Shown here: piece after piece, positions 1 to 64,000 of the stretch | How the letters are laid out: every line of letters starts with the position of its first letter | How positions within the stretch are numbered: the first letter of the stretch is position 1 | Source of the DNA: an uncultured Actinomycetes bacterium | GTDB lineage: Bacteria; Actinomycetota; Thermoleophilia; UBA2241 | Assembly: GCA_963709345.1 (NCBI GenBank) | Contig: CAVPVX010000007.1 | Coordinates: 224,001-288,000, forward strand | Direction: 5' to 3' | DNA: 64,000 nt | Position numbers and translations under genes: made by a program | The notes under the pieces: model-generated | Seen by the model: the letters and a program-made list of their open reading frames with translations, nothing else | The model's database searches: none | Told to the model about the DNA's origin: nothing

Positions 1-729
1 GCTCTGGAGCCGCCCGACGTGGCGACGAGCCCGGTGCTCGGCCGCGCCCTGCGAGCCATCGAAATCCTCAAGGAGCGCTCGCACGACGTGCCCATCGTCG
101 GCTCCGTCGTGTCGCCCTTCTCCCTGCCGGTCATGCAGCTCGGCTTCGAGGCCTATCTCGACCTCATGGTCGAGCGCCGCGACTTGTTCGACCGCCTGAT
201 GGCCGTGAACGAAGAGTTCTGCGTGGCGTGGGCAAACGCCCAGTTCGCAGCCGGGGCCACAGCCGTCGCCTACTTCGACCCGGTCTCTTCCACGACGTGC
301 GTCACGCCGCAGATGTATCTGGGCACCGGCTTCAAGGTGGCGCAGCGCACCATCGCCCGTATCCAGGGCCCCACGGCCACGCACTTCGCCTCCGGACGCT
401 GCGCCGGCATCATCGACGACGTGGCGCAGACCGGCACCGCGGGCGTCGGGGTGAGTGGCGAGGAGGATCTCGCCGCACTCAAACGAGCCGCCGCCGGCAA
501 GCTCACCTTGCTCGGCAACCTCAATGGGATCACCATGCGCAACTGGACGGCGGAGCAGGCGGAGGCCGAGGTCAAGGCGGCCATCGCCGCAGCCGCTCCC
601 GGCGGCGGGTTCATCCTCTCGGACAACCACGGCGAGATCCCCTTCCAGGTGCCCGACGAGGTCCTGCACGCGATCGCCGCAGCGACGCGCCGCTGGGGAC
701 GGTACCCCATCGACTGGGTCGATGACTGA
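1..729 (+). CDS. Uroporphyrinogen decarboxylase / MtaA-CmuA methyltransferase family protein (5' end outside window)
   Basis: Frame is open from the window edge; motifs VVSPFSL, YFDPVSS, LLGNLNG, PGGGFILS...EIP are typical of the URO-D/MtaA fold. Confidence 0.85.
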   Translation, partial: ALEPPDVATSPVLGRALRAIEILKERSHDVPIVGSVVSPFSLPVMQLGFEAYLDLMVERRDLFDRLMAVNEEFCVAWANAQFAAGATAVAYFDPVSSTTCVTPQMYLGTGFKVAQRTIARIQGPTATHFASGRCAGIIDDVAQTGTAGVGVSGEEDLAALKRAAAGKLTLLGNLNGITMRNWTAEQAEAEVKAAIAAAAPGGGFILSDNHGEIPFQVPDEVLHAIAAATRRWGRYPIDWVDD

Positions 730-2728
730 CGGCAGACTCAGGATCCACGTCTGCACGAACTTCGCTCCCGATGTGCGCGCGGCGCTGCCAAAGCAACTGG
801 AAAGCGGCGTCGAGGTCGTGGAGTTCGCCGCCGACTGCGTCGGGTCGCAAGCCGACTGCGAGGCGTCCTGCGAGCGGATGCTCGATCCGGACGCCGCGCG
901 CACGCAGTCGATGGCCGGCGACTCGCGGATCACGATCTCGCACACGGCCGGTGGAGACGACGTCTGTGCCCTGCGCTGCACCGGCCCCGCCGGCTACCGG
1001 CTCGTCAACCACGAGATCGCCGAGCAGCTCGTCGCCGACGGCGCCTACCTTCTCACCCCAGGCTGGGCGCAGCGGTGGCGGAGCTATCTGCGAGCCCAGG
1101 GCTTCGATCGAACGCTCGCAAGGCAGTACTTCCACGAATTCGCCTCGCAACTGGTACTGCTCGACACCGGCACCGACCCACAGGCGCTGGAGCGTCTCCA
1201 CGAGATGGGCGTCTTCCTCGACCTGCCCACACGACGGCTGCCGTGTGGCCTCGACTACCTCCGGCTGTTCCTCACCGGCCTGGTGCTCGAATGGCGGCTG
1301 GACTCCCGGGGCGCGGCGCGTGACGGGGTCGATGACCAGGCCGCGGCCCGGCAGGCCGAGTACGCCGTCACACTCGACATGCTGGGCACCCTGACTGGTC
1401 TCACCGACGAGGACGAGGTCGCCGACCGAGTGCTCGACCTGATCACGCTGCTCTTCGCGCCCGGCCGGCTGCATCTGCTGACCATCGAGGGTGGGCGGCC
1501 GGGCGAGTTGCGTTCCCGTCCCTCGACACCGACGCCTGCGGCCCGGACGATCGCGGCACGGCTTGCTGCGCTGACCGGAGACTTCGAGCTCACTGACGAC
1601 GGATTCCTCCTGCTCGTCGGGAACGGCGACGACCGCGCCGCTGTCGAGCTCGGCGACTTCGCCCTGCCCGACAAGCGCGATGATTACCTCAATCTTGCGC
1701 TCACCCTGGCCGGCGCCTTCGACCTCGCCCTGGCGAACTCGCGCAGCTTCGGGCGCCTGGAGCGCGCCCGCCTGGAGCTGAGCGCTTCCGAAGAGCGGTA
1801 TCGCGCGCTCATGGAGCAGGCCACCGACGCGATAGTGCTCGTCGACGTCAAGGGGTCGGTCCTGGAAGCGAACGGTCAGGCGCTACGCCTGATGGGCAAG
1901 CCCCGCGACGAAGTCGTGGGGCTTCCTGCAGAGGCTCTGCACGCCGGCGCCATCCAACACGCGATGCACGGCTGTCTGGAGGGCCTCCTCAGAGACGGCG
2001 TCGCCGCCGTCGACGACATTCGCCTGACGCGACCAGACGGTGAAGAGGCCGTCATCGACGCCAGGTTCTCCATGGTCAGCGTCGCCGGCCGGCGCATCGC
2101 TCAGGGTATCTTCCGCGACGTCACGGAGCGTGAGCGCTCGGCGCGGATGCTCGAGGCGCTGTCGCTCGAAGACCCCCTGACCGGGCTGCGCAATCGGCGC
2201 GGCTTCACGATTCTGGCCGAGCAGGAGCTCAAAACGGCGGCCCGTCTCGGTCGGCCGCTTCTCCTGCTCTACGCCGACCTCGACGGGCTGAAGCCGATCA
2301 ACGACGGACAGGGCCATGCGGCCGGCGACAGCCTCCTGCGAGAGACGGCGGAAGTGCTGTCCGGCTGCTTCCGCGACATGGACGTCGTCGCCCGGGTCGG
2401 CGGTGACGAGTTCGCGATCCTGCAGATCGACGCCGCCGCCGGAGCGGAAGCGTCCGTCCGCAGGCGGCTGGAGCTGGCGACCGCGGCGGTCAACGCGAGG
2501 CCGGACCGCCGCTACATCCTCTCGCTCTCAGTTGGCGCCGTCGCGTTCGACCCGGCGGCGCCCGCGGCGCTTGATGACCTGCTGCGGCTCGCCGACGCGC
2601 GCATGTACGCGGACAAACGAGCCCGGAAGGCGGGCAACACAGGCCGCGACCGGCAGCGAAGAGGCGTCGCCACGGCCCGAGAGCCGGGCGGCGCGCGCAC
2701 GGAGGGCCCCGCCGCGCCTGGTCGATGA
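722..2728 (+). CDS. Diguanylate cyclase with N-terminal DUF1638-like domain and PAS domain
   Basis: ATG at 722 overlaps the upstream gene end; GAYLLTPGW...LLDTG (DUF1638-like), EERYRALMEQATDAI (PAS), DPLTGLRNRR, RDMD I-site, intact GGDEF. Confidence 0.88.
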   Translation: MTDGRLRIHVCTNFAPDVRAALPKQLESGVEVVEFAADCVGSQADCEASCERMLDPDAARTQSMAGDSRITISHTAGGDDVCALRCTGPAGYRLVNHEIAEQLVADGAYLLTPGWAQRWRSYLRAQGFDRTLARQYFHEFASQLVLLDTGTDPQALERLHEMGVFLDLPTRRLPCGLDYLRLFLTGLVLEWRLDSRGAARDGVDDQAAARQAEYAVTLDMLGTLTGLTDEDEVADRVLDLITLLFAPGRLHLLTIEGGRPGELRSRPSTPTPAARTIAARLAALTGDFELTDDGFLLLVGNGDDRAAVELGDFALPDKRDDYLNLALTLAGAFDLALANSRSFGRLERARLELSASEERYRALMEQATDAIVLVDVKGSVLEANGQALRLMGKPRDEVVGLPAEALHAGAIQHAMHGCLEGLLRDGVAAVDDIRLTRPDGEEAVIDARFSMVSVAGRRIAQGIFRDVTERERSARMLEALSLEDPLTGLRNRRGFTILAEQELKTAARLGRPLLLLYADLDGLKPINDGQGHAAGDSLLRETAEVLSGCFRDMDVVARVGGDEFAILQIDAAAGAEASVRRRLELATAAVNARPDRRYILSLSVGAVAFDPAAPAALDDLLRLADARMYADKRARKAGNTGRDRQRRGVATAREPGGARTEGPAAPGR

Positions 2729-3146
2729 AGGCGAACCCCCGCTCGAACACCCGGCCGCAGGCGGCGGCCACGCCCGGGTCGTAGAGGCGGCCGGGCTTGG
2801 TGAGGATCTCCGCCGGCGCCGCCACCTCGCCGATGTCGTGGACCTCACCGGCGAGGATCAGCGTCTCGAGGGCCTCGCCGTCGATGCCGGGCTCGACCGC
2901 GAGCGCCACGGCAAACTGCGTCACGCGGCGCTCGTGGCCGTCGGGGCACGGGTCGCGCGTCTCCACCAGCGCGCCGACGGTGTCGCGGACCAACTCGCCA
3001 CGCGAATGCACAGACCGGATCTCGCCGTCGTGATCCACTACTGCAGACGAGAACGAGAAGGCGTCGTTCAGGCCGTCGAACAGATCGTGGAGCTTGAGAG
3101 CGTCCAGCAGGTCCCCGAGCTTGCAGCGCGACGGCACGGTCATCAT
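2490..3146 (-). pseudogene. Internally deleted HD-GYP phosphodiesterase remnant with PocR-like N-terminus
   Basis: RDPCPDGHERRV...HDIGEVAAPAEILTKPGRL jumps straight to YDPGVAAAC; the HHE/GYP core is missing; frame runs on into the cyclase 3' end. Confidence 0.65.
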
Positions 3147-3420
3147 CCCTCACCCGTCATGACGGTCGATCGCCTCTCTCCGCACGGTCTCGTGTCCCCC
3201 AAGAACCGCCGCGCCGGCGGTCGTCTCGTGAGCTTCGCCCAGACATGATGCACCCACCGATCGTGCATCGGCACGCACTGCCGCAGACTGTGCTGCGGCC
3301 CGTCTGCCCTGTGCTGCCGCAGAGCCGTGTCGAGCCATCCCCTCTAAGGTAGACTTGCCCCGCGCCACTCGCGGGCCGCGCACAGGGCGCGGCCCGCCGA
3401 CACGAGGGAAGGAGGGCGAC

Positions 3421-4290
3421 ATGACACTCAAGCTCGGTCTACCCAAGGGGAGCCTCGAGCACGCGACCATCGACCTCTTCCGCCGCGCCGGCTTTCTCAT
3501 CACCGTCGCGGAGCGCTCCTACTTCCCGGCCATCGACGATCCGGACATCGAGTGCATGCTCGTGCGCGCCCAGGAGATGGCGCGCTACATCGAAGATGGC
3601 GCGCTCGACTGCGGCCTCACCGGCCGCGACTGGGTGGTCGAGAACGAGGCGACCGTCCACACCGTGAGCGACCTCGTGTACGCCAAACAGAGCTTCGGCC
3701 GGGTCCGCTGGGTGCTCGCCGTCCCCGAGGCGTCCCCCGTCCGGACCGCCTCCGACCTCGAAGGCAAGATCGTCGCCACCGAACTCGTCGGCGTCACCAG
3801 GCGCTGGTTCGCCAAGCGCGACGTCGGCGCCAAGATCGAGTTCAGCTGGGGCGCCACCGAAGCCAAGCTGCCCGAGCTCGCGGACGCCATCGTGGAGGTC
3901 ACCGAGACGGGCAGTTCCCTGCGCGCCAACAAGCTGCGCGTCGTCGAGACGGTGCTCGAGAGCACGACGCAGCTGATCGCCAACGAGTCCGCGTGGCAGG
4001 ACGCGGACAAGCGCCGCAAGATCGAGGACGTCGCCATGCTTCTGCAGGGCGCCATCGCGGCTCTCGACAAGGTCGGGCTGATGCTGAACGTCCAGGCCGG
4101 CGACCTCGACAGGGTGCTCGCCGTCCTCCCCGCGCTCCGCAACCCGACCATCTCGCACCTCAGTGACGAGGGCTGGCTCGCCGTCAACACGATCCTCGAA
4201 GAGAGCGTGGTGCGCACGATCATCCCCCGCCTGAAGGAAGCCGGCGCCGAGGGCATCGTCGAGTTCCCTCTCAACAAGATCGTGATGTAG
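3421..4290 (+). CDS. hisG: ATP phosphoribosyltransferase, long form
   Basis: [39 protein letters not shown]-terminal regulatory domain; GGAGG RBS upstream. Confidence 0.96.
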
Positions 4291-4308
4291 CCGCCGGCCG
4301 CAGCGTCC

Positions 4309-5070
4309 TCAGGCGCCGGGGAGCCGGCGAGCCGCCGCGAGCGCATCGCGCTCGCTCAGGCGGCCGTACGTCGGCGCCAGTTCGTGCGCCGTCACCGGCA
4401 GCCAGATGAACCCGTCGCGCTCGTCGCCCACCGGCGTCGCAAGGCCTTGGGCGAAGCGCCGGGCGGTGAGAGCGGCCGCGAGCGCATCGAGCGAGTCGTG
4501 GTCGAAGTAGCCGTCCCAGACGAGACCGGCCGCGCGGAGTGCGGCGACGCGCGCGTGCAGGCCGGCGCGGCCGGTCTTCGGCGGCGGGGTACCGCCGAGC
4601 AGGGTCACGAAGGTGGCGTGCGGGTACACCTCGAGCGCTGCCGGCGCCTGCCCGAGCGCCGCCGGCAGGGAGCCGGGGGCCGGCGGCTCGTAGCCGTGCC
4701 GGCCCAGCTCCTTGAAGTAGTCCCAGCCCGTCTGCATCCAGCCGTAGCGCGCGCCGGCCGCGACGGCCGCGGCGCGCGTCGGCACCTGGTAGATGGAGAT
4801 GCGCCGCCCGGCGAGATCGGCGTCGCATGCCCGCGGGCGCGGAGCGCCTGCGGCGCGCGCCCGCCGCGGCCTCTGCGGCGCGTCGACGCCGACCGCGACC
4901 GCTCCAAGGCCGTCAAGCCACTCCAGCAGACGACCCCGGTCGCCGGCGATGCGCTCGTCGGACTCCCGCCAGCTCTCGACTTCGAGCGTGCGCCCGCAGC
5001 GCAAGGCAACGGCCACGCATGGCCGGCTGGCGGCGATGTCGATCCCGACGACGACCTGCCCCGTATCCAT
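4309..5070 (-). CDS. DUF429-family protein (predicted RNase H-like nuclease fold)
   Basis: VVGIDIA, VGVDAP, R.CD, LEVYPHA, DSLDALAAA, GFIWLP. Confidence 0.75.
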   Translation of the reverse strand: MDTGQVVVGIDIAASRPCVAVALRCGRTLEVESWRESDERIAGDRGRLLEWLDGLGAVAVGVDAPQRPRRARAAGAPRPRACDADLAGRRISIYQVPTRAAAVAAGARYGWMQTGWDYFKELGRHGYEPPAPGSLPAALGQAPAALEVYPHATFVTLLGGTPPPKTGRAGLHARVAALRAAGLVWDGYFDHDSLDALAAALTARRFAQGLATPVGDERDGFIWLPVTAHELAPTYGRLSERDALAAARRLPGA

Positions 5071-5151
5071 ACGGGCAGACTAGCAGACCCGGGAGCGGGG
5101 GCGAAGAGCCGGCGCCGTGACAGAAGGCCGAGAGCCCCAGCCGCCTGTGGA

Positions 5152-6448
5152 TCAGGGAGCCTTCAGCGTGACGTCGCGCACACCCCAGACCGACCAGTTC
5201 GGGTAGTTCCCGCGCGCGACGAAGCCGATCACGTTGCGGCTCTTGGCCTTCAACGCGGCCGCCGGGATCGTCACCTCACGGAACGGGCTCCACTTCTTGA
5301 CGGCGCCCGCGGGTAGTCTGCCCATGTCCTGCCAGTTCACGACGAGGCGCACCTCGCTCGCCTGGACGTCGTAGAGCCTGAAGCGAAGGACGCGCTCACC
5401 CGCCTGGCCGGAGGTCTGGTAGAAGACCTCCTTCGGGTGCGTGCGGTCGGCGGCGCAGTACCCCAGTCGGGCCGCGTGCGGCAGATCGAGCGGCAGCGCC
5501 TTACGCTGCCGAGGGTTGACGCGAACGTTGCGCAGAGCGGTCCAGTCGGCCTTGTTGGTCGTCGCCCAGTCGTACATGCTGCCGCCCAGCGCGCCGTTCT
5601 CACGCAGGGCACGGACGTACGCCTTGGTCTCGGTGCCCGACGACTTGGCGGCGTCGCCGGCGATCACGTGGATGGGGATGGACGGCCGGCCGGTCTTCTC
5701 GCGGATGATGCGTATGTTGTCGCGCGTGTCGCGGTACGCATTGGCGTAGCCGTCGCCGTGGTACGTGTAGTACCCCATCGGCACGAAGACGTTGTAGATG
5801 CCGGCCAGCGTCTTGTACGGGAAGTTCGGCCAGTAGCCCGTGTGCATGGCCATGCCGGCCGGCGACGGGGTGATGGCTCCGAGCGTGTAGCTCGAGCCGA
5901 CGGCCGCACGGATCCTCTTCGACAACGTCTTGAGCCGACTGTTGCGCACCTTCACGCTTCTTGACGATGCTCGCCTCGATGTCGAGGGCGAACGAGTCGA
6001 ACTTCTGCCCGTCGGACGTGCGGAAGCGGATCGCCGCCATGCTGCGCTTGTAGTCTTTGGCGACATCCTTGAAGCCCGGCAGATACCAGGCCACGACCTT
6101 GATGCCACGGGCGTGGCACTGCCGGATGAGCGCCGCGACCGCGTCACGCCGGAAGATCGTGTCGGCGTTCTCGGGCTTGTGGTAGTTCGCCGTCTCGAGA
6201 TACAGGGTCCGGACGCCCTGCGCCTGCATGTGCTTGGCCGCGGCGGCCGGGTTGTCCAGCGCCTTGGCGTCGTACATGTCGACCCAGGTGCCGAGGCCAC
6301 GGTAGGCGTTGATCGAGACTCCGGCGGCCGCCTGCGGCAGCGCTGCGGCCGCGAGCGCCGCGAGGAGCACGAGCGCCGCGAGCGAGACTGCGAGGCGGCG
6401 GCGTGGAGCCCGGCGCCCGGAGGATCCAAAGGAAGGAAGGACGATCAC
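5152..6448 (-). pseudogene. Secreted TIM-barrel glycoside-hydrolase-like protein, one frameshift at ~5958 (possibly an assembly error)
   Basis: Signal peptide, then GLGTWVD, GIKVVAWYLP, FALDIE in one frame; continues as SVKVRN...VPMGYY...IHVIAG in another; junction AAG-A-AGC has one extra base. Confidence 0.7.
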
Positions 6449-6571
6449 GTACACACCCCCACGGTGGCTGTCGGTGCGAGCCCAAGTATACGACGTCGGC
6501 GGCCGAGACGCCTGCGGCGGCCGGCCCCGACCGTGGTACTGTGCACCGGACACCGTCGCGAAGGAGGTCCC

Positions 6572-7090
6572 GTGAGCATCGACTACGTCCTGCAGCAGCT
6601 CGGCGCCACCGAGGATATCCGCTACACCGAGCGCCACCACTGGGTCTTCTTCGTCGCCGAGATGATCCGCTGGATCCTGTTCGCGGTGGTCGTGCTCGCC
6701 CTCATCATCATGCTGCGGGTCTGGTGGCTTCCGGACGCCGGCTGGGTGTGGTGGCTGCTGCTGCTCTTCCTCGTGCCGGCCGGACGCATCGCCTGGGGAT
6801 TCCTGTCGTGGCGCATGAACGTCTACGTGCTCACCAACCGGCGCGTGATCGAGTCGACGGGAGTGCTGAGCAAGCGCGTCTCCGACTCGTCACTCGAGAA
6901 GCTCACCGACATCGTCCTCAAGCAGTCGATCCTCGGCCGCATGCTGGGCTACGGGGACATCGTCGTCCTCACGGCGGCGGCCGGCGCAGGCGTCAACCAC
7001 CTCAAGCAGATCCGTAAGCCCATGGAGTTCAAGACCCAGATGCTCGACGCCAAGGAAGAACTCGAGCGCGAAGTCGGCCGCAGCGACTGA
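6572..7090 (+). CDS. Membrane protein with bacterial PH (bPH_2) domain
   Basis: AAGGAGG RBS then GTG; two TM helices; YVLTNRRVI...GVLSK...QSILGRMLGYGDI. Confidence 0.85.
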   Translation: MSIDYVLQQLGATEDIRYTERHHWVFFVAEMIRWILFAVVVLALIIMLRVWWLPDAGWVWWLLLLFLVPAGRIAWGFLSWRMNVYVLTNRRVIESTGVLSKRVSDSSLEKLTDIVLKQSILGRMLGYGDIVVLTAAAGAGVNHLKQIRKPMEFKTQMLDAKEELEREVGRSD

Positions 7091-7258
7091 CGCCGCGGCC
7101 GCCGGACGTCTGCTGTCGCGTGCGCGACGAGTTCGGCCGCGCACATCGAGGAGTACGTCGCCGGGCACTGACCGCCGCTGTCGGCCGGCGCGACGCGGCC
7201 CGCGCGGAGCAGGTCCGTCAGCACCGGGGCCGGTCCGCACGACGCACCCTGCCGGGGC

Positions 7259-7678
7259 TCAGGCTCCGAGAAGCCGATCGAAGGCGAAGAGCGCAGCGGC
7301 GACGGCCTCACGATCGATCGTGTAGAAGGTCCACTTGCCGCGCACCTCGGCGCGCATCAGGCCGGCGTCGCGCAACACCTTCAGGTGATACGACACCTTG
7401 GATTGCGCCAAGCCGAACTGCTCCTGGAACTCGCAGACGCAGATGCCCCGAGGCTGCCCGGCTCCCGGAACGCCGCGAGACGCGGGGTCGGGCAGCTCGC
7501 AGCAGCTTCTCCCCTGTTCAACGACGTCGAGCATCTCGAGCCGGATCGGATCGGAGAGCGCCTTCGCCACGAGGGCCAGCCGCGCCAGGTCGCGCTGGCC
7601 GAATCGCGCGCGGCACGACGACGGAGGGTCGCTCGTCCGCCCGTGTCGCGCGTCCCTGATCCCCGCCTGAGCACTCAT
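7259..7678 (-). CDS. arsR: ArsR/SmtB family transcriptional repressor
   Basis: KALSDPIRLEML, CVCEF, QSKVSYHLKVLRDAGL, RGKWTFY; extra CC in an insertion. Confidence 0.9.
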   Translation of the reverse strand: MSAQAGIRDARHGRTSDPPSSCRARFGQRDLARLALVAKALSDPIRLEMLDVVEQGRSCCELPDPASRGVPGAGQPRGICVCEFQEQFGLAQSKVSYHLKVLRDAGLMRAEVRGKWTFYTIDREAVAAALFAFDRLLGA

Positions 7679-7714
7679 GGCCGCGATCGTACCACAGCTT
7701 TTCTTGATTTGGGG

Positions 7715-7742
7715 TTGACCGCAGTCCCTGCCGCCGTATGAT
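7715..7742 (+). promoter_or_regulatory. Putative sigma70-type promoter of arsM
   Basis: TTGACC-N16-TATGAT in an AT-rich divergent spacer. Confidence 0.55.
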
Positions 7743-7782
7743 AGTAACGAAACAAGTTGATTTGACGAAGCGAGAGGACGAC

Positions 7783-8634
7783 ATGAGCGAACGACCGGCC
7801 GAGGGCCTCAAGGATCAGATCCGCAACCACTACGCGGAGCGCGCCGTCGCGGCTGCGCAGCCACAGCCGTGCGGGTGCGGCTGCAGCTGCGGCCCCGCCG
7901 CCGTCGAGCCGCGGGAGGATATCGCGCGGGGACTCTACGCGATCGACGAGACCAGCGCGCTGCCGGCCGAGGCGGTCCTCGCCAGCCTCGGCTGTGGCAA
8001 CCCGACGTCGCTCGCCGACCTGCAGCCCGGCGACGTCGTCCTCGACCTCGGCAGCGGCGGCGGCATCGACGTGTTGCTCTCGGCCCGGCGCGTCGGCCCC
8101 ACCGGCAAGGCCTACGGGCTCGACATGACCGACGAGATGCTCGCGTTGGCTCGTGAGAACCGGCGCAAGGCCGGCGTGGACAACGTCGAGTTCCTCAGGG
8201 GCGACATCGAGAACATCCCGCTCCCCGATGCTTCGGTCGACGTCATCATCAGCAACTGCGTCATCAACCTCTCGCTCGACAAAGACCGGGTGTTGGCCGA
8301 AGCCTTTCGGGTTCTCAAGCCCGGCGGGCGCTTCGCGGTCAGCGACATCCTCTTCCAGGGCGACGTAGGCAGGATCCCACAGAGTCTGCTCGACGATACG
8401 GAAGCGTGGGCCGGATGTGTCGCCGGCGCGCTCGAGGAAGAGGACTTCCTGGCGCGCCTCGGCACGGCGGGGTTCGTCGACGCCGGCGTCGAGGTCACCG
8501 CCATCTACGACGGCTCACCTGACAACAGCGTCTGCGGCGCGCCGGCGCTCCCGGACGGCGTCCGGCTGATCAGCGGCTTCGTGCGCGCCGTGAAGCCGAG
8601 CGCCGGCGGCTGCTGCGGCGGCTGCTGCTGCTGA
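7783..8634 (+). CDS. arsM: Arsenite S-adenosylmethionine methyltransferase
   Basis: [42 protein letters not shown]; Cys-rich termini. Confidence 0.93.
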
Positions 8635-8676
8635 AGCGGCGCGCGACACCCGGCCACACGCAATCGGACGTCCACC

Positions 8677-9876
8677 TCAGAGAACGAGGTTGAACAGCAG
8701 GCCGACGAACATGATGCCGACCCCGACGACGCCCAGGAACGTGGCGATGAGCGGCCACTTCAGAACCTTGCGCAGGATGATCGTCTCGGGCAGCGAGAGC
8801 GCGATGACCGCCATCATGAAGGCCAGGACGGTGCCCAGAGCGGCGCCTTTCTCGAGCAGCGCCTGGACGATCGGGATGATGCCCGCGGCGTTGGAGTACA
8901 TGGGGATGCCGAAAAGGACCGCCGCCGGCACGCTCCACCAGGCGTCGGCTCCCATGATCCCGGCCATGAAGTTCTCAGGCACGTAGCCGTGGATGACGGC
9001 GCCGACGGCGATGCCGGCGAGCACGTACGGCCACACCTTGCCGACGATGTCCTTCACCGACTGCCATGCGTAGGCAATGCGCCCCGACCAGTCGAGCTCC
9101 TCGCCGTCCTCGGCATCGCCCATGCGGATCTCGCGCACCCAATCCTCAACGTAGCGATCCATCTTGAGCCGGCCGATGATCCAGCCCGCAACGATTGCGA
9201 TGAGCAGGCCCGTGACGAGATACAGGCCGGCCACCTCCCAGCCGAACAGGCCGTAGAGCAGCACCAGCGCGACCTCGTTGACCATCGGCGCGGCGATCAG
9301 GAATGAGAAGGTGACGCCCAGCGGGATGCCCGCCTCGACGAAGCCGATGAACAACGGCACGGCGGAGCAACTGCAGAACGGGGTCACCGTACCGAGGCCC
9401 GCGGCCATCACGTTCCCCGTGGTCTCCCGACGGCCGTGGAGCAGGGCGCGGGTCCGCTGCGGGCTGAAGAACGTGCGCACGATCCCGACGCCGAAGACGA
9501 CGATGGTCAGCAGCATCAGCACCTTGACGGTGTCGTAGATGAAGAACTCGAGCGAAGACCCGAAGCGACCGTCGCCCAGATCGAGGAGGCCCTGCGTGAG
9601 CCACGTGGCGATCGGCAGCCAGTAGTGGTACGAGACCGCCCACGCGCCGACGCCGAGCACGACCCTCGTCCACAGCGGGAGACGCAGCCAGAGACGCACG
9701 AGCACCTTGTGCGGCGCGCGGCTGGGCGGCGCGCCGGGAGCCGGGGATGGAGTGGCCTCCGGCTCCGCGACGAAGGCGGCCGGCGGGGTGCCGCACTCAC
9801 ACATGGGCACGACGCGCTGCGCCTCCGGGTCCTCCTCGGCCGCGGAAGGCACAGCGTCGATCGTCTGCCGGGTCAT
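8677..9876 (-). CDS. arsP: ArsP-family permease (organoarsenical efflux)
   Basis: FFIYDTVK, TPFCSCSAVPLF, FSFLIAAPMVNE, LSLPE. Confidence 0.88.
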   Translation of the reverse strand: MTRQTIDAVPSAAEEDPEAQRVVPMCECGTPPAAFVAEPEATPSPAPGAPPSRAPHKVLVRLWLRLPLWTRVVLGVGAWAVSYHYWLPIATWLTQGLLDLGDGRFGSSLEFFIYDTVKVLMLLTIVVFGVGIVRTFFSPQRTRALLHGRRETTGNVMAAGLGTVTPFCSCSAVPLFIGFVEAGIPLGVTFSFLIAAPMVNEVALVLLYGLFGWEVAGLYLVTGLLIAIVAGWIIGRLKMDRYVEDWVREIRMGDAEDGEELDWSGRIAYAWQSVKDIVGKVWPYVLAGIAVGAVIHGYVPENFMAGIMGADAWWSVPAAVLFGIPMYSNAAGIIPIVQALLEKGAALGTVLAFMMAVIALSLPETIILRKVLKWPLIATFLGVVGVGIMFVGLLFNLVL

Positions 9877-9883
9877 GAGCGAT

Positions 9884-10633
9884 TCATCCTTCCCGAGCGT
9901 CCGCCGGCGCGGCGAAGCTGGTGATCAGTGGTGTCTGCGCAAGCCCGTCCAGGAGACGATCGTAGTCGTAGGGGACGCGCACGAACTCGACGAGGCCCTC
10001 ACCTGCGCCGAGCCCGGCCGGATCGACGATCGCGTAGCACGCCCGCCAGTCGCCATCCTTGGGCCGCCCCCCGCTCCCCACGTTCACGAACGTCGTGTCG
10101 CCGACTCGCCGCGCGTAGGGCAGGTGCGTGTGTCCGAAGAGGATGGCCGGATACGGGTACTCGCGCGCCATGCGCTCCATCGCCGAAGCGGGTCTGTCCT
10201 CGAACAGGTACTCGTTGATGCGTCGCGGGCTGCCGTGCACGGCGAGGATGTCACCGCCGGGCGTGACAAGCGTGAAGTGATCGTCGAGCGTGCGCAGATA
10301 TGACTTGACCTCGTCGGACACGGCCGTCTGGGTCCAGGCGAGCGACGCGGCGCCCTCGGCGCGCTGCTCGTCGGTCTTGTAGACGCAGCCGCAGTCGCCG
10401 GTCTCGAAGCCGATGCCTTGGTCGTAGTTGCCCATGAGGCTGGGTATGCCGCGGTCGCGCACGAGCAGAGCGACCTCGTTCGGCCAGGGCCCGTAGCCGA
10501 CCAGGTCGCCGAGAGAGAGCGCCAGACCCAGGTGGCGGGCCTCGACGTCCGCCAGGATCGCCTCGAGGCCCGGCAGATTGCCGTGCACGTCGGCGAACAC
10601 CGCAAACGGCTCGGCGGTCCGGATGGTCTTCAC
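9884..10633 (-). CDS. Metallophosphoesterase (calcineurin-like, ars-associated)
   Basis: DVHGN, GDLVGYGP, GNYD, HGSP, GHTH, NVGS; GGAGGAG RBS before GTG. Confidence 0.9.
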   Translation of the reverse strand: MKTIRTAEPFAVFADVHGNLPGLEAILADVEARHLGLALSLGDLVGYGPWPNEVALLVRDRGIPSLMGNYDQGIGFETGDCGCVYKTDEQRAEGAASLAWTQTAVSDEVKSYLRTLDDHFTLVTPGGDILAVHGSPRRINEYLFEDRPASAMERMAREYPYPAILFGHTHLPYARRVGDTTFVNVGSGGRPKDGDWRACYAIVDPAGLGAGEGLVEFVRVPYDYDRLLDGLAQTPLITSFAAPADAREG

Positions 10634-10689
10634 GCGGTGGCTCCTCCCTGAGGTTCTGGTCACGGGCGACGGCATGTCATACAATTTAT

Positions 10690-10729
10690 ATCAACGTATC
10701 TTGACCATAAACGATTGTCAATGTACGGT
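10690..10729. promoter_or_regulatory. Overlapping divergent promoters with ArsR-type operator
   Basis: ATCAA-N6-TTGAC at 10690-10705; plus strand TTGACC-N17-TACGGT; minus strand TTGACA-N17-TACGTT. Confidence 0.6.
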
Positions 10730-10770
10730 GCGCCACGTCAGCCCACGCCGGCGCCAAGGAGACGACCTCG

Positions 10771-11886
10771 ATGCCCCGGAGCACTATCAAGCGACTCTCG
10801 TTCCTCGACCGGTACCTCACCGGCTGGATCTTCCTCGCCATGGCCGTGGGCGTGTTCCTCGGCTGGGCCTTCACCGGTGTGCCCGACTTCATCAACCAGT
10901 TCAACGTCGGCACGACGAACATCCCCATCGCCATCGGGCTCATCGTGATGATGTATCCGCCACTCGCCAAGGTGAAGTACGAGGAGCTCGGCGACGTCTT
11001 CCGCGACTACAGGATCCTGGGCCTCTCTCTGGTGCAGAACTGGCTCATCGGCCCGTTCCTGATGTTCTTCCTCGCCATCATCTTCCTGAGCGACTACCCC
11101 GAGTACATGGTAGGGCTCATCATGATCGGCCTGGCGCGCTGCATCGCCATGGTCATCGTCTGGAACCAGCTCGCCAGGGGCGACGCCGAGTACGCCGCCG
11201 GGCTGGTCGCCTTCAACAGCGTCTTCCAGGTGCTCTTCTACAGCCTCTTCGCCTGGATCTTCGTCACCAAGCTGCCGCCGCTCTTCGGCCTCGAGGGCGT
11301 CGCCGTCGACATCACCATCGGCCAGATCGCCGAGAGCGTCGCCATCTACCTCGGCATCCCGTTCGTCGCCGGGATGATCAGCCGGTATGTCGGCATCAAG
11401 ACGAAGGGTCGTGAGTGGTACGAGCAGAAGTTCATCCCGCGCATCAGCCCGCTCACACTCATCGCCCTGCTGTTCACCATCCTCGTCATGTTCAGCCTCA
11501 AGGGCGACCTCATCGTGGAGCTGCCTCTCGACGTCGTGCGCATCGCCGTGCCGCTGCTCATCTACTTCGTCGTCATGTTCTTCGTGAGCTTCTTCATGGG
11601 CCGCAAGATCGGCGCCGACTACTCCAAGACCGCGACCCTGTCCTTCACCGCCGCCAGCAACAACTTCGAGCTGGCGATCGCCGTGAGCGTGGCCGTGTTC
11701 GGGATCGGCTCGGGCGTCGCCTTCGCCGCGGTCATCGGGCCGCTCGTGGAAGTCCCAGTCCTGATCGGCCTCGTCAACGTGTCCCTGTGGCTGGGACGCA
11801 AGTACTGGGGCGTGACCGACGAACCCGTGCCGGAGGCCGTGGCCGCCGGCGTCGACGAGGTCGCCTGCGACCCCCGGAGGAGCTGA
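10771..11886 (+). CDS. acr3: Acr3-family arsenite efflux transporter
   Basis: [43 protein letters not shown]. Confidence 0.96.
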
Positions 11887-11887
11887 T

Positions 11888-12274
11888 ATGGACATCGCCA
11901 AGGACTCGCCGGACGCCGGGAGCATCACCGCCTTCGTCCCGTTCTTCAAGGCGATCGCCAACCCGACGCGCGCCCAGATCATCGAGTTCCTGCTGCGTGG
12001 CGAGCGCTGCGTCTGCGAGATGACCGGCCCGCTCGACCTCAGCCAGCCTCTCGTCTCGCACCACCTGGCGCTGCTTCGCGACGCCGGGCTGGTGCGCATG
12101 CGCAGCGAGGGCGCGCGCACCTACTACTCGCTCGAGTGGGAGACGTTTGACGAGGGTCTCAAGGCCTTTGTCGGCCACGTCGAACAGCTCCACGCCGCCC
12201 CACCGATCCCCAGCAACGCCGATGAGGCGTGCGCAGCCGCCGCGAAGAAGCCGGCGCGCCGCAACGCCTCGTGA
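11888..12274 (+). CDS. arsR: ArsR/SmtB family transcriptional repressor
   Basis: FKAIANPTR, ERCVCEM, SQPLVSHHLALLRDAGLV. Confidence 0.9.
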   Translation: MDIAKDSPDAGSITAFVPFFKAIANPTRAQIIEFLLRGERCVCEMTGPLDLSQPLVSHHLALLRDAGLVRMRSEGARTYYSLEWETFDEGLKAFVGHVEQLHAAPPIPSNADEACAAAAKKPARRNAS

Positions 12275-12310
12275 CCCGCGACGACTGACAGTCGAACGAA
12301 GGAGATACCC

Positions 12311-12565
12311 GTGAAGCTCGAGATCCTCGGTTCCGGTTGCGCCAACTGCCAGAAGCTGATGGCGCTGACCGAAGAGGTCGTGCGCGAGCTCGGCGTCGCC
12401 GACGCCGAGCTCGTCAAGGTGGAGGACTTCCCCACCATCATGGCCTACGGCGTGATGGCGACACCCGCTCTGGCCATCGACGGCAAGCTCGTCATGAGCG
12501 GCAAGGTGCCGTCGAAGGCCGAGGTCACCGGGCTGGTCACCACGGCCCTGGCGGCACAGGGATGA
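12311..12565 (+). CDS. Small redox-active disulfide protein (MTH895-like thioredoxin)
   Basis: KLEILGSGCANC, YGVMATPALAIDG, GKVPS; AAGGAG RBS. Confidence 0.9.
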   Translation: MKLEILGSGCANCQKLMALTEEVVRELGVADAELVKVEDFPTIMAYGVMATPALAIDGKLVMSGKVPSKAEVTGLVTTALAAQG

Positions 12566-12939
12566 CGAGAGCGCGGCGCACGCGCGGCCGGCGCGCCGGA
12601 GTCACGTTCGTTGAGCTCGGCTCGGACAAGTGCATCCCCTGCAGGGAGATGCGCCCCGTCATGGACGCCGTCCAGGCCACCTTCGGCGAACAGGTCGAGA
12701 TCGTCTTCCACGACGTCCGGGAGGATTCCACGCCGGCAGAGGAGTACGGGATCCAGATGATCCCGACCAGGTCTTTCTGGACGAGAGCGGCGAAGACCCG
12801 GATCGCGCGCTGGGTCCGCCGTGCGTGCGGGACTCTCGCCTTCCTCGCGGGAGTCTATCTCCTGCTTTCAGAGGAGCGCGAGCCGGCGGCGCTCCCCCCG
12901 CCCCCGCTGCCGTTGTCGTCACCGGCGACAACGCTTTAG
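12562..12939 (+). pseudogene. Truncated thioredoxin fused to a CcdA-like C-terminal fragment
   Basis: ELGSDKCIPC...YGIQMIPT then shifted QVFLDESGE; tail WVRRACGTLAFLAGVYLL resembles a CcdA-type C-terminal helix. Confidence 0.55.
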
Positions 12940-13069
12940 CTTTCCCTCTCCGCGCCCGATACAGGTTGCGGACGCACGACCTAGACGAACCACCCAGTCG
13001 GGGGTCGCGCGTCCGCGGGCAGAGTAGGTCTGACGGCGGGCAGTCGTCAGCCGACCGGGGAGAGAGCAG

Positions 13070-13663
13070 ATGCGCAGCAGACGGGCAGACCAGCACGGTT
13101 TCGCGTTCATCGAGCTTCTCGTCGTGATCATCATCATCGGCATCCTCGCAGCCATCGCCATCCCCATGTACATCGGCGAGCGCGACAAGGCCAAGGAAGT
13201 CTCGCTCAAGGCCAGCAGCCACATCGTGGCGGTCGAGGTCGCCACCTGCCACACGAACAGCAGCCTCAGCAACATCTACCTCGCCAGCGGCGGGTCACCC
13301 ACCAAGGCAGCGTACATCGCACGAGCGAAGACGAACGTGAGCAACGCGCTTGAGGCCGCGCTCGAGAACGGCGTTCAGAGCAGCAATGGGGACAGCATCG
13401 TCAATCCCTACTCGCACAAGAAGGCGATCCTCAACTCGGCATCCATACCCTCAGCGGCGAACGCCGGGGCCGCGGTATGGATCACGGGCCAGAAGAGCAC
13501 AGGCACATACTGCTACAACAGATTCCCGACCAACAGCACGACGAAGGCCAGGCTGGCGGGCAGCGTCGTCGCCTGCGTGAACAGCGGAACCAGCAACATC
13601 GAGATCTTCTTCGTCGACAAGAACGGCAGGAAGTCCGCCGCCTGCACCTACATCAGATTCTGA
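13070..13663 (+). CDS. Type IV pilin-like protein
   Basis: Basic leader, G|FAFIELLVVIIIIGILAAIAIP with Glu at +5; C-terminal Cys residues. Confidence 0.88.
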   Translation: MRSRRADQHGFAFIELLVVIIIIGILAAIAIPMYIGERDKAKEVSLKASSHIVAVEVATCHTNSSLSNIYLASGGSPTKAAYIARAKTNVSNALEAALENGVQSSNGDSIVNPYSHKKAILNSASIPSAANAGAAVWITGQKSTGTYCYNRFPTNSTTKARLAGSVVACVNSGTSNIEIFFVDKNGRKSAACTYIRF

Positions 13664-14286
13664 ACGGCGGCCGGCGGCGGCGCAGCCGCTCCGCCGGCCG
13701 GCGCCGCCGCGGCCTCCCGCCGGCTCAGCTCTTGCGGCGTGTACTCCTTACCGACGCTCCAGCACTTGGCCACCGGCTCGCCCAGCGACCAGTACTTCTT
13801 GCTCGACATGTCGAAGAGCAGCGGCTTGACCTTGGCGATGTCGACGATGCCGTTGGTGAGCACGTCGACGTCTGCCCAGGTGCCCACGACCTCGCCGACG
13901 AAGAGGTCGTGGGTCGGCATCGCGATGTGCTCGATGAGCTTGCACTCCATCGTGACCTTGCACTGCTCGATCATGGGAGCGTTCTCGAGCTCGCCGTAGA
14001 AGACGTCGAAGATCGCGCTCTTGTCCTCCTTGGTGCCGCTCACCATGCCGATGTGGTCGGTCACGGCGACCAGATCCTCCGAGGGCAGGCTCACACTGAA
14101 CGTCTTGTTGGCGATGATGCCCTTGTTGGTGAGGTGGATGTTGCCCATGCCGAGCGTGATGCCCTTGAGGTGAGCGATGCCGACGTGGGCGATGGTGGCG
14201 AAGTCCGCCTTGCCGTCGACGTCCGCGCCGATGATGGCGGTGACGAGCGGGTAGAGAACGTTGGTGGCGCCGAGCTTCTCCTTCAC
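13648..14286 (-). CDS. Flavin reductase-like (flavoredoxin) protein
   Basis: LYPL, FSVSLPS, GMVSG, APMIEQC..MECK, HDLFVGEV. Confidence 0.88.
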   Translation of the reverse strand: MKEKLGATNVLYPLVTAIIGADVDGKADFATIAHVGIAHLKGITLGMGNIHLTNKGIIANKTFSVSLPSEDLVAVTDHIGMVSGTKEDKSAIFDVFYGELENAPMIEQCKVTMECKLIEHIAMPTHDLFVGEVVGTWADVDVLTNGIVDIAKVKPLLFDMSSKKYWSLGEPVAKCWSVGKEYTPQELSRREAAAAPAGGAAAPPPAAVQNLM

Positions 14287-14434
14287 GGTGGCCTCTCTGG
14301 TCGCGGTGATCTGGTGCGTGACGGTTCCATACCCACGAGCAGGCCTGCGGTAATCGGGACCTCGTCGATGCGGGACGCACCGGCTCGCGACGCCCGCGGT
14401 TCACAGCGGCGCCGCGAGCCGTCATCATGGGTGC

Positions 14435-15544
14435 ATGCCGCCCACCTCGGAAACGACGGCGCGTCGCCGCAGGCGGCCGCGCCGGCGCCGCATCCCCGCC
14501 CTGTTTCTGATCGTGGTCGCCGGCGGGCTCACGATCGCTCTCGCGTTCGCCCTCGCCAGCGCCCTGGACGACGACCGCCCCCACGGACCGTACCTCATCG
14601 GCGGCTGGACTTTCGGCGATCGCGCATCCCTCGAACGAGCCATCGACGCCGGCGCGATCGACGAGGTGAGCGTCGACTGGCTGCAATCGCGCCCCGACGG
14701 CAGCGTCGTGGCGCCCAAGCTCGACACGGGCTTCATCGCCGAGGCGAAGCGGCGGGACTGCAGGGTCTTCGTGACGCTGACCGACTACGACGAGACGCGG
14801 CACACCTTCGACGCGGCGATCTCCGCCGCGATCCTCAAGACCGCGGAGTCGCGGCGGCGCCACGCCGCCGCCGTCGCCGCGTGGTGCCGCGAGTACGACG
14901 TAGCCGGCGTCGACATCGACTGGGAGGCGCTGAAGGCCTCCCAGCGCAATGCCTTCTCGGCCTTCGTCGAGGCGCTGGCGCGACGGCTGCACGACGACAA
15001 GCGCCTCATCGCCGTCGACGTCTACCCCAAGGTCCGCGAGCCCGGCGGATGGGACGGGCCGCGGTCGCAGGACTGGAAGCGCCTCGGCAGGGCGGTCGAC
15101 CAGTTCCGCATCATGACCTACAACTACTCGGGCTCCTGGTCGGGTCCGGGGCCGCTCTCGCCCCCGGACTGGATGCACCGGGTGCTCGCCTTCGCCGAGA
15201 CGCTGGTGCCGCCACGGCGCATCGTCATGGGCCTGGGCTTCTACGGCCGCGACTGGGTCGGTGACACGACAAGCGACCTCGTGTGGGGCGACGTGAGGGC
15301 CATCCGCGCCGCTCGCGATCCACTCCAGACCCGCACGGATTCGGGGGAGCTCCGCCTCGACTACCGGCGCGACGGCGACCGGCACATCGCGTACTTCCCC
15401 GACGCCGTCGCGATCGACGCCAAGCTAAGGATGCTTCTCGAGAAGCACCCGCAGGTACTCGGCGTCTACGCCTGGCACATGGGCCAGGAGGATCCCGCCG
15501 TCTGGCGCGTGCTCAAGGAGTCACTCCACACTCGCGTTCCGTAG
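14435..15544 (+). CDS. Glycoside hydrolase family 18, membrane-anchored or secreted
   Basis: N-terminal TM; catalytic DVAGVDIDWE; IMTYN; GLGFYGRDW; AWHMGQED. Confidence 0.88.
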   Translation: MPPTSETTARRRRRPRRRRIPALFLIVVAGGLTIALAFALASALDDDRPHGPYLIGGWTFGDRASLERAIDAGAIDEVSVDWLQSRPDGSVVAPKLDTGFIAEAKRRDCRVFVTLTDYDETRHTFDAAISAAILKTAESRRRHAAAVAAWCREYDVAGVDIDWEALKASQRNAFSAFVEALARRLHDDKRLIAVDVYPKVREPGGWDGPRSQDWKRLGRAVDQFRIMTYNYSGSWSGPGPLSPPDWMHRVLAFAETLVPPRRIVMGLGFYGRDWVGDTTSDLVWGDVRAIRAARDPLQTRTDSGELRLDYRRDGDRHIAYFPDAVAIDAKLRMLLEKHPQVLGVYAWHMGQEDPAVWRVLKESLHTRVP

Positions 15545-15594
15545 AGCGCCCCAGGCATCTGCCGGTGGCTCCCACCCACGCGTCTCGCCATACA

Positions 15595-15633
15595 CCGGGG
15601 CTCCGGTGCGGTCTGTCCGCACCGGAGCCCCGG
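15595..15633. terminator. Hairpin between convergent genes (probable bidirectional terminator)
   Basis: Perfect 17-bp stem CCGGGGCTCCGGTGCGG / CCGCACCGGAGCCCCGG, 5-nt loop. Confidence 0.7.
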
Positions 15634-15660
15634 AAGGTGACGCGTCGTGCCGGAGCCGGA

Positions 15661-16188
15661 TTACGGGACCAGCACGGTGTCGATCACGTGGATGACGCCG
15701 TTGGAGGTCTCGATGTCGGCGGTAACGACCTTGGCGCCGTTGACCATCACGGTCCCGTCGTCCTCGATCGTGATCTTGAGCGACTCGCCATTGACGGTCT
15801 CCGCCATCATGCCGTCACTCAGATCGGTCGACAGTACCTTGCCGGGCACGACGTGATAGGTGAGCACGTCGGTCAGGGCGCCGCTGGGATCCGCGAACAG
15901 CGCGTCCAGCGTCTCCTGAGGCACCGCCGCGAAGGCTTCGTCCGTCGGGGCGAACACGGTGAACGGGCCTTCGCCCCTCAGAGTCTCCTCGAGACCCGCA
16001 GCCTGGACGGCGCTCACGAGGCTCGTGAACGATCCGGCCTCGACGGCGGTATCGACGATGTCCTTCTGAGCCATCGTCGGTTCCGGGGTGGGCGACGCGG
16101 CTTCCTCTTCCGTACTGCCGCACGCGACGATGATGAACGGCACCGTCAGTACGGCGACCACGGCCAGTACGAGCGACCAGCGTTTCAT
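15661..16188 (-). CDS. Fasciclin (FAS1) domain lipoprotein
   Basis: Lipobox IVAC; [33 protein letters not shown]; GGAGG RBS. Confidence 0.93.
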
Positions 16189-16771
16189 TGGTACCTCCCA
16201 AGCTTTGCTGTGGCTCACCGGCACTCTGACGGCCGGGGCCCCTCTGACGGAGCCGGAAGCGTTCTGGTGGAACCGCTCCGGACAATACGCCTGGAGGTAT
16301 TCTGCCCTACTTCATAGAAAAGTAATCACTTCTATAGAGTAACTCTCTAGATACGCCTAATCGGGCGTCTTCGCCCCGCATTGCGCGCTCCGCACGCGAA
16401 CTCGGTCCTCAGCCCGCGACCGCGACTGCGGCAGGTGGGAGACGCTGCGGACGACGAGCCCGGAGGGAGCGCCGGCCGGCGAGCAGACGCCCGCCGGCCG
16501 GCCGACACGACTGCCGCGCGGCGGACGCCGCGCGGCGTCCGCCGGGCGCCTGAGCAAGCTCCCGGCGGGAGGCCGGCGGACCCTCGGCGCAGCGCGGCCG
16601 AACTGCGGGAAGCCGGACCACAGTCGCTTGGACTCCTATCGCGCTACAAGGCGGAAGAATGAGCACTATCTTTCGTCAGGTCTGAAGACGACGACGCGGA
16701 CCGGCGGCGCCGTCGCGCCGCCGGTCCGCGTCGTTCACTCGGTTCTGCTGAGGCGGCCCTTGCGAGACCCG

Positions 16772-18031
16772 TCAGGCGTCCGGCGGTCGCGGCGGCTCGG
16801 GAGCTTCCGGCGCCTCGGGGGCCGGCGGCAACGAAGACCCGGCGGGCGGCGCCTGCGTGGCCGCCGTGTGGCCGCCGCTCACCTCGAGTGCGCAAGCCTG
16901 ACAGTACTCGTCCGAGCCCTCGATCAGCGCGCCGCACTGGGCGCACTGCTTCTCGAGCCGGCCACTCGAGGCGTCGACGGCCGGCCTGTGCGCCTGCGGC
17001 GCCGCGGGAGGAGGAGCCGCCGCCGGGGAACCGGCCGCGAGCGGGTCGGCAGCCGCCTTCCACGCGTCGGGTCCGGGCGGCGGCGGGCTCGGCGCCACGG
17101 GTGTTACGACCCCGGTCGCCGCCCCGGTCACCGGCGCCGACATCGGGACCGGTGGCGGGGTGCCGTAGATCGGAGCGCCGGGCGGAGGCGGAAGCGGTGC
17201 GCCCGGCATCCCCGGAGCGGGAACCGGCTCCACGGCGCCTCCGGACCCAAGATACATGACGCTGACGTAGCAGATCGTGTAGGGAGGCACGAGTACGGCG
17301 AAGACGAGGAAGAGGACGAGGCCGAGAAGGATCCCCGCCCAATCGCTGCCCTGACCCACGCCGATCGCGATCAGCAGGATGACGACGGCCGCCGCGGCGA
17401 CGACCAGACCGAGGACGACGACCATGCCGAAGGTTCGCCACCAGCCGACGCCCTTCACCATCTCGAGGCTGCGCTTGGCCGCGTCACCGAAGCCGACACC
17501 CTGATCGGCGATGAGCGGCAGGACGTACAGCCAGATCACCCCGATCCAGACGCTGATGACCAGACCCGCAAGCCACCCGATGAGCGGGATGACGTTCAGG
17601 AGCGATGTCCCGATCGAGATGCCGAACAGCACCAGCGCGTACACCACGTAGGCGCCGAACTTGCGAAAGCCGCTGAACAGGTCGCCGAACTCGACGCCAC
17701 GGTTGCCCCTGGCCGCGCCGATGACCATCTCGAACATGCCGCCGTAGAAGACCATCGCGACCACCTGCACCAGGAAGACGACGATGATGTAGACGACGAT
17801 CGCAAGAAGGATCATCCCGACGCCGAGCGCGCCGAGCGCGCCGGAGTCGTCGGCGGCCATGTTGGCCCCGATGGTGATGCCGGCCCCGGCGAATATCGCC
17901 CCGAAGACGGCCAGCGCCGCCCCCAGGATCAGCACCATGATGAGGCCGACGACGAGCCCGGCGAGGACCAGCCACCCCACGTCACGCCGCCAGAGCTCGA
18001 ATGCCTTGGCGAACACGTCGCCGATTCCCAT
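16772..18031 (-). CDS. Multi-pass membrane protein with Pro-rich linker and zinc ribbon
   Basis: About 6 TM helices; GDLFSGF, A.KRSLEMV; CAQCG...YCQAC. Confidence 0.8.
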   Translation of the reverse strand: MGIGDVFAKAFELWRRDVGWLVLAGLVVGLIMVLILGAALAVFGAIFAGAGITIGANMAADDSGALGALGVGMILLAIVVYIIVVFLVQVVAMVFYGGMFEMVIGAARGNRGVEFGDLFSGFRKFGAYVVYALVLFGISIGTSLLNVIPLIGWLAGLVISVWIGVIWLYVLPLIADQGVGFGDAAKRSLEMVKGVGWWRTFGMVVVLGLVVAAAAVVILLIAIGVGQGSDWAGILLGLVLFLVFAVLVPPYTICYVSVMYLGSGGAVEPVPAPGMPGAPLPPPPGAPIYGTPPPVPMSAPVTGAATGVVTPVAPSPPPPGPDAWKAAADPLAAGSPAAAPPPAAPQAHRPAVDASSGRLEKQCAQCGALIEGSDEYCQACALEVSGGHTAATQAPPAGSSLPPAPEAPEAPEPPRPPDA

Positions 18032-18119
18032 GTACATCCCCCCCGTTCGCCTGAAGGCCGGTCGCCCCGAAGGGCCTCGTGCCGCCAAGGTTCTCGCACC
18101 CGAGCGGCCTTGTCACGCG

Positions 18120-18989
18120 TTAGCCGGTGGTCGCCATCCCCGTGTCGTCCGGTGCTGGCGGAGGCGGCGGACTTCCCGCGGCCAGGGCCGCAGCGATGAG
18201 CCAGTCCTCGCGCCGCGATTGATAGTACATCGCCAGAAGGTAGGTGAGGCCGTAGGGACCCGTCACAAGGCCCACGGCCATTCCGGCGAACGGGATCATG
18301 GCCGCGGCAAGAGCCGCGGCCATCAGCGCCAGCTGCAGCACGAAGAGAGCCAGGAACGTCCACCACCAGCCGACGCGATGGACGAGCGCACGGCTCTCGC
18401 GCAGCGCCGCGGTCACGCCGACGCCGCGGTCGATGACGACGATCAGCGCATACGTCCAGCACACCGACAGGTAGGCGATGACGAGTCCGGCCAGGACGGC
18501 GAGCATGATGCCGATGACGATCGCCGGGACCCAGAGGAACGCGATGCCGAGCCCGATCACGACCACCGGTGTCGCCGCGACCGCCAGTGGCACCAGTAGG
18601 AAGGCGACGGTGTACACCCCCACCACGCGGCCCAGGACCCGAAACCCCGTGAAGAGGTCCCAGTAGCCCATCACGCGCCCCTCGCGCACGCGGCGAAGCG
18701 CCCCGGTGAGGACGCCTGCGTACAGCGGGATCGCCACGAGCACCATGACGGCCACCGCCGCCAGGTAGCCGGCGACCAACGCGACGACGCCGGCGACACT
18801 GAGGCCCGTGATCGCGCCGGCCTCGGCGCCGGAGACCAGACCGGGCAGCGCAACGAGCATCGCCACCAGGATGACGACCGCGACTGCCGCCCCCGGGATC
18901 AGGCCGGCCAACAGCAGCCCGACGATCAGCTGACCGATGTCCTTGAGCAGCAGTCCCCAGGCATCCTTGAAGAGCTTTCCCAGATCCAC
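18120..18989 (-). CDS. Multi-pass membrane protein, paralog of 16772-18031
   Basis: Shares GKLFKDAW/GDVFAKAF, DLFTGF/DLFSGF, ALRES/AAKRS, VGWW.TF. Confidence 0.75.
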   Translation of the reverse strand: MDLGKLFKDAWGLLLKDIGQLIVGLLLAGLIPGAAVAVVILVAMLVALPGLVSGAEAGAITGLSVAGVVALVAGYLAAVAVMVLVAIPLYAGVLTGALRRVREGRVMGYWDLFTGFRVLGRVVGVYTVAFLLVPLAVAATPVVVIGLGIAFLWVPAIVIGIMLAVLAGLVIAYLSVCWTYALIVVIDRGVGVTAALRESRALVHRVGWWWTFLALFVLQLALMAAALAAAMIPFAGMAVGLVTGPYGLTYLLAMYYQSRREDWLIAAALAAGSPPPPPAPDDTGMATTG

Positions 18990-19075
18990 GCGGCGTCCCC
19001 CCGGTCCCTCGACACGATCAGGCTGCAACACTCAGCGGGTGCCCTCGACCCGCTGCGCTGCTACCCTTGACACAT

Positions 19076-20044
19076 ATGCGCGACTGTACCCGCAGGGACT
19101 TTCTAAGAATCGCCGGCGGCGCGGCGGCCGGAGCCGCACTGGCGGCCGCAGGCTGCGGCACGCAGGTTCCATCCGACCCGCCGCAGGAGGGGCGCCTGGC
19201 GTCTCCTCCGGCATCGGCGGCAGCCGGGAACCGCGTCCCGCCGCCGCTGGCGGTAGCGCACGGCGGCGGCGCGGAGGCGCTCACCGAAGCGGCGATCACC
19301 GCGCTCGGCGGCATGAAGCGCTTCGTCAAACAGGGCGCCGACGTCGTCATCAAGCCCAACATCTGCACCGGCTATCACGGCCCCGAGTACGCGGCCACCA
19401 CCAACCCCGCCGTCGTCGGCGTCCTCGTCGGTCTGTGCCGCGCCGCCGGCGCGGCTCGCGTGCGCGTCATGGACATGCCCTTCGGCGGCCCGGCCGAGGA
19501 GGCGTACCGCACGAGCGGCATCCAGGCCGCGGTCGAACGGGCCGGCGGAGAGATGCACATCATGGCCCCCACGCGCTTCCGCGAGTACCGCATCCCGGAC
19601 GGCCGCGACCTCACCTCGTGGCCGATCTACAGCGACGTGCTCTCCTGCGACACCCTGATCGACGTCCCGATAGCGAAGGACCACGGGATGACCAGGCTGA
19701 CGCTTGGAGGCAAGAACCTCCTCGGCGTCATCCTCGACCCGGGCGACATCCACGCGAACATCGGCCAGCGGACGGCAGACCTGATCAGCGTGTGCCGCCC
19801 TACCCTCACCGTCGTCGACGCCGTTCGCGTGCTCACCGCCAACGGCCCCACCGGCGGCGACCTCAACGACGTCGAGACCTTCGACACCGTCGTCGCAAGC
19901 GCGGACATCGTGGCCGCCGACGCCTTTGCGGCCACGCTCTTCGACCTCAGCGGCGCCGACATCCCGTACGTCCAGGCCGCCTACGACATGGGCCTCGGCG
20001 AGATGGATCTGGACCGCGTCGACATCCGCCGCGTGCGCGCCTGA
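19076..20044 (+). CDS. Tat-exported DUF362-family protein (possible lipoprotein)
   Basis: TRRDFL twin-arginine motif; VVIKPN, ATTNP, PIAKDH, TLGGKNLLG, VVDAVR, D.VAAD. Confidence 0.85.
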   Translation: MRDCTRRDFLRIAGGAAAGAALAAAGCGTQVPSDPPQEGRLASPPASAAAGNRVPPPLAVAHGGGAEALTEAAITALGGMKRFVKQGADVVIKPNICTGYHGPEYAATTNPAVVGVLVGLCRAAGAARVRVMDMPFGGPAEEAYRTSGIQAAVERAGGEMHIMAPTRFREYRIPDGRDLTSWPIYSDVLSCDTLIDVPIAKDHGMTRLTLGGKNLLGVILDPGDIHANIGQRTADLISVCRPTLTVVDAVRVLTANGPTGGDLNDVETFDTVVASADIVAADAFAATLFDLSGADIPYVQAAYDMGLGEMDLDRVDIRRVRA

Positions 20045-20159
20045 GCCTACGCGTCTGCGGCGCGGCGGGCGGCCGCGGCGGGGCCGTGAGCCGGCGCCGG
20101 GACCTGCCGGAGCAACCGCTGGTGGGCCGACGCGCCGGCCCTCGGGGTAGAATCGCCGG

Positions 20160-21086
20160 GTGATGGACGAGCACGCCACCTCCCGCCTTCGCGACGCCGC
20201 CCTCGACGCCGCCCTGACTCGCCACGAACAGCTGATGGCGGAGGCCCGGCGCATCATCGACGCCGGCAACGACCGCGGCGTGACCCTCCGCCTCACCGGT
20301 GGGCTCGCCGTGCGCCACTACGCGATCGACCTGGAATTCGCCGAGCGCCACTACAGCGACATCGACCTGATCGGCCTCAAGCGCCAGGCGGCCGACGTGG
20401 GCGGTGTCTTCCGCGACCTCGGCTACCTCGAGAACCAACACGTCTCGATGGCCACCGCCAACGGCCAGCTTCAGTTCTTCATGCCGGCGCGGTCGCTGGA
20501 ATCACGGGCTCACATGGGCAAACGTGGCCATGCTCTCCCCGTGATCAGCGCAATCCCTCCGAGTGACCACATCGACGTCTTCCTCGACGCGATGCGCATG
20601 GATCACGCGATCGACTTCCGCGGCCGTCTCGAGATCAACACGTACGCCATCGACCCTGCCGACCTCTTCCTCAGCAAGCTCCAGATCGTGAACCTGAACG
20701 AGAAGGACGCCCACGACATCATCACGCTCTGCAAGGATGTGTACGTCGACTTCCGGCCGCACCCCGGCGTGCTGGACCTGCAGCACGTCGCCGAGGTCTG
20801 CGGCAGCGACTGGGGTCTCTACATCGATGTCATGAGCAACGTGGACACGGTCATCGACCATATCTCCGACTACGACCTCAGCCCGCGCGACGCCGCCCGC
20901 GTGCGTCGCACGCTCGAACTGGCACAGGACATGATGACCGAACACTCCAAGACGCTGCGCTGGAGGCTGCGTTCGCGCATCGGCAAGCGCCTCCGCTGGT
21001 ACTCCGAAGTCGAGGAGCAGTTCGGCGGCCGGACCGAGGAGACGGCGCTGGCGGTGCGCACCAAGGCCGGTCGCGCCGCGGTCTGA
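20160..21086 (+). CDS. Uncharacterised nucleotidyltransferase-fold protein
   Basis: LRLTGGLAV...YSDIDL, IDVFLD.MRMDH, DLFLSKLQI, DWGLY. Confidence 0.7.
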   Translation: MMDEHATSRLRDAALDAALTRHEQLMAEARRIIDAGNDRGVTLRLTGGLAVRHYAIDLEFAERHYSDIDLIGLKRQAADVGGVFRDLGYLENQHVSMATANGQLQFFMPARSLESRAHMGKRGHALPVISAIPPSDHIDVFLDAMRMDHAIDFRGRLEINTYAIDPADLFLSKLQIVNLNEKDAHDIITLCKDVYVDFRPHPGVLDLQHVAEVCGSDWGLYIDVMSNVDTVIDHISDYDLSPRDAARVRRTLELAQDMMTEHSKTLRWRLRSRIGKRLRWYSEVEEQFGGRTEETALAVRTKAGRAAV

Positions 21087-21129
21087 TCCGGGCGTACGAG
21101 AGCGCCGCACCCGGGGCTCCCCGGCATCC

Positions 21130-21945
21130 TCAGGGAGCCCCTCCATCCTCTTCCTCCACCAGTTGGTACCAAGGGCGCCGGGTGCCCACCCGGGCACGCA
21201 GTCGCCAGCCGACCGTCTTGGGAACCGCGTCGATGGCCCCGGTCAGCACAGCGACCCGCGCGCGCACCCGCACGAGATCTTCGGGAGTGAGGCCCGACGA
21301 GCCTCCCGCCTCCACGCAGCGCTGCAGATTTCGTGTCACGTCGTAGAAGAGGCCCCAGTCCCCGGCGCAGAGCCCCGCGATGTACTCCGCGTCGATCGCC
21401 CGCGGCCCGGCCTCGTCGGCGTCCGCCGAGACCGCCAGCAGATGCAGCGCGTCGTGCACGTCGCGCGGCTCCGCGCGCGTGATGAGCAGCTTGGTGACCA
21501 GCAGATCGCTCGCGGAGAGCGTGTAGGGATGCAGCCCAAGACGATCCCTGAGATCGATCTCGTGCTCCATCCTGAACCGGTCGAAGAAGACGTCCACGTG
21601 ATCGTCCTCATGTGCGCGGCCGCCGCCGGCCGTCACGTGTTCGCAGGGCCGCACGAACTGTGCCTGCCGCCCCATTGTGGCCATCCTCACGTGGTCGCGC
21701 TCGCCGTACCCGAGATCCCCCAGGATGTCGACCACCCCGACCGCCTCGCGGCTCAGCCCCGCGAGATCGACGTCCGCGTAGTCCCGCTCGCAGCTCGCAA
21801 GCCCGTCGCAGTGAGTGGCCACGGCGAGGCCCCCGAGCAGGCGCAGCGTCACACCGCGCGCTCGCGCGGCATCGACGATGCGCCGGCCCTCGGCGACCAT
21901 CCTCAGCCGAAGTGGGCCGCCAGCAGTGTCGGCGGATCCTTCCAT
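21130..21945 (-). CDS. Uncharacterised nucleotidyltransferase-fold protein, paralog of 20160-21086
   Basis: LRLLGGLAV...YADVDL, VDVFFD.FRMEH, DLLVTKL, DWGLF, K.VGWRLRARVG; 3' part of ORF 21130..23061. Confidence 0.7.
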   Translation of the reverse strand: MEGSADTAGGPLRLRMVAEGRRIVDAARARGVTLRLLGGLAVATHCDGLASCERDYADVDLAGLSREAVGVVDILGDLGYGERDHVRMATMGRQAQFVRPCEHVTAGGGRAHEDDHVDVFFDRFRMEHEIDLRDRLGLHPYTLSASDLLVTKLLITRAEPRDVHDALHLLAVSADADEAGPRAIDAEYIAGLCAGDWGLFYDVTRNLQRCVEAGGSSGLTPEDLVRVRARVAVLTGAIDAVPKTVGWRLRARVGTRRPWYQLVEEEDGGAP

Positions 21946-21995
21946 GCCGGCTATGTGCCCCCACTCCCCCCTCACCAAGCGCGCCGCGGCGCCGA

Positions 21996-23022
21996 TCAAG
22001 CCTGGGGCCAGGCGGGCGGCGGGGCGACGAGGCGCCACTCGACGCCGTCCTCGAGTTCCCGCACGACGGCCCAGTCCCCGCGCGAGAAGTGCCGCAGGGC
22101 CAGCGGCTCCACGACCCGCTCGTCCTGGGCCAGGAGGTCGCCCAGGGACCGCACGAGACGCGCCCCGCCCTCGGCGACCGACGTCGTGTCGTCGCCGGCG
22201 ACCGCAAGGCGCAGGCGGCGCAGCGTCTCCAGCGCGTCCGCTTGCGGCTGCGCGAGCAGCGTCTGCGGCCCGTCGACGCCGTGAACGGCCAGCGCCGGGA
22301 ACCACGCCTGGCGCAACCGGCGAAAGCGCGCCTCGATGCCTCCGAGGCGGTCGACGAGACGCGCCACGAGGGCACGCTCGTGACGCCACCGACGCCGCGT
22401 GGGCGAGCCGCCGAGTCGGCTCAGCGCCGCCTCGAGGTCTGCGCAGAGCCGCCTGATCAGGACGGCCTCCCGGCGAAGCGTGTCCAGCGGGTGTCCCCCG
22501 GGAACAGCCGCCACCAGAGACTCGTCCGACGAGCTCGTCGGTCGAAGGTCCCTCGGGGTCACCGGTGCGCGCCGGCGCGCCGGCCGCGACGGAGAGCGCC
22601 TTTTCGAGCGCCGCCAGCTCCGCTGGGTCGAGACCGTCGCTGACCGCCGCCCAGCGCTCCGCCAGCTCCGGCAGCGGCCCGCCGCCCTCGAGGGCGGCGG
22701 CGATGGCGCGCAGCTCGCAGAGCCGGCTGTCGTCGCCCGCGATCCCACGAGAAGCGAAAGCCGTCCGCGCCGGGCGGCCGGTACCGCGGGCCACCTCCGC
22801 GGCGACCTCCCTTACCAGCTGCGGGCAGGTGACGTCACGGCACGCGGCGACGTCACCCAGTGTCGTGACCCGGGCCCACCGTGAAAGGGCGAGCGGCCGG
22901 TCGAGCGGCGCAACGCCGCCGCACCGGCGCAAGTACGGCTCGATGAACGGGTAGGCGTTCACGAGCGCGAACACGGTGGTGCGCGAGCCGATGAGGATGT
23001 CGGATGACGGCGCTTCGGTCAT
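21996..23022 (-). pseudogene. DUF1858/DUF438 hemerythrin-like protein, frameshifted at ~22520-22620
   Basis: TTVFALVNAYPFI...ARVTTLGDVA (DUF1858-like), then PGGHPLDTLRRE...FPAL..HG.DGP in a second frame; metal ligands look degenerate. Confidence 0.6.
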
Positions 23023-23165
23023 GGTGGCCGGACCTCTCCGTTCTGGCCGGTGACACCCCAAGCGTAGCAGCCACGCGGCGCGGCACGCACGCTGGCGGTC
23101 GCGGTGGAGCGGTGGTATCCTGCCGCTCCCGTCCCTCCACGTTCGCGCTCGCGAGTCCCCACTGC

Positions 23166-25148
23166 ATGAGCATCGTCACCTTCAATAACGTCGAGAAGTC
23201 CTTCGCGGGACAACGGCTCTTCACAACGGTGACGTTCACCGTCGACGCGCACGACCACGCCGTGCTCGTCGGCCGCAACGGGACCGGCAAGACGACGCTC
23301 CTGCGCATGATGTCGGGCGACGAGCAGCCGGACTCGGGCACCATCGCCCGGGCGCGCGGCAGGCGCGTGTGGCTCCACGAGCAGACCCCCGAACTCGAAC
23401 GCGACCGGCCGGTGCGTGACTACCTCATCGACGCGTTCGGTGAAGCGGTAGGGCTCGAGGCAGCCTTGCGGGAGACGGAGGAGAGGCTCTCCGGCCTGGC
23501 CGAACACAGTCCCGACCTGCGCGACACCATGAAGACCTACCAGCAACTGCAGCGCCGCTTCGAGGCAGCCGGCGGGTACGGCTACCGCGACCGTCTGAGC
23601 GGCGTCGTCGAGGGCCTCGGCCTTCCCGAGCACATGCTGGACCGCGGACTCCTCTCACTCTCCGGCGGCGAGCTCACACGGGTGACCCTGGCGCGGGCGC
23701 TTCTGGCCGACGCGGACCTGCTGCTCCTCGACGAGCCGACGAACCACCTCGACATAGACTCGGTGGAGTGGCTGGAGGGCTTCCTCACCGAGTACCCGCG
23801 CGCCTTCATACTCGTCACCCACGACCGCCGGCTCCTTGAGAAGGTGGGCCGCCGCGTACTCGCCGTCGAGCACGAGCACGTGGAGACGCAGGGCGGCGAC
23901 TTCGCCACGTATCTCCGCGAGAGCGAGGCTCGCCTCGACCTGATGCGCCGCGAGTACCAGCAGGACATCGAGAAGATCGAACAGCTGCAGCGCTTCTACG
24001 ACCGCTTCCACGCGAAGAAGGACAAGGCCAAGCAGGCAAAGGCCAAGCTCACGCAGATCGAGCGCATCAAGGCGGGGCTTCGCGAACCGCCCCGCCAGAA
24101 GCGCGACTTCAAGCTGGGGCTCCCTCAGCCCAAGCCTTCCGCCCGCGTGGTGCTGGAGTTGAAAACGCCGGCCGTCGGCGTCGGCTCGGCCGACGACCCC
24201 GTCGGCATCCACACGCTGGTGCGCGACGTCGACGTCGTGCTCGAACGTGGAGAGAAGGTCGCCCTGCTCGGGCCGAACGGCTCCGGCAAGACCACGCTGG
24301 TCGAGACGGTCGTCGGCCTGAGGAGCCTGCTCGACGGCGCCGCCCACCTGGGCCACAACGTCCGCGCGGCGTACTACTCACAGCAGGGCCGGGAGCTGCG
24401 CGAAGACGACACCGTGCTGCTCACCGTCCTGCCGCTCGTCGGCCACGACGAAGAGGCGGCACGGCGCCTCCTCGGGCGATTCCAGTTCGGCCCCGATGAG
24501 GTCGAGAAGAAGGTCGGGATGCTGTCGGGCGGCGAGCGCAGCCGCCTCCGCCTGCTCGCGCTGCTCGTCGGCGACGCGAACTTCCTGCTGCTCGACGAGC
24601 CTACGAACCACCTCGACATGGGCTCGGTCGAGGCGCTCGCCGACGCGCTCGAGGACTACACGGGCACCATCCTGCTCGTCACGCACGACCGGCACCTCAT
24701 CGACCGCGTCGCCACCCGCGTCCTCGAGATCCACGACAGCGGGCTGCTCAATCACCTCTCGGCGGGGCGCTACTGGGAGGCGCGAGCCGCTCGGGCCGGC
24801 GACGCGGGCGATGGCGCCACGGGCGGCGATTCGGGCGGCGGTCGGTCGGCCGTCAGAGCCGAGTCCGCCCGCGGCGGCCGCCCCGCGCCCGCGGGCGCCG
24901 CCACGACCCGCCAGACGAAGGAGAGCGCGGAGGAGTCGCGCCGCAGGCGTGCGCGTGTGCGCGGCGCGGAGGCCGCGATCCTTCGCGCCGAGAAGCGCCT
25001 CGGCGAGATCGACGCCGAGCTCGCCGAGCCGGCCACCTACGCCGACCGCGACGTCCTCAACCGCCTGCTCGACGAGCGAGGTGTCGTCGAAGGTCAGCTG
25101 CAGCGCGAGTACAAGGAGTGGGAGAAGCTCGTCGACGCCGCCGGCTGA
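23166..25148 (+). CDS. ABC-F family ATP-binding protein
   Basis: Two ABC cassettes (GRNGTGKT, GPNGSGKT; LSGGE; LLDEPTNHLD x2), no TM, C-terminal coiled coil. Confidence 0.93.
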   Translation: MSIVTFNNVEKSFAGQRLFTTVTFTVDAHDHAVLVGRNGTGKTTLLRMMSGDEQPDSGTIARARGRRVWLHEQTPELERDRPVRDYLIDAFGEAVGLEAALRETEERLSGLAEHSPDLRDTMKTYQQLQRRFEAAGGYGYRDRLSGVVEGLGLPEHMLDRGLLSLSGGELTRVTLARALLADADLLLLDEPTNHLDIDSVEWLEGFLTEYPRAFILVTHDRRLLEKVGRRVLAVEHEHVETQGGDFATYLRESEARLDLMRREYQQDIEKIEQLQRFYDRFHAKKDKAKQAKAKLTQIERIKAGLREPPRQKRDFKLGLPQPKPSARVVLELKTPAVGVGSADDPVGIHTLVRDVDVVLERGEKVALLGPNGSGKTTLVETVVGLRSLLDGAAHLGHNVRAAYYSQQGRELREDDTVLLTVLPLVGHDEEAARRLLGRFQFGPDEVEKKVGMLSGGERSRLRLLALLVGDANFLLLDEPTNHLDMGSVEALADALEDYTGTILLVTHDRHLIDRVATRVLEIHDSGLLNHLSAGRYWEARAARAGDAGDGATGGDSGGGRSAVRAESARGGRPAPAGAATTRQTKESAEESRRRRARVRGAEAAILRAEKRLGEIDAELAEPATYADRDVLNRLLDERGVVEGQLQREYKEWEKLVDAAG

Positions 25149-25193
25149 GGCACCGGCGTCTTCCCACACGGCATCCGTGCTAGGCTCCGGAGG

Positions 25194-26045
25194 ATGCCCG
25201 CACCCCCCTCGGTAAGCCGCTCCGCCCCCACCCCCAGTCGCTCACGCCTCCGCCGCCTGCAGGTCCGCATCCTCGGCTGGTACGCCGAGAACGCCCGCGA
25301 CCTCCCGTGGCGCCACACCACGGATCCGTACGCGATCCTCGTGAGCGAGGTCATGCTCCAGCAGACGCAGGTGGCGCGCGTCGTGCCGCGCTTCGAGGAG
25401 TGGATGGCCGCCTGGCCGGATCTCGAGGCACTCGCGGCGGCGTCGCTCGCCGACGTCCTGCGACGCTGGCAGGGGCTCGGCTACAACAACCGGGCGGCCC
25501 GCCTGCAGGCTTGCGCCGTTGCGGCAGTCGCCCGTTGTGCGCCGGAGCGGACCGCGGAGCTGCCGCGCTCTCCGGCCGGGCTCATGGACCTCCCCGGCGT
25601 CGGCCCCTACACGGCCCGGGCGGTGCTGGTCTTCGCCCACAACGACGATCTCGCGGCGGTCGACGCCAACGTGCGGCGCGTACTGACACACGAGCTCGGT
25701 CTTCGACCCGACCTGGGCGACGGCGAACTGCAGACGGTCGCCGAGGCGGCGCTCCCGCGGGGTCGCAGCCGCGAGTGGCACAACGCCCTCATGGACTACG
25801 GCGCTCTGGTCCTGACGGCCCGCGCCACAGGCATCTCACCGCGCACGCGCCAGAGCGCGTTCGAGGGATCCCGGCGTCAGAAACGCGCCCTGCTCCTGCG
25901 CGCTCTGCTGTCACGGAGCCCACTGACACCGGCCGAGCTGGCTGACGAACTCGCACTGCCCGCGGAGGACGTCGACGATCTGATTCGACTGCTCCAGCGT
26001 GACGGGCTCGTGAGCGTGGATTCGGGCAAGGTCTCCGTGGCGTGA
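25194..26045 (+). CDS. mutY: MutY-like A/G-specific adenine glycosylase lacking the Fe-S motif
   Basis: RDLPWR, VSEVMLQQTQV, WQGLGYN.RA, LPGVGPYTA, VDANVRRV, ALMDYGA. Confidence 0.82.
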   Translation: MPAPPSVSRSAPTPSRSRLRRLQVRILGWYAENARDLPWRHTTDPYAILVSEVMLQQTQVARVVPRFEEWMAAWPDLEALAAASLADVLRRWQGLGYNNRAARLQACAVAAVARCAPERTAELPRSPAGLMDLPGVGPYTARAVLVFAHNDDLAAVDANVRRVLTHELGLRPDLGDGELQTVAEAALPRGRSREWHNALMDYGALVLTARATGISPRTRQSAFEGSRRQKRALLLRALLSRSPLTPAELADELALPAEDVDDLIRLLQRDGLVSVDSGKVSVA

Positions 26046-26387
26046 GCGTGCCGGCCGCCGAGTAGTCTGGGCTCACGCCACACCGCCTCGGGAGGCACAG
26101 ACGACGGCTCGGTGCCCGACTCCGTCGGCGAAGCGTACGGCGAGTGGCTGCCGCTGCACCACGCTCTGGAGGCGGTCCGTCGAAGGCCTCGCGACGACAT
26201 GGCCGGCGACTGGGCGGCCGCTCGCGAGGCCGCCGACGCGCTGGGGTGCACGCCAGCGGGCCCGGTGACCGGAGTCCACGAGCTCAGCCGCACGGACGGG
26301 GCCCCGCCGACTACGTCACCCGCATCCGTCTGCCGTACGCTCGCTGAGAGCAGGGCGGGCGGGCCGCGCAGCCGCCCCGCGCGCGCC

Positions 26388-26707
26388 TCACGTGCGGAAC
26401 ATCGTCAGCAGGAAGACGAGCTCTCCCTGCGCCTTCACGGCGTGGCGCAAATCGGCCGGCATGTAGTACAGCTTGCCGGCGCTCGCCTCGTGCGCCGTGC
26501 CGTCGAGCACGACTTCCCCTGCCCGCCGAGCACGTGTATGACGGCAGGAACGCTGGCCGTGTGCTCGCTCAGCTCCTGGCCCTGAGCCAGCGTGAAGTGG
26601 ACGATCTTGTGATGCGCGTTCTCGACGATCGCCTTGCTCACGATCCCGCGATCGGCGACCTCGACCATGCCGTCGAGATCGACGACCAGCGGTTCGGCAG
26701 TCTCCAT
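26388..26707 (-). pseudogene. Cupin-domain protein, single-G frameshift at ~26518 (possibly an assembly error)
   Basis: GQELSEHTA..PA.IHVL in one frame, GEVVLDG...MPADLRHAVKA in another; junction lies in a GGGG run. Confidence 0.75.
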
Positions 26708-26819
26708 GTTCGACCTCCGTCGGTGTTTGCCGTCTTACAACCGACGGTACCCCGGAGCCACCGCTCCTCATCTTGACTTTCGTCAGGCCCGCTTCTCGTG
26801 CGCGCCACGTGAGTTCAGT

Positions 26820-26866
26820 TTGACACCGCCGGGCCTTGGTCATATAGTTTGTGAGGCGTTACACAA
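26820..26866 (+). promoter_or_regulatory. Consensus sigma70 promoter followed by a Rex/CRP-like operator
   Basis: TTGACA(26820)-N17-TATAGT(26843), directly followed by TTGTGAGGCGTTACACAA (26849-26866). Confidence 0.75.
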
Positions 26867-26899
26867 TATCGAGAAATTAGACACGTGAGGAGGGTCGCC

Positions 26900-27049
26900 A
26901 TGACTGATCGGATCTCCAGGCTTAAGCGCTTCTTCGAGGGCACGGCCAGCGTCGTGGCCTCCCCCATGGGCGACGCCAGGAGTCACCTGCGCGGCAAGGA
27001 CTTCATGAGGATCGACCTTACCGGGAGCGCGCGCTCCTACAGGGTCTGA
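26900..27049 (+). CDS. 49-aa hypothetical peptide A (absent from ORF track)
   Basis: GAGGAGG RBS; MTDRISRLKRFFEGTASVVASPMGDARSHLRGKDFMRIDLTGSARSYRV; paralogous to the next ORF. Confidence 0.75.
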   Translation: MTDRISRLKRFFEGTASVVASPMGDARSHLRGKDFMRIDLTGSARSYRV

Positions 27050-27069
27050 ACAGAGAGGCGGTGGGCACC

Positions 27070-27207
27070 ATGCAGCATCGAATCTTTCGCTCCATCGGCC
27101 GTTTCTTCGAGGGTACCGGCGGAGTTCTCGGGACCCCCTCGGGCGACGCCCGCGGCCACATCCGTGTCACCGTCAAGACCGTGCACGACGGCGACTCGTC
27201 AGCCTGA
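27070..27207 (+). CDS. 45-aa hypothetical peptide B (absent from ORF track)
   Basis: GAGGCGG upstream; MQHRIFRSIGRFFEGTGGVLGTPSGDARGHIRVTVKTVHDGDSSA. Confidence 0.72.
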   Translation: MQHRIFRSIGRFFEGTGGVLGTPSGDARGHIRVTVKTVHDGDSSA

Positions 27208-27288
27208 TTCATGGGAAGCTGACCCAGCCCGCCAAACTACAACACCCCCCTCCCGACAGCGGCCCCCCCAGCCGCGACCGGTGAGTCA

Positions 27289-27360
27289 AAGGGCCTCTCG
27301 CCCCCTGGTTCCGGCCCCCCATACGGCCAGGGATACGGCGAGGGGCCCTTCCCCTTTTCT
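27289..27360 (+). terminator. Long stem-loop with short pyrimidine tail
   Basis: AAGGGCCTCTCGCC / GGCGAGGGGCCCTT with inner CCCTGG/CCAGGG, then CCCCTTTTCT. Confidence 0.55.
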
Positions 27361-27444
27361 CAGTGCGACCACCACGGCCGACAGCGACGCCCGAAAGAGG
27401 TGCGGTCGGCGTGCAACGCCGCCCGGACCCGCGTCGCCCTCGGC

Positions 27445-28809
27445 TCAGACCGGGAAGCAGGCGGGGTAGCGGCGCGGCTTCTTCTTGCGCCGCTGGTACG
27501 TGCGCGCGAGCTCGATGAAGATCCCGACGTCGCGCTCCAGGTCGCCCTGCGTACCGTCGAAGTAGAACGTGCGGATCGGCATATCGTCGAGGTCCTTCTG
27601 CAGACTCGGGTACACCGCCTCCGTCACGATGCCGTTCATGCAAGTGAAGGGGCTGATGTCGATGATGCCGTCGGCGCCCTTCTGGTACAGGTAGATGGCC
27701 TTCCCGCTGCTCAGCACCATCTCGCCCAGGGCGCCCGTGTACGGCAGATAGGGATAGCTCATCTGCAGGACATCGCGCACGTCCACGGGCTCCTCGTACC
27801 CCACGAAGTCGTCGTGGAACGGTCCGTACAACGCATGCTCGTCGCGGCGCATGATCTTGTTCTTGAGGACTCGGACGAGGCTGTCCTTGCTGATGCGCCG
27901 GCCTTCGTCGATGAGCCGGCGACGCTGCTCGTCATCGGTGTACCAGACCCACTCCCCGATGTCCGACAGCCAGCACTCGCCGCCCTGCTCCTCGACGACG
28001 CGGATGAGGTCGAAGTTCGAGAAGGTGTTCTGGCGGCAGAAGATCTCGCCGACCACGCCGACCAGGGGGCGCGAAGCGTCGTAGTCGGCGGGCAACTGGC
28101 GGAAGCGGTCGCGGGCGCGCACCATGGCCGGCACGATGGCCTCCAGGCGCTGCCTGTGCGACACGCCGTTCAGGCTGACCGCCTCGCCCACCTCTTCGAG
28201 GCTGAGCGTGTAGGCGGCGTCCGCGGCACCCTTCTTGCGCTCGTAGGGCCGGGTCTTGAGCAGGAGCTTCATGAGGATGTCCTGGCACAGCACCGCCCGC
28301 CAGGCAGTGCGCACGAGATCCTGTGAATAGTTGCCGATCGACGAGTACCCGTCGCCCGACGTGATGCTGATCACCGGGACGTCGCTGTAGCCGAGCTCGT
28401 CGAACTTGCTGCGGATGAGGTGCAGGTACTGGCCGAAGCGGCACGGCCCGTTGGCCGACGGCATCAGGAAGGCGACGTTGTCGCGGCCTTCGTCCTCGAT
28501 GATGCGCAGGAAGTCGCCGAGCGTGATCTTCTGCGGGTAGCACTCGTCGCCGGAGGTCACCCGACTGCCGAGCTCCAGCGTGCGCTCGTCCGAGTCGCTG
28601 GTCGGCCAGCAGTCGAAGCCGATGGATCTGATCGCCGCGGCCAGCAGGTAGGAGCCGCCGTACGGCATCTGCGGCAGGTAGAGCGTCCGGCCCTCGAGAC
28701 CGTACGCGGCGATCGCCTGCTTGATGCCTTCATCCTGGACGGCCGCGCCGGCCGACGCGACGGCGTCTCCCGCGGCGGCTCCGCCCTGGGGACTAGGTGG
28801 CGACGACAC
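27445..28809 (-). CDS. 2-hydroxyacyl-CoA dehydratase-like reductase subunit (PlsR-like)
   Basis: GDECYP, GPCRFGQY, VGVVGEIF, GEMVLS.GK, ISPFTCM; GAGGAGG RBS overlapping the upstream gene. Confidence 0.8.
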   Translation of the reverse strand: MSSPPSPQGGAAAGDAVASAGAAVQDEGIKQAIAAYGLEGRTLYLPQMPYGGSYLLAAAIRSIGFDCWPTSDSDERTLELGSRVTSGDECYPQKITLGDFLRIIEDEGRDNVAFLMPSANGPCRFGQYLHLIRSKFDELGYSDVPVISITSGDGYSSIGNYSQDLVRTAWRAVLCQDILMKLLLKTRPYERKKGAADAAYTLSLEEVGEAVSLNGVSHRQRLEAIVPAMVRARDRFRQLPADYDASRPLVGVVGEIFCRQNTFSNFDLIRVVEEQGGECWLSDIGEWVWYTDDEQRRRLIDEGRRISKDSLVRVLKNKIMRRDEHALYGPFHDDFVGYEEPVDVRDVLQMSYPYLPYTGALGEMVLSSGKAIYLYQKGADGIIDISPFTCMNGIVTEAVYPSLQKDLDDMPIRTFYFDGTQGDLERDVGIFIELARTYQRRKKKPRRYPACFPV

Positions 28810-31800
28810 CGGCCACCTCCTCACGGCACTCGCGCGCCTCGTCGGCCGCGTCCTGGGACCACCAGCGCAGGAAGCCCTTGCTGTCGAGGTACGCCTCGCA
28901 GCGGGTCATGGCCCCGGCATCGTTCTGGTGCTCGTCGAACTGCAGCGTGAGGAACGGCTTGCCCGACGCCTCGCGCACGTAGTGCTTGATGTACGAGTCG
29001 GGGCCGCACTTGAAGTTCGTCATGTAGATCATGTGCAGCCGGTCCTTGTCGCGCACCCAGGTCGCCGTCTGGAGGATCTTGCGCCCGTAGTTCCAGTACA
29101 TGTTGGGGACAAGCGGATCGATGTCGATCCCCTTGATGGGCAGGAAGTCGAGCGGGATCAGGTTGACGCCGTAGAACTTGCGCAGCTTGCGCGGGATGTC
29201 CATGTTGATGCCCTTGTCGTACATGTTGTACGGGCGGCCCACGAGCACGACGCCGAGCTCGCCGGCCTCGTCGAGCCGGCGCAAGGCTTCGGCGCCGGCG
29301 ACCAGGAGGGCGCTCCGGAACTCGTCCTGGGCCGCGTAGGCGCGGTCGAGCGCGACGCGCACCCGCGCCTTGTTCGCACCGATACTCGCGCCCATCTCCG
29401 CCATGTCGCGGACGAGACCCTCCCTGCCGTCACGGAACTGCACGCGCGGCGCGAGGATCCTGCCCTTGTCCGGCTCAAGCCCAGGCGCGGTCTTGATGAC
29501 GAACGGCAGCGTCTGCCCCCAAGGGCAGGCGTGCGAGTTGTACTCCATGAACTCGGTCTCTTCGTTCACCTGGTTGGGCACGAAGACCCAGTCCACGCCC
29601 TGCCGCAACAGCCACTGGACGTGGCCGTGCGCAGCGCTGATCGGGAAGCACGGCTCGGCGACGGTGAGATCGACACCGGCCTCGCGGATCTGCTTGTCGC
29701 TCTCCGGTGAGAGCACCGGCCGCAGGCCCAGCTCGGCGAAGAACGTCGCCCAGAACGGCAGTCGGTCGTACGTGTACATGGCGCGCGCGAGGCCGACGGT
29801 GGGCGCCGTGTCCGGCACGCGTTCGCGTGCCGCTTCATACGGCGCCAGCAGTCGCTGCTCGCGGAAGGCGACGAGGTCTTCGATCACCGGCTCCTTGTCG
29901 ACCTTGGCCGGCTTGCGGTAGCGGTCGCTGCACTTGTCGCCCCAGTATGTCTTCTTGCCCTCGATGGTGAACTGGCGGATGTCGCATTCGTTCGAGCAGC
30001 CCTTGCACACGAAATCGACGACCGTGTAGTCGACCTCTGCGAGGTCCCAGCCCCGGAACGTCGTGGGCTCGCCGGTGCGCTGGGTGCGCTCGCGGGCGAG
30101 CAAGGCCATTCCGAGCGCGCCCATGACGCCGTTGTGCGGCGGGACGATGATCTCCTTGCCGAGGATCTGGCTGAAGGCGGCCGCCACGGCGTCGTTGTAC
30201 GCGGTGCCGCCCTGGAAGAAGATGCACTCCCCGACGTGGCGCTCGCGCACCAGCCGGTTCAGGTAGTTCGTGGCGATGCTGAAGGCGAGGCCCGCGACCA
30301 GGTCCTCGCGGCGCGCGCCGCGCTGCTGGTACGCCATGACGTCGCGCTCCATGAAGACGGTGCAGCGCTCGCCGAGCCGGATCGGCGCCGGCGAGCTCAA
30401 CGCCAACTCCGCGAACTCGTCGATGATGTTGATGCCGAGCTTCTCGGCCTGCTCCTCGAGGAAGGACCCGGTGCCGGCGGCGCACGCCTCATTCATGGCG
30501 AAGTCGACGACGATGCCGTCCTGCAGGCTGATGAACTTGGAGTCCTGGCCGCCGATCTCGAAGATCGTATCGCAACGCCTGTCGATCCGGCGGCCGATGT
30601 AGTCGGCGCCGGTCTTGTGGGCCGTGATCTCGTCGGTGACGATATCGGCTCCCGTGAGCTCACCGATGAGCTCGCGGCCGGAGCCGGTGGTGCCGACCCC
30701 GAGCAGGTTGATGCGCGCGCCGATCTCGCTCTGGATGTCGGCGAGCCCCTTGGCCACGACCTCTACGGGACGCGCGTCGGTCTTCGTGTAGATCTCCTTG
30801 ATGACCTCACCCTCGCCGTCGATCACGACGAGGTTGGTGGAGACGGAGCCGATGTCGATGCCCATGTAGGCGTCGATCACTCCCCCGTTGCCGTCGAAGT
30901 CGAACGCGCGGGCCATGTCGCGCAGCAGCAGCACGCGCTCCATGGAAAGAGGCTCGGTGACGGGGAACGCGGCGGCCGGAAGGTTGCCCGCGTCGAGCGC
31001 GCCGACGGCGGCATCGCGCGCGTGTTCGAGGTCGGCCTCGATGAGCGCCGCGCCGACCGCCCCGATGCTGGCGTGGAACTCGGGGATGAACAGCCTTTCG
31101 TCGTCCAGATCGAACGCCTCTCGCAGCGACAGCACGGCTCCTGCGTTCGCGGCCACCCCGCCGATGAACGCTACCGGCGCTTCGACGAGCTTGCCCTTGG
31201 CTATCGTGCCTTTGAAGTTGCGCATCACGGCGTCGCACAGACCGCGCAGCACTTCCGGAGGCTCGTACCCCTTCTGCTGGGCGTGGATCATGTCGCTCTT
31301 GGCGAACACGCTGCAGCGGCCGGCAATGCTCGCCGCCTTGCCCGCGCCGAGCACGATGTCGCCGACGTCTTCGATCTCGTACAGCAGGCGGCTCGCCTGC
31401 TGATCCATGAACGAGCCCGTTCCGGCGGCGCAGTCGCCGTTGGTCTGGTAGTCGACGATGCCGGCGCACGCTCCGTCGGCACCGCTGTCGAGGCGGATGT
31501 ACTTGGAAGTCTCCCCGCCCATCTCGAAGACGGTGCGCGTACCGGGGTGCAGCGCGGTGATGCCTCGGGTGATGGCCTTGAACTCGTTCTCGAACCCCGC
31601 GTTGAACGCCGGCGCCACCAGTCGGCCGCCCGAACCGGTGACACGGGCGCCTGTGAGGCCCCCCGGCGGCAGGGCCGCACGCAGTTCGGCGAGGAGCGCC
31701 GCCGCCGTGTCGGCCGGGCTCCCCTTGATGCGGCGGTACAGCACGACGAGCACCGGCGCCCCGTCGACCAGAGTCAGCCCCTCAGCCGCTGTCTGGAAGA

Positions 31801-31909
31801 GATCGGGACGCTCCGCGAGCAGCCGTCCGAAAAGCTCCTGGTCGTCCACCCCGCCGACGAGCGCGGCCTTGAGGCTGATGCAGCCGATATCGATGCCGAG
31901 AGTGATCAT
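28793..31909 (-). CDS. CoA-substrate-specific enzyme activase with two BcrAD/BadFG ATPase domains plus DUF2229 (PlsA/Ger-like)
   Basis: GIDIG x2, EMGGETSK / EIGGQDSK, CAAGTGSF x2, RCSVF / RCTVF, CKGCSNEC, GRPYN, FKCGPD. Confidence 0.88.
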   Translation of the reverse strand: MITLGIDIGCISLKAALVGGVDDQELFGRLLAERPDLFQTAAEGLTLVDGAPVLVVLYRRIKGSPADTAAALLAELRAALPPGGLTGARVTGSGGRLVAPAFNAGFENEFKAITRGITALHPGTRTVFEMGGETSKYIRLDSGADGACAGIVDYQTNGDCAAGTGSFMDQQASRLLYEIEDVGDIVLGAGKAASIAGRCSVFAKSDMIHAQQKGYEPPEVLRGLCDAVMRNFKGTIAKGKLVEAPVAFIGGVAANAGAVLSLREAFDLDDERLFIPEFHASIGAVGAALIEADLEHARDAAVGALDAGNLPAAAFPVTEPLSMERVLLLRDMARAFDFDGNGGVIDAYMGIDIGSVSTNLVVIDGEGEVIKEIYTKTDARPVEVVAKGLADIQSEIGARINLLGVGTTGSGRELIGELTGADIVTDEITAHKTGADYIGRRIDRRCDTIFEIGGQDSKFISLQDGIVVDFAMNEACAAGTGSFLEEQAEKLGINIIDEFAELALSSPAPIRLGERCTVFMERDVMAYQQRGARREDLVAGLAFSIATNYLNRLVRERHVGECIFFQGGTAYNDAVAAAFSQILGKEIIVPPHNGVMGALGMALLARERTQRTGEPTTFRGWDLAEVDYTVVDFVCKGCSNECDIRQFTIEGKKTYWGDKCSDRYRKPAKVDKEPVIEDLVAFREQRLLAPYEAARERVPDTAPTVGLARAMYTYDRLPFWATFFAELGLRPVLSPESDKQIREAGVDLTVAEPCFPISAAHGHVQWLLRQGVDWVFVPNQVNEETEFMEYNSHACPWGQTLPFVIKTAPGLEPDKGRILAPRVQFRDGREGLVRDMAEMGASIGANKARVRVALDRAYAAQDEFRSALLVAGAEALRRLDEAGELGVVLVGRPYNMYDKGINMDIPRKLRKFYGVNLIPLDFLPIKGIDIDPLVPNMYWNYGRKILQTATWVRDKDRLHMIYMTNFKCGPDSYIKHYVREASGKPFLTLQFDEHQNDAGAMTRCEAYLDSKGFLRWWSQDAADEARECREEVAGVVAT

Positions 31910-32216
31910 GGGTTCGAGCCGTGTACCTCCAGGGGCGCGGAGCGCCCCGCCGACTGCAAAGGTTACCGTCCGGCGCTTCCGCCCGCAAGCGGCGACCAAC
32001 TAAGATTACTTCACTCCTCTTTTCCGGTCAACGCAGTGCAGGACGGCGCCCCGCGCCGGCGACAGCGGCGCGCACTATCGTGCACCCTGCCGGTGGAGCA
32101 ACGTCACCTGCGCAACGCATCGTGAGCCTGTGCGCCCGAGGGGAACACCCGTAGCATCCGTGCTGTGGCGCGCCGGCCGGCCGCCCTCCAGACAACTCCG
32201 ACCCGTGGGGGCATCC

Positions 32217-33008
32217 GTGAACGAATCGACCACGCTCACCAACCGCGAGCGCCGCGAGAACGTGGCGTTCCTCGGGCAGGCGTTCCTCGCCGCCCAGAAG
32301 CTGCCGGCCGAGATCCTCGACGCCGAAGCCCGCGACCGCTTCTCGTCGCAGCCCGACGAGCAGAGCCGGCTGTTCTACACACTCCTATGCTACGGGGCGC
32401 TGGCGGCCCAGCCGGCGCCCGAGGCGGTCGTCGACGCCGACTGGCGCCGTCTTCTCAGCGCAGGCACGGTGGAAGCGCTGTACTCGGACGAGTTCGACCT
32501 CAAGCGCTACGCCCTCGACCCTCCCGTCTCGCGCAACGACAGCAAGGGCAAGATCATCGACTTCATGCGGCTCGCGGAGGCGCGAGAGACCTGGAGCAGG
32601 CTGCTGCCGCAGCCGGCCGACCCCGACGTCGCCGTCGACGTCCTCCACGCGGCCTCCGGCGGCGCGCTCAAGTCGCGGGCCTTCTGGGTCGTCCGCGAGA
32701 TGCGCCGCTACGGTCTCTGGGACGACGAGGCGCTGGACCGCTTCGCCTGCGTCCCCGACGGGCGGGTGCGCAAGCGCGCCGTGCGCATGGGTCTCATCGA
32801 CCTGCCCGAGAAGGCGGATACTTTCGCCGACATGAAGGCGGTCTCCCGCGCGTTGCATGCGGTGATGCGGCTCGGCGAGTCGCCGGACGGGTGCTTCGAC
32901 TTGCCGATCGGTATGGCCGACCAGCGCTGCGAGGTGTGCGACGCGGCGCGCATGGCCGCGTGCCCGATGCCGCACTGCCGCTGGCGCCGGGAGCACGCTG
33001 CCGCCTGA
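32217..33008 (+). CDS. Hypothetical protein, remote HhH-GPD glycosylase-like with C-terminal Cys cluster
   Basis: KSRAFWVVREM, VPDGRVRKRAVRMG, CEVC-x6-CP-x2-HC; GC3-rich codons. Confidence 0.55.
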   Translation: MNESTTLTNRERRENVAFLGQAFLAAQKLPAEILDAEARDRFSSQPDEQSRLFYTLLCYGALAAQPAPEAVVDADWRRLLSAGTVEALYSDEFDLKRYALDPPVSRNDSKGKIIDFMRLAEARETWSRLLPQPADPDVAVDVLHAASGGALKSRAFWVVREMRRYGLWDDEALDRFACVPDGRVRKRAVRMGLIDLPEKADTFADMKAVSRALHAVMRLGESPDGCFDLPIGMADQRCEVCDAARMAACPMPHCRWRREHAAA

Positions 33009-33022
33009 GACAGATCGGCGGC

Positions 33023-33068
33023 GATGACACGGCGGGCGAAGGCGGCGGCCCTCGCCCGCCGTGTCATC
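33023..33068. terminator. Perfect 17-bp hairpin after 32217-33008
   Basis: GATGACACGGCGGGCGA / TCGCCCGCCGTGTCATC. Confidence 0.65.
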
Positions 33069-33186
33069 TACTGGTACTGACCACCCACTTGCGGTGGCTA
33101 CGCCCGATGGGCTCCGAGGCCTCCGCAGGACATAGTACAGATAGCGAGCGCGCACTGCGTTCGCATGAACGGAGAAAGGGGCCGTG

Positions 33187-33330
33187 ATGGGTGCTCGTGA
33201 GTTGCCGGCCCAGGGAGCGGTCGCACGGGTGACCGCGTTCCGCATCGCGCTGGTGATCGGGACCATCGCCCTGGTGGTCGCGATCGTGCGCGGACGACGC
33301 ACGGCGCCGAGTGTGCCGACCGCAGACTGA
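33187..33330 (+). CDS. 47-aa single-TM small protein (absent from ORF track)
   Basis: GGAGAAAGGGG upstream; hydrophobic IALVIGTIALVVAIV followed by RGRR. Confidence 0.4.
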   Translation: MGARELPAQGAVARVTAFRIALVIGTIALVVAIVRGRRTAPSVPTAD

Positions 33331-33384
33331 GAGCTGAAGCGCGCCGTCCGAGCGGGTTCGTGAGCGAGGCTTTGGCGGCGTGGT

Positions 33385-35880
33385 TCAGCGTACCGTGAGG
33401 GCGGTCGCCACCGGGGCGACCTGGCAGTTCCCAGCTCGATCCCGAGCCGTGAACGTGAGCGTGTAGGCGCCGCGGCGCGGCGGCTTCCACACCAAGACGT
33501 TTCGCACCCCCGCCTTCACCCAGCCGAGCGACAAGGTCGCGGTGTCCCGGCCACGGCTGTCGACGACCGCAACGGTGACCCTCACTTTGGGACTGAACGC
33601 ATCGTCGACTCGGTAGGCGATCCTCGCTCTCCCGCCCGAGGCGACACGCGCGGACGCCGGCGCGACGATCCGAGGCTTCGTCAGGTCCACGGTGACCGCC
33701 TCCGTGAGCGACGACGTGCCGACCGCCCCGGCCGCGGTCACGACCAGGTGGTATGCCCCACTGGTCGCCGAGCCACCGCCGTCCAGCGCCCCATCCCACA
33801 CCACCGACCCGCCGCCTGACGGCAGGGTCGCGACAGGGCGGCCCGCGCGAACGACCGAGCAGGTCACTTCAGCCGGACGAGCCAGCTTGAAGCCGAGCGT
33901 CACCGAGTCGTGCCTGCCGTCGCCGTTCGGGGAGAGCGTCTCGCGAGAGAGCGACACGAACCGCAGCGTGCGATCCACCACCACGTAGCGCCGCAGCGTC
34001 GTCGAATTGCCGGCTGGGTCCCGCACCTCGAGGGCGAGCCTCGCTGAGCCCTCGGGGGCCGCGACCAGAGCGCCCCCGTCGCTTATCCGGCCGTCCCAGG
34101 TCACGCGCTGGACGCGCGCGCCCACCGTCGTCCACGACGTGAGCCTGCGCAGTACGGCTCCCGACGACGACAACACGGAGACGCGCGCCGCCGCGGTCTC
34201 GGACGGCTCGAACCGCAGTGTCGTGCGATCGGCGTGGCCGTCGCCGTTCGGGCTGAAGGGGTCAGGCGAGATCCGGACGTTGTCGACGGCGGGCGGCTTC
34301 GTGTCCAACCGCACGACGCCGGTCGCCGGTCGTGCGGTTCCGCTGGGGCCGGTCGCCGTGGCCACAACCGTGTACCGGCCGTCCGGAAGACGTCGACCTC
34401 CGACATCCTTGCCGTCCCAGACAACGTCGGCGAGGGTCCCGTCGCCGGCGACATGCCACACGGTCTCCCCGCCGGCGGCACGGACCTCCAGCCGCCACGA
34501 CACCATCCGCGACACCGTGAAGCCGATCGCCGCGCCGTCGAGCACGCCGTCGCCGTTGGGGCTGATGGCAGGGTGTTCGACGACGAACCCGTAGATCTTG
34601 GGGTGACCTCTGCGGGCCACGACCTGGCGGACGGTAGGCAGCATCGCGTAGAACCGGTTGCCGGGGCAGTCCGTGTGATTGGCGTCGCGGTGCCCGGCGA
34701 TCGCCGGTAGCTTCACTCGCTGGCCGGTCTTGTATTTCTCGCCGGCGCCGCAGACGAGAGTCGCTGTGCTCCGTGGGTCGATGTGATGCACGTCGAGCTT
34801 CCACTCGAGGAGACGCTCGAGCGACGTCAACGCCGACGACGACGGCGTGACGGCGGAGTACGTGCCGATCACGGAGATACCGGTGCTGCCCGTGTTGTAG
34901 CCCAAGGTCTGGGCGCCGATCACGCCTCTCGTGACACCGCCGTACCTGCCCTCGTAGATGACCCCGTACCGATCGATGAGGAAGTTGTAGGCGACGTCGC
35001 TCCAGCCCAGCGCGCGAGTGTGGTAGTGATACACACCGCGCACGATCGCCGGCGCTTGGGAAGCGCTGTAGCTGTTGCCGCTCGCCGTGTGATGGATGAA
35101 GGCCATCTTGACGGGCGCGTAGGAGGGCGAGCCCCTGCGCCACGACTCATTCGCGCCCCATTTGGCGCGGCTCACGATTCGGGGCTTCGCGATCACGGCG
35201 CCGGCCGGAGAGGCCGGGTCGATGGCCGCGACGGCGGCGGCCGCCCGCCTCAGCACGCCGAGAACGGTGGCGGACCGATCCGCGTCCTCGGTGCTGTTGA
35301 TGGCGACCACCTCGACGTCGCGGAGACTGACCGGCGCACCCGGCGCACCGGTCGCGGCGATCTCGACGAACCGGCCGACTCCGGTCCAGATGGGCTCGGT
35401 GAAGGCTTGCTGGACGCCGCCCTCCTCGGCCGCGCGTTCGAGCGCCACCGAATACCAGCGGCTCCACGTTCGGCCGTCCTCGCTCGTGCGGAGATGGACG
35501 GTGACGGCTCCCCTGCGGCCGGGAGGACGACACGTGACGCCGAGCATGGTGAAGCGCATCCCGGCGTCGAGCCGGGACGGAGCGGCGCCTGCGGAAGGGA
35601 CGAGTGTCTGGGTCCTCGCGCCGGCCTCGACCGCCCGCGCCTCTGCGCCGGTCTCCTCGTGCGGCCCGGCGGCGACGACCAGAGGAGTCGGCACCGTGAG
35701 AGACGCGGAGCGCACGGGAGGCGTGCTCACCCAAGCAGCGGCGGCGGCGCTGACGCGGGGCGCCGCCCAGACGGCGCTCAGCGCCCCCATGACGGCCAGC
35801 ACACAGACGGCCGCCACGCGCGCGGCCCTGGTGTGAGGATGAATCCGCGCCATTCCGCTCCCAGCAGACTGCAGTGGCAT
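33385..35880 (-). CDS. N-acetylmuramoyl-L-alanine amidase (Amidase_2/PGRP) with FlgD-Ig-like repeats; start uncertain
   Basis: IVSRAKWGA, FIHHTA, GWSDVAYNFL, IYEGR, GHRD...TDCPG; three SPNGDG...WDG modules; signal peptide. Confidence 0.88.
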   Translation of the reverse strand: MPLQSAGSGMARIHPHTRAARVAAVCVLAVMGALSAVWAAPRVSAAAAAWVSTPPVRSASLTVPTPLVVAAGPHEETGAEARAVEAGARTQTLVPSAGAAPSRLDAGMRFTMLGVTCRPPGRRGAVTVHLRTSEDGRTWSRWYSVALERAAEEGGVQQAFTEPIWTGVGRFVEIAATGAPGAPVSLRDVEVVAINSTEDADRSATVLGVLRRAAAAVAAIDPASPAGAVIAKPRIVSRAKWGANESWRRGSPSYAPVKMAFIHHTASGNSYSASQAPAIVRGVYHYHTRALGWSDVAYNFLIDRYGVIYEGRYGGVTRGVIGAQTLGYNTGSTGISVIGTYSAVTPSSSALTSLERLLEWKLDVHHIDPRSTATLVCGAGEKYKTGQRVKLPAIAGHRDANHTDCPGNRFYAMLPTVRQVVARRGHPKIYGFVVEHPAISPNGDGVLDGAAIGFTVSRMVSWRLEVRAAGGETVWHVAGDGTLADVVWDGKDVGGRRLPDGRYTVVATATGPSGTARPATGVVRLDTKPPAVDNVRISPDPFSPNGDGHADRTTLRFEPSETAAARVSVLSSSGAVLRRLTSWTTVGARVQRVTWDGRISDGGALVAAPEGSARLALEVRDPAGNSTTLRRYVVVDRTLRFVSLSRETLSPNGDGRHDSVTLGFKLARPAEVTCSVVRAGRPVATLPSGGGSVVWDGALDGGGSATSGAYHLVVTAAGAVGTSSLTEAVTVDLTKPRIVAPASARVASGGRARIAYRVDDAFSPKVRVTVAVVDSRGRDTATLSLGWVKAGVRNVLVWKPPRRGAYTLTFTARDRAGNCQVAPVATALTVR

Positions 35881-35989
35881 CAGGGTACCACGGCTCTCGC
35901 GCAGGGCGGCGCTCCCGCCGGCACGCAACGGGCGGCGGGGCGCTCGTCGCGCCCCGCCGCCCGGACACCTTTGACTCGAGGCCGTGCGC

Positions 35990-37372
35990 CTACGTCACCG
36001 GCGCCGACTCCTCGGTCGCTTCGGGAGCCCGCTCACCGTTCATGCAGCTCCAGATGGGATCGTAGAGGCGCTCGACGTCTGAGGAGTACACGTCGAGCTC
36101 AGCCTGCAGATCGGTGATCATGACGTCGCCGCCGGGATGGGTCGGCCGAGCCCCGGTCGCCGCCATGATCTCGCGTGACTGGTGTGGATTGTCGATCCAC
36201 ATACAGGGCATCAGCAGGTTGTGGTTGAACGGCTGACGACTGCGGATCTCCTGGAAGAACGGCGAGTTGAAAGCATCCAGGAGGCTCACGTCACGGACGT
36301 TGTCGGTGGCGAAGTGCGTGAAGATGCATGGCTCCACCCACCCGTCACTGTTGATGTGCATGTAGTGCCTGCCGGCGATACACCCGCTCACCCAGGGCGC
36401 ATCGCCCCAGAAATCGACGGGGAAGAGCGGCTTGGTGTCGCGGATACGATGGATGGCGAGCCGGAACCCGTTACGCTCCTCCGGCGTCAGCATCATGCTC
36501 AGGTCCGGGTGACGCCCCAAGGGCATGTACAGGAAGTTCCAGCTGAGCATGGCTCCCTTGGCGATCAGCGGATCGACGAACTCGTCGCTCATGATGTGCT
36601 GCCAGTTCTTGCGCATCACAGTGCTTGAATAGCCGAAGAGGACACCGGCCTCGCCCAGCTGATCCATGGTCTCCAGGACCTGGTCGTACACGCCGCGCCC
36701 GCGCCGCTGGTCGGTCATCTCGCGATTGCCCTCCAGGCTCAGCATCGGGGCGATGTTCCCGATCTCGGCGAGCCCGTCGATCATGTCTTGATCGAGGAGC
36801 GTGCCGTTCGTGAAGACCTGGAAGTATGCGTCCTTGTTCTCGCGCGCGAAGTCCAGCAACTCGTCCCACATGAAGGGCTCGCCGCCGAGCATCGTGAAGA
36901 GGTAGACGCCCATGTCGTTGCCCTCGTCCACGATCTTCTGCATCAGCCCGCGATCCAGATCCTGATCGGGCGAGTACTCGGCCGCGTAGCACCCCGCACA
37001 GGTGAGATTGCAGCGCATGGTGGGGCTCATGAGGATCGTCGTCGGGGCGTGCATGCCGGTCGAGTCCACGAGCTCTCTGCGCTTTGCGACGCCGCGAAGC
37101 AATGTATTCACAATAAGACATTCGATGAAGCTGTCGCGGCAACGCGGGCTGAGCTTCGAGGTCACGTGTCTGGCGATGAGCAACGCCGGGTGGTCGTCCT
37201 CGACCTTCTCGGTGACGAAACGCACTGAGCCCTTGTACTGTTCCGGGGTGATCTTCTCCGCAAGCTGGAACGCCTTGACGATCTTCGCTTTGTCGTCGCT
37301 GGCGGCCAGCTTGAGCATCTGGTTGATCGCCTGCCTCTGCACGGCCGTATAGAGGCCGTCCGTACGGCTCAT
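35990..37372 (-). CDS. Radical SAM protein with C-terminal SPASM/twitch-type cysteines
   Basis: CNLTCAGC, GGEP, FTNG, GCIAGRHY.HIN, EPC.F.HF, QPFN.NLL.PC. Confidence 0.92.
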   Translation of the reverse strand: MSRTDGLYTAVQRQAINQMLKLAASDDKAKIVKAFQLAEKITPEQYKGSVRFVTEKVEDDHPALLIARHVTSKLSPRCRDSFIECLIVNTLLRGVAKRRELVDSTGMHAPTTILMSPTMRCNLTCAGCYAAEYSPDQDLDRGLMQKIVDEGNDMGVYLFTMLGGEPFMWDELLDFARENKDAYFQVFTNGTLLDQDMIDGLAEIGNIAPMLSLEGNREMTDQRRGRGVYDQVLETMDQLGEAGVLFGYSSTVMRKNWQHIMSDEFVDPLIAKGAMLSWNFLYMPLGRHPDLSMMLTPEERNGFRLAIHRIRDTKPLFPVDFWGDAPWVSGCIAGRHYMHINSDGWVEPCIFTHFATDNVRDVSLLDAFNSPFFQEIRSRQPFNHNLLMPCMWIDNPHQSREIMAATGARPTHPGGDVMITDLQAELDVYSSDVERLYDPIWSCMNGERAPEATEESAPVT

Positions 37373-37884
37373 CCATCCCCTCCCTTCTCTCGGGTGTGCG
37401 TGCGCACCGCGGTGCGCACACGCTTGTCGTGCCGGCACACGGCGAGGGAGCGAGCGGACGGCGGCGGTCTCTCGGCCGGGCGCCTCGACGCATCGGCTCT
37501 CCCCCGACGGCCTCCGGACGTCTATGCACCTACTGTATCACTCGTGCGAGAGGGTCTCCGGCCTCCGGCCGTCGCTCTGCGCATGCCGCCAGAGGTTCGC
37601 GCCCGCCCATTGGTTGTCGAAGGCCAGAACGACCACATCGTCACGCGAGAGGGGGTGACGGGCGGCGGCCGTGGCGGCCCCGGAGGACCGGAGAGCCAAC
37701 GCCCGGGACCGCCCCCTTCAGGACCGTGACGCTCACCGCGTCCAGTTGCCGGGCTGGCCGGCCGCGCCAGGTCGCGCTCCACACCGGCGCGGGCGGCCGC
37801 ACTTCGAGTCCCTGATGAGCCTCTCGCGATGCTCGTGCGTCGCCAGACTGGCGACACTTGCTGTGTCAATTCGCCTACCAAGGC

Positions 37885-37913
37885 CTCACCTTCTGCACGC
37901 CGGCTGCCGATAC
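37885..37913 (+). promoter_or_regulatory. Putative sigma28 (FliA/WhiG-type) promoter
   Basis: CTCA-N17-GCCGATAC placed so that transcription would start at the riboswitch 5' end. Confidence 0.5.
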
Positions 37914-37917
37914 CCAC

Positions 37918-38002
37918 CTTGAACGACAAAGGCAAACCTGTCGCGAGGCAGGGACGCAAAGCCAGAGGTCTTGGATGATCAAGATAGCTCGGTTGCCGAA
38001 TC
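37918..38002 (+). ncRNA. Cyclic di-GMP-I (GEMM-I) riboswitch
   Basis: AAAGGCAAACC-TGTC-GCGA-GGCA-GGGACGCAAAGCC-AGAGGTCT...GATAGC-TCGGTTGCCGAA: all conserved blocks and a GNRA loop; G at the Vc2 G20-equivalent site. Confidence 0.92.
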
Positions 38003-38144
38003 CGAACTCCGCACTCGCGGATCTCGCCTTCAGCATCTCGCGCGAGGCCAGCGTCCTCCTCCCGACCGGAGCGCCGTCCAGCAACGTCCGCCGGCCTTGA
38101 GCAAGTCGGCAGGCCCAAGGAGCACTGGTGTGGAGGCGATGAAG

Positions 38145-39886
38145 ATGAGACCAAGGTATTTCGTTCTCGCCGTAGCGCTGCTCTGCCTCCTGGTCTTGCC
38201 CGGCACGGCACTGGCCAAGGCCAAGAGCGACGACGACAAGATCGACCAGAGCGTCACGACAGTCCTCAAAGCCACGGGCGGTGATGACGCCGTGCCCGTC
38301 GTGGTGTACACGGAGCCCGATGAGGCGACGGTCGTAGCTGCTGCCGTGCCCGACGTCGTCGAGACCACGGAGATCCCGGCCTTCGATGCCGTCGCCGCTT
38401 ACCTGCTGCCCGACGAGATCGACGCGCTCTCCCTTGACGATTCCGTCCTCATGATCGTCGCCGACAACCCAGTCTTCGGCTTCGACTACGCCAGCTCGCT
38501 CGACATCACCAATCTCGCGATCGGGCTGGATGCAGTCGCATCACCGGCCGAGGGCGGCCCGGACGGCAGCGGCGTGGGCGTCGCCGTCATCGACAGTGGC
38601 ATCACGACGACGTCCGACCTGGGCGACAGCCGCATCGTCGGCTGGAAGGACTTCGTCGACAAGAGAAGGCGGCCGTACGACGACGCCGGACACGGGACCT
38701 TCGTGGCCGGCCTCATCGCCGGAGACGGCACCGCCTCGCTCCCGCTCGACCAGGGCGGCTACGCGACGATGCAGTTCCGCGGCGTCGCCCCGGCGGCCAA
38801 CATCATCGGCGTCAAGGTCCTGGACAGCAACGGCAGCGGGTCGCGCATCCGCGGTCATGTCGGCCATCGTCTGGACGGTCGCCCACAGGAACGCCTACAA
38901 CATCCGCGTGATGAACCTGTCGCTCGGGGCCAACCCGGTCGCCCCCGTGGAGTTCGACCCCATCGCGCGGGCCGTGGAGTTCGCCTGGAAGCACGGCGTG
39001 ACGGTCGTCTGCGCCGCCGGCAACGAGGGCGAGTTCGGCCCCGGCGGGATCCTGTCTCCGGGCAACAGCCCCTACGTCCTGACGGTCGGCGCCAGCGATA
39101 CCCGCCAGACGGCAACGCTCGACGACGACGCCGTCACCTACTACAGCTCGGTCGGGCCGACGCTCTTCGACGAGTTCGCCAAGCCCGACGTCGTGGCGCC
39201 GGGTAACCGGCTCATCTCGACGAGGGTGCCGGGCTCGTACATCGACGTCAACTACCCGCAGAACCTGATCCCGGTGGGAAGCTACGCGCCCACGGCGCCG
39301 GCAGACACTGAAGCCGAGCTATCTGATGCTGTCCGGCACCAGCACGTCCGCGCCGGTCACAGCCGGCGCAGCGGCGCTGATGCTCGGCGCCGACCCAAGC
39401 CTGACCCCCGACGACGTCAAGCTGCGCCTCATGGCCACGGCCGACCCCCTGCCCGGAGCGACCCGCCACCAGCAAGGCGCAGGCCTGATCGACGTCGACG
39501 AGGCTCTGGCCGACACCTCGAGGTCCGAAGGGTATGCTCTCTCTGAAGACCTCGGTGACGGCACGACGATACTCAGCAAGAACGTCTATGCCGCCTGGGA
39601 CACGACGGCATGGAAGAAGTACGGATGGACGAAGTTCCGCTGGACGAAGTTCCGCTGGACGAAGTTCCGCTGGGTGAAGTTCCGCTGGACGGACACCGAA
39701 GTGGAAGCGACGAAGTTCCGGTGGGTGAAGTTCCGCTGGACGGACGTGGGAGCGACGAAGTTCCGCTGGACAGACGTGGGATGGACCAAGTTCCGGTGGA
39801 CGTCCGACTACCAGGCGACCAAGTTCCGGTGGACGGAGTACGACTGGACCAAGTTCAGATGGACGATCCTCATCGAAGGACAGTGA
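38145..39886 (+). CDS. Secreted subtilisin-like S8 peptidase with C-terminal KFRW repeats; two +1 frameshifts (~38838, ~39310), probably assembly errors
   Basis: Signal peptide and propeptide; VAVIDSG (Asp), GHGTFVAG (His), AAGN (oxyanion), KPDVVAPG, SGTSTSAP (Ser) spread over three frames. Confidence 0.88.
39626..39862 (+). repeat. Coding tandem repeat, 15-bp unit TGGACGAAGTTCCGC (WTKFR), 10 copies of KFRW
   Basis: Directly visible; synonymous variants (CGC/CGG/AGA, ACG/ACC) keep the peptide invariant. Confidence 0.95.
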
Positions 39887-41415
39887 CCCTGGACTCAGCT
39901 GAAGTCATCGACGGTAACGAGACGGCCGTGCGGAAACGCACGGCCGTCTCGCTCTACGTGGGCCTCGTCTGCCTCGCGGCCGCAGCCGTCTCAGCGGCAG
40001 CCGGCTTGAGCGAGCCCGCGCCGTTCACGCTCAACATCGTGGCGTTCATGATCCTCGCCACGCTCACCGACCTCCGAGAGATCAAGCTGCCGCTGGTCGG
40101 CGATGTGACTCTGTCGTTCGTGCCGGTGCTCGCCGCCCTCGTCGCCCTCGGGCTGTGGCCGGCGATGGCGGTCGCGGCCGTCAGCGGCGTGACCGCCGCC
40201 TGGGTGACGCGCGACCCGCTCAAGATCGCCTTCAACATCGGGAACTACGTGATCTCCACCTATCTGGCCGGCCTCCTGTATCTGGCGTTGGCGCCCGAAG
40301 GCGGCGACTTCATGACCAAGGTCCTCCCCACCTTCGGAGCGACGATCGTGGACTTCGCCGTCCACACGGCGCTCCTCGCCGGCGTGATCGCCCTCTCGAC
40401 GCAGGACCACGCCGTCAAGGTGTGGCGCACCAACTACCAGTGGGCGCTGCCGGGGTATCTCGCCGGCTCGACGCTGGCCCTGCTCGTAGCGGCCCTCTAT
40501 CTCTGGCTCGGGGTGCCGGGGATGCTGCTCGGGATCCCGCCGCTCTATCTCATCTACTACTCGTACGACATCTACGTGAAACGGGCCCGGGAGCGCCAGA
40601 CATTCGACGCCGAGCGAGACGACTTCCACGAGGAGCTCGCCGCTTCGGTGCACCTGCACGACGAGCTGCGCACGACGCAGCTGAAGGTGGCCGCCGAGAT
40701 CGAGCGCGCCCGCCGTATCCAGACCGACCTCCTCCCCACCGGCACGCCCGACATCGAAGGCCTGGAACTCGACCAACGGATCGAGTTCCTCGGCGAGATG
40801 GGGGGCGACTACTACGACTACATCCCCTTCGGCGACGGCCGTCTCGCGATCGTGTGCGGCGACGTCATGGGCAAGGGCCTCGCCGCCGCCCTGATCATGG
40901 CCATGGCGCGCTCGCTGCTGCACAACGCAATTGCTCCCGACAAGAGCCCGGGCGAGATCATGGCCGAGGTGAACGACGGCCTTGCACGCGACCTCGAGGG
41001 CCAGCGCCTGCCGTACTTCCTGACGCTGGCCATCGCGGCGTACGACCCCGCCGGCCACAGCCTCGTGGTCGCCGGCGGGGGGCACAACCCGGTCCTGATC
41101 GCCGACGCCGACGGGATCCGACAGGTGCCGTCTCAGGGGGCCGCCCTCGGCGTGCGCACGGGACTCAGCTACCCTGAGGACGACATCGCCCTCGGCACGG
41201 GAGCCACGGTCGCCCTGTACACCGACGGACTGACCGAGGCGCGCAATGCCGCCGGCGAACTGTACGGCCCGGAGCGGCTCGAGGCGTCGCTCGAACGGTG
41301 TCGGACGCGGCCCGTTCGTGACACACTTGAAGACATGTGGAGCGACGTCGCCGCGTTCCGCGGCGAGAGGGTAGCAACGGACGACGCGACGCTCCTGCTC
41401 GCGCGCTTCGTTTGA
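39883..41415 (+). CDS. Membrane-bound PP2C/SpoIIE-family Ser/Thr phosphatase with multi-TM sensor domain
   Basis: GTGA overlap with the protease stop; about 7 TM helices; GGDYYD, CGDVMGKG, YTDGLTE, DDAT. Confidence 0.9.
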   Translation: MTLDSAEVIDGNETAVRKRTAVSLYVGLVCLAAAAVSAAAGLSEPAPFTLNIVAFMILATLTDLREIKLPLVGDVTLSFVPVLAALVALGLWPAMAVAAVSGVTAAWVTRDPLKIAFNIGNYVISTYLAGLLYLALAPEGGDFMTKVLPTFGATIVDFAVHTALLAGVIALSTQDHAVKVWRTNYQWALPGYLAGSTLALLVAALYLWLGVPGMLLGIPPLYLIYYSYDIYVKRARERQTFDAERDDFHEELAASVHLHDELRTTQLKVAAEIERARRIQTDLLPTGTPDIEGLELDQRIEFLGEMGGDYYDYIPFGDGRLAIVCGDVMGKGLAAALIMAMARSLLHNAIAPDKSPGEIMAEVNDGLARDLEGQRLPYFLTLAIAAYDPAGHSLVVAGGGHNPVLIADADGIRQVPSQGAALGVRTGLSYPEDDIALGTGATVALYTDGLTEARNAAGELYGPERLEASLERCRTRPVRDTLEDMWSDVAAFRGERVATDDATLLLARFV

Positions 41416-41458
41416 GGCGGCGGGACCGCTGAGCACCGAACGACAGGGGTCGCGGCAG

Positions 41459-42232
41459 ATGCCCGACACGACGGCCGGCATGCCGGCCTCTCTTCAGGTC
41501 TACCGGTACAGAGCCGGCGCCGCGCGCGTCGAGGCCGTGGTCGGCGAGATGGAGCCGGATCTCCCCCACGAAGACCTTGTCGCGCATGCCACGGAGGCGA
41601 TGACGCAGGGCACCTTCATGTGCTACGCCGTACCGCAGAGAGACGATTTCGTCGCCGACGAGATCTGCTTCATCCCCCAGGGCGACCGCTGCGACATCCT
41701 CAGCATCAAGACCAACGGCTGGCAGCGCCACCACGGCGATCACCGTCGAAGCCTCGTGGAGATCCTCAACAACATGGCCGCGGCCGTCGCCTGCGGCAAG
41801 CTCCGCATACTCGACGAAGACGAGCTCCGCGTCGAAGTGGAGCGGGGGGAGCCGGCGCTCCACTTCGACATCGACAGAACGGCCGACCTCCAGACGGCCC
41901 GGGAGGCCGTCGACGCGCTGCTGCAGGAGGCGGGTCTCGACGACATCAACCGGCAGCGCACGATCCTCTGCATCTCAGAGGCCGTGACCAACATGCTGCT
42001 GCACGGCGGCGGTCACGGCTCCATGACACTACGCACGCTCGACGACCGCCTCCGGATAGTGGTGGCCGACTCGGGTCCCGGCCTCAACTTCCTGAACTGG
42101 ATCGACCCGCCCTCCAAAGGCGGTCAGGCGTCGATGGGCTACGGCTACAAGATCATCCTCGACTACCTCGACGCCGTCGGCCTGCGCACGACCCCGGTGG
42201 GAACTACGTTACTATTGGACCGCACGATCTAA
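41459..42232 (+). CDS. Anti-sigma factor / Ser kinase (RsbW/SpoIIAB-like HATPase) with unrecognised N-terminal domain
   Basis: SEAVTNMLLHG (N box), DSGPG (G1), MGYGYKII (G2). Confidence 0.82.
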   Translation: MPDTTAGMPASLQVYRYRAGAARVEAVVGEMEPDLPHEDLVAHATEAMTQGTFMCYAVPQRDDFVADEICFIPQGDRCDILSIKTNGWQRHHGDHRRSLVEILNNMAAAVACGKLRILDEDELRVEVERGEPALHFDIDRTADLQTAREAVDALLQEAGLDDINRQRTILCISEAVTNMLLHGGGHGSMTLRTLDDRLRIVVADSGPGLNFLNWIDPPSKGGQASMGYGYKIILDYLDAVGLRTTPVGTTLLLDRTI

Positions 42233-42249
42233 CCGAAGCGGGAGATCAC

Positions 42250-42561
42250 ATGCTGCGCACATCCGTCGCCCAAGGCCCGGCGCCCACCGTCTACCTCGCC
42301 GGCGAGATGGACCTCGACTGCGCCGACGCGCTGCGTGAGGCCGTCGCCGACGCCGCGAAGGGCGCCGAGGTGGTGGCTCTCGACTTCGCGAGCGTGGAGT
42401 TCATCGACTCCTCGGGCACGGGGATCTTCGTGCGTCTGTGCCTCGACCTCAAGAGCCAAGGCACGCCGCTTGTGGCACGCAACCTCTCGCCGGCCGTGCG
42501 CGGCGTGTTCGACATGCTGCGCGTGCGCGAGCTCGTGGGCGACGAGGTCTTCCCCGGCTGA
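42250..42561 (+). CDS. STAS anti-sigma-factor antagonist (RsbV/SpoIIAA-like)
   Basis: LAGEMDL, LDFASVEFIDSSG with the phospho-acceptor Ser; GGGAG RBS. Confidence 0.9.
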   Translation: MLRTSVAQGPAPTVYLAGEMDLDCADALREAVADAAKGAEVVALDFASVEFIDSSGTGIFVRLCLDLKSQGTPLVARNLSPAVRGVFDMLRVRELVGDEVFPG

Positions 42562-42582
42562 GCGCGGAGCCGCGCTCAGCCG

Positions 42583-42879
42583 TCAGACGCGCTGCAGGGG
42601 CCCCACCCCGGCCAGCAGCACCACGGTCGCCGCGTCGACGCAGTCGCTGACACTGGCGACGCACGCGTCCCCGCTCAGGCGGTCTCCGTCACGAGTCACC
42701 ATCGTGAACGCCATCGACGACCCGGCCGCAAGATGCTCACGGAACTCATCCGGATCTGACGGGGATTCGATTCGCAAGCACCACGACGCCATCGTGCTCC
42801 CCTCACTCTGCAGGCGCGCACGGAAGAAGCCGAGTTCGCGGCGGTCGTGACTGACTCTGAGCAGTCGCCGCGCGTCCAT
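42583..42879 (-). CDS. Hypothetical protein
   Basis: 98-aa ORF with plausible composition, downstream of a same-strand ORF. Confidence 0.45.
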   Translation of the reverse strand: MDARRLLRVSHDRRELGFFRARLQSEGSTMASWCLRIESPSDPDEFREHLAAGSSMAFTMVTRDGDRLSGDACVASVSDCVDAATVVLLAGVGPLQRV

Positions 42880-42905
42880 CTACCCGCGCTTCGCGAAGAC
42901 GAGGT

Positions 42906-43361
42906 TCACCGCGCCTCGGGGTGCAGCTCGTCTTCTTCCTCGCGAAGGACGGCCTCGAAGGCGACGGCGTCACGAGACGGCTCGGCGTCCTCGTCCGCTT
43001 CGGTGACGGTCGCGCCGTCGTCCGCGATCGCGACGACCCGTTCCTCGGGCGGCCGCCGGTCCGCGAAGACCCGTTCGCCGGCCTTTGAGACAAGCACGGG
43101 CGCCGAGAAGCCGAGCAGGAGAATGCTCACGAAGACGACCACGGCGAGCCAGAACCACGAGAACGCCAGCGCCGCCACCACGGCGGCGACCACGCACACG
43201 GCCACGGCGCACACGAGGACCCAGACGGCGCCGCCGGAAAGGCGGCGCACCAGGCCGTCGGTCACGCGCGTGCCGACGAAGACGACGACCATGAAGACCG
43301 CCCAGAGAACGAGAAGCGCCGGAGCGGCGACGGAGAACGCGCTCTGTTCAGCGGCGATCAT
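42906..43361 (-). CDS. Hypothetical membrane protein (3 TM, acidic tail)
   Basis: Three hydrophobic stretches. Confidence 0.6.
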   Translation of the reverse strand: MIAAEQSAFSVAAPALLVLWAVFMVVVFVGTRVTDGLVRRLSGGAVWVLVCAVAVCVVAAVVAALAFSWFWLAVVVFVSILLLGFSAPVLVSKAGERVFADRRPPEERVVAIADDGATVTEADEDAEPSRDAVAFEAVLREEEDELHPEAR

Positions 43362-43543
43362 GAAGAGGCGTTCGCGCCGGGACGGCGCGTCCCTGCATGC
43401 CGTGGTGAGCCGCGCAGAGGCCGCCGGGTGAAGTCGGTGAGCACGCCCTCAAGGCGTGAGAGTATCGGCCCACGCGGGAGGCTCGCGTGAGACGCGAGCG
43501 ATGACCGCTCGGGTGGCCGTCTCACCGACAGATGGAGGAGCTC

Positions 43544-44089
43544 ATGGCGCGGACGTGGCTTTCGATCCAAGTCGACCTGGTGCAGGGGCATGGCCGGCAC
43601 CTCTGGCCGCGGCCGGGGCGGATCTTCGCCGCCGCCCGCTCCCATACGTTCGCGCAGCTCGCCGAGGCGATCGACGACGCGTTCGCGCGCTGGGATCGCG
43701 CCCACCTCCATGAGTTCAGCCTCGCCGATGGGACGCGCCTCACGACGCCGTACGAGGACTGGGAGGAACTCGGCCCGGTGATCGACGATCGCGCGACCAA
43801 GCTCAGCCGGCTCCAGCCGGGCGAGCAGTTCGTCTATGTATTCGACTTCGGCGACGACTGGGCTCACCTCTGCACGGTCGGCGACAGACGTATCGACCCT
43901 CTCGAGATGGTCGGGATCGTGCCCCGTGAGCCTCTCCCATATTGGGGCTGGGGCGACATCCCCGACCAGTACCGACGCCGCTGGGATGGGGACGACGGAG
44001 AGTCGGACCCGCCGCAGGATCCCGGACTCTCCGATCTGCCCGCACTGCAGCCATGGTGGGGAGTCGAGGGACCCAAACACAAGCGCTGA
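43544..44089 (+). CDS. Plasmid pRiA4b ORF-3 family protein
   Basis: TFAQLAEAIDDAF, HLHEF, YVFDFGDDWAH; GGAGGAG RBS. Confidence 0.8.
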   Translation: MARTWLSIQVDLVQGHGRHLWPRPGRIFAAARSHTFAQLAEAIDDAFARWDRAHLHEFSLADGTRLTTPYEDWEELGPVIDDRATKLSRLQPGEQFVYVFDFGDDWAHLCTVGDRRIDPLEMVGIVPREPLPYWGWGDIPDQYRRRWDGDDGESDPPQDPGLSDLPALQPWWGVEGPKHKR

Positions 44090-44210
44090 CGCAAGCTGCC
44101 GGCTCACCCTGAGAGGAATGCCAGGTCCGTCAAGGCCGTGAATGAGCGCATCCGCTCCATCCGCTTCGCTGCTGCTCGGCCCTCCCATGCGGCGCAGGCG
44201 CTGCTCCGGA

Positions 44211-44280
44211 GCCAGGCGCAGCGCCGTCTCGGCGGTCACGCGGCGCTTGCGCAGGACGATGGAGACGCTCGTCCTCGGCG
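44211..44280 (-). pseudogene. HigA-like antitoxin HTH fragment
   Basis: VSIVLRKRRVTAETALRLA resembles the HigA helix I..GKR.IT..TALRLA. Confidence 0.35.
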
Positions 44281-44441
44281 GATGGTCGGGGTCATGGGTC
44301 TGGGGAGTCCTTGCCGTCATCTTCGCGATCGTCGGCGTGGTCATCAACCTCATCCGCAAGGGAACGTTCCGCGATCTCCAGGCGACGGTCGGCGGCTGGT
44401 CATCGCTCCGCTCATGCCGCCGCCGATCCGCGAGGATCGCG

Positions 44442-45151
44442 TCACCCGAGGGCACGCCGACGGCGCTGCGGACGCTGCTGCTTCGTGTGAAAGGTGGGCA
44501 CGTTCTGGCTCGAAGCCGGAACGATGCCCGGCCGCGGGTCCGCTTGCCTTCCACAGGGCGCTTGCGGCCCAACGAAGGGCAGACCGAGAGCCGCCATTCT
44601 GCCGAAGACGGTGTCGTATCGCCCGGCCCAATGCTTGCTGCTCCGCTCACCGTATCCGTGGTAGATGTTGAGGTCGCCCGCCGCGATGACGCGATGCCCG
44701 CGCTCGCTCCCGACGAAGACCGAGAGGTCGGAGATGAGGCGGTGGACCGAGCCATCGGCGTAGATCCAGTTGCTGTGCGTCGTGCTGTGAGGCCTCTCCC
44801 AGGCTGCATACATGGACACGACCACAAGGGGGTCGCCCTCACGCGGCGTCACCAGCGCAGCGGCCAAGGTCCCCGACCGGCTCACCGCAAGGTCGCCCCC
44901 GTTGGCCTCGTCCACCGTCGAAGACTCAAGCCATGCCACCTGGACGCGGTCGGTCAACTTCACGACCGCGGTCCGCCAATGTCGTCTTCCCACGCCGGCG
45001 GTTCTCCAGGGGGCGGGATCGACCCCGACGCGTCGGGCAACGTCGCCAGCGGTTCGCAGGCCTCCTGTAGCAGGGCGATGTCGGCGTCAGTCTCGAGAAG
45101 CCGACGCCACGCCTCGTGCCGCTGAGCGATGTTCCAGGTGATGATCTTCAT
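44442..45151 (-). pseudogene. Endonuclease/exonuclease/phosphatase family, frameshifted (~45030) and 3'-truncated
   Basis: IITWNI, DIALLQEA, IAAGDLN, VPTFH present; terminal DY/SDH motifs absent. Confidence 0.7.
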
Positions 45152-45195
45152 CATGCTCCTCGCAGCCGCCGAGGCGAATGGTGTTGCCTCACCGA

Positions 45196-45687
45196 CTAGC
45201 CTCTTTGTCCGTGGGCCGATCGGCCCTCGCTCACGCCACGCATGAACTCCATGACCGCCGGCCAGTCCGGGAACCGCGACGAGCCGAAGTGGATGAACCC
45301 GTCGCCGAACGCGTCGGCGCCGTTGTTCGGCCGGTTGTCGATCATGAAGTCGCCGCGGTTGAGGTCCTTGTGATGGCTCAGGATGAGCCGCTTGTGCGCG
45401 GCCTCGCCGAGGTGCCTCTGGATCCACCTCACTTTGTCCGACCAAGCCGACGGGTTCTTCCAGGGCGCGGTGGAGAGTACGTAGGTGTCGAATCTCTCCG
45501 CCAACTCCAGATAGGCGTCGATGGCGCCCGGCATCGGGCCCATCAGCGCGAAGATGCCGGGGATCTCGTCTGCGTTGTCTGCGAACTTGTCCTGCGTCTC
45601 GGCCGCGACGCGCTCCAGTCCGGACGCGAAGTCGACGAGCACGCCGTCCATGTCGACGTAGACGATCTTCTTCTTGCGTTCCTCCAT
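45196..45687 (-). CDS. 5'(3')-deoxyribonucleotidase (NT5C, HAD family)
   Basis: YVDMDGVLVDF, PMPGA, LSTAPW, KRLILSHHK.LNRGDF.ID. Confidence 0.88.
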   Translation of the reverse strand: MEERKKKIVYVDMDGVLVDFASGLERVAAETQDKFADNADEIPGIFALMGPMPGAIDAYLELAERFDTYVLSTAPWKNPSAWSDKVRWIQRHLGEAAHKRLILSHHKDLNRGDFMIDNRPNNGADAFGDGFIHFGSSRFPDWPAVMEFMRGVSEGRSAHGQRG

Positions 45688-45788
45688 CGGCGCACCTTCC
45701 TGTCGGAGTTCTCTCAAAGCGGCTTCGAGCCGCCGGCGTCAGACTCGGCTGGCTCCCTTGTTCTCGCCGCTGGCATCAGGTGATCCGC

Positions 45789-46928
45789 TCAGGCAGAGCC
45801 GTACTGATCCAGCAGAGCGACGACCTCCGCGCGACCACGCATCTCGGCCATGTCCCTCGGCGTGTAGCCCTGCGCCTCGGGGGCCGGAGCGGCGCCTCGC
45901 TCAAGCAAAAAGCGCACAAGCTCGACGTGCCCAAGCTCGGCGGCGCGGTGCAGCGAGGTGAAGCCGCGGTCGTCACGGGCGTCAACGTCGGCGCCGTGCA
46001 CGGCCAGGAAGTCCACCTTCTCGAGGCTACCGTCTTGCACCGCGAACATCAGCGGGGTCGCGCCCTGCTCCGACTGGGCGTCAACCGGAGAGCCGAGTTC
46101 GAGGAGCAAGGCCATCATCGTCGCATCAGGCACGGCAGTGGCCCAGTGTAGCGGCGTGAGGCCGTCGGGCGCCAGGAGGTCGACGGGCACCCCGGCCGAC
46201 ACCTGAGCCTCGACCCCGGCGGCGTCGCACTCGGCGACGGCGATGTGCAGCAGCGAGTACGTGCGCAGCGGCACATCGGGATCCTGCAGGGGCACGGGAT
46301 GCGGCGTGGCGAACGACGCGCGATTGCCGAACATCGCGAAGCACCACATCGCCGCCCTGCCGGGATCCGCCTCGAGGCCCGGCGCAAGCGGAGCCGGATA
46401 CTCGCCGCGAAGCGCGTGACTCCTGAGCAGGAAGTCGAGCACGCGGCACGTCAGTTCCGGCGCCTCGTCCTCGGACGTGAACGTCCCGCGGACCGAGACC
46501 ACTGCGACGCGGTCCGCGCGCTGTTCGAGCTGTGCGATCGCGGCGACGCGCCGCTTCCATCCGCGCACGAAAAGGATCTGCCCGCCGTGGCAGAAGAGCG
46601 CCCACTTGTGTTCCATCGCCTCTGGAGTGAAGAGCACGCCGTCGGCAAGGAGACGGTCGACAGGGTAGCTGAGCTCGACCGGAACGACGCTCGTCACCGC
46701 CGGCTCCTCTCCGATGAAGCCGGCGCCGTCATCTCCCCGATAGGACACCGCGTTCGCCGCGCACTGCTGGTCGGTCGTGGTCGACATCACCGTCTGCGTG
46801 AGCGGCCGGACGTCGATGACCGGGACGCCCCACGGGTTGCGGTCGGCGTCGACCCACCCGATGTCGGAGAACTGGGAGAGGTCGGCCTCTTCGCCGGACC
46901 CTCCCGGACCGCCGCCGATCCCGGTCAC
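45789..46928 (-). CDS. Ankyrin-repeat protein with unknown N-terminal domain
   Basis: TPLHWA, TPLMFA, TSLHRA, TPRDMA; GGAGGAGG RBS before GTG. Confidence 0.85.
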   Translation of the reverse strand: MTGIGGGPGGSGEEADLSQFSDIGWVDADRNPWGVPVIDVRPLTQTVMSTTTDQQCAANAVSYRGDDGAGFIGEEPAVTSVVPVELSYPVDRLLADGVLFTPEAMEHKWALFCHGGQILFVRGWKRRVAAIAQLEQRADRVAVVSVRGTFTSEDEAPELTCRVLDFLLRSHALRGEYPAPLAPGLEADPGRAAMWCFAMFGNRASFATPHPVPLQDPDVPLRTYSLLHIAVAECDAAGVEAQVSAGVPVDLLAPDGLTPLHWATAVPDATMMALLLELGSPVDAQSEQGATPLMFAVQDGSLEKVDFLAVHGADVDARDDRGFTSLHRAAELGHVELVRFLLERGAAPAPEAQGYTPRDMAEMRGRAEVVALLDQYGSA

Positions 46929-47209
46929 GTCTCCTCCTCCCCGGCTGATCCGTCGTCCACGGGCAGCAGCCGCTCGAAGAACGCGACGGCGTGCATCATC
47001 TCGTCCATGTCGAAGACCAGGTGCGGCCGGGCGAGATAGCCGACCTGTTCGGCCAGCGGACCCTTCACGATCACCGACGCGGGCGACGTCAGCCAACTCG
47101 TCTCCCGCTCGATGAAGTCCTTGAAAGCCAGGACCTGCGGCTTTCTCGGACCGAGCAGGTCGAAGAGGGCGCCGTACATCGCGTCCAGGTTGTCGAGCGT
47201 CAGGGTCAT
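46925..47209 (-). CDS. Short hypothetical protein, possibly chimeric (HD-hydrolase-like N-terminus ending at WLTSPAS)
   Basis: Start/stop overlaps with both neighbours; the H/HD motifs expected after PAS are absent. Confidence 0.45.
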   Translation of the reverse strand: MTLTLDNLDAMYGALFDLLGPRKPQVLAFKDFIERETSWLTSPASVIVKGPLAEQVGYLARPHLVFDMDEMMHAVAFFERLLPVDDGSAGEEET

Positions 47210-48457
47210 GTGAGCGTCTTCGCGTGGTCGAGGAGCCTCACCACGTCCCGCCACTCGGGGTCGTCGTCACCGAGCTCGTCCACTTCGTCTGGGATGAGAT
47301 ACGCGACGGCGGGGCCCTTCTTGTCGTAGGGCTTCTCACCGTCCAGCCAGCGAGCGTTTGGGCCCTTGTAGCCGGCAAGCGACGCGACCGGGATCTCTCG
47401 AAGGGCCGTCGCCGGCTGCCCGTCGGTGCGCCGCTTGAGCACCAGGCCGATACCGCCTGGCTGGGGGTGGATCTGAGCGATGTTCATCTTCCTGGCGTAG
47501 CTGAGGTTCACGTACTGCGACTTGCGGCCGCGCTCCTCGAAGCCGCCGATCCGGACTATCCGATTGGCGAACGCGGCGCGATCTCCGAAGACCTCCTCGA
47601 TCGTCGCGCTCGGCTGCCACGCCGCGGCCCAGCCTTGGGTTCCTGACGGCGACGCCGACTCCCGCGGAGATGTCGCCGCGCGCGGCCGCGCCGGCGCGCG
47701 CGAGGCCGTGCGCAGATCTGACACGGCCTCGAGCCCGAGCGCCCCAAGCTGCTCGATGAGCGCCGTTTGCACGGCCGCATCGTTGGACGAGACGTGGTGC
47801 GCGCCATCGGCCGAGTACCCGACGAAGATCACGACCAGCCTCTTGCCGGCCGGCAAGTGCAGTTCCTGGCAGATCTCGAGCGCTCGCGAGATGGTCGTCG
47901 CTCCTCGCGTCCCTCGGGAGTCGTAGAACTCGACCGCCCATCCCTGCTGGAGGTCGTGCAGGGCGAGCTCGCGATACAGCTTGGAGACGTCACTCGTCCC
48001 CGTCAGCGTCCCAACACTGTGGTCCACCATCTCCGGGTCGATTACCTTGTCGAACGGCTTGTTCTTGCCGAGCTCGAACGCGAACAGGGCGGTCAGTCGT
48101 TCCGCACACCTGTCCTCAAGATCGCACGACGGAGCGGGCGGTCGGGCCAGGGCAAGGTCGAAACGGGCGCCCTCGCGCCGTCTCGCCGCCGCTGATGTAC
48201 TTCGCCACTGTGTAGTGCTCGGACTGCAGGAGTAGCGTGGGATAGCCCGTCCGCGGATCGTCGTCGTCGAGGCGATCTCCGCCATTCACGTGAAGGCGTG
48301 CGTAGAGGTAGTCGCGAATGCCCGTGTCCCCGTGAAAGCCGAACGGATGAGTCAGCAGCTTCGCGACGGTCTCCAACACGGAGGCCATGGTGATCTGTTC
48401 GCAGAAGCTCTCGAAGTCGGCGTCATCCGCCGCTTGGTTTTGGCCGTCGTCAGTCAT
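47206..48457 (-). pseudogene. Hypothetical two-domain protein, frameshift at ~48170 (possible PD-(D/E)XK-like fold)
   Basis: ORF 48116..48457 joins 47206..48285 by removing one G from GGG; ARFDLAL...FAFELG. Confidence 0.5.
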
Positions 48458-48579
48458 TGCGCGTGTCCCAAGCCGTTCCTGGTCGGGGTGTTCGATCCCG
48501 GGTCATCGTATGGGCACCTTAGCAGGGGCCTCGGACGGAGGCCTCACGAGCTGCGTGCTGCCGGCGCACGAGACTCCGG

Positions 48580-48918
48580 TCAGGCTCCCAGGATCTCGTT
48601 CAGGCCCTCGATCACCCGCGCGACCTCCTCCGGTGAGACGGCCCCGAGCTTGCGGCCGATGCGGTGCACCGAGAGCGTGCGGATCTGGCTGATCTTGATC
48701 CACGCCGGCTTGGGAAGCTGCGCGGGGCCCACCTCCAGAGTCAGGGGGAAGCCGGCTCGCGGAGGCTGAGTCGTCAACGCCACCGCGATCACCGTGCCTG
48801 AGCGCTCGTTGAAGACGTCGGCGCTCAGGATGAGGACGGGCCGCCGGCCCGCCTGCTCGTGCCCGCGCGTCGGGCTCAGATCCGCCCAGCGGACCTCGCC
48901 CCTCAGTAGTCTGGCCAC
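48580..48918 (-). CDS. mazF: PemK/MazF family toxin
   Basis: [27 protein letters not shown]...FN, QIRTLS..RI. Confidence 0.93.
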
Positions 48919-49145
48919 TCGGCCAGCTCCCCACTCATGCCTTCCTCGGCGAGAGCCTGCTCGAGGCCCGGGTCGAGCTTCGCACACTCCTGCGCCAGGC
49001 GACTGTGAGCCAATCGCGAGAGCTTCTCGTCCAAGGCTTCCTGGATGGCCTGGCTACGATTGGGAAAGCGGTGCTCGGACACCAGCCTGTCAAGCGCGCC
49101 GAGCGTCTCTTCGTCGATCGTGATGGCGATCTTGGCTCGTCCCAT
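48903..49145 (-). CDS. Ribbon-helix-helix antitoxin
   Basis: [38 protein letters not shown]; overlaps the toxin start. Confidence 0.88.
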
Positions 49146-49158
49146 GAGGTACCTCCGA

Positions 49159-49177
49159 GTATGATGATATATCATAC
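49159..49177. promoter_or_regulatory. Palindromic toxin-antitoxin autoregulatory operator
   Basis: GTATGAT-GATAT-ATCATAC directly upstream of the antitoxin RBS. Confidence 0.7.
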
Positions 49178-49678
49178 CCGCTGCGCTTTCAAGGGACCGC
49201 TGAAGCGCGACCTCTCCACCGTCATGTTCATCCGTTCGGTCCATGCGGCCTGGAGCCTAGCCGGAGTCGCCATACGGCACGACGATGACAATCAGGCAGC
49301 AGCGGTGACGTTCTGCGCCTAATCACCCCTGGCGGCAAGCGAACCGAGCAACAGCGGACTGGGCTGGTCGGAGGGGAAGGCGCAGCACAGTGATGGCGCG
49401 CGCCGCGAAGCGCTCTTGCACAGGACACCCGGCCGTCGTCGATCTACAGCTCGACGCCCGCCCGCAGCTTACGGATCACGTCCTTGAAGGTTTCCAGGTT
49501 CTCGCCGACGGCCGTCAGCGGGACGTTCGGCTCGTAGAGCGGCCACCGGTGACTTGGGCGAAGGACTGCGAGGCGCGTTTCAGCACCGCCAGCTGGCGCT
49601 CGCGCACGCTGGTGTGCAAAGCCAGCTCGGCCTTCAGCGCCTTGGCGCTGCCAAACATGCTGGATGTCGAGGGAATTG

Positions 49679-49754
49679 TGGTGGCGAGGGTCAGAATTGA
49701 ACTGACGACACCACGATTTTCAGTCGTGTGCTCTACCAACTGAGCTACCTCGCC
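49679..49754 (-). tRNA. tRNA-Phe (GAA)
   Basis: GGCGAGGTAGCTCAGTTGGTAGAGCACACGACTGAAAATCGTGGTGTCGTCAGTTCAATTCTGACCCTCGCCACCA, 76 nt, encoded CCA. Confidence 0.97.
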
Positions 49755-49828
49755 ACCGGAAGAAAGAAGCGCTCGAAAGAGCCTCGCCATGCTACCCGTG
49801 AGCCTGCGGGTGGTCAACCGGGCCGGCC

Positions 49829-50542
49829 TCAGCCATCCGAGGTATCCAGCTCGGAGTCGAGCTGCACCTGGTCGGCCTCATCGTCGGGGAGGAAGACCTT
49901 GATGAGCTCCCGCTCCTTGCCCGGCTCCAGGAGGCACAGAACGTAGTCGCCGGGCAAGATCTCCGTGGAACCTCTGACCAGGAGGGCGTGGCCGGCACGG
50001 ACGATGGCCGCGAGCAGCACGCCGACGGGCAAGGCGATGTCCTGCACGTACGTGTTCGCGAAGGGGGAGTTCTCGCTGACCTCGAGCTCCACCAGCTCGA
50101 CGTTCTGCTTGCGCAACGAGAGCAGGTGCACGAACTTGTGCACCGGCAACTCGTGCATGATCAGATTGAGCATGGCCGTCGTCGCGCACACCGTCGACTC
50201 GACGCCCAGCAGATCGAAGCTCGGCTGGTTGAAGGGGTTGTTCACGCGGGCGACGATCTTGGGTACCCCGAACTTGAGCTTCGCGACCTGCGAGATGATG
50301 ATGTTGTCCTCGTCGTCACCCGTGACCGCGACGATCATGTCGCAGCGGCCGATCCCGGCCTTCTCGAGGACCCAGATCTCGGTGCCGTCGCCAAAGACGA
50401 GCGACTCCTCCAGCAGCTCCTCCTCGATGAGGTCGTAGCGCGTCTTGCGCTGCTCGACCAGGACGATCTCGTGGCCCAGCTTGCGCAGTTGCCGCGCCGT
50501 GTTCAGCCCGACCTTGCCGCCTCCTACGATGAGCACGAACAT
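49829..50542 (-). CDS. trkA: TrkA-family potassium uptake regulatory subunit (RCK_N + RCK_C)
   Basis: IVGGGKVG, GDGTE, VTGDDEDN, VARVNNP. Confidence 0.9.
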   Translation of the reverse strand: MFVLIVGGGKVGLNTARQLRKLGHEIVLVEQRKTRYDLIEEELLEESLVFGDGTEIWVLEKAGIGRCDMIVAVTGDDEDNIIISQVAKLKFGVPKIVARVNNPFNQPSFDLLGVESTVCATTAMLNLIMHELPVHKFVHLLSLRKQNVELVELEVSENSPFANTYVQDIALPVGVLLAAIVRAGHALLVRGSTEILPGDYVLCLLEPGKERELIKVFLPDDEADQVQLDSELDTSDG

Positions 50543-50545
50543 CGC

Positions 50546-50968
50546 TCAGCCCTCCGCTGCGGGGAGTTGACAGGCACGCACCGCGTCGAACAGGGCGACG
50601 CGCACGTCTCGGGTCGGACACACGGTGCGGATGCCGGCCTGCGCGAAGAGCTCGGCGCGCAGCGGATCGTAGACGCGAGCGACCGCGCACTTGATGCCGT
50701 ACCTCTTCTGGGCGATCTGGGCGATCACGATGTTGGTGTTGTCGCCGTCGGTGCAGGCGACGAAAGCGATGGCGCGCTCGATGCCGGCCCGGCGGAGGGA
50801 ATCCCAGTCGAGCGCCCGGCCGACGACGAACTCGCCGGGGAAGTCGTCACCCAGCAGATGGAAGGCATCCGGGCTGTCGTCGATGATCGAGACGTCGAAA
50901 CCCTGATTGACGAGGTCGCGAGCCAGCCCCGAGCCGACGCGCCCGCAGCCGGCGATGACTACATGCAT
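50546..50968 (-). CDS. TrkA-N (RCK_N only) protein
   Basis: IAGCGRVG, TDGDNTN, VARVYDP.RA. Confidence 0.88.
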   Translation of the reverse strand: MHVVIAGCGRVGSGLARDLVNQGFDVSIIDDSPDAFHLLGDDFPGEFVVGRALDWDSLRRAGIERAIAFVACTDGDNTNIVIAQIAQKRYGIKCAVARVYDPLRAELFAQAGIRTVCPTRDVRVALFDAVRACQLPAAEG

Positions 50969-50978
50969 GGTTCACCTC

Positions 50979-53162
50979 TCATTGGCGGGCCGATGAGTCA
51001 CCGGCGGAGTGAGGGCCCGGACCGCTGTCGTCGCCCGGCTGCGGCCGGGTGGACGGAGTATCGCCGTCTGCCTCCCCGGACCCCTCGACGGGATACCCCT
51101 TGAGGACGATGTCCAGAAGCACCTCGCAGGGAGCGTGGTCGACCACGTAGTCGGTGGTGCGGCCGAAGACGCGGTCGGCGATGCGCCGCTTGCGCATGGT
51201 CCCGAGGATGATGACCTCCGACCGGCGGATGGCCGCTTCCTCGACGATCGCCTTGCCCGCCGAGCGGGCCGTCACGACGGTGGGCGTGAACTTCACCTTG
51301 AACTGTTTTGCGATGAGCGCCGCGGCGGCGAGGACTCGGTTCGCGCGAGCGCGTTCTTCCACCAGCCGCGCGTCCAGCGGCAGGTTGAGCGGCACCTCGA
51401 TCACGTAGAGGCCGTCGATGGCCGACTTCTTCTCGGTCGCGAGCTGGCAGGCGAGCACCATCATCTCGTCCGTGATCCTGGAGCCGACGATCGGCACGAG
51501 GATCTGATCGTAGTCGATGTCTTCCTGCATCGTCGTCGGCATCTTCGTCCTGCCGACGCTCCGCGTGATCGAGTACCCCCGGGCTCGCCGGTACACGACG
51601 TACATGGCGAGCCCGACCGCGAGCCAGGCGAAGCCGATCAGGCGGCTGTAGCCCTGGAAGGCGACGATGATCAGCCACACGCTGAAGGTGCCGAGGCCGC
51701 CGAAGACCGCCGTGAGCGGCAGGAGGCCGCCGCGGAAACGCACGTTGAACGGCGGCCGCCAGGGCCGCTCGAGGTTCGGCTCCTTGTACCGAAGGACGAT
51801 CAGCGAGACGTGCGCCGCGGTGAACGAGATCATCGAGCCGAACACGTAGAGGTCGGCGAGCAGCCCTATCTTTCCGGGCAGGATGAGCAGGCACGCGACC
51901 GCCCCGAAGACGATGATCGAGATGTACGGCGTCAGGCGCCGGGCGTGCATGCGCGCCAGCACGGGCGGCAGCTGCTTGTGCTGGCCGAGCGAGTAGGTGA
52001 GCCGTGAGACGCCGATGAGCCCGGCGTTGGTCGCGATCAGCAGGATGGTGGCGGCGAGGATCGCGACCCAGGGCGCCAGTACTACCTTGAGCCACCCGAC
52101 GCTCTCGGGCATGAACAGCACCATGCCCAGGACGGGATCCTCCGCGTAGTTGCTGCCCAACTGCGTACCGTAGAGGCGCGTCACGCTCGCGCCGTCCACC
52201 ACCTCGACCTCGCCCTTGGGCTCCTGCGCCGGAATGACCGTGACGTCACCCTGCGTCTCGACAGGCGCGTACACGACGGCTTCCGGGTCGTCGGCGAGCA
52301 CCCACGTCCCCTTGGGCTCGCCCGGGACGACCTCCACAGGAACGGTGAGACCCGTCGCGGAGTCGACCGGTACGGTGTTGGCGCCCACACGCATCACCGA
52401 GAGGCCGGCGAGCGGCATACCGATGTAGACGATCAGTACGACGACGATGACGTAGTTGATGGCGCGCGGGACGTCCCGGCCGGGGTTGGACGCCTCCTCG
52501 GCCATGTTCGACACGGTCTCGATGCCGGTGTAGGCCACGGTGCCGATCGCCAGCCCGTAGAGGAACTCGCGCCACGTGGGCGCCACGCCCCAGTTGATCT
52601 GCTCGATCAGGATGCGAGGCTGGAGAAGCAGGACCAGCGCGATGACCATGATGAGCACCTGGGTCGCGAGATCCAGCATGGCCAGAAGGATGTTGAGCCG
52701 CGCCGCCTCCTTGATGCCGACGACGTTGATGACGACGAGGAGCAGAGCCGCGGCGATGCCCCCGATGGAACTGTACGGCCACTCCTTGAGGATGGGCCAG
52801 AAGTTTGAAAGGTAGAACGGTACGAACAGAGCCGAGATGGCGATGGTGGCGATGTAGACGAGCATCTGCCCCCAGCCGATGCCGAAGCTGACCAGTTCGT
52901 TGAAGGCCCGCCGCGCGAAGCTGGCGGCGCCGCCGGCCTCGGGCATCGCCGCTGTCGCCTCCGCGTAGGTCCAGGCGGTGGTCACGAACAGGACGCCGGT
53001 GATGACGAAGACGAGAGGCGTGGCGCCCATGGCCGCGGCCGCCACCACGCCGAGGGCGTAGTAGATCGATGAGCCGACGTTGCCGTATGCGGTGCTGAAC
53101 AGCGCCGGTACGCCGAGCACCCGGTGCAGATCCTCGCCCTCTCTGTGCTTACGTCGTGCCAT
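50979..53162 (-). CDS. APC-family permease fused to a universal stress protein domain (probable K+ transporter)
   Basis: GNVGSSIYYALG, YTGIE..SN.AEE, SRL.YS; C-terminal ILVP...FGRTTDYVVDHAPCEV. Confidence 0.85.
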   Translation of the reverse strand: MARRKHREGEDLHRVLGVPALFSTAYGNVGSSIYYALGVVAAAAMGATPLVFVITGVLFVTTAWTYAEATAAMPEAGGAASFARRAFNELVSFGIGWGQMLVYIATIAISALFVPFYLSNFWPILKEWPYSSIGGIAAALLLVVINVVGIKEAARLNILLAMLDLATQVLIMVIALVLLLQPRILIEQINWGVAPTWREFLYGLAIGTVAYTGIETVSNMAEEASNPGRDVPRAINYVIVVVLIVYIGMPLAGLSVMRVGANTVPVDSATGLTVPVEVVPGEPKGTWVLADDPEAVVYAPVETQGDVTVIPAQEPKGEVEVVDGASVTRLYGTQLGSNYAEDPVLGMVLFMPESVGWLKVVLAPWVAILAATILLIATNAGLIGVSRLTYSLGQHKQLPPVLARMHARRLTPYISIIVFGAVACLLILPGKIGLLADLYVFGSMISFTAAHVSLIVLRYKEPNLERPWRPPFNVRFRGGLLPLTAVFGGLGTFSVWLIIVAFQGYSRLIGFAWLAVGLAMYVVYRRARGYSITRSVGRTKMPTTMQEDIDYDQILVPIVGSRITDEMMVLACQLATEKKSAIDGLYVIEVPLNLPLDARLVEERARANRVLAAAALIAKQFKVKFTPTVVTARSAGKAIVEEAAIRRSEVIILGTMRKRRIADRVFGRTTDYVVDHAPCEVLLDIVLKGYPVEGSGEADGDTPSTRPQPGDDSGPGPHSAGDSSARQ

Positions 53163-53214
53163 GACCGCTAGCTTCGACCTCCACGTGGATCACGCGTTTC
53201 CGCCTCCGGCGCCA

Positions 53215-53376
53215 TCACGAGAGCATGCGCCAGCGCACCACGCTGAAGGCGACGAGCAGCACTCCGGCGATGAGCTGGACCGATACGGGCCACACCCCGC
53301 CCCACGCCCCACGCGCAATCAGGAGCACCCCAAGTGCCCCGCTGACGATCGTGGTGATCTTTCGTATGGTCCACAT
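53215..53376 (-). CDS. 53-aa two-TM membrane protein
   Basis: MWTIRKITTIVSGALGVLLIARG...LIAGVLLVAFSVVRWRMLS, upstream of the permease. Confidence 0.55.
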   Translation of the reverse strand: MWTIRKITTIVSGALGVLLIARGAWGGVWPVSVQLIAGVLLVAFSVVRWRMLS

Positions 53377-53502
53377 GGCAAGGGGATGGCCGACCCGCCG
53401 TAGGCGAGCCGGCCGATGTGCTCCGAATCTACCACCCGGAGCACCCTTGGACAAGCAGGGCGCGCAGGCGATCCCGGCACGCCGGCGTGCCGGCCGCCGA
53501 CG

Positions 53503-53539
53503 AAAGCGCGGCGGGCGGCCGAAGGGCCACCCGCCGCGC
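53503..53539 (-). terminator. Terminator hairpin after hppA
   Basis: GCGCGGCGGG...CCCGCCGCGC stem with TTT on the minus strand. Confidence 0.6.
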
Positions 53540-53581
53540 CGTCGACGCGGGGTCTCCCCCACGTTCACACGAGTGATTGCT

Positions 53582-55738
<2,157 letters not shown>

Positions 55739-55802
55739 TGCGTAGCTCCTTTCTACAACCCCTCACCACGCGAGCGTCGGGCGACGCCCGTGGTACTTGC
55801 CC

Positions 55803-56672
<870 letters not shown>

Positions 56673-56941
56673 GACTGCCTCCCTCTCGACAATGCGCCGC
56701 GGGAAGTATACAGGGCTGGCCACCGGGCACAAGCCCGGCACTCCGGGGTGACCGCCATTCGGAAAACGTGACCACATCGCGAGACTGCGACACGGACTCC
56801 ACACTCCCCGCAGTCCGCATCGGCGCCACAAAGCGACCGGAACGGATGAGGTGATAGTCTTCGGTGGCAGACGTGTACGATGACGGTCAGCGAGCCCGGC
56901 CGGCGTGTTCTGCGGCGGGCCTCTCTCGCGCAAAGGAGCGA

Positions 56942-57643
56942 ATGGTGCCGAAGAACAAGGTAGTCCCCATCGCGGAGGCGTTGTCCCACGTCGAGAGCGG
57001 CATGAGCATCGCCGTCGGCGGCTTCATCGGCCAGGGCGACCCGCTCACGATCATCGACCACCTCAAGACCATGGACGTGAGAGACCTCACGCTCTACGCC
57101 AACGACGCCGGCTACCGCGAGCGCGGCATCCTCGAGCTCGCGCGGCAGGGCAAGGTCAGGAAGATCGTCGCCAGCCACGTCGGTACCACCCCGTGGGTCG
57201 GCACGGCGATGATGGAAGGCAAGCTGGAAGTCGAGCCGGTCCCGCAGGGCACGCTGGCCGAGATGATGCGCTGCGGCGGCGCCGGTCTCGGCGGCTTCCT
57301 CACCCCGACCGGCGTCGGCACCATCGCCCAGGACGGCAAGGAGACCGTCGAGCTGGACGGGCGGACGTACATCCTCGTCCCATCCCTGCACTGCGACGTC
57401 GCCATCATCCGCGCCCACCAGGGCGACACCTGGGGCAACCTCACCTACCGCGGCACCTCGCGCAACTTCAACGTGCCGGCCGCGACGTGCGCCGACTACG
57501 TCATCGCCGAGGTCGAGAACCTCTACTGCCTCGGCGAACTGGACCCCAACCACGTGCACACTTCCGGCATCTTCGTCGACGCCGTGGTCCGTGCCGACAT
57601 CGACTACTGCGTGCTGCGTGAGGAGGCGATCACCAGTGTCTGA
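56942..57643 (+). CDS. Family I CoA-transferase subunit A (ScoA/AtoD-like)
   Basis: GMSIAVGGF, PQGTLAE..RCGGAG, TPTGVGT, GNL.Y..TSRNFN. Confidence 0.92.
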   Translation: MVPKNKVVPIAEALSHVESGMSIAVGGFIGQGDPLTIIDHLKTMDVRDLTLYANDAGYRERGILELARQGKVRKIVASHVGTTPWVGTAMMEGKLEVEPVPQGTLAEMMRCGGAGLGGFLTPTGVGTIAQDGKETVELDGRTYILVPSLHCDVAIIRAHQGDTWGNLTYRGTSRNFNVPAATCADYVIAEVENLYCLGELDPNHVHTSGIFVDAVVRADIDYCVLREEAITSV

Positions 57644-58304
57644 CGCGAAGAGGATCATCGCCGCCCGCGCCGGCGGCGAGCTCAAGGACGGGCAGATCAT
57701 CAACCTGGGCATCGGCCTGCCGACACTCGTGGCGAACTACGTCCCGGCGGGCGTCGACGTCATCATCCAGACCGAGAACGGCGCCATCGGCGTGGGTCCG
57801 CGCCCCGACGAGGGCTGCGAGGACCGCGACCGGGCCAACGCCGGCAACGCGCCGATCACCCTCATCTGCGGCGGCAGCTACTTCGACTCGGCGACCTCCT
57901 TCGGCATGATCCGCGGCGGCCACCTCGACGCCACCTTCCTCGGCACGCTCCAGGTCGACGAAGAGGGAAACATCGCCAACTGGACCGTGCCGGGCAAGAT
58001 GCTCGCCGGCATGGGCGGCGCGATGGACCTCATCACCGGCGCCAAGATCGTGCACATCGTCACGGAGCACTGCTCCAAGGACGGCGCCTCCAAGCTCATG
58101 AAGAAATGCAGCTTCCCGCTCACGGGCGCCAAGGAGTGCGACGTGATCATCACCGAGCGCGCGCTCTTCCGCCGCTACCCGGACAAGGGATTCGTGCTCG
58201 AAGAGGTCGCGAAGGGCTACTCCCTCGACGACATCGCCGCCTGCACCGACATGACCTACACGGTGGCCGACGACGTGAAGCTCGACGCGTACGGAGGGGC
58301 CTGA
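57636..58304 (+). CDS. Family I CoA-transferase subunit B (ScoB/AtoA-like)
   Basis: NLGIGLPT, catalytic QTENG, SFGMIRGGH, GMGGAMDL. Confidence 0.92.
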   Translation: MSDAKRIIAARAGGELKDGQIINLGIGLPTLVANYVPAGVDVIIQTENGAIGVGPRPDEGCEDRDRANAGNAPITLICGGSYFDSATSFGMIRGGHLDATFLGTLQVDEEGNIANWTVPGKMLAGMGGAMDLITGAKIVHIVTEHCSKDGASKLMKKCSFPLTGAKECDVIITERALFRRYPDKGFVLEEVAKGYSLDDIAACTDMTYTVADDVKLDAYGGA

Positions 58305-58333
58305 CGCCGCAGGCGATCAGGCACACGAGTCCG

Positions 58334-58380
58334 GCGGACGGCCGGCGTCTCCTCGCGGAGCCGCCGGCCGTCCGCGTTTT
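58334..58380 (+). terminator. Rho-independent terminator
   Basis: GCGGACGGCCGGCG / CGCCGGCCGTCCGC then GTTTT. Confidence 0.75.
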
Positions 58381-58439
58381 CGTCCATCCGCCACGCGGTA
58401 TCTGTCCTGCACGAGCGCACACCGCGAAGGGAGCACGCC

Positions 58440-58643
58440 GTGACCAAGCTGAAGAACGACTTCAGCCGCAAGGAGTGGAAGGACTGTTGCGGCAAAGGCT
58501 GCAAGAAGTGCGACATCGCCCAGGCGTACATCGGCGAGTACGGCCGCAAAGCGGGTCTCGAGAAGCTGAACGCCGACCGCAAGAGAGTCAAGAAGGGCGG
58601 CAAGAAGAACAAGAAGGGCGGCAAGAAGAAGGTGAAGGCCTGA
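58440..58643 (+). CDS. 67-aa Lys-rich protein with CCxxGCxxC motif
   Basis: AAGGGAG RBS, GC3-rich codons; tail KKGGKKNKKGGKKKVKA. Confidence 0.75.
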   Translation: MTKLKNDFSRKEWKDCCGKGCKKCDIAQAYIGEYGRKAGLEKLNADRKRVKKGGKKNKKGGKKKVKA

Positions 58644-58665
58644 CGCCGGGCCACGGGGCCTGCCG

Positions 58666-60243
58666 GTGACGCTCGCCGCGGCAGCGCACGACGGCGCGTC
58701 CTCCGAGACCGTCGCCTACCTGGACATCGGCACCAACAGCGCGCGCCTCATGGTGGTACGCATCGAGGCCGACCGCTCGTGGAGCGTGGTGACGATGCAG
58801 AAGGAGTCCGTGCGCCTCGGCGAGGGCGAATTCGGCGAGACCCGCGCGCTCCGGCCGGAAGCCATGGAGCGCGCGGCTGCCGTGTGTGCCCGCTTCGCCG
58901 ACCTCGCGCGGGTGCACCGCGCCACCCGCTTCGTCGCCGTGGCCACCGCCGCTACGCGCGAGGCCGGGAACCGGGCGGAGTTCGTGCGCCTCCTGCGAGA
59001 GACCGCCGGCCTCGACCTGCGCGTGGTCTCCGGCAAGGAGGAGGCGCGCCTCGTGTACCTGGGCGTGCTCAGCCGCGTCCACGTCGACGGGCGTGCCCTC
59101 GTCATCGATATCGGTGGCGGAAGCACCGAGATCGCCGTCGGCGACGCCGACGGAGCCGACCTTGTCGATTCCATCGCCCTGGGCGCCATCCGCCTGACGG
59201 CGGAATCTCCCCCGCCGCGACGTGACGGTAGCGTGCCGGCCCCGGCATACGACGAGATGAGACACCGCGTGCGCCTGGCCGGGGCCCACGCGCTGCGCGC
59301 CCTCGGGCGGCCCGGCGCCGCGGCCTACGCCACGTCGGGCACGGCGGTGAACCTCGCCGCTGTCGCCGCCAAGTCCCTGCATGACCGCACCCCGCACCGA
59401 GACGAGCCGCTCACGCGCGCCGATCTCCGCACGCTGGCGAAGCGCCTCCGCACCATGTCCGCGGACGAACGACGGCGCGTGCCCGGGCTGACGCCGGCGC
59501 GAGCCGACATCGTCGTGGCCGGCGCCGCGATACTCGAGACGCTCATGGACGAGCTCAGGCTCGGGCAGGTGACGGCGCTCGACGACTGCGGCCTGCGCGA
59601 GGGCCTGCTCCTGGACGACCTTGCGCGCGGCGACCACGGCGAGAGCTTCCTGGAGACCGGCGTGCGCGAGCGCAGCGTCCTGCAACTGGCACGCGCAACG
59701 TCGTTCGACGAGGCGCACGCCCGCCACGTCGCCGCGCTCGCCCTCGAGCTCTTCGACAGCGCCCGAGACGCCGGCCTGCACCATCTCGGTCCGCATGAAC
59801 GGGAACTGCTCGGATACGCGGCGCTGCTGCACGACATCGGCACGTTCCTCAGCTACACCCGCCATCATCAGCACACCTACTACCTGGTGAGGAACGCCGA
59901 GCTCGTCGGCTTCGACCAGAACGAGATCGGCATCCTCGCCGCGACGACGTACTTCCACCGCAAGGCCCGACCGGCCGGCCGGTACGAGGCGTTCACGGAC
60001 CTCGACCGGGCGTCGCGCAAGGTGGTGCGCAGACTCAGCGCGTACCTGCGCCTCGCGGAGTATCTTGACCGCGGGCACACGGGGTCGGTCGCGCACGCCC
60101 GTCTGTCCGGCGCGACGGACGGCGCGCTGCGTCTGGAGCTGACCCCGGCAGGCGATTGGCGCCTGGAGCGCTGGGCTCTCGAGCGCCGCCGGGAGAGCCT
60201 CGAGAAAGCCCTCGGCAAGAGACTCGAGACCGTGGTCGTCTGA
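58666..60243 (+). CDS. ppx: Ppx/GppA exopolyphosphatase with HD domain
   Basis: DIGTNS, ATAATREA.N, SGKEEA, DIGGGSTE, RADI, GLREG, LLHDIG. Confidence 0.93.
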   Translation: MTLAAAAHDGASSETVAYLDIGTNSARLMVVRIEADRSWSVVTMQKESVRLGEGEFGETRALRPEAMERAAAVCARFADLARVHRATRFVAVATAATREAGNRAEFVRLLRETAGLDLRVVSGKEEARLVYLGVLSRVHVDGRALVIDIGGGSTEIAVGDADGADLVDSIALGAIRLTAESPPPRRDGSVPAPAYDEMRHRVRLAGAHALRALGRPGAAAYATSGTAVNLAAVAAKSLHDRTPHRDEPLTRADLRTLAKRLRTMSADERRRVPGLTPARADIVVAGAAILETLMDELRLGQVTALDDCGLREGLLLDDLARGDHGESFLETGVRERSVLQLARATSFDEAHARHVAALALELFDSARDAGLHHLGPHERELLGYAALLHDIGTFLSYTRHHQHTYYLVRNAELVGFDQNEIGILAATTYFHRKARPAGRYEAFTDLDRASRKVVRRLSAYLRLAEYLDRGHTGSVAHARLSGATDGALRLELTPAGDWRLERWALERRRESLEKALGKRLETVVV

Positions 60244-60266
60244 CCGCCGGAGCCGGTCTGCCTGCG

Positions 60267-62117
60267 TCAGATCTCGGCGATCACCGTTGCCAGCTTACGG
60301 CTGAAATCGCTGCCGGCCACGATCGGCCAGACGTCGGGGAACCCGAGGACGAGGCCCTCCATCTCTTCCTGCCGCGCCGCCAGGTAGCGCGCGGCGCCGG
60401 GCGCCACGATCACCTCGATGGGACCCGGCAGGTCGTGCCCGGCATGGCGCCACGTCCCCCAGGTGATGTAGTCCCGCAGAACGCCGCTGGTGACCACGGC
60501 GTCCTGCAGGTCGCCGAGGTGGTCCTGCAGCCGCTTGACGCGCTTGATCAGCGGGCGGGCGCCCGGGCCGAGCACGCCCTCGAAGAACTCGAGCGTGTAC
60601 CGCAGGCCCTTGCACGCCTTGCGCAGCGCGTGGAACTGGGGAAGCGGGGTCTCGAGACCGCCGAACTGCCCCTCGAAGGCCCAGACCACGGCCATGTCCT
60701 TGTAGAGGACGCCGGGCAGGACCTGCGCGACGCGCTGGGGGCGCGGACCCGCGACCTCTCGCGGGGCGAGCGCCTCCACGGGGCAGTCGAGCAGTTCCGT
60801 CGCCCTCTCGACGAAAGCCCGATAGCGGCGTCCGTCGAGGTAGGTGACGAGATGCTCTCGCTGCCGGTCGCGCTCGGCCTTCCACGCCGCGAGCAGGCCG
60901 TCAAGGTCGCCGGCGCGATCGTCGGGAAGCCCGTCCAGATACACCTGGGTCTTCTCGTTGAAGACGTCGAGGTCGCGGACCGCGCCGAGCGTGCGCCCGG
61001 TGCGCCGCAGGCCTTTGAGGACCGGACGCAGCACCTGCGGGTCGAGGTAGTCGGCGAAGACGCGGAGCGCCATGCGCATGCGCCGCGTGGAGACGCGCAT
61101 GTCGTGGAGCTCCTCGGGATCCTCGCCGAGCCGCGTGCCCTCTTCGTGCTCGAGCATCTTCGCGAGGTGAAAGTGCAGCGTCTTGGCCGCGGCCTCCGTC
61201 ATCGTGTCCGACGGCAGGATGTCCGGGCGCTTCTTCTGCGCCGCGGCCGGGGCGGCCGCCGAGGCCGCGCCGGGATCGACGGCCTCGTCGCCGTAGATGC
61301 CCACGCGCTCCACACGGTAGCGCGCCAGCCAGTAGCGCACGCGCCGGTCGGACAGGCCGGCGATGCGCCCCGCCTCCACCTGCGACAGCCCGCGGTCGAG
61401 CGCCAGGAGCGCCTGGGCACGGCGAGCGCGCGCTCCCTCACCGGCGGCGTGCATCTCGTGAAGCGAGCGCTCCTCCGGCGTGAAGAGGATGCCGTCGTCA
61501 GCGGCGCCCGCCAACTCGAGAGCGCGCGTGAACTTGGCGCGGCCTTCGGAGATCAGGTCCCACTCGTCGCGCAGCACGATCGCGAGAGCCGTGACGTCGT
61601 CTTCGGTGCCGTGGCCGCGCGCCTCTACCTCGACCTCGAGCCAGGCGCGCTCGCCATCGGGCGTCGCGGCGGTCACCCGGTCGAGGCTGAGCTCAGCGGT
61701 CTCCCGGCCGTCCCGGCTCACCACCCTGGCTGTGCGGACCTGGGCCAGCGTGAGCAGCGGCTCGAGCGGCTCGCCGGCGGCCAGCAGTTCGACCCGTTCG
61801 CGGAGCGGACCCTCAGGCCACTCCGCAACGGGCACGTCGGCCGCGACCAGCGCCTCGAGTTCTTCGCGGCGCAGCACACCCTCGGACGGTGCTGCCAACT
61901 GCTTGAGCGTGAAGCGCACGCCGTCACCGGTCTCACGCCGGCGGAAGTAGTACCCCGAACCGAGGAAGCGCCGCTCCGGCGTGTCGAGAAACGTGTCGCG
62001 GTCGTGACGCGTCTCGCCGGGCGCGATGTCGTAGCCGGCGAGCGTCTCCGCCGCCTCGAGGCGCGCGAACACGGCGTCGTCCGGCACGAGGAACTTGGCT
62101 TCGACCTCCATCGTCAT
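60267..62117 (-). CDS. CYTH + HTH + CHAD domain protein
   Basis: EVEAKF (CYTH ExExK), LHDMRVSTRRMR, LGAVRDLDV, FHALRKACK.LRY, LQDHLGDLQD (CHAD). Confidence 0.88.
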   Translation of the reverse strand: MTMEVEAKFLVPDDAVFARLEAAETLAGYDIAPGETRHDRDTFLDTPERRFLGSGYYFRRRETGDGVRFTLKQLAAPSEGVLRREELEALVAADVPVAEWPEGPLRERVELLAAGEPLEPLLTLAQVRTARVVSRDGRETAELSLDRVTAATPDGERAWLEVEVEARGHGTEDDVTALAIVLRDEWDLISEGRAKFTRALELAGAADDGILFTPEERSLHEMHAAGEGARARRAQALLALDRGLSQVEAGRIAGLSDRRVRYWLARYRVERVGIYGDEAVDPGAASAAAPAAAQKKRPDILPSDTMTEAAAKTLHFHLAKMLEHEEGTRLGEDPEELHDMRVSTRRMRMALRVFADYLDPQVLRPVLKGLRRTGRTLGAVRDLDVFNEKTQVYLDGLPDDRAGDLDGLLAAWKAERDRQREHLVTYLDGRRYRAFVERATELLDCPVEALAPREVAGPRPQRVAQVLPGVLYKDMAVVWAFEGQFGGLETPLPQFHALRKACKGLRYTLEFFEGVLGPGARPLIKRVKRLQDHLGDLQDAVVTSGVLRDYITWGTWRHAGHDLPGPIEVIVAPGAARYLAARQEEMEGLVLGFPDVWPIVAGSDFSRKLATVIAEI

Positions 62118-62596
62118 CCACTCCCCAGAAGGGGCGGCGTGAGCAGCCACACGAGCTCTCCGCCGCCGGGTCGCGGAGCGTCGAGGTCGACCCTCGCCAG
62201 CCCGCCTTTCTTCAGCACCACCGCGCCGCCGCCGATGAGCTCGCCGACGGTGGCGCTGAGGTCGGGTTCGTGCCCGACCACCATCAGGGACTCGACGGGA
62301 GCATACGCCGCGATCAGCTTCGCCAGACGGCGCACGTCGAATCCGTGCGCGAGAGCGGCATCCTCGGAGGGGCTCTCGCCGAGACCGAGCTCGCCGGCGA
62401 CGATCTCGGCCGTCCGCCGGGCGCGCGCCAGAGGGCTGGTCACGATCCGCTCGACGGTGACGCCCATCTCCTTCAGCGCGCGCGCTTCGCGACGCATCGC
62501 CGCTTCGCCCTCGGGCGTCAGCGGCCGCTCGTCGTCGTCGCCGACCCACGCGGCTCGCCCGCCTGCCTTCCCGTGACGCAGGACGTACAGCCGCAT
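62114..62596 (-). CDS. sixA: Phosphohistidine phosphatase SixA
   Basis: LRHGKA, DDERPLT.EG, SPLARA..TA, VGHEP. Confidence 0.9.
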   Translation of the reverse strand: MRLYVLRHGKAGGRAAWVGDDDERPLTPEGEAAMRREARALKEMGVTVERIVTSPLARARRTAEIVAGELGLGESPSEDAALAHGFDVRRLAKLIAAYAPVESLMVVGHEPDLSATVGELIGGGAVVLKKGGLARVDLDAPRPGGGELVWLLTPPLLGSG

Positions 62597-62598
62597 CA

Positions 62599-64000
62599 CT
62601 ACGTCTCGTCCTCGTCGATCGCCGCCTCGCGCGCCTGCGACAGAAACCACTCCTGGGCGTTCAGCGGGTCTTCCCCGTCGGACGGCACGACGTGCGTCCA
62701 GGCTCCGTCGGCGCCCAGCACCCGCGTCTTCTGATTGTCGGCGAGATACGTGGGCAGGATCTCGTCGCGGATCCGCGCCCGGATGCCGGCGTCCTGCACC
62801 GGGAAGATGACCTCCACGCGCCGGTTGAGATTGCGCGGCATGAGGTCGGCGCTCCCCAGGAGCACCTCGTCGTCGCCGCCGTTGCGGAACCAGTACACGC
62901 GGCTGTGCTCGAGAAAGCGCCCGACGACGCTGCGCTCGGTGATCGTCTCGCTGACGCCCGGCACGCCCGGCCGCAGGCAGCACATGCCGCGCACGTTGAG
63001 CTCGATCTTCACGCCCGCCTGCGAGGCTCGGTAGAGCCTGCGGATCATCGGCTTGTCGACCAAGGAGTTCATCTTGAAGATGATGTGCGCCTCTTCCCCG
63101 CGCTCCGCGAACGCGATCTCGCGGTCGATGCGCGCGGCGATGCCCTGACGCAGGTTGATGGGCGCGACCAGCAGCTTGCGATAGTCGGTCGCCTGCCCGC
63201 CGCCGGTGAGGTGATTGAAGACAAGCGTCGCGTCGGCGCCGATGTCGTCGTCGGCGGTGAAGTAGCCGAGGTCGGTGTACTGCTTCGTCGTCACGCTGTT
63301 GTAGTTGCCGGTACCGAGGTGCGTGTAGCGGCGGATCCTCTCGCCCTCGCGGCGCACGACGAGCAGCGACTTGCAGTGCGTCTTGAGGCCGAGAAGGCCG
63401 TAGACCACGTGCGCACCCTCGCGCTCGAGCGCCTTGGCCCAGCCGATGTTGCTCTCCTCGTCGAAGCGCGCCTTGAGCTCGACGAGGACGGCGACCTGCT
63501 TGCCGTTGGCCGCGGCCTCCATGAGCTGCTCGACCGCCGGGGCATTGCGGCCGCAGCGATAGAGCGTCTGCTTGATGGCGAGGACGTCGGGGTCGTCGGC
63601 CGCGGCGCGGAGGAACTCGACCACGGGGTCGAACGAGTCGTAGGGGTGGTGAAGGAGCACGTCGCGCTGGCGGATGGCGGCGAAGATGTCGCTGCCCTCG
63701 AGCCCCTGCAGCGACGGCGGGACGGACTGGACCAGCGGCGGGTACTTGAGATCGGGGCGGTCGATGCTGCCGGCGCCCCACAGGCTGCTGAGCCCGAGCG
63801 GCGACTTGACCGAGTAGACGTCGGTCTCCTCGAGCTCCAGGTTCTCGGCAAGGATGCCGCGCACCCGCTCGGGCATGGTCTCGTCGATCGTGACCCGGAT
63901 GACGGAGCCGAAGCGCCGGCGGCGCACGAACTGCTCGATCGTCTCGAGCAGGTCGTCGGCCTCCAGCTCCTGGATCGCGAGTTCGGCGTCGCGAGTCACG
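62599..64000 (-). CDS. ppk1: Polyphosphate kinase 1 (5' end outside window)
   Basis: LLHHPYDSF, IKQTLYR, ELKARFDEE.NI, KTHCK, GTGNYN, GRFLEHSR, SADLM.RNL.RRVE. Confidence 0.96.
   Translation of the reverse strand, partial: VTRDAELAIQELEADDLLETIEQFVRRRRFGSVIRVTIDETMPERVRGILAENLELEETDVYSVKSPLGLSSLWGAGSIDRPDLKYPPLVQSVPPSLQGLEGSDIFAAIRQRDVLLHHPYDSFDPVVEFLRAAADDPDVLAIKQTLYRCGRNAPAVEQLMEAAANGKQVAVLVELKARFDEESNIGWAKALEREGAHVVYGLLGLKTHCKSLLVVRREGERIRRYTHLGTGNYNSVTTKQYTDLGYFTADDDIGADATLVFNHLTGGGQATDYRKLLVAPINLRQGIAARIDREIAFAERGEEAHIIFKMNSLVDKPMIRRLYRASQAGVKIELNVRGMCCLRPGVPGVSETITERSVVGRFLEHSRVYWFRNGGDDEVLLGSADLMPRNLNRRVEVIFPVQDAGIRARIRDEILPTYLADNQKTRVLGADGAWTHVVPSDGEDPLNAQEWFLSQAREAAIDEDET

Follow-up and report, generated by a model that had tools for sequence, protein, structure and literature searches.

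A subtilase with a repeat tail and its adjoining MASE9 sensor as a likely peptide-signalling pair of several bacterial phyla

The window analysed here, a 64,000-nucleotide stretch of DNA from an uncultured bacterium of the Thermoleophilia, carries an operon in which a secreted S8 subtilase with a C-terminal tail of KFRW repeats directly precedes a membrane sensor of the MASE9 type. Judging from the way the two vary together among relatives, we think it probable that the subtilase cuts its own tail into short peptide copies and that these serve the MASE9 sensor, whose gene comes next, as its strain-specific ligand. Such S8-MASE9 pairs occur in several bacterial phyla and probably constitute a strain-specific system of signalling between cells that has gone undescribed; a literature search, for which subscription papers were mostly out of reach, found no description of a repeat-tailed S8-MASE9 system.

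The operon and its repeat-tailed protease

The operon is a single unit on the forward strand composed of a riboswitch and genes for an S8 protease, a membrane PP2C phosphatase, an RsbW-like kinase and a STAS protein, an arrangement given in a preliminary description and confirmed by Rfam and Pfam (SpoIIE/PP2C, HATPase_c_2 and STAS). The c-di-GMP-I (GEMM) riboswitch aptamer (37922..38001) is located 137 nt ahead of the S8 start and scores 73.4 bits against the Rfam gathering score of 59 (E 1.7e-15, c-di-GMP-I clan). Its Rfam label is that of the 'GGC' variant; the window sequence has an A at the G of that model and therefore looks like the standard c-di-GMP type. In the numbering G20/A47/C92, which we assume to apply, G occupies position 20 in 55 of 56 riboswitch matches and A occupies position 47 in all 56. 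As to the gating by c-di-GMP proposed earlier, the riboswitch itself stands and is characteristic of this family, its pattern preceding 56 of the 69 family operons (contig ends account for part of the misses), whereas it is rare in distant loci, where it precedes only 2 of 78. Promoter and terminator scans of the locus found no terminator-like or promoter site, and the leader fold is no more stable than that of shuffled sequences (z -0.16).

The S8 gene (38139..39886) encodes a signal peptide (about 38139-38216) followed by a propeptide, and PF00082 matches all three of its pieces. The Asp-His-Ser triad (Asp 38592, His 38691 and Ser 39341) and the oxyanion Asn (39022) are all present and are retained in 102 of 108 S8 loci, the remainder being truncated, while the core has a pLDDT mostly >90 in the predicted structure of an intact relative. 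A PDB sequence search with the protease retrieved generic subtilisins only, its PatA/PatG family score is 23.9 against a cut-off of 421, and a plasmid search returned 5 records, all of them Bacillales S8s whose matches span no more than 67% of the query and stop short of the tail. At position 166, presumably the S1-pocket residue in this numbering, His is found in 5 of 10 proteases with non-Trp tails and is outside the seven commonest residues in 92 with Trp tails, which is at most a hint of co-variation with the repeat aromatic and is confounded by kinship.

The gene had been taken as one open reading frame, but in the window it runs through three frames owing to two surplus bases (38838..38840 and 39311..39313). 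Comparison with other contigs and relatives indicates that both frameshifts are probably assembly errors: the first base is absent from contigs of sequencing runs X2, X3 and X4, with 15 relatives staying in frame, and the second is absent from an X1 contig (263 nt, 1 mismatch) and from an X4 contig. The S8 is in a single reading frame at 14 of 20 genus loci, and frame changes affect 11 of 91 genes tested of the same assembly (13 events per 112 kb), although two frameshifts in one gene at that rate have a P of about 0.02. Given this rate and the frameshift-free contigs of other runs, a true pseudogene (a 'signal-null cheater') was judged less likely than assembly error.

The tail (39629..39883), a candidate multicopy peptide precursor, contains exactly ten copies of [T/V]KFRW in a single frame (39632-39862), eight after Thr and two after Val, which agrees with the count first reported. 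The unit is written in three DNA spellings, the copies are accompanied by acidic spacers (TDTEVEA, TDVGA, TDVGW, TSDYQA and TEYDW), and the tail ends in TILIEGQ. No further KFRW was found in the six frames of the window outside the tail, and the cluster is unique in the 3.1-Mb genome. In the K/R-[FY]-x-W family to which this tail belongs, copy number ranges from 1 to 13, although tails with one or a few copies may have been collapsed during assembly. Synteny with a divergent radical SAM/SPASM gene is conserved at 19 of the 20 genus loci. This gene, followed within the genus, was considered as a tail modifier and is not counted as part of the system: it falls below every NCBIfam maturase cut-off shown and is absent at one locus (L035).

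The MASE9 sensor and the partner-switching proteins

The S8 stop codon (TGA, 39884-39886) is overlapped by the GTG start (39883-39885) of the membrane PP2C gene (39883..41415, 510 aa), so the GTGA coupling of the two genes at 39883-39886 noted in the preliminary description is correct. The product is made up of a MASE9 domain (about 39916-40590), a coiled linker and a SpoIIE/PP2C phosphatase domain (40834-41409; PF07228, E 2e-46), the metal-binding motifs of which are kept in 60 of 60 family loci. The membrane domain, earlier given about seven transmembrane segments, has eight predicted membrane helices and is identified as MASE9 (PF20972; 26.7 bits against a gathering score of 24.3, E 6e-6), with MASE9 clusters as its best Atlas matches (0.95). 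In the accessible part of its published description (Galperin and Chou, bioRxiv 10.1101/2021.11.05.467447), MASE9 is a membrane sensor of eight segments that occurs in fusions with HD-GYP, HD-GYP-GAF-GGDEF or GGDEF-EAL and is proposed to bind a ligand within the membrane, no ligand being named; the peptidase neighbour, the fusion to PP2C or kinase domains and the S-component fold go beyond that text, where they are not named (10.1101/2021.11.05.467447).

The MASE9 model (pLDDT 93.9) is predicted to adopt the six-helix fold of ECF S components, such as RibU, ThiT, BioY, NikM and CbiM, with an L1 β-hairpin. All of the top 15 VIA matches to the model belong to ECF S components or BtuM (Z 14.6-8.2), with 160-189 residues aligned to the S components at an rmsd of about 3.5, and a profile match to RibU (E 0.0011) adds a weak similarity in sequence. 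Unlike ECF S components, MASE9 is fused to signalling domains, has extra flanking helices and is predicted to have an inverted topology: loops L1, L3 and L5 carry about 2-3 K+R per sequence, as against 0-0.9 in the opposite loops, the cytoplasmic enzyme comes after the last helix, and by the positive-inside rule L1, L3 and L5 are not outside. No ECF A/T partners were seen in the operon. MASE9 is thus predicted to have the fold of ECF S components, which bind ligands, but in the reverse orientation across the membrane. The lid loops of the S-component pocket would then face the cytoplasm, which complicates access for a peptide from outside. Three acidic residues of MASE9 (D63, E66 and D157) are invariant, but their conservation does not extend to lineages whose motifs are neutral.

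The two last genes encode an RsbW/SpoIIAB-like Ser kinase or anti-sigma factor (41459..42232; PF13581, E 4e-12) and an RsbV/SpoIIAA-like STAS anti-anti-sigma factor (42250..42561; PF13466 and PF01740) with the DSSG serine at 42409. The former scores below the cut-offs of both NCBIfam models, RsbA and SpoIIAB, and possesses a conserved, unannotated N-terminal region of ~130 aa with no Pfam match; the latter scores 49.1 bits against the TIGR00377 cut-off of 53.45, and FIDSSG is found in 55 of 60 family STAS loci (four gaps and one FVDSSG). RsbU-RsbW-RsbV and SpoIIE-SpoIIAB-SpoIIAA are partner-switching systems, and the operon resembles them, as had been recognized, in its PP2C with metal-binding motifs, GHKL-type Ser kinase and STAS protein with the phospho-Ser, encoded in that order. 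It differs in the MASE9 input, in the extra N-terminal domain of the kinase and in having no sigma factor within the operon; a SigB/F/G-family sigma factor (TIGR02980, above cut-off) is encoded 145 kb off (C7:116129-116806).

Co-variation and linkage of tail and receptor

A K/R-[FY]-x-W tail is encoded directly upstream of the MASE9-PP2C gene in 68 of 69 fetched loci, the exception (L226) being another MASE9 paralogue. When the nine motif classes of 60 loci are placed on trees, for which the minimum is 8 changes, 9 are needed on the MASE9 tree as against 14 for S8, 15 for PP2C and 13 for RsbW. In the MASE9 tree the KFRW loci make up a single clade (support 96), and such a clade is rejected for S8 (p-AU 1.8e-41), PP2C (5.5e-17) and RsbW (5.5e-7) by an AU test that is formally weakened because the motif classes were named after the identity table was known; one KFKW locus (L214) is not placed in the clade of KFKW receptors. 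Where two loci share at least 72% identity in PP2C, MASE9 identity is 53-60% for every one of the 184 KFRW-KFKW pairs, as compared with a median of 86% for same-motif pairs.

The closest relative of the window (L029) has a KFKW tail and shares 88% identity in S8, 91% in PP2C, 96% in RsbW and 95% in STAS, as compared with 57% in MASE9. DNA identity between the two drops over about 39550-40600 only, and silent-site identity is 0.42 in MASE9 against 0.69-0.82 in the flanks. Within the KFRW type, MASE9 has 88% protein identity at a silent-site identity of 0.54, like its neighbours, so that it is maintained by selection and not by a recent sweep. As read from these alignments, tail and MASE9 are exchanged as one cassette between otherwise close relatives. 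The tail adjoins MASE9, so that one recombination tract carries both, and co-transfer alone does not amount to binding. The co-variation of repeat and receptor envisaged earlier holds independently of the flanking catalytic domains by trees, AU test and identities, and on this evidence the KFRW/KFKW pattern is the swapped-cassette signature of peptide pherotypes.

The same peptide-plus-sensor pherotype arrangement is known from staphylococcal agr. In comQXP, according to the accessible part of the source, a hypervariable peptide-plus-sensor block lies between conserved flanks and defines communication groups (PMC4408185). As in both systems, peptide source and membrane receptor are adjacent here and co-vary as an exchangeable cassette; unlike in them, the operon consists of S8, MASE9-PP2C, RsbW-like and STAS genes only, without ComQ, AgrB or a separate small precursor gene, the processing protease itself bears the candidate signal as a multicopy tail, and the receptor is a MASE9 with interchangeable outputs, here PP2C, and no histidine kinase. 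The RNPP systems (Phr/Rap, PapR/PlcR and arbitrium) rely on linear 5-6-residue peptides, cut by secreted proteases including subtilisins, and form sequence-specific groups. Peptides of this kind, such groups and several orthogonal pairs per genome would be shared features, but the S8-MASE9 receptor sits in the membrane instead of being a TPR protein of the cytoplasm, no TPR gene beside a short exported propeptide occurs in the unit, and precursor and protease are one polypeptide with 1-20 or more copies. Multi-core precursors include yeast alpha-factor, cyanobactin PatE with the S8 proteases PatA/PatG, and the autocatalytic plant BURP peptide cyclases; the tail is similar in its repeated cores and acidic spacers, and in its presumed S8 processing or the presence of enzyme and cores in one chain, and differs in being bacterial and accompanied by a membrane receptor that co-varies with it.

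In Acidobacteriota, Actinomycetota, Chloroflexota and Pseudomonadota, related S8s bear other repeats of 5-6 residues and adjoin MASE9 domains fused to HD-GYP, GGDEF-EAL or kinase outputs, so that the membrane domain next to repeat-tailed proteases is, as anticipated, the same across phyla, with PP2C among its several outputs. MASE9 is found beside 44 of 72 repeat-tailed GTDB loci and none of 6 tail-less ones, beside 28 of 30 Actinomycetota loci, and beside at least 43 of 62 further loci outside the profile-building set, against 0 of 13 short S8s. Up to four S8-MASE9 pairs with different motifs occur in one genome. MASE9 is not exclusive to repeat-tailed proteases: among the 30 best class-level MASE9 matches 9 have a Trp tail within 1.5 kb, and 64 of 143 MASE9s, among the matches listed, lie beside an S8. 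Of five tested genomes in which a tailed S8 is an orphan, two gave no MASE9 match, these genomes being incomplete. At the level of Actinomycetota orders, the motif follows MASE9 no more closely than it does S8 (partial correlation 0.19 versus 0.16), and co-variation between motif and receptor is not separable there from shared descent.

Proposed mechanism and competing explanations

In the mechanism that we favour, the S8 protease would be exported by Sec, mature itself and free many copies of a peptide, most likely TKFRW, from its own tail. The cut would fall after Trp, since the propeptide junction V-F-G-F↓D shares the aromatic P3/P1 spacing with K-F-R-W↓T. The peptide bound by MASE9 would switch the PP2C, which would dephosphorylate the STAS serine; the dephosphorylated STAS protein would sequester the RsbW-like protein, and a SigB/F-type sigma factor would be freed. 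High c-di-GMP may switch the operon through the riboswitch, in either direction, and in other lineages the same peptide-sensor pair would feed HD-GYP, GGDEF-EAL or histidine-kinase outputs.

The motif-receptor co-variation would be equally accounted for if the receptor read the tail while attached to the protease or in the form of a long fragment, as a tethered kin-recognition tag or as a monitor of export and maturation from the cytoplasmic side, the repeats providing avidity and not amplification. This alternative, which we regard as unlikely, fits the apparently cytoplasmic lid loops and the type-specific L1 hairpin (99% identity within KFRW, 57% between types); divergence between types is, however, greater in the outer helix halves (47% identity) than in the inner halves (64%), an active subtilase would be expected to cut an unstructured aromatic tail, and allele swaps together with several orthogonal pairs per genome fit cell-to-cell signalling better than a private export check.

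It is also conceivable, with a still lower probability, that the tail is structural, i.e. a β-solenoid, an amyloid or a membrane or cell-wall anchor, and travels with a MASE9 that diversifies for another ligand. A regular 5- or 6-residue period is present in 96 of the 150 nearest S8 representatives, the spacers are charge-complementary and, being acidic and keeping a five-residue Trp period, fit stacked β structure too, and a weak Atlas lead (score 0.87) points to a cluster in which 16% of the members are of the hexapeptide-repeat kind. AlphaFold gave no fold for the tail of a relative (pLDDT <50), a weak result because the alignment mixed motifs; moreover, a structural role agrees poorly with copy numbers of 1 to 13, with an exact motif residue that follows the receptor allele and with the extra purifying selection on MASE9 within a motif type, and leaves the cross-phylum adjacency without explanation. 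That the tail releases cationic Trp-rich antimicrobial peptides, with MASE9 as their sensor or immunity protein, is very improbable, as motifs outside the family are mostly neutral or acidic (SVVWG, NIVWG and GSSWS) and most receptors are fused to signalling enzymes, even though toxin-immunity pairs co-vary as well, the KFRW/KFKW units are, we assume, similar to short cationic membrane-active peptides, and many S8s of Acidobacteriota have behind them a stand-alone MASE9 gene that lacks an output domain.

With slightly less confidence than for the self-cleaved peptide ligand itself, we favour a more general proposal, namely a new class of bacterial peptide communication in which the subtilase would serve as maturase and also as the multicopy precursor of the pheromone, MASE9 with its inverted vitamin-transporter fold as receptor, and PP2C/sigma, c-di-GMP or two-component pathways as outputs. 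Pherotypes would be exchanged through recombination, with as many as four orthogonal channels in one genome, and the class would extend over Actinomycetota, Acidobacteriota, Chloroflexota and Pseudomonadota. Most peptide quorum sensing known to date is from Bacillota, and the hosts of the proposed system are mostly uncultured soil and sediment lineages. If the proposal is true, abundant and little-studied soil lineages (Thermoleophilia, other Actinomycetota and Acidobacteriota) would have a peptide language, and a transporter fold would have been reused upside down as a receptor. MASE9, an orphan sensor controlling c-di-GMP enzymes, would gain its first ligand, readable from the neighbouring gene; a candidate ligand is encoded beside the receptor at each locus and is therefore cheap to test. 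Synthetic biology could, in addition, make use of natural peptide-receptor pairs that are orthogonal and have modular outputs.

The protease-phosphatase operon and its neighborhood

The candidate signaling unit is present, with corrections to its preliminary description, at 37922–42561. It opens with a c-di-GMP-I aptamer (37922–38001, Rfam score 73.4 bits), followed by an S8 subtilase gene (38139–39886) encoding a Sec-type signal peptide. All ten KFRW motifs of the window lie, as claimed, within the last 85 codons of this gene, and no second KFRW cluster is found elsewhere in the genome. The S8 stop overlaps the GTG of the gene for a 510-residue MASE9-SpoIIE protein, which bears out the proposed coupling to the phosphatase, but the S8 gene is not in one frame in the window. 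Genes for an HATPase_c_2 protein and then a STAS protein lie downstream. Close homologs of the phosphatase are labeled Thermoleophilia by NCBI, which puts this genome among the Actinomycetota. The RsbW-like protein carries a conserved N-terminus of about 130 residues (41459–41860), without Pfam match, in which the stretch GW.RH.GDHRRSL.EIL...AAAVA.G.L is invariant throughout the family; this part could represent an additional, degenerate domain of kinase-like or regulatory type.

The window's S8 gene is split over three frames, while it occupies a single frame at 14 of 20 genus loci, the remaining relatives having an assembly gap or breaks at different places. Contigs of public sequencing runs have one base fewer at 38838–38840 (X2, X3, and X4) and at 39311–39313 (X4 and X1, the X1 contig being 263 nt long with 1 mismatch). 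Compared with intact genes of a relative, 11 of 91 genes in this assembly show frame changes (0.12 per kb), and at this rate two in one gene have a P of ~0.02. A sigma-factor gene in two frames on the same contig (C7:51096–51789, minus strand) is a further sign of assembly indel errors. Assembly error is the likelier reading, and a strain that is signal-null through a truly broken S8 the less likely one.

A divergent radical SAM/SPASM gene (35990–37372, minus strand) and an Amidase_2-FlgD_ig gene (33385–35928, minus strand) are syntenic in 19 and 18 of the 20 genus loci, respectively. A 98-residue gene convergent on the operon (42583–42879, minus strand), with no Pfam or NCBIfam match, is conserved in 15 of them. 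The segment 43532–49754, with pRiA4b ORF3-like, NT5C, ankyrin, and unknown genes beside a tRNA (49682–49754), looks like a variable island. A DUF1638-PAS-GGDEF protein encoded 35 kb upstream (455–2728, plus strand) is a possible c-di-GMP source.

The phosphatase has an orthologue in 71 of 89 family genomes. A K/R-[FY]-x-W tail lies directly upstream of its gene in 68 of 69 fetched family loci, the 69th being a different MASE9 paralogue. The tails hold 1 to 13 copies (median 8) of KFRW, KFKW, KYKW, KYRW, KYAW, KFAW, KYSW, RYRW, RYSW, or KFQW, and the repeat unit has more than one DNA spelling in 36 of 60 loci. Motifs of the PP2C, kinase, and STAS proteins are conserved across the family, and the riboswitch pattern occurs in 56 of the 69 loci. 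Unusual cases are at L037:3122, L082:5225 and 5428, and L092:5472: one family riboswitch has an A at what we take to be position 20, possibly a cGAMP type, and two tandem GEMM-like aptamers precede a Chthonomonadaceae S8. Many tails in all phyla terminate in hydrophobic residues and then G-[D/E/Q], with TILIEGQ in the window (39863–39883) and NGD, GE, or GEN elsewhere (P0121–P0270).

The MASE9 domain and its co-variation with the tail

The receptor-like membrane domain of the preliminary description is MASE9; its AlphaFold model (pLDDT 93.9) has eight helices and a β-hairpin rather than about seven transmembrane helices. Foldseek put ECF S components at the top (best E 1.2e-3), the top 15 VIA-align matches were S components or BtuM (Z 14.6–8.2, 153–189 residues aligned, r.m.s.d. 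3.2–4.4), and the MASE9 sequence profile matched RibU (E 0.0011). Though helical bundles can reach such scores by chance, the three methods concur in predicting an ECF S-component fold. Since Lys and Arg are abundant in the hairpin and vitamin-pocket lid loops, in the family and in distant members, and a cytoplasmic enzyme follows the last helix, the fold would be inverted relative to the transporters. When KFRW-type and KFKW-type MASE9s are compared, identity is 47% in the outer halves of the helices and 64% in the inner ones, but the inner hairpin is type-specific as well. The MASE9 paper, in the part consulted, names no ligand and suggests binding inside the membrane (bioRxiv 10.1101/2021.11.05.467447).

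Whether the repeat co-varies with the receptor was asked in the preliminary description: the MASE9 tree tracks the motif and the other trees do not. In separate domain trees of 60 loci (10 of 70 rows left out for a missing S8 or phosphatase frameshifts), the motif class changes 9 times for MASE9 (minimum 8), 14 for S8, 15 for PP2C, and 13 for RsbW. In a 40-row subset, KFRW loci form one MASE9 clade (support 96), which is rejected for S8 (p-AU 1.8e-41), PP2C (5.5e-17), and RsbW (5.5e-7), with motif classes defined only after identities had been seen. Where PP2C identity is ≥72%, MASE9 identity is 53–60% in 184 KFRW-KFKW pairs and has a median of 86% (range 61–99) in 265 same-motif pairs, related loci not being independent in these statistics. 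A KFKW locus outside the KFKW receptor clade (L214) is an exception, and being adjacent is enough by itself for tail and MASE9 to travel together.

The window and its closest relative, L029, whose tail is KFKW-S, share 88% (S8), 91% (PP2C), 96% (RsbW), and 95% (STAS) identity, but only 57% in MASE9. Their DNA identity falls from 79–98% to 59–72% over ~39550–40600 and then recovers, and silent-site identity is 0.42 in MASE9 versus 0.69–0.82 in the flanks. The pair L189-L194 shows the same dip (0.41 versus 0.74–0.75), L024-L032 a dip at the 3′ side only, and L187-L192 a weak one. The tract was therefore replaced in the window/L029 and L189-L194 pairs, as a cassette exchange. Within KFRW loci, no domain is more conserved in protein than MASE9 (88%), whose silent identity (0.54) is ordinary, a sign of purifying selection within a motif type. 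The same pattern of co-variation is described for comQXP and other peptide pherotype loci (PMC4408185).

Linkage of tailed proteases to MASE9 across phyla

The family S8 profile gave 150 representatives (50% clustering), 96 of which an automatic rule classed as having a Trp-periodic tail (e.g., IVWGD, ALWGD, ITWDN, SSWS). With 74 of these aligned, 78 GTDB loci were fetched (from the best 80 of 562), and the tail is periodic or rich in Trp in 72 (58 recognized by the rule and 14 by eye, 10 of them with non-Trp hexamers). The preliminary description had also asked whether the same membrane domain adjoins tailed proteases, and it does so across phyla: a MASE9-like gene lies within 6 kb in 44 of the 72 tailed loci versus none of the 6 tail-less ones, all Bacillota. 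The MASE9 profile was seeded with Pfam matches picked irrespective of S8, and the seed alone recovered all neighbors but one; the Pfam MASE9 model picks up 88 of 121 aligned members (E 0.01). Among 301 Actinomycetota genomes, MASE9 is immediately downstream at 28 of the 30 top-ranking S8 loci (25 of 27 once three unpublished genomes, G263, G307, and G345, are set aside). Among the matches listed, it lies ≤3.5 kb downstream of at least 43 of 62 further S8s versus 0 of 13 short S8s, five of which were retrieved and lack both a tail and MASE9.

The 41 scanned neighbors end in HD-GYP(-GAF)(-GGDEF), GGDEF-EAL, GGDEF-HD-GYP, a histidine kinase, or no output (stand-alone MASE9). A single genome can hold three or four pairs that differ in motif (e.g., G354: GASWH, GASWS, GRSWS, and ARQWS). 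Across orders, the motif follows S8 about as closely as it does MASE9. The association is not exclusive: a Trp tail lies upstream at 9 of the top 30 class-level MASE9 matches, and 64 of 143 MASE9s adjoin an S8 among the matches listed. Elsewhere in the window's genome, a further MASE9 ORF (C7:706882–708447, minus strand) has no S8 among long ORFs within ~5 kb, and two of five genomes with an orphan tailed S8 gave no MASE9 match.

In Acidobacteriota, stand-alone MASE9 genes of ~250 residues, possibly co-receptors or peptide sinks, directly follow SVVWG-type S8s (L075, L076, L083, L087, L090, L098, L100, L107, L109, L114, L124, L145, and L148); L087 and L148 additionally have a divergent MASE9-HD-GYP-GAF-GGDEF gene. 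Trp-free hexamer tails (GVVMGD, GILMSD, GVLVGD, GITLSE, GLVLSE) occur in the same S8 subfamily (L086, L095, L115, L122, L123, L135, L138, L140, L142, and L143), with a MASE9 neighbor at 5 of these 10 loci.

A predicted peptide-signaling circuit

The system would work like agr/comQXP or Phr signaling, but it lacks their defining genes and is therefore a member of none of these. A literature search, mostly of papers outside subscription journals, returned no description of a repeat-tailed subtilase with MASE9 or of an S-component fold for MASE9; this predicted signaling unit is a real genomic system and, within the literature searched, undescribed.

Subtilases remove their own propeptide, and PP2C/RsbW/STAS modules act as sigma-factor switches. 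Envelope and signaling genes are among those that GEMM riboswitches control (PMC1950547). We consider it probable that a peptide is released from the tail. Recognition of the attached tail instead of a free peptide is unlikely. A structural tail hitchhiking with MASE9 is decidedly unlikely. An antimicrobial peptide with its immunity is highly improbable. With peptide release, the mature protease would cut its own unstructured tail (pLDDT <50) after Trp, yielding about ten TKFRW per molecule; these would switch the MASE9-PP2C protein, and dephosphorylated STAS would free a SigB/F-type sigma factor, for which there is a candidate at C7:116129.
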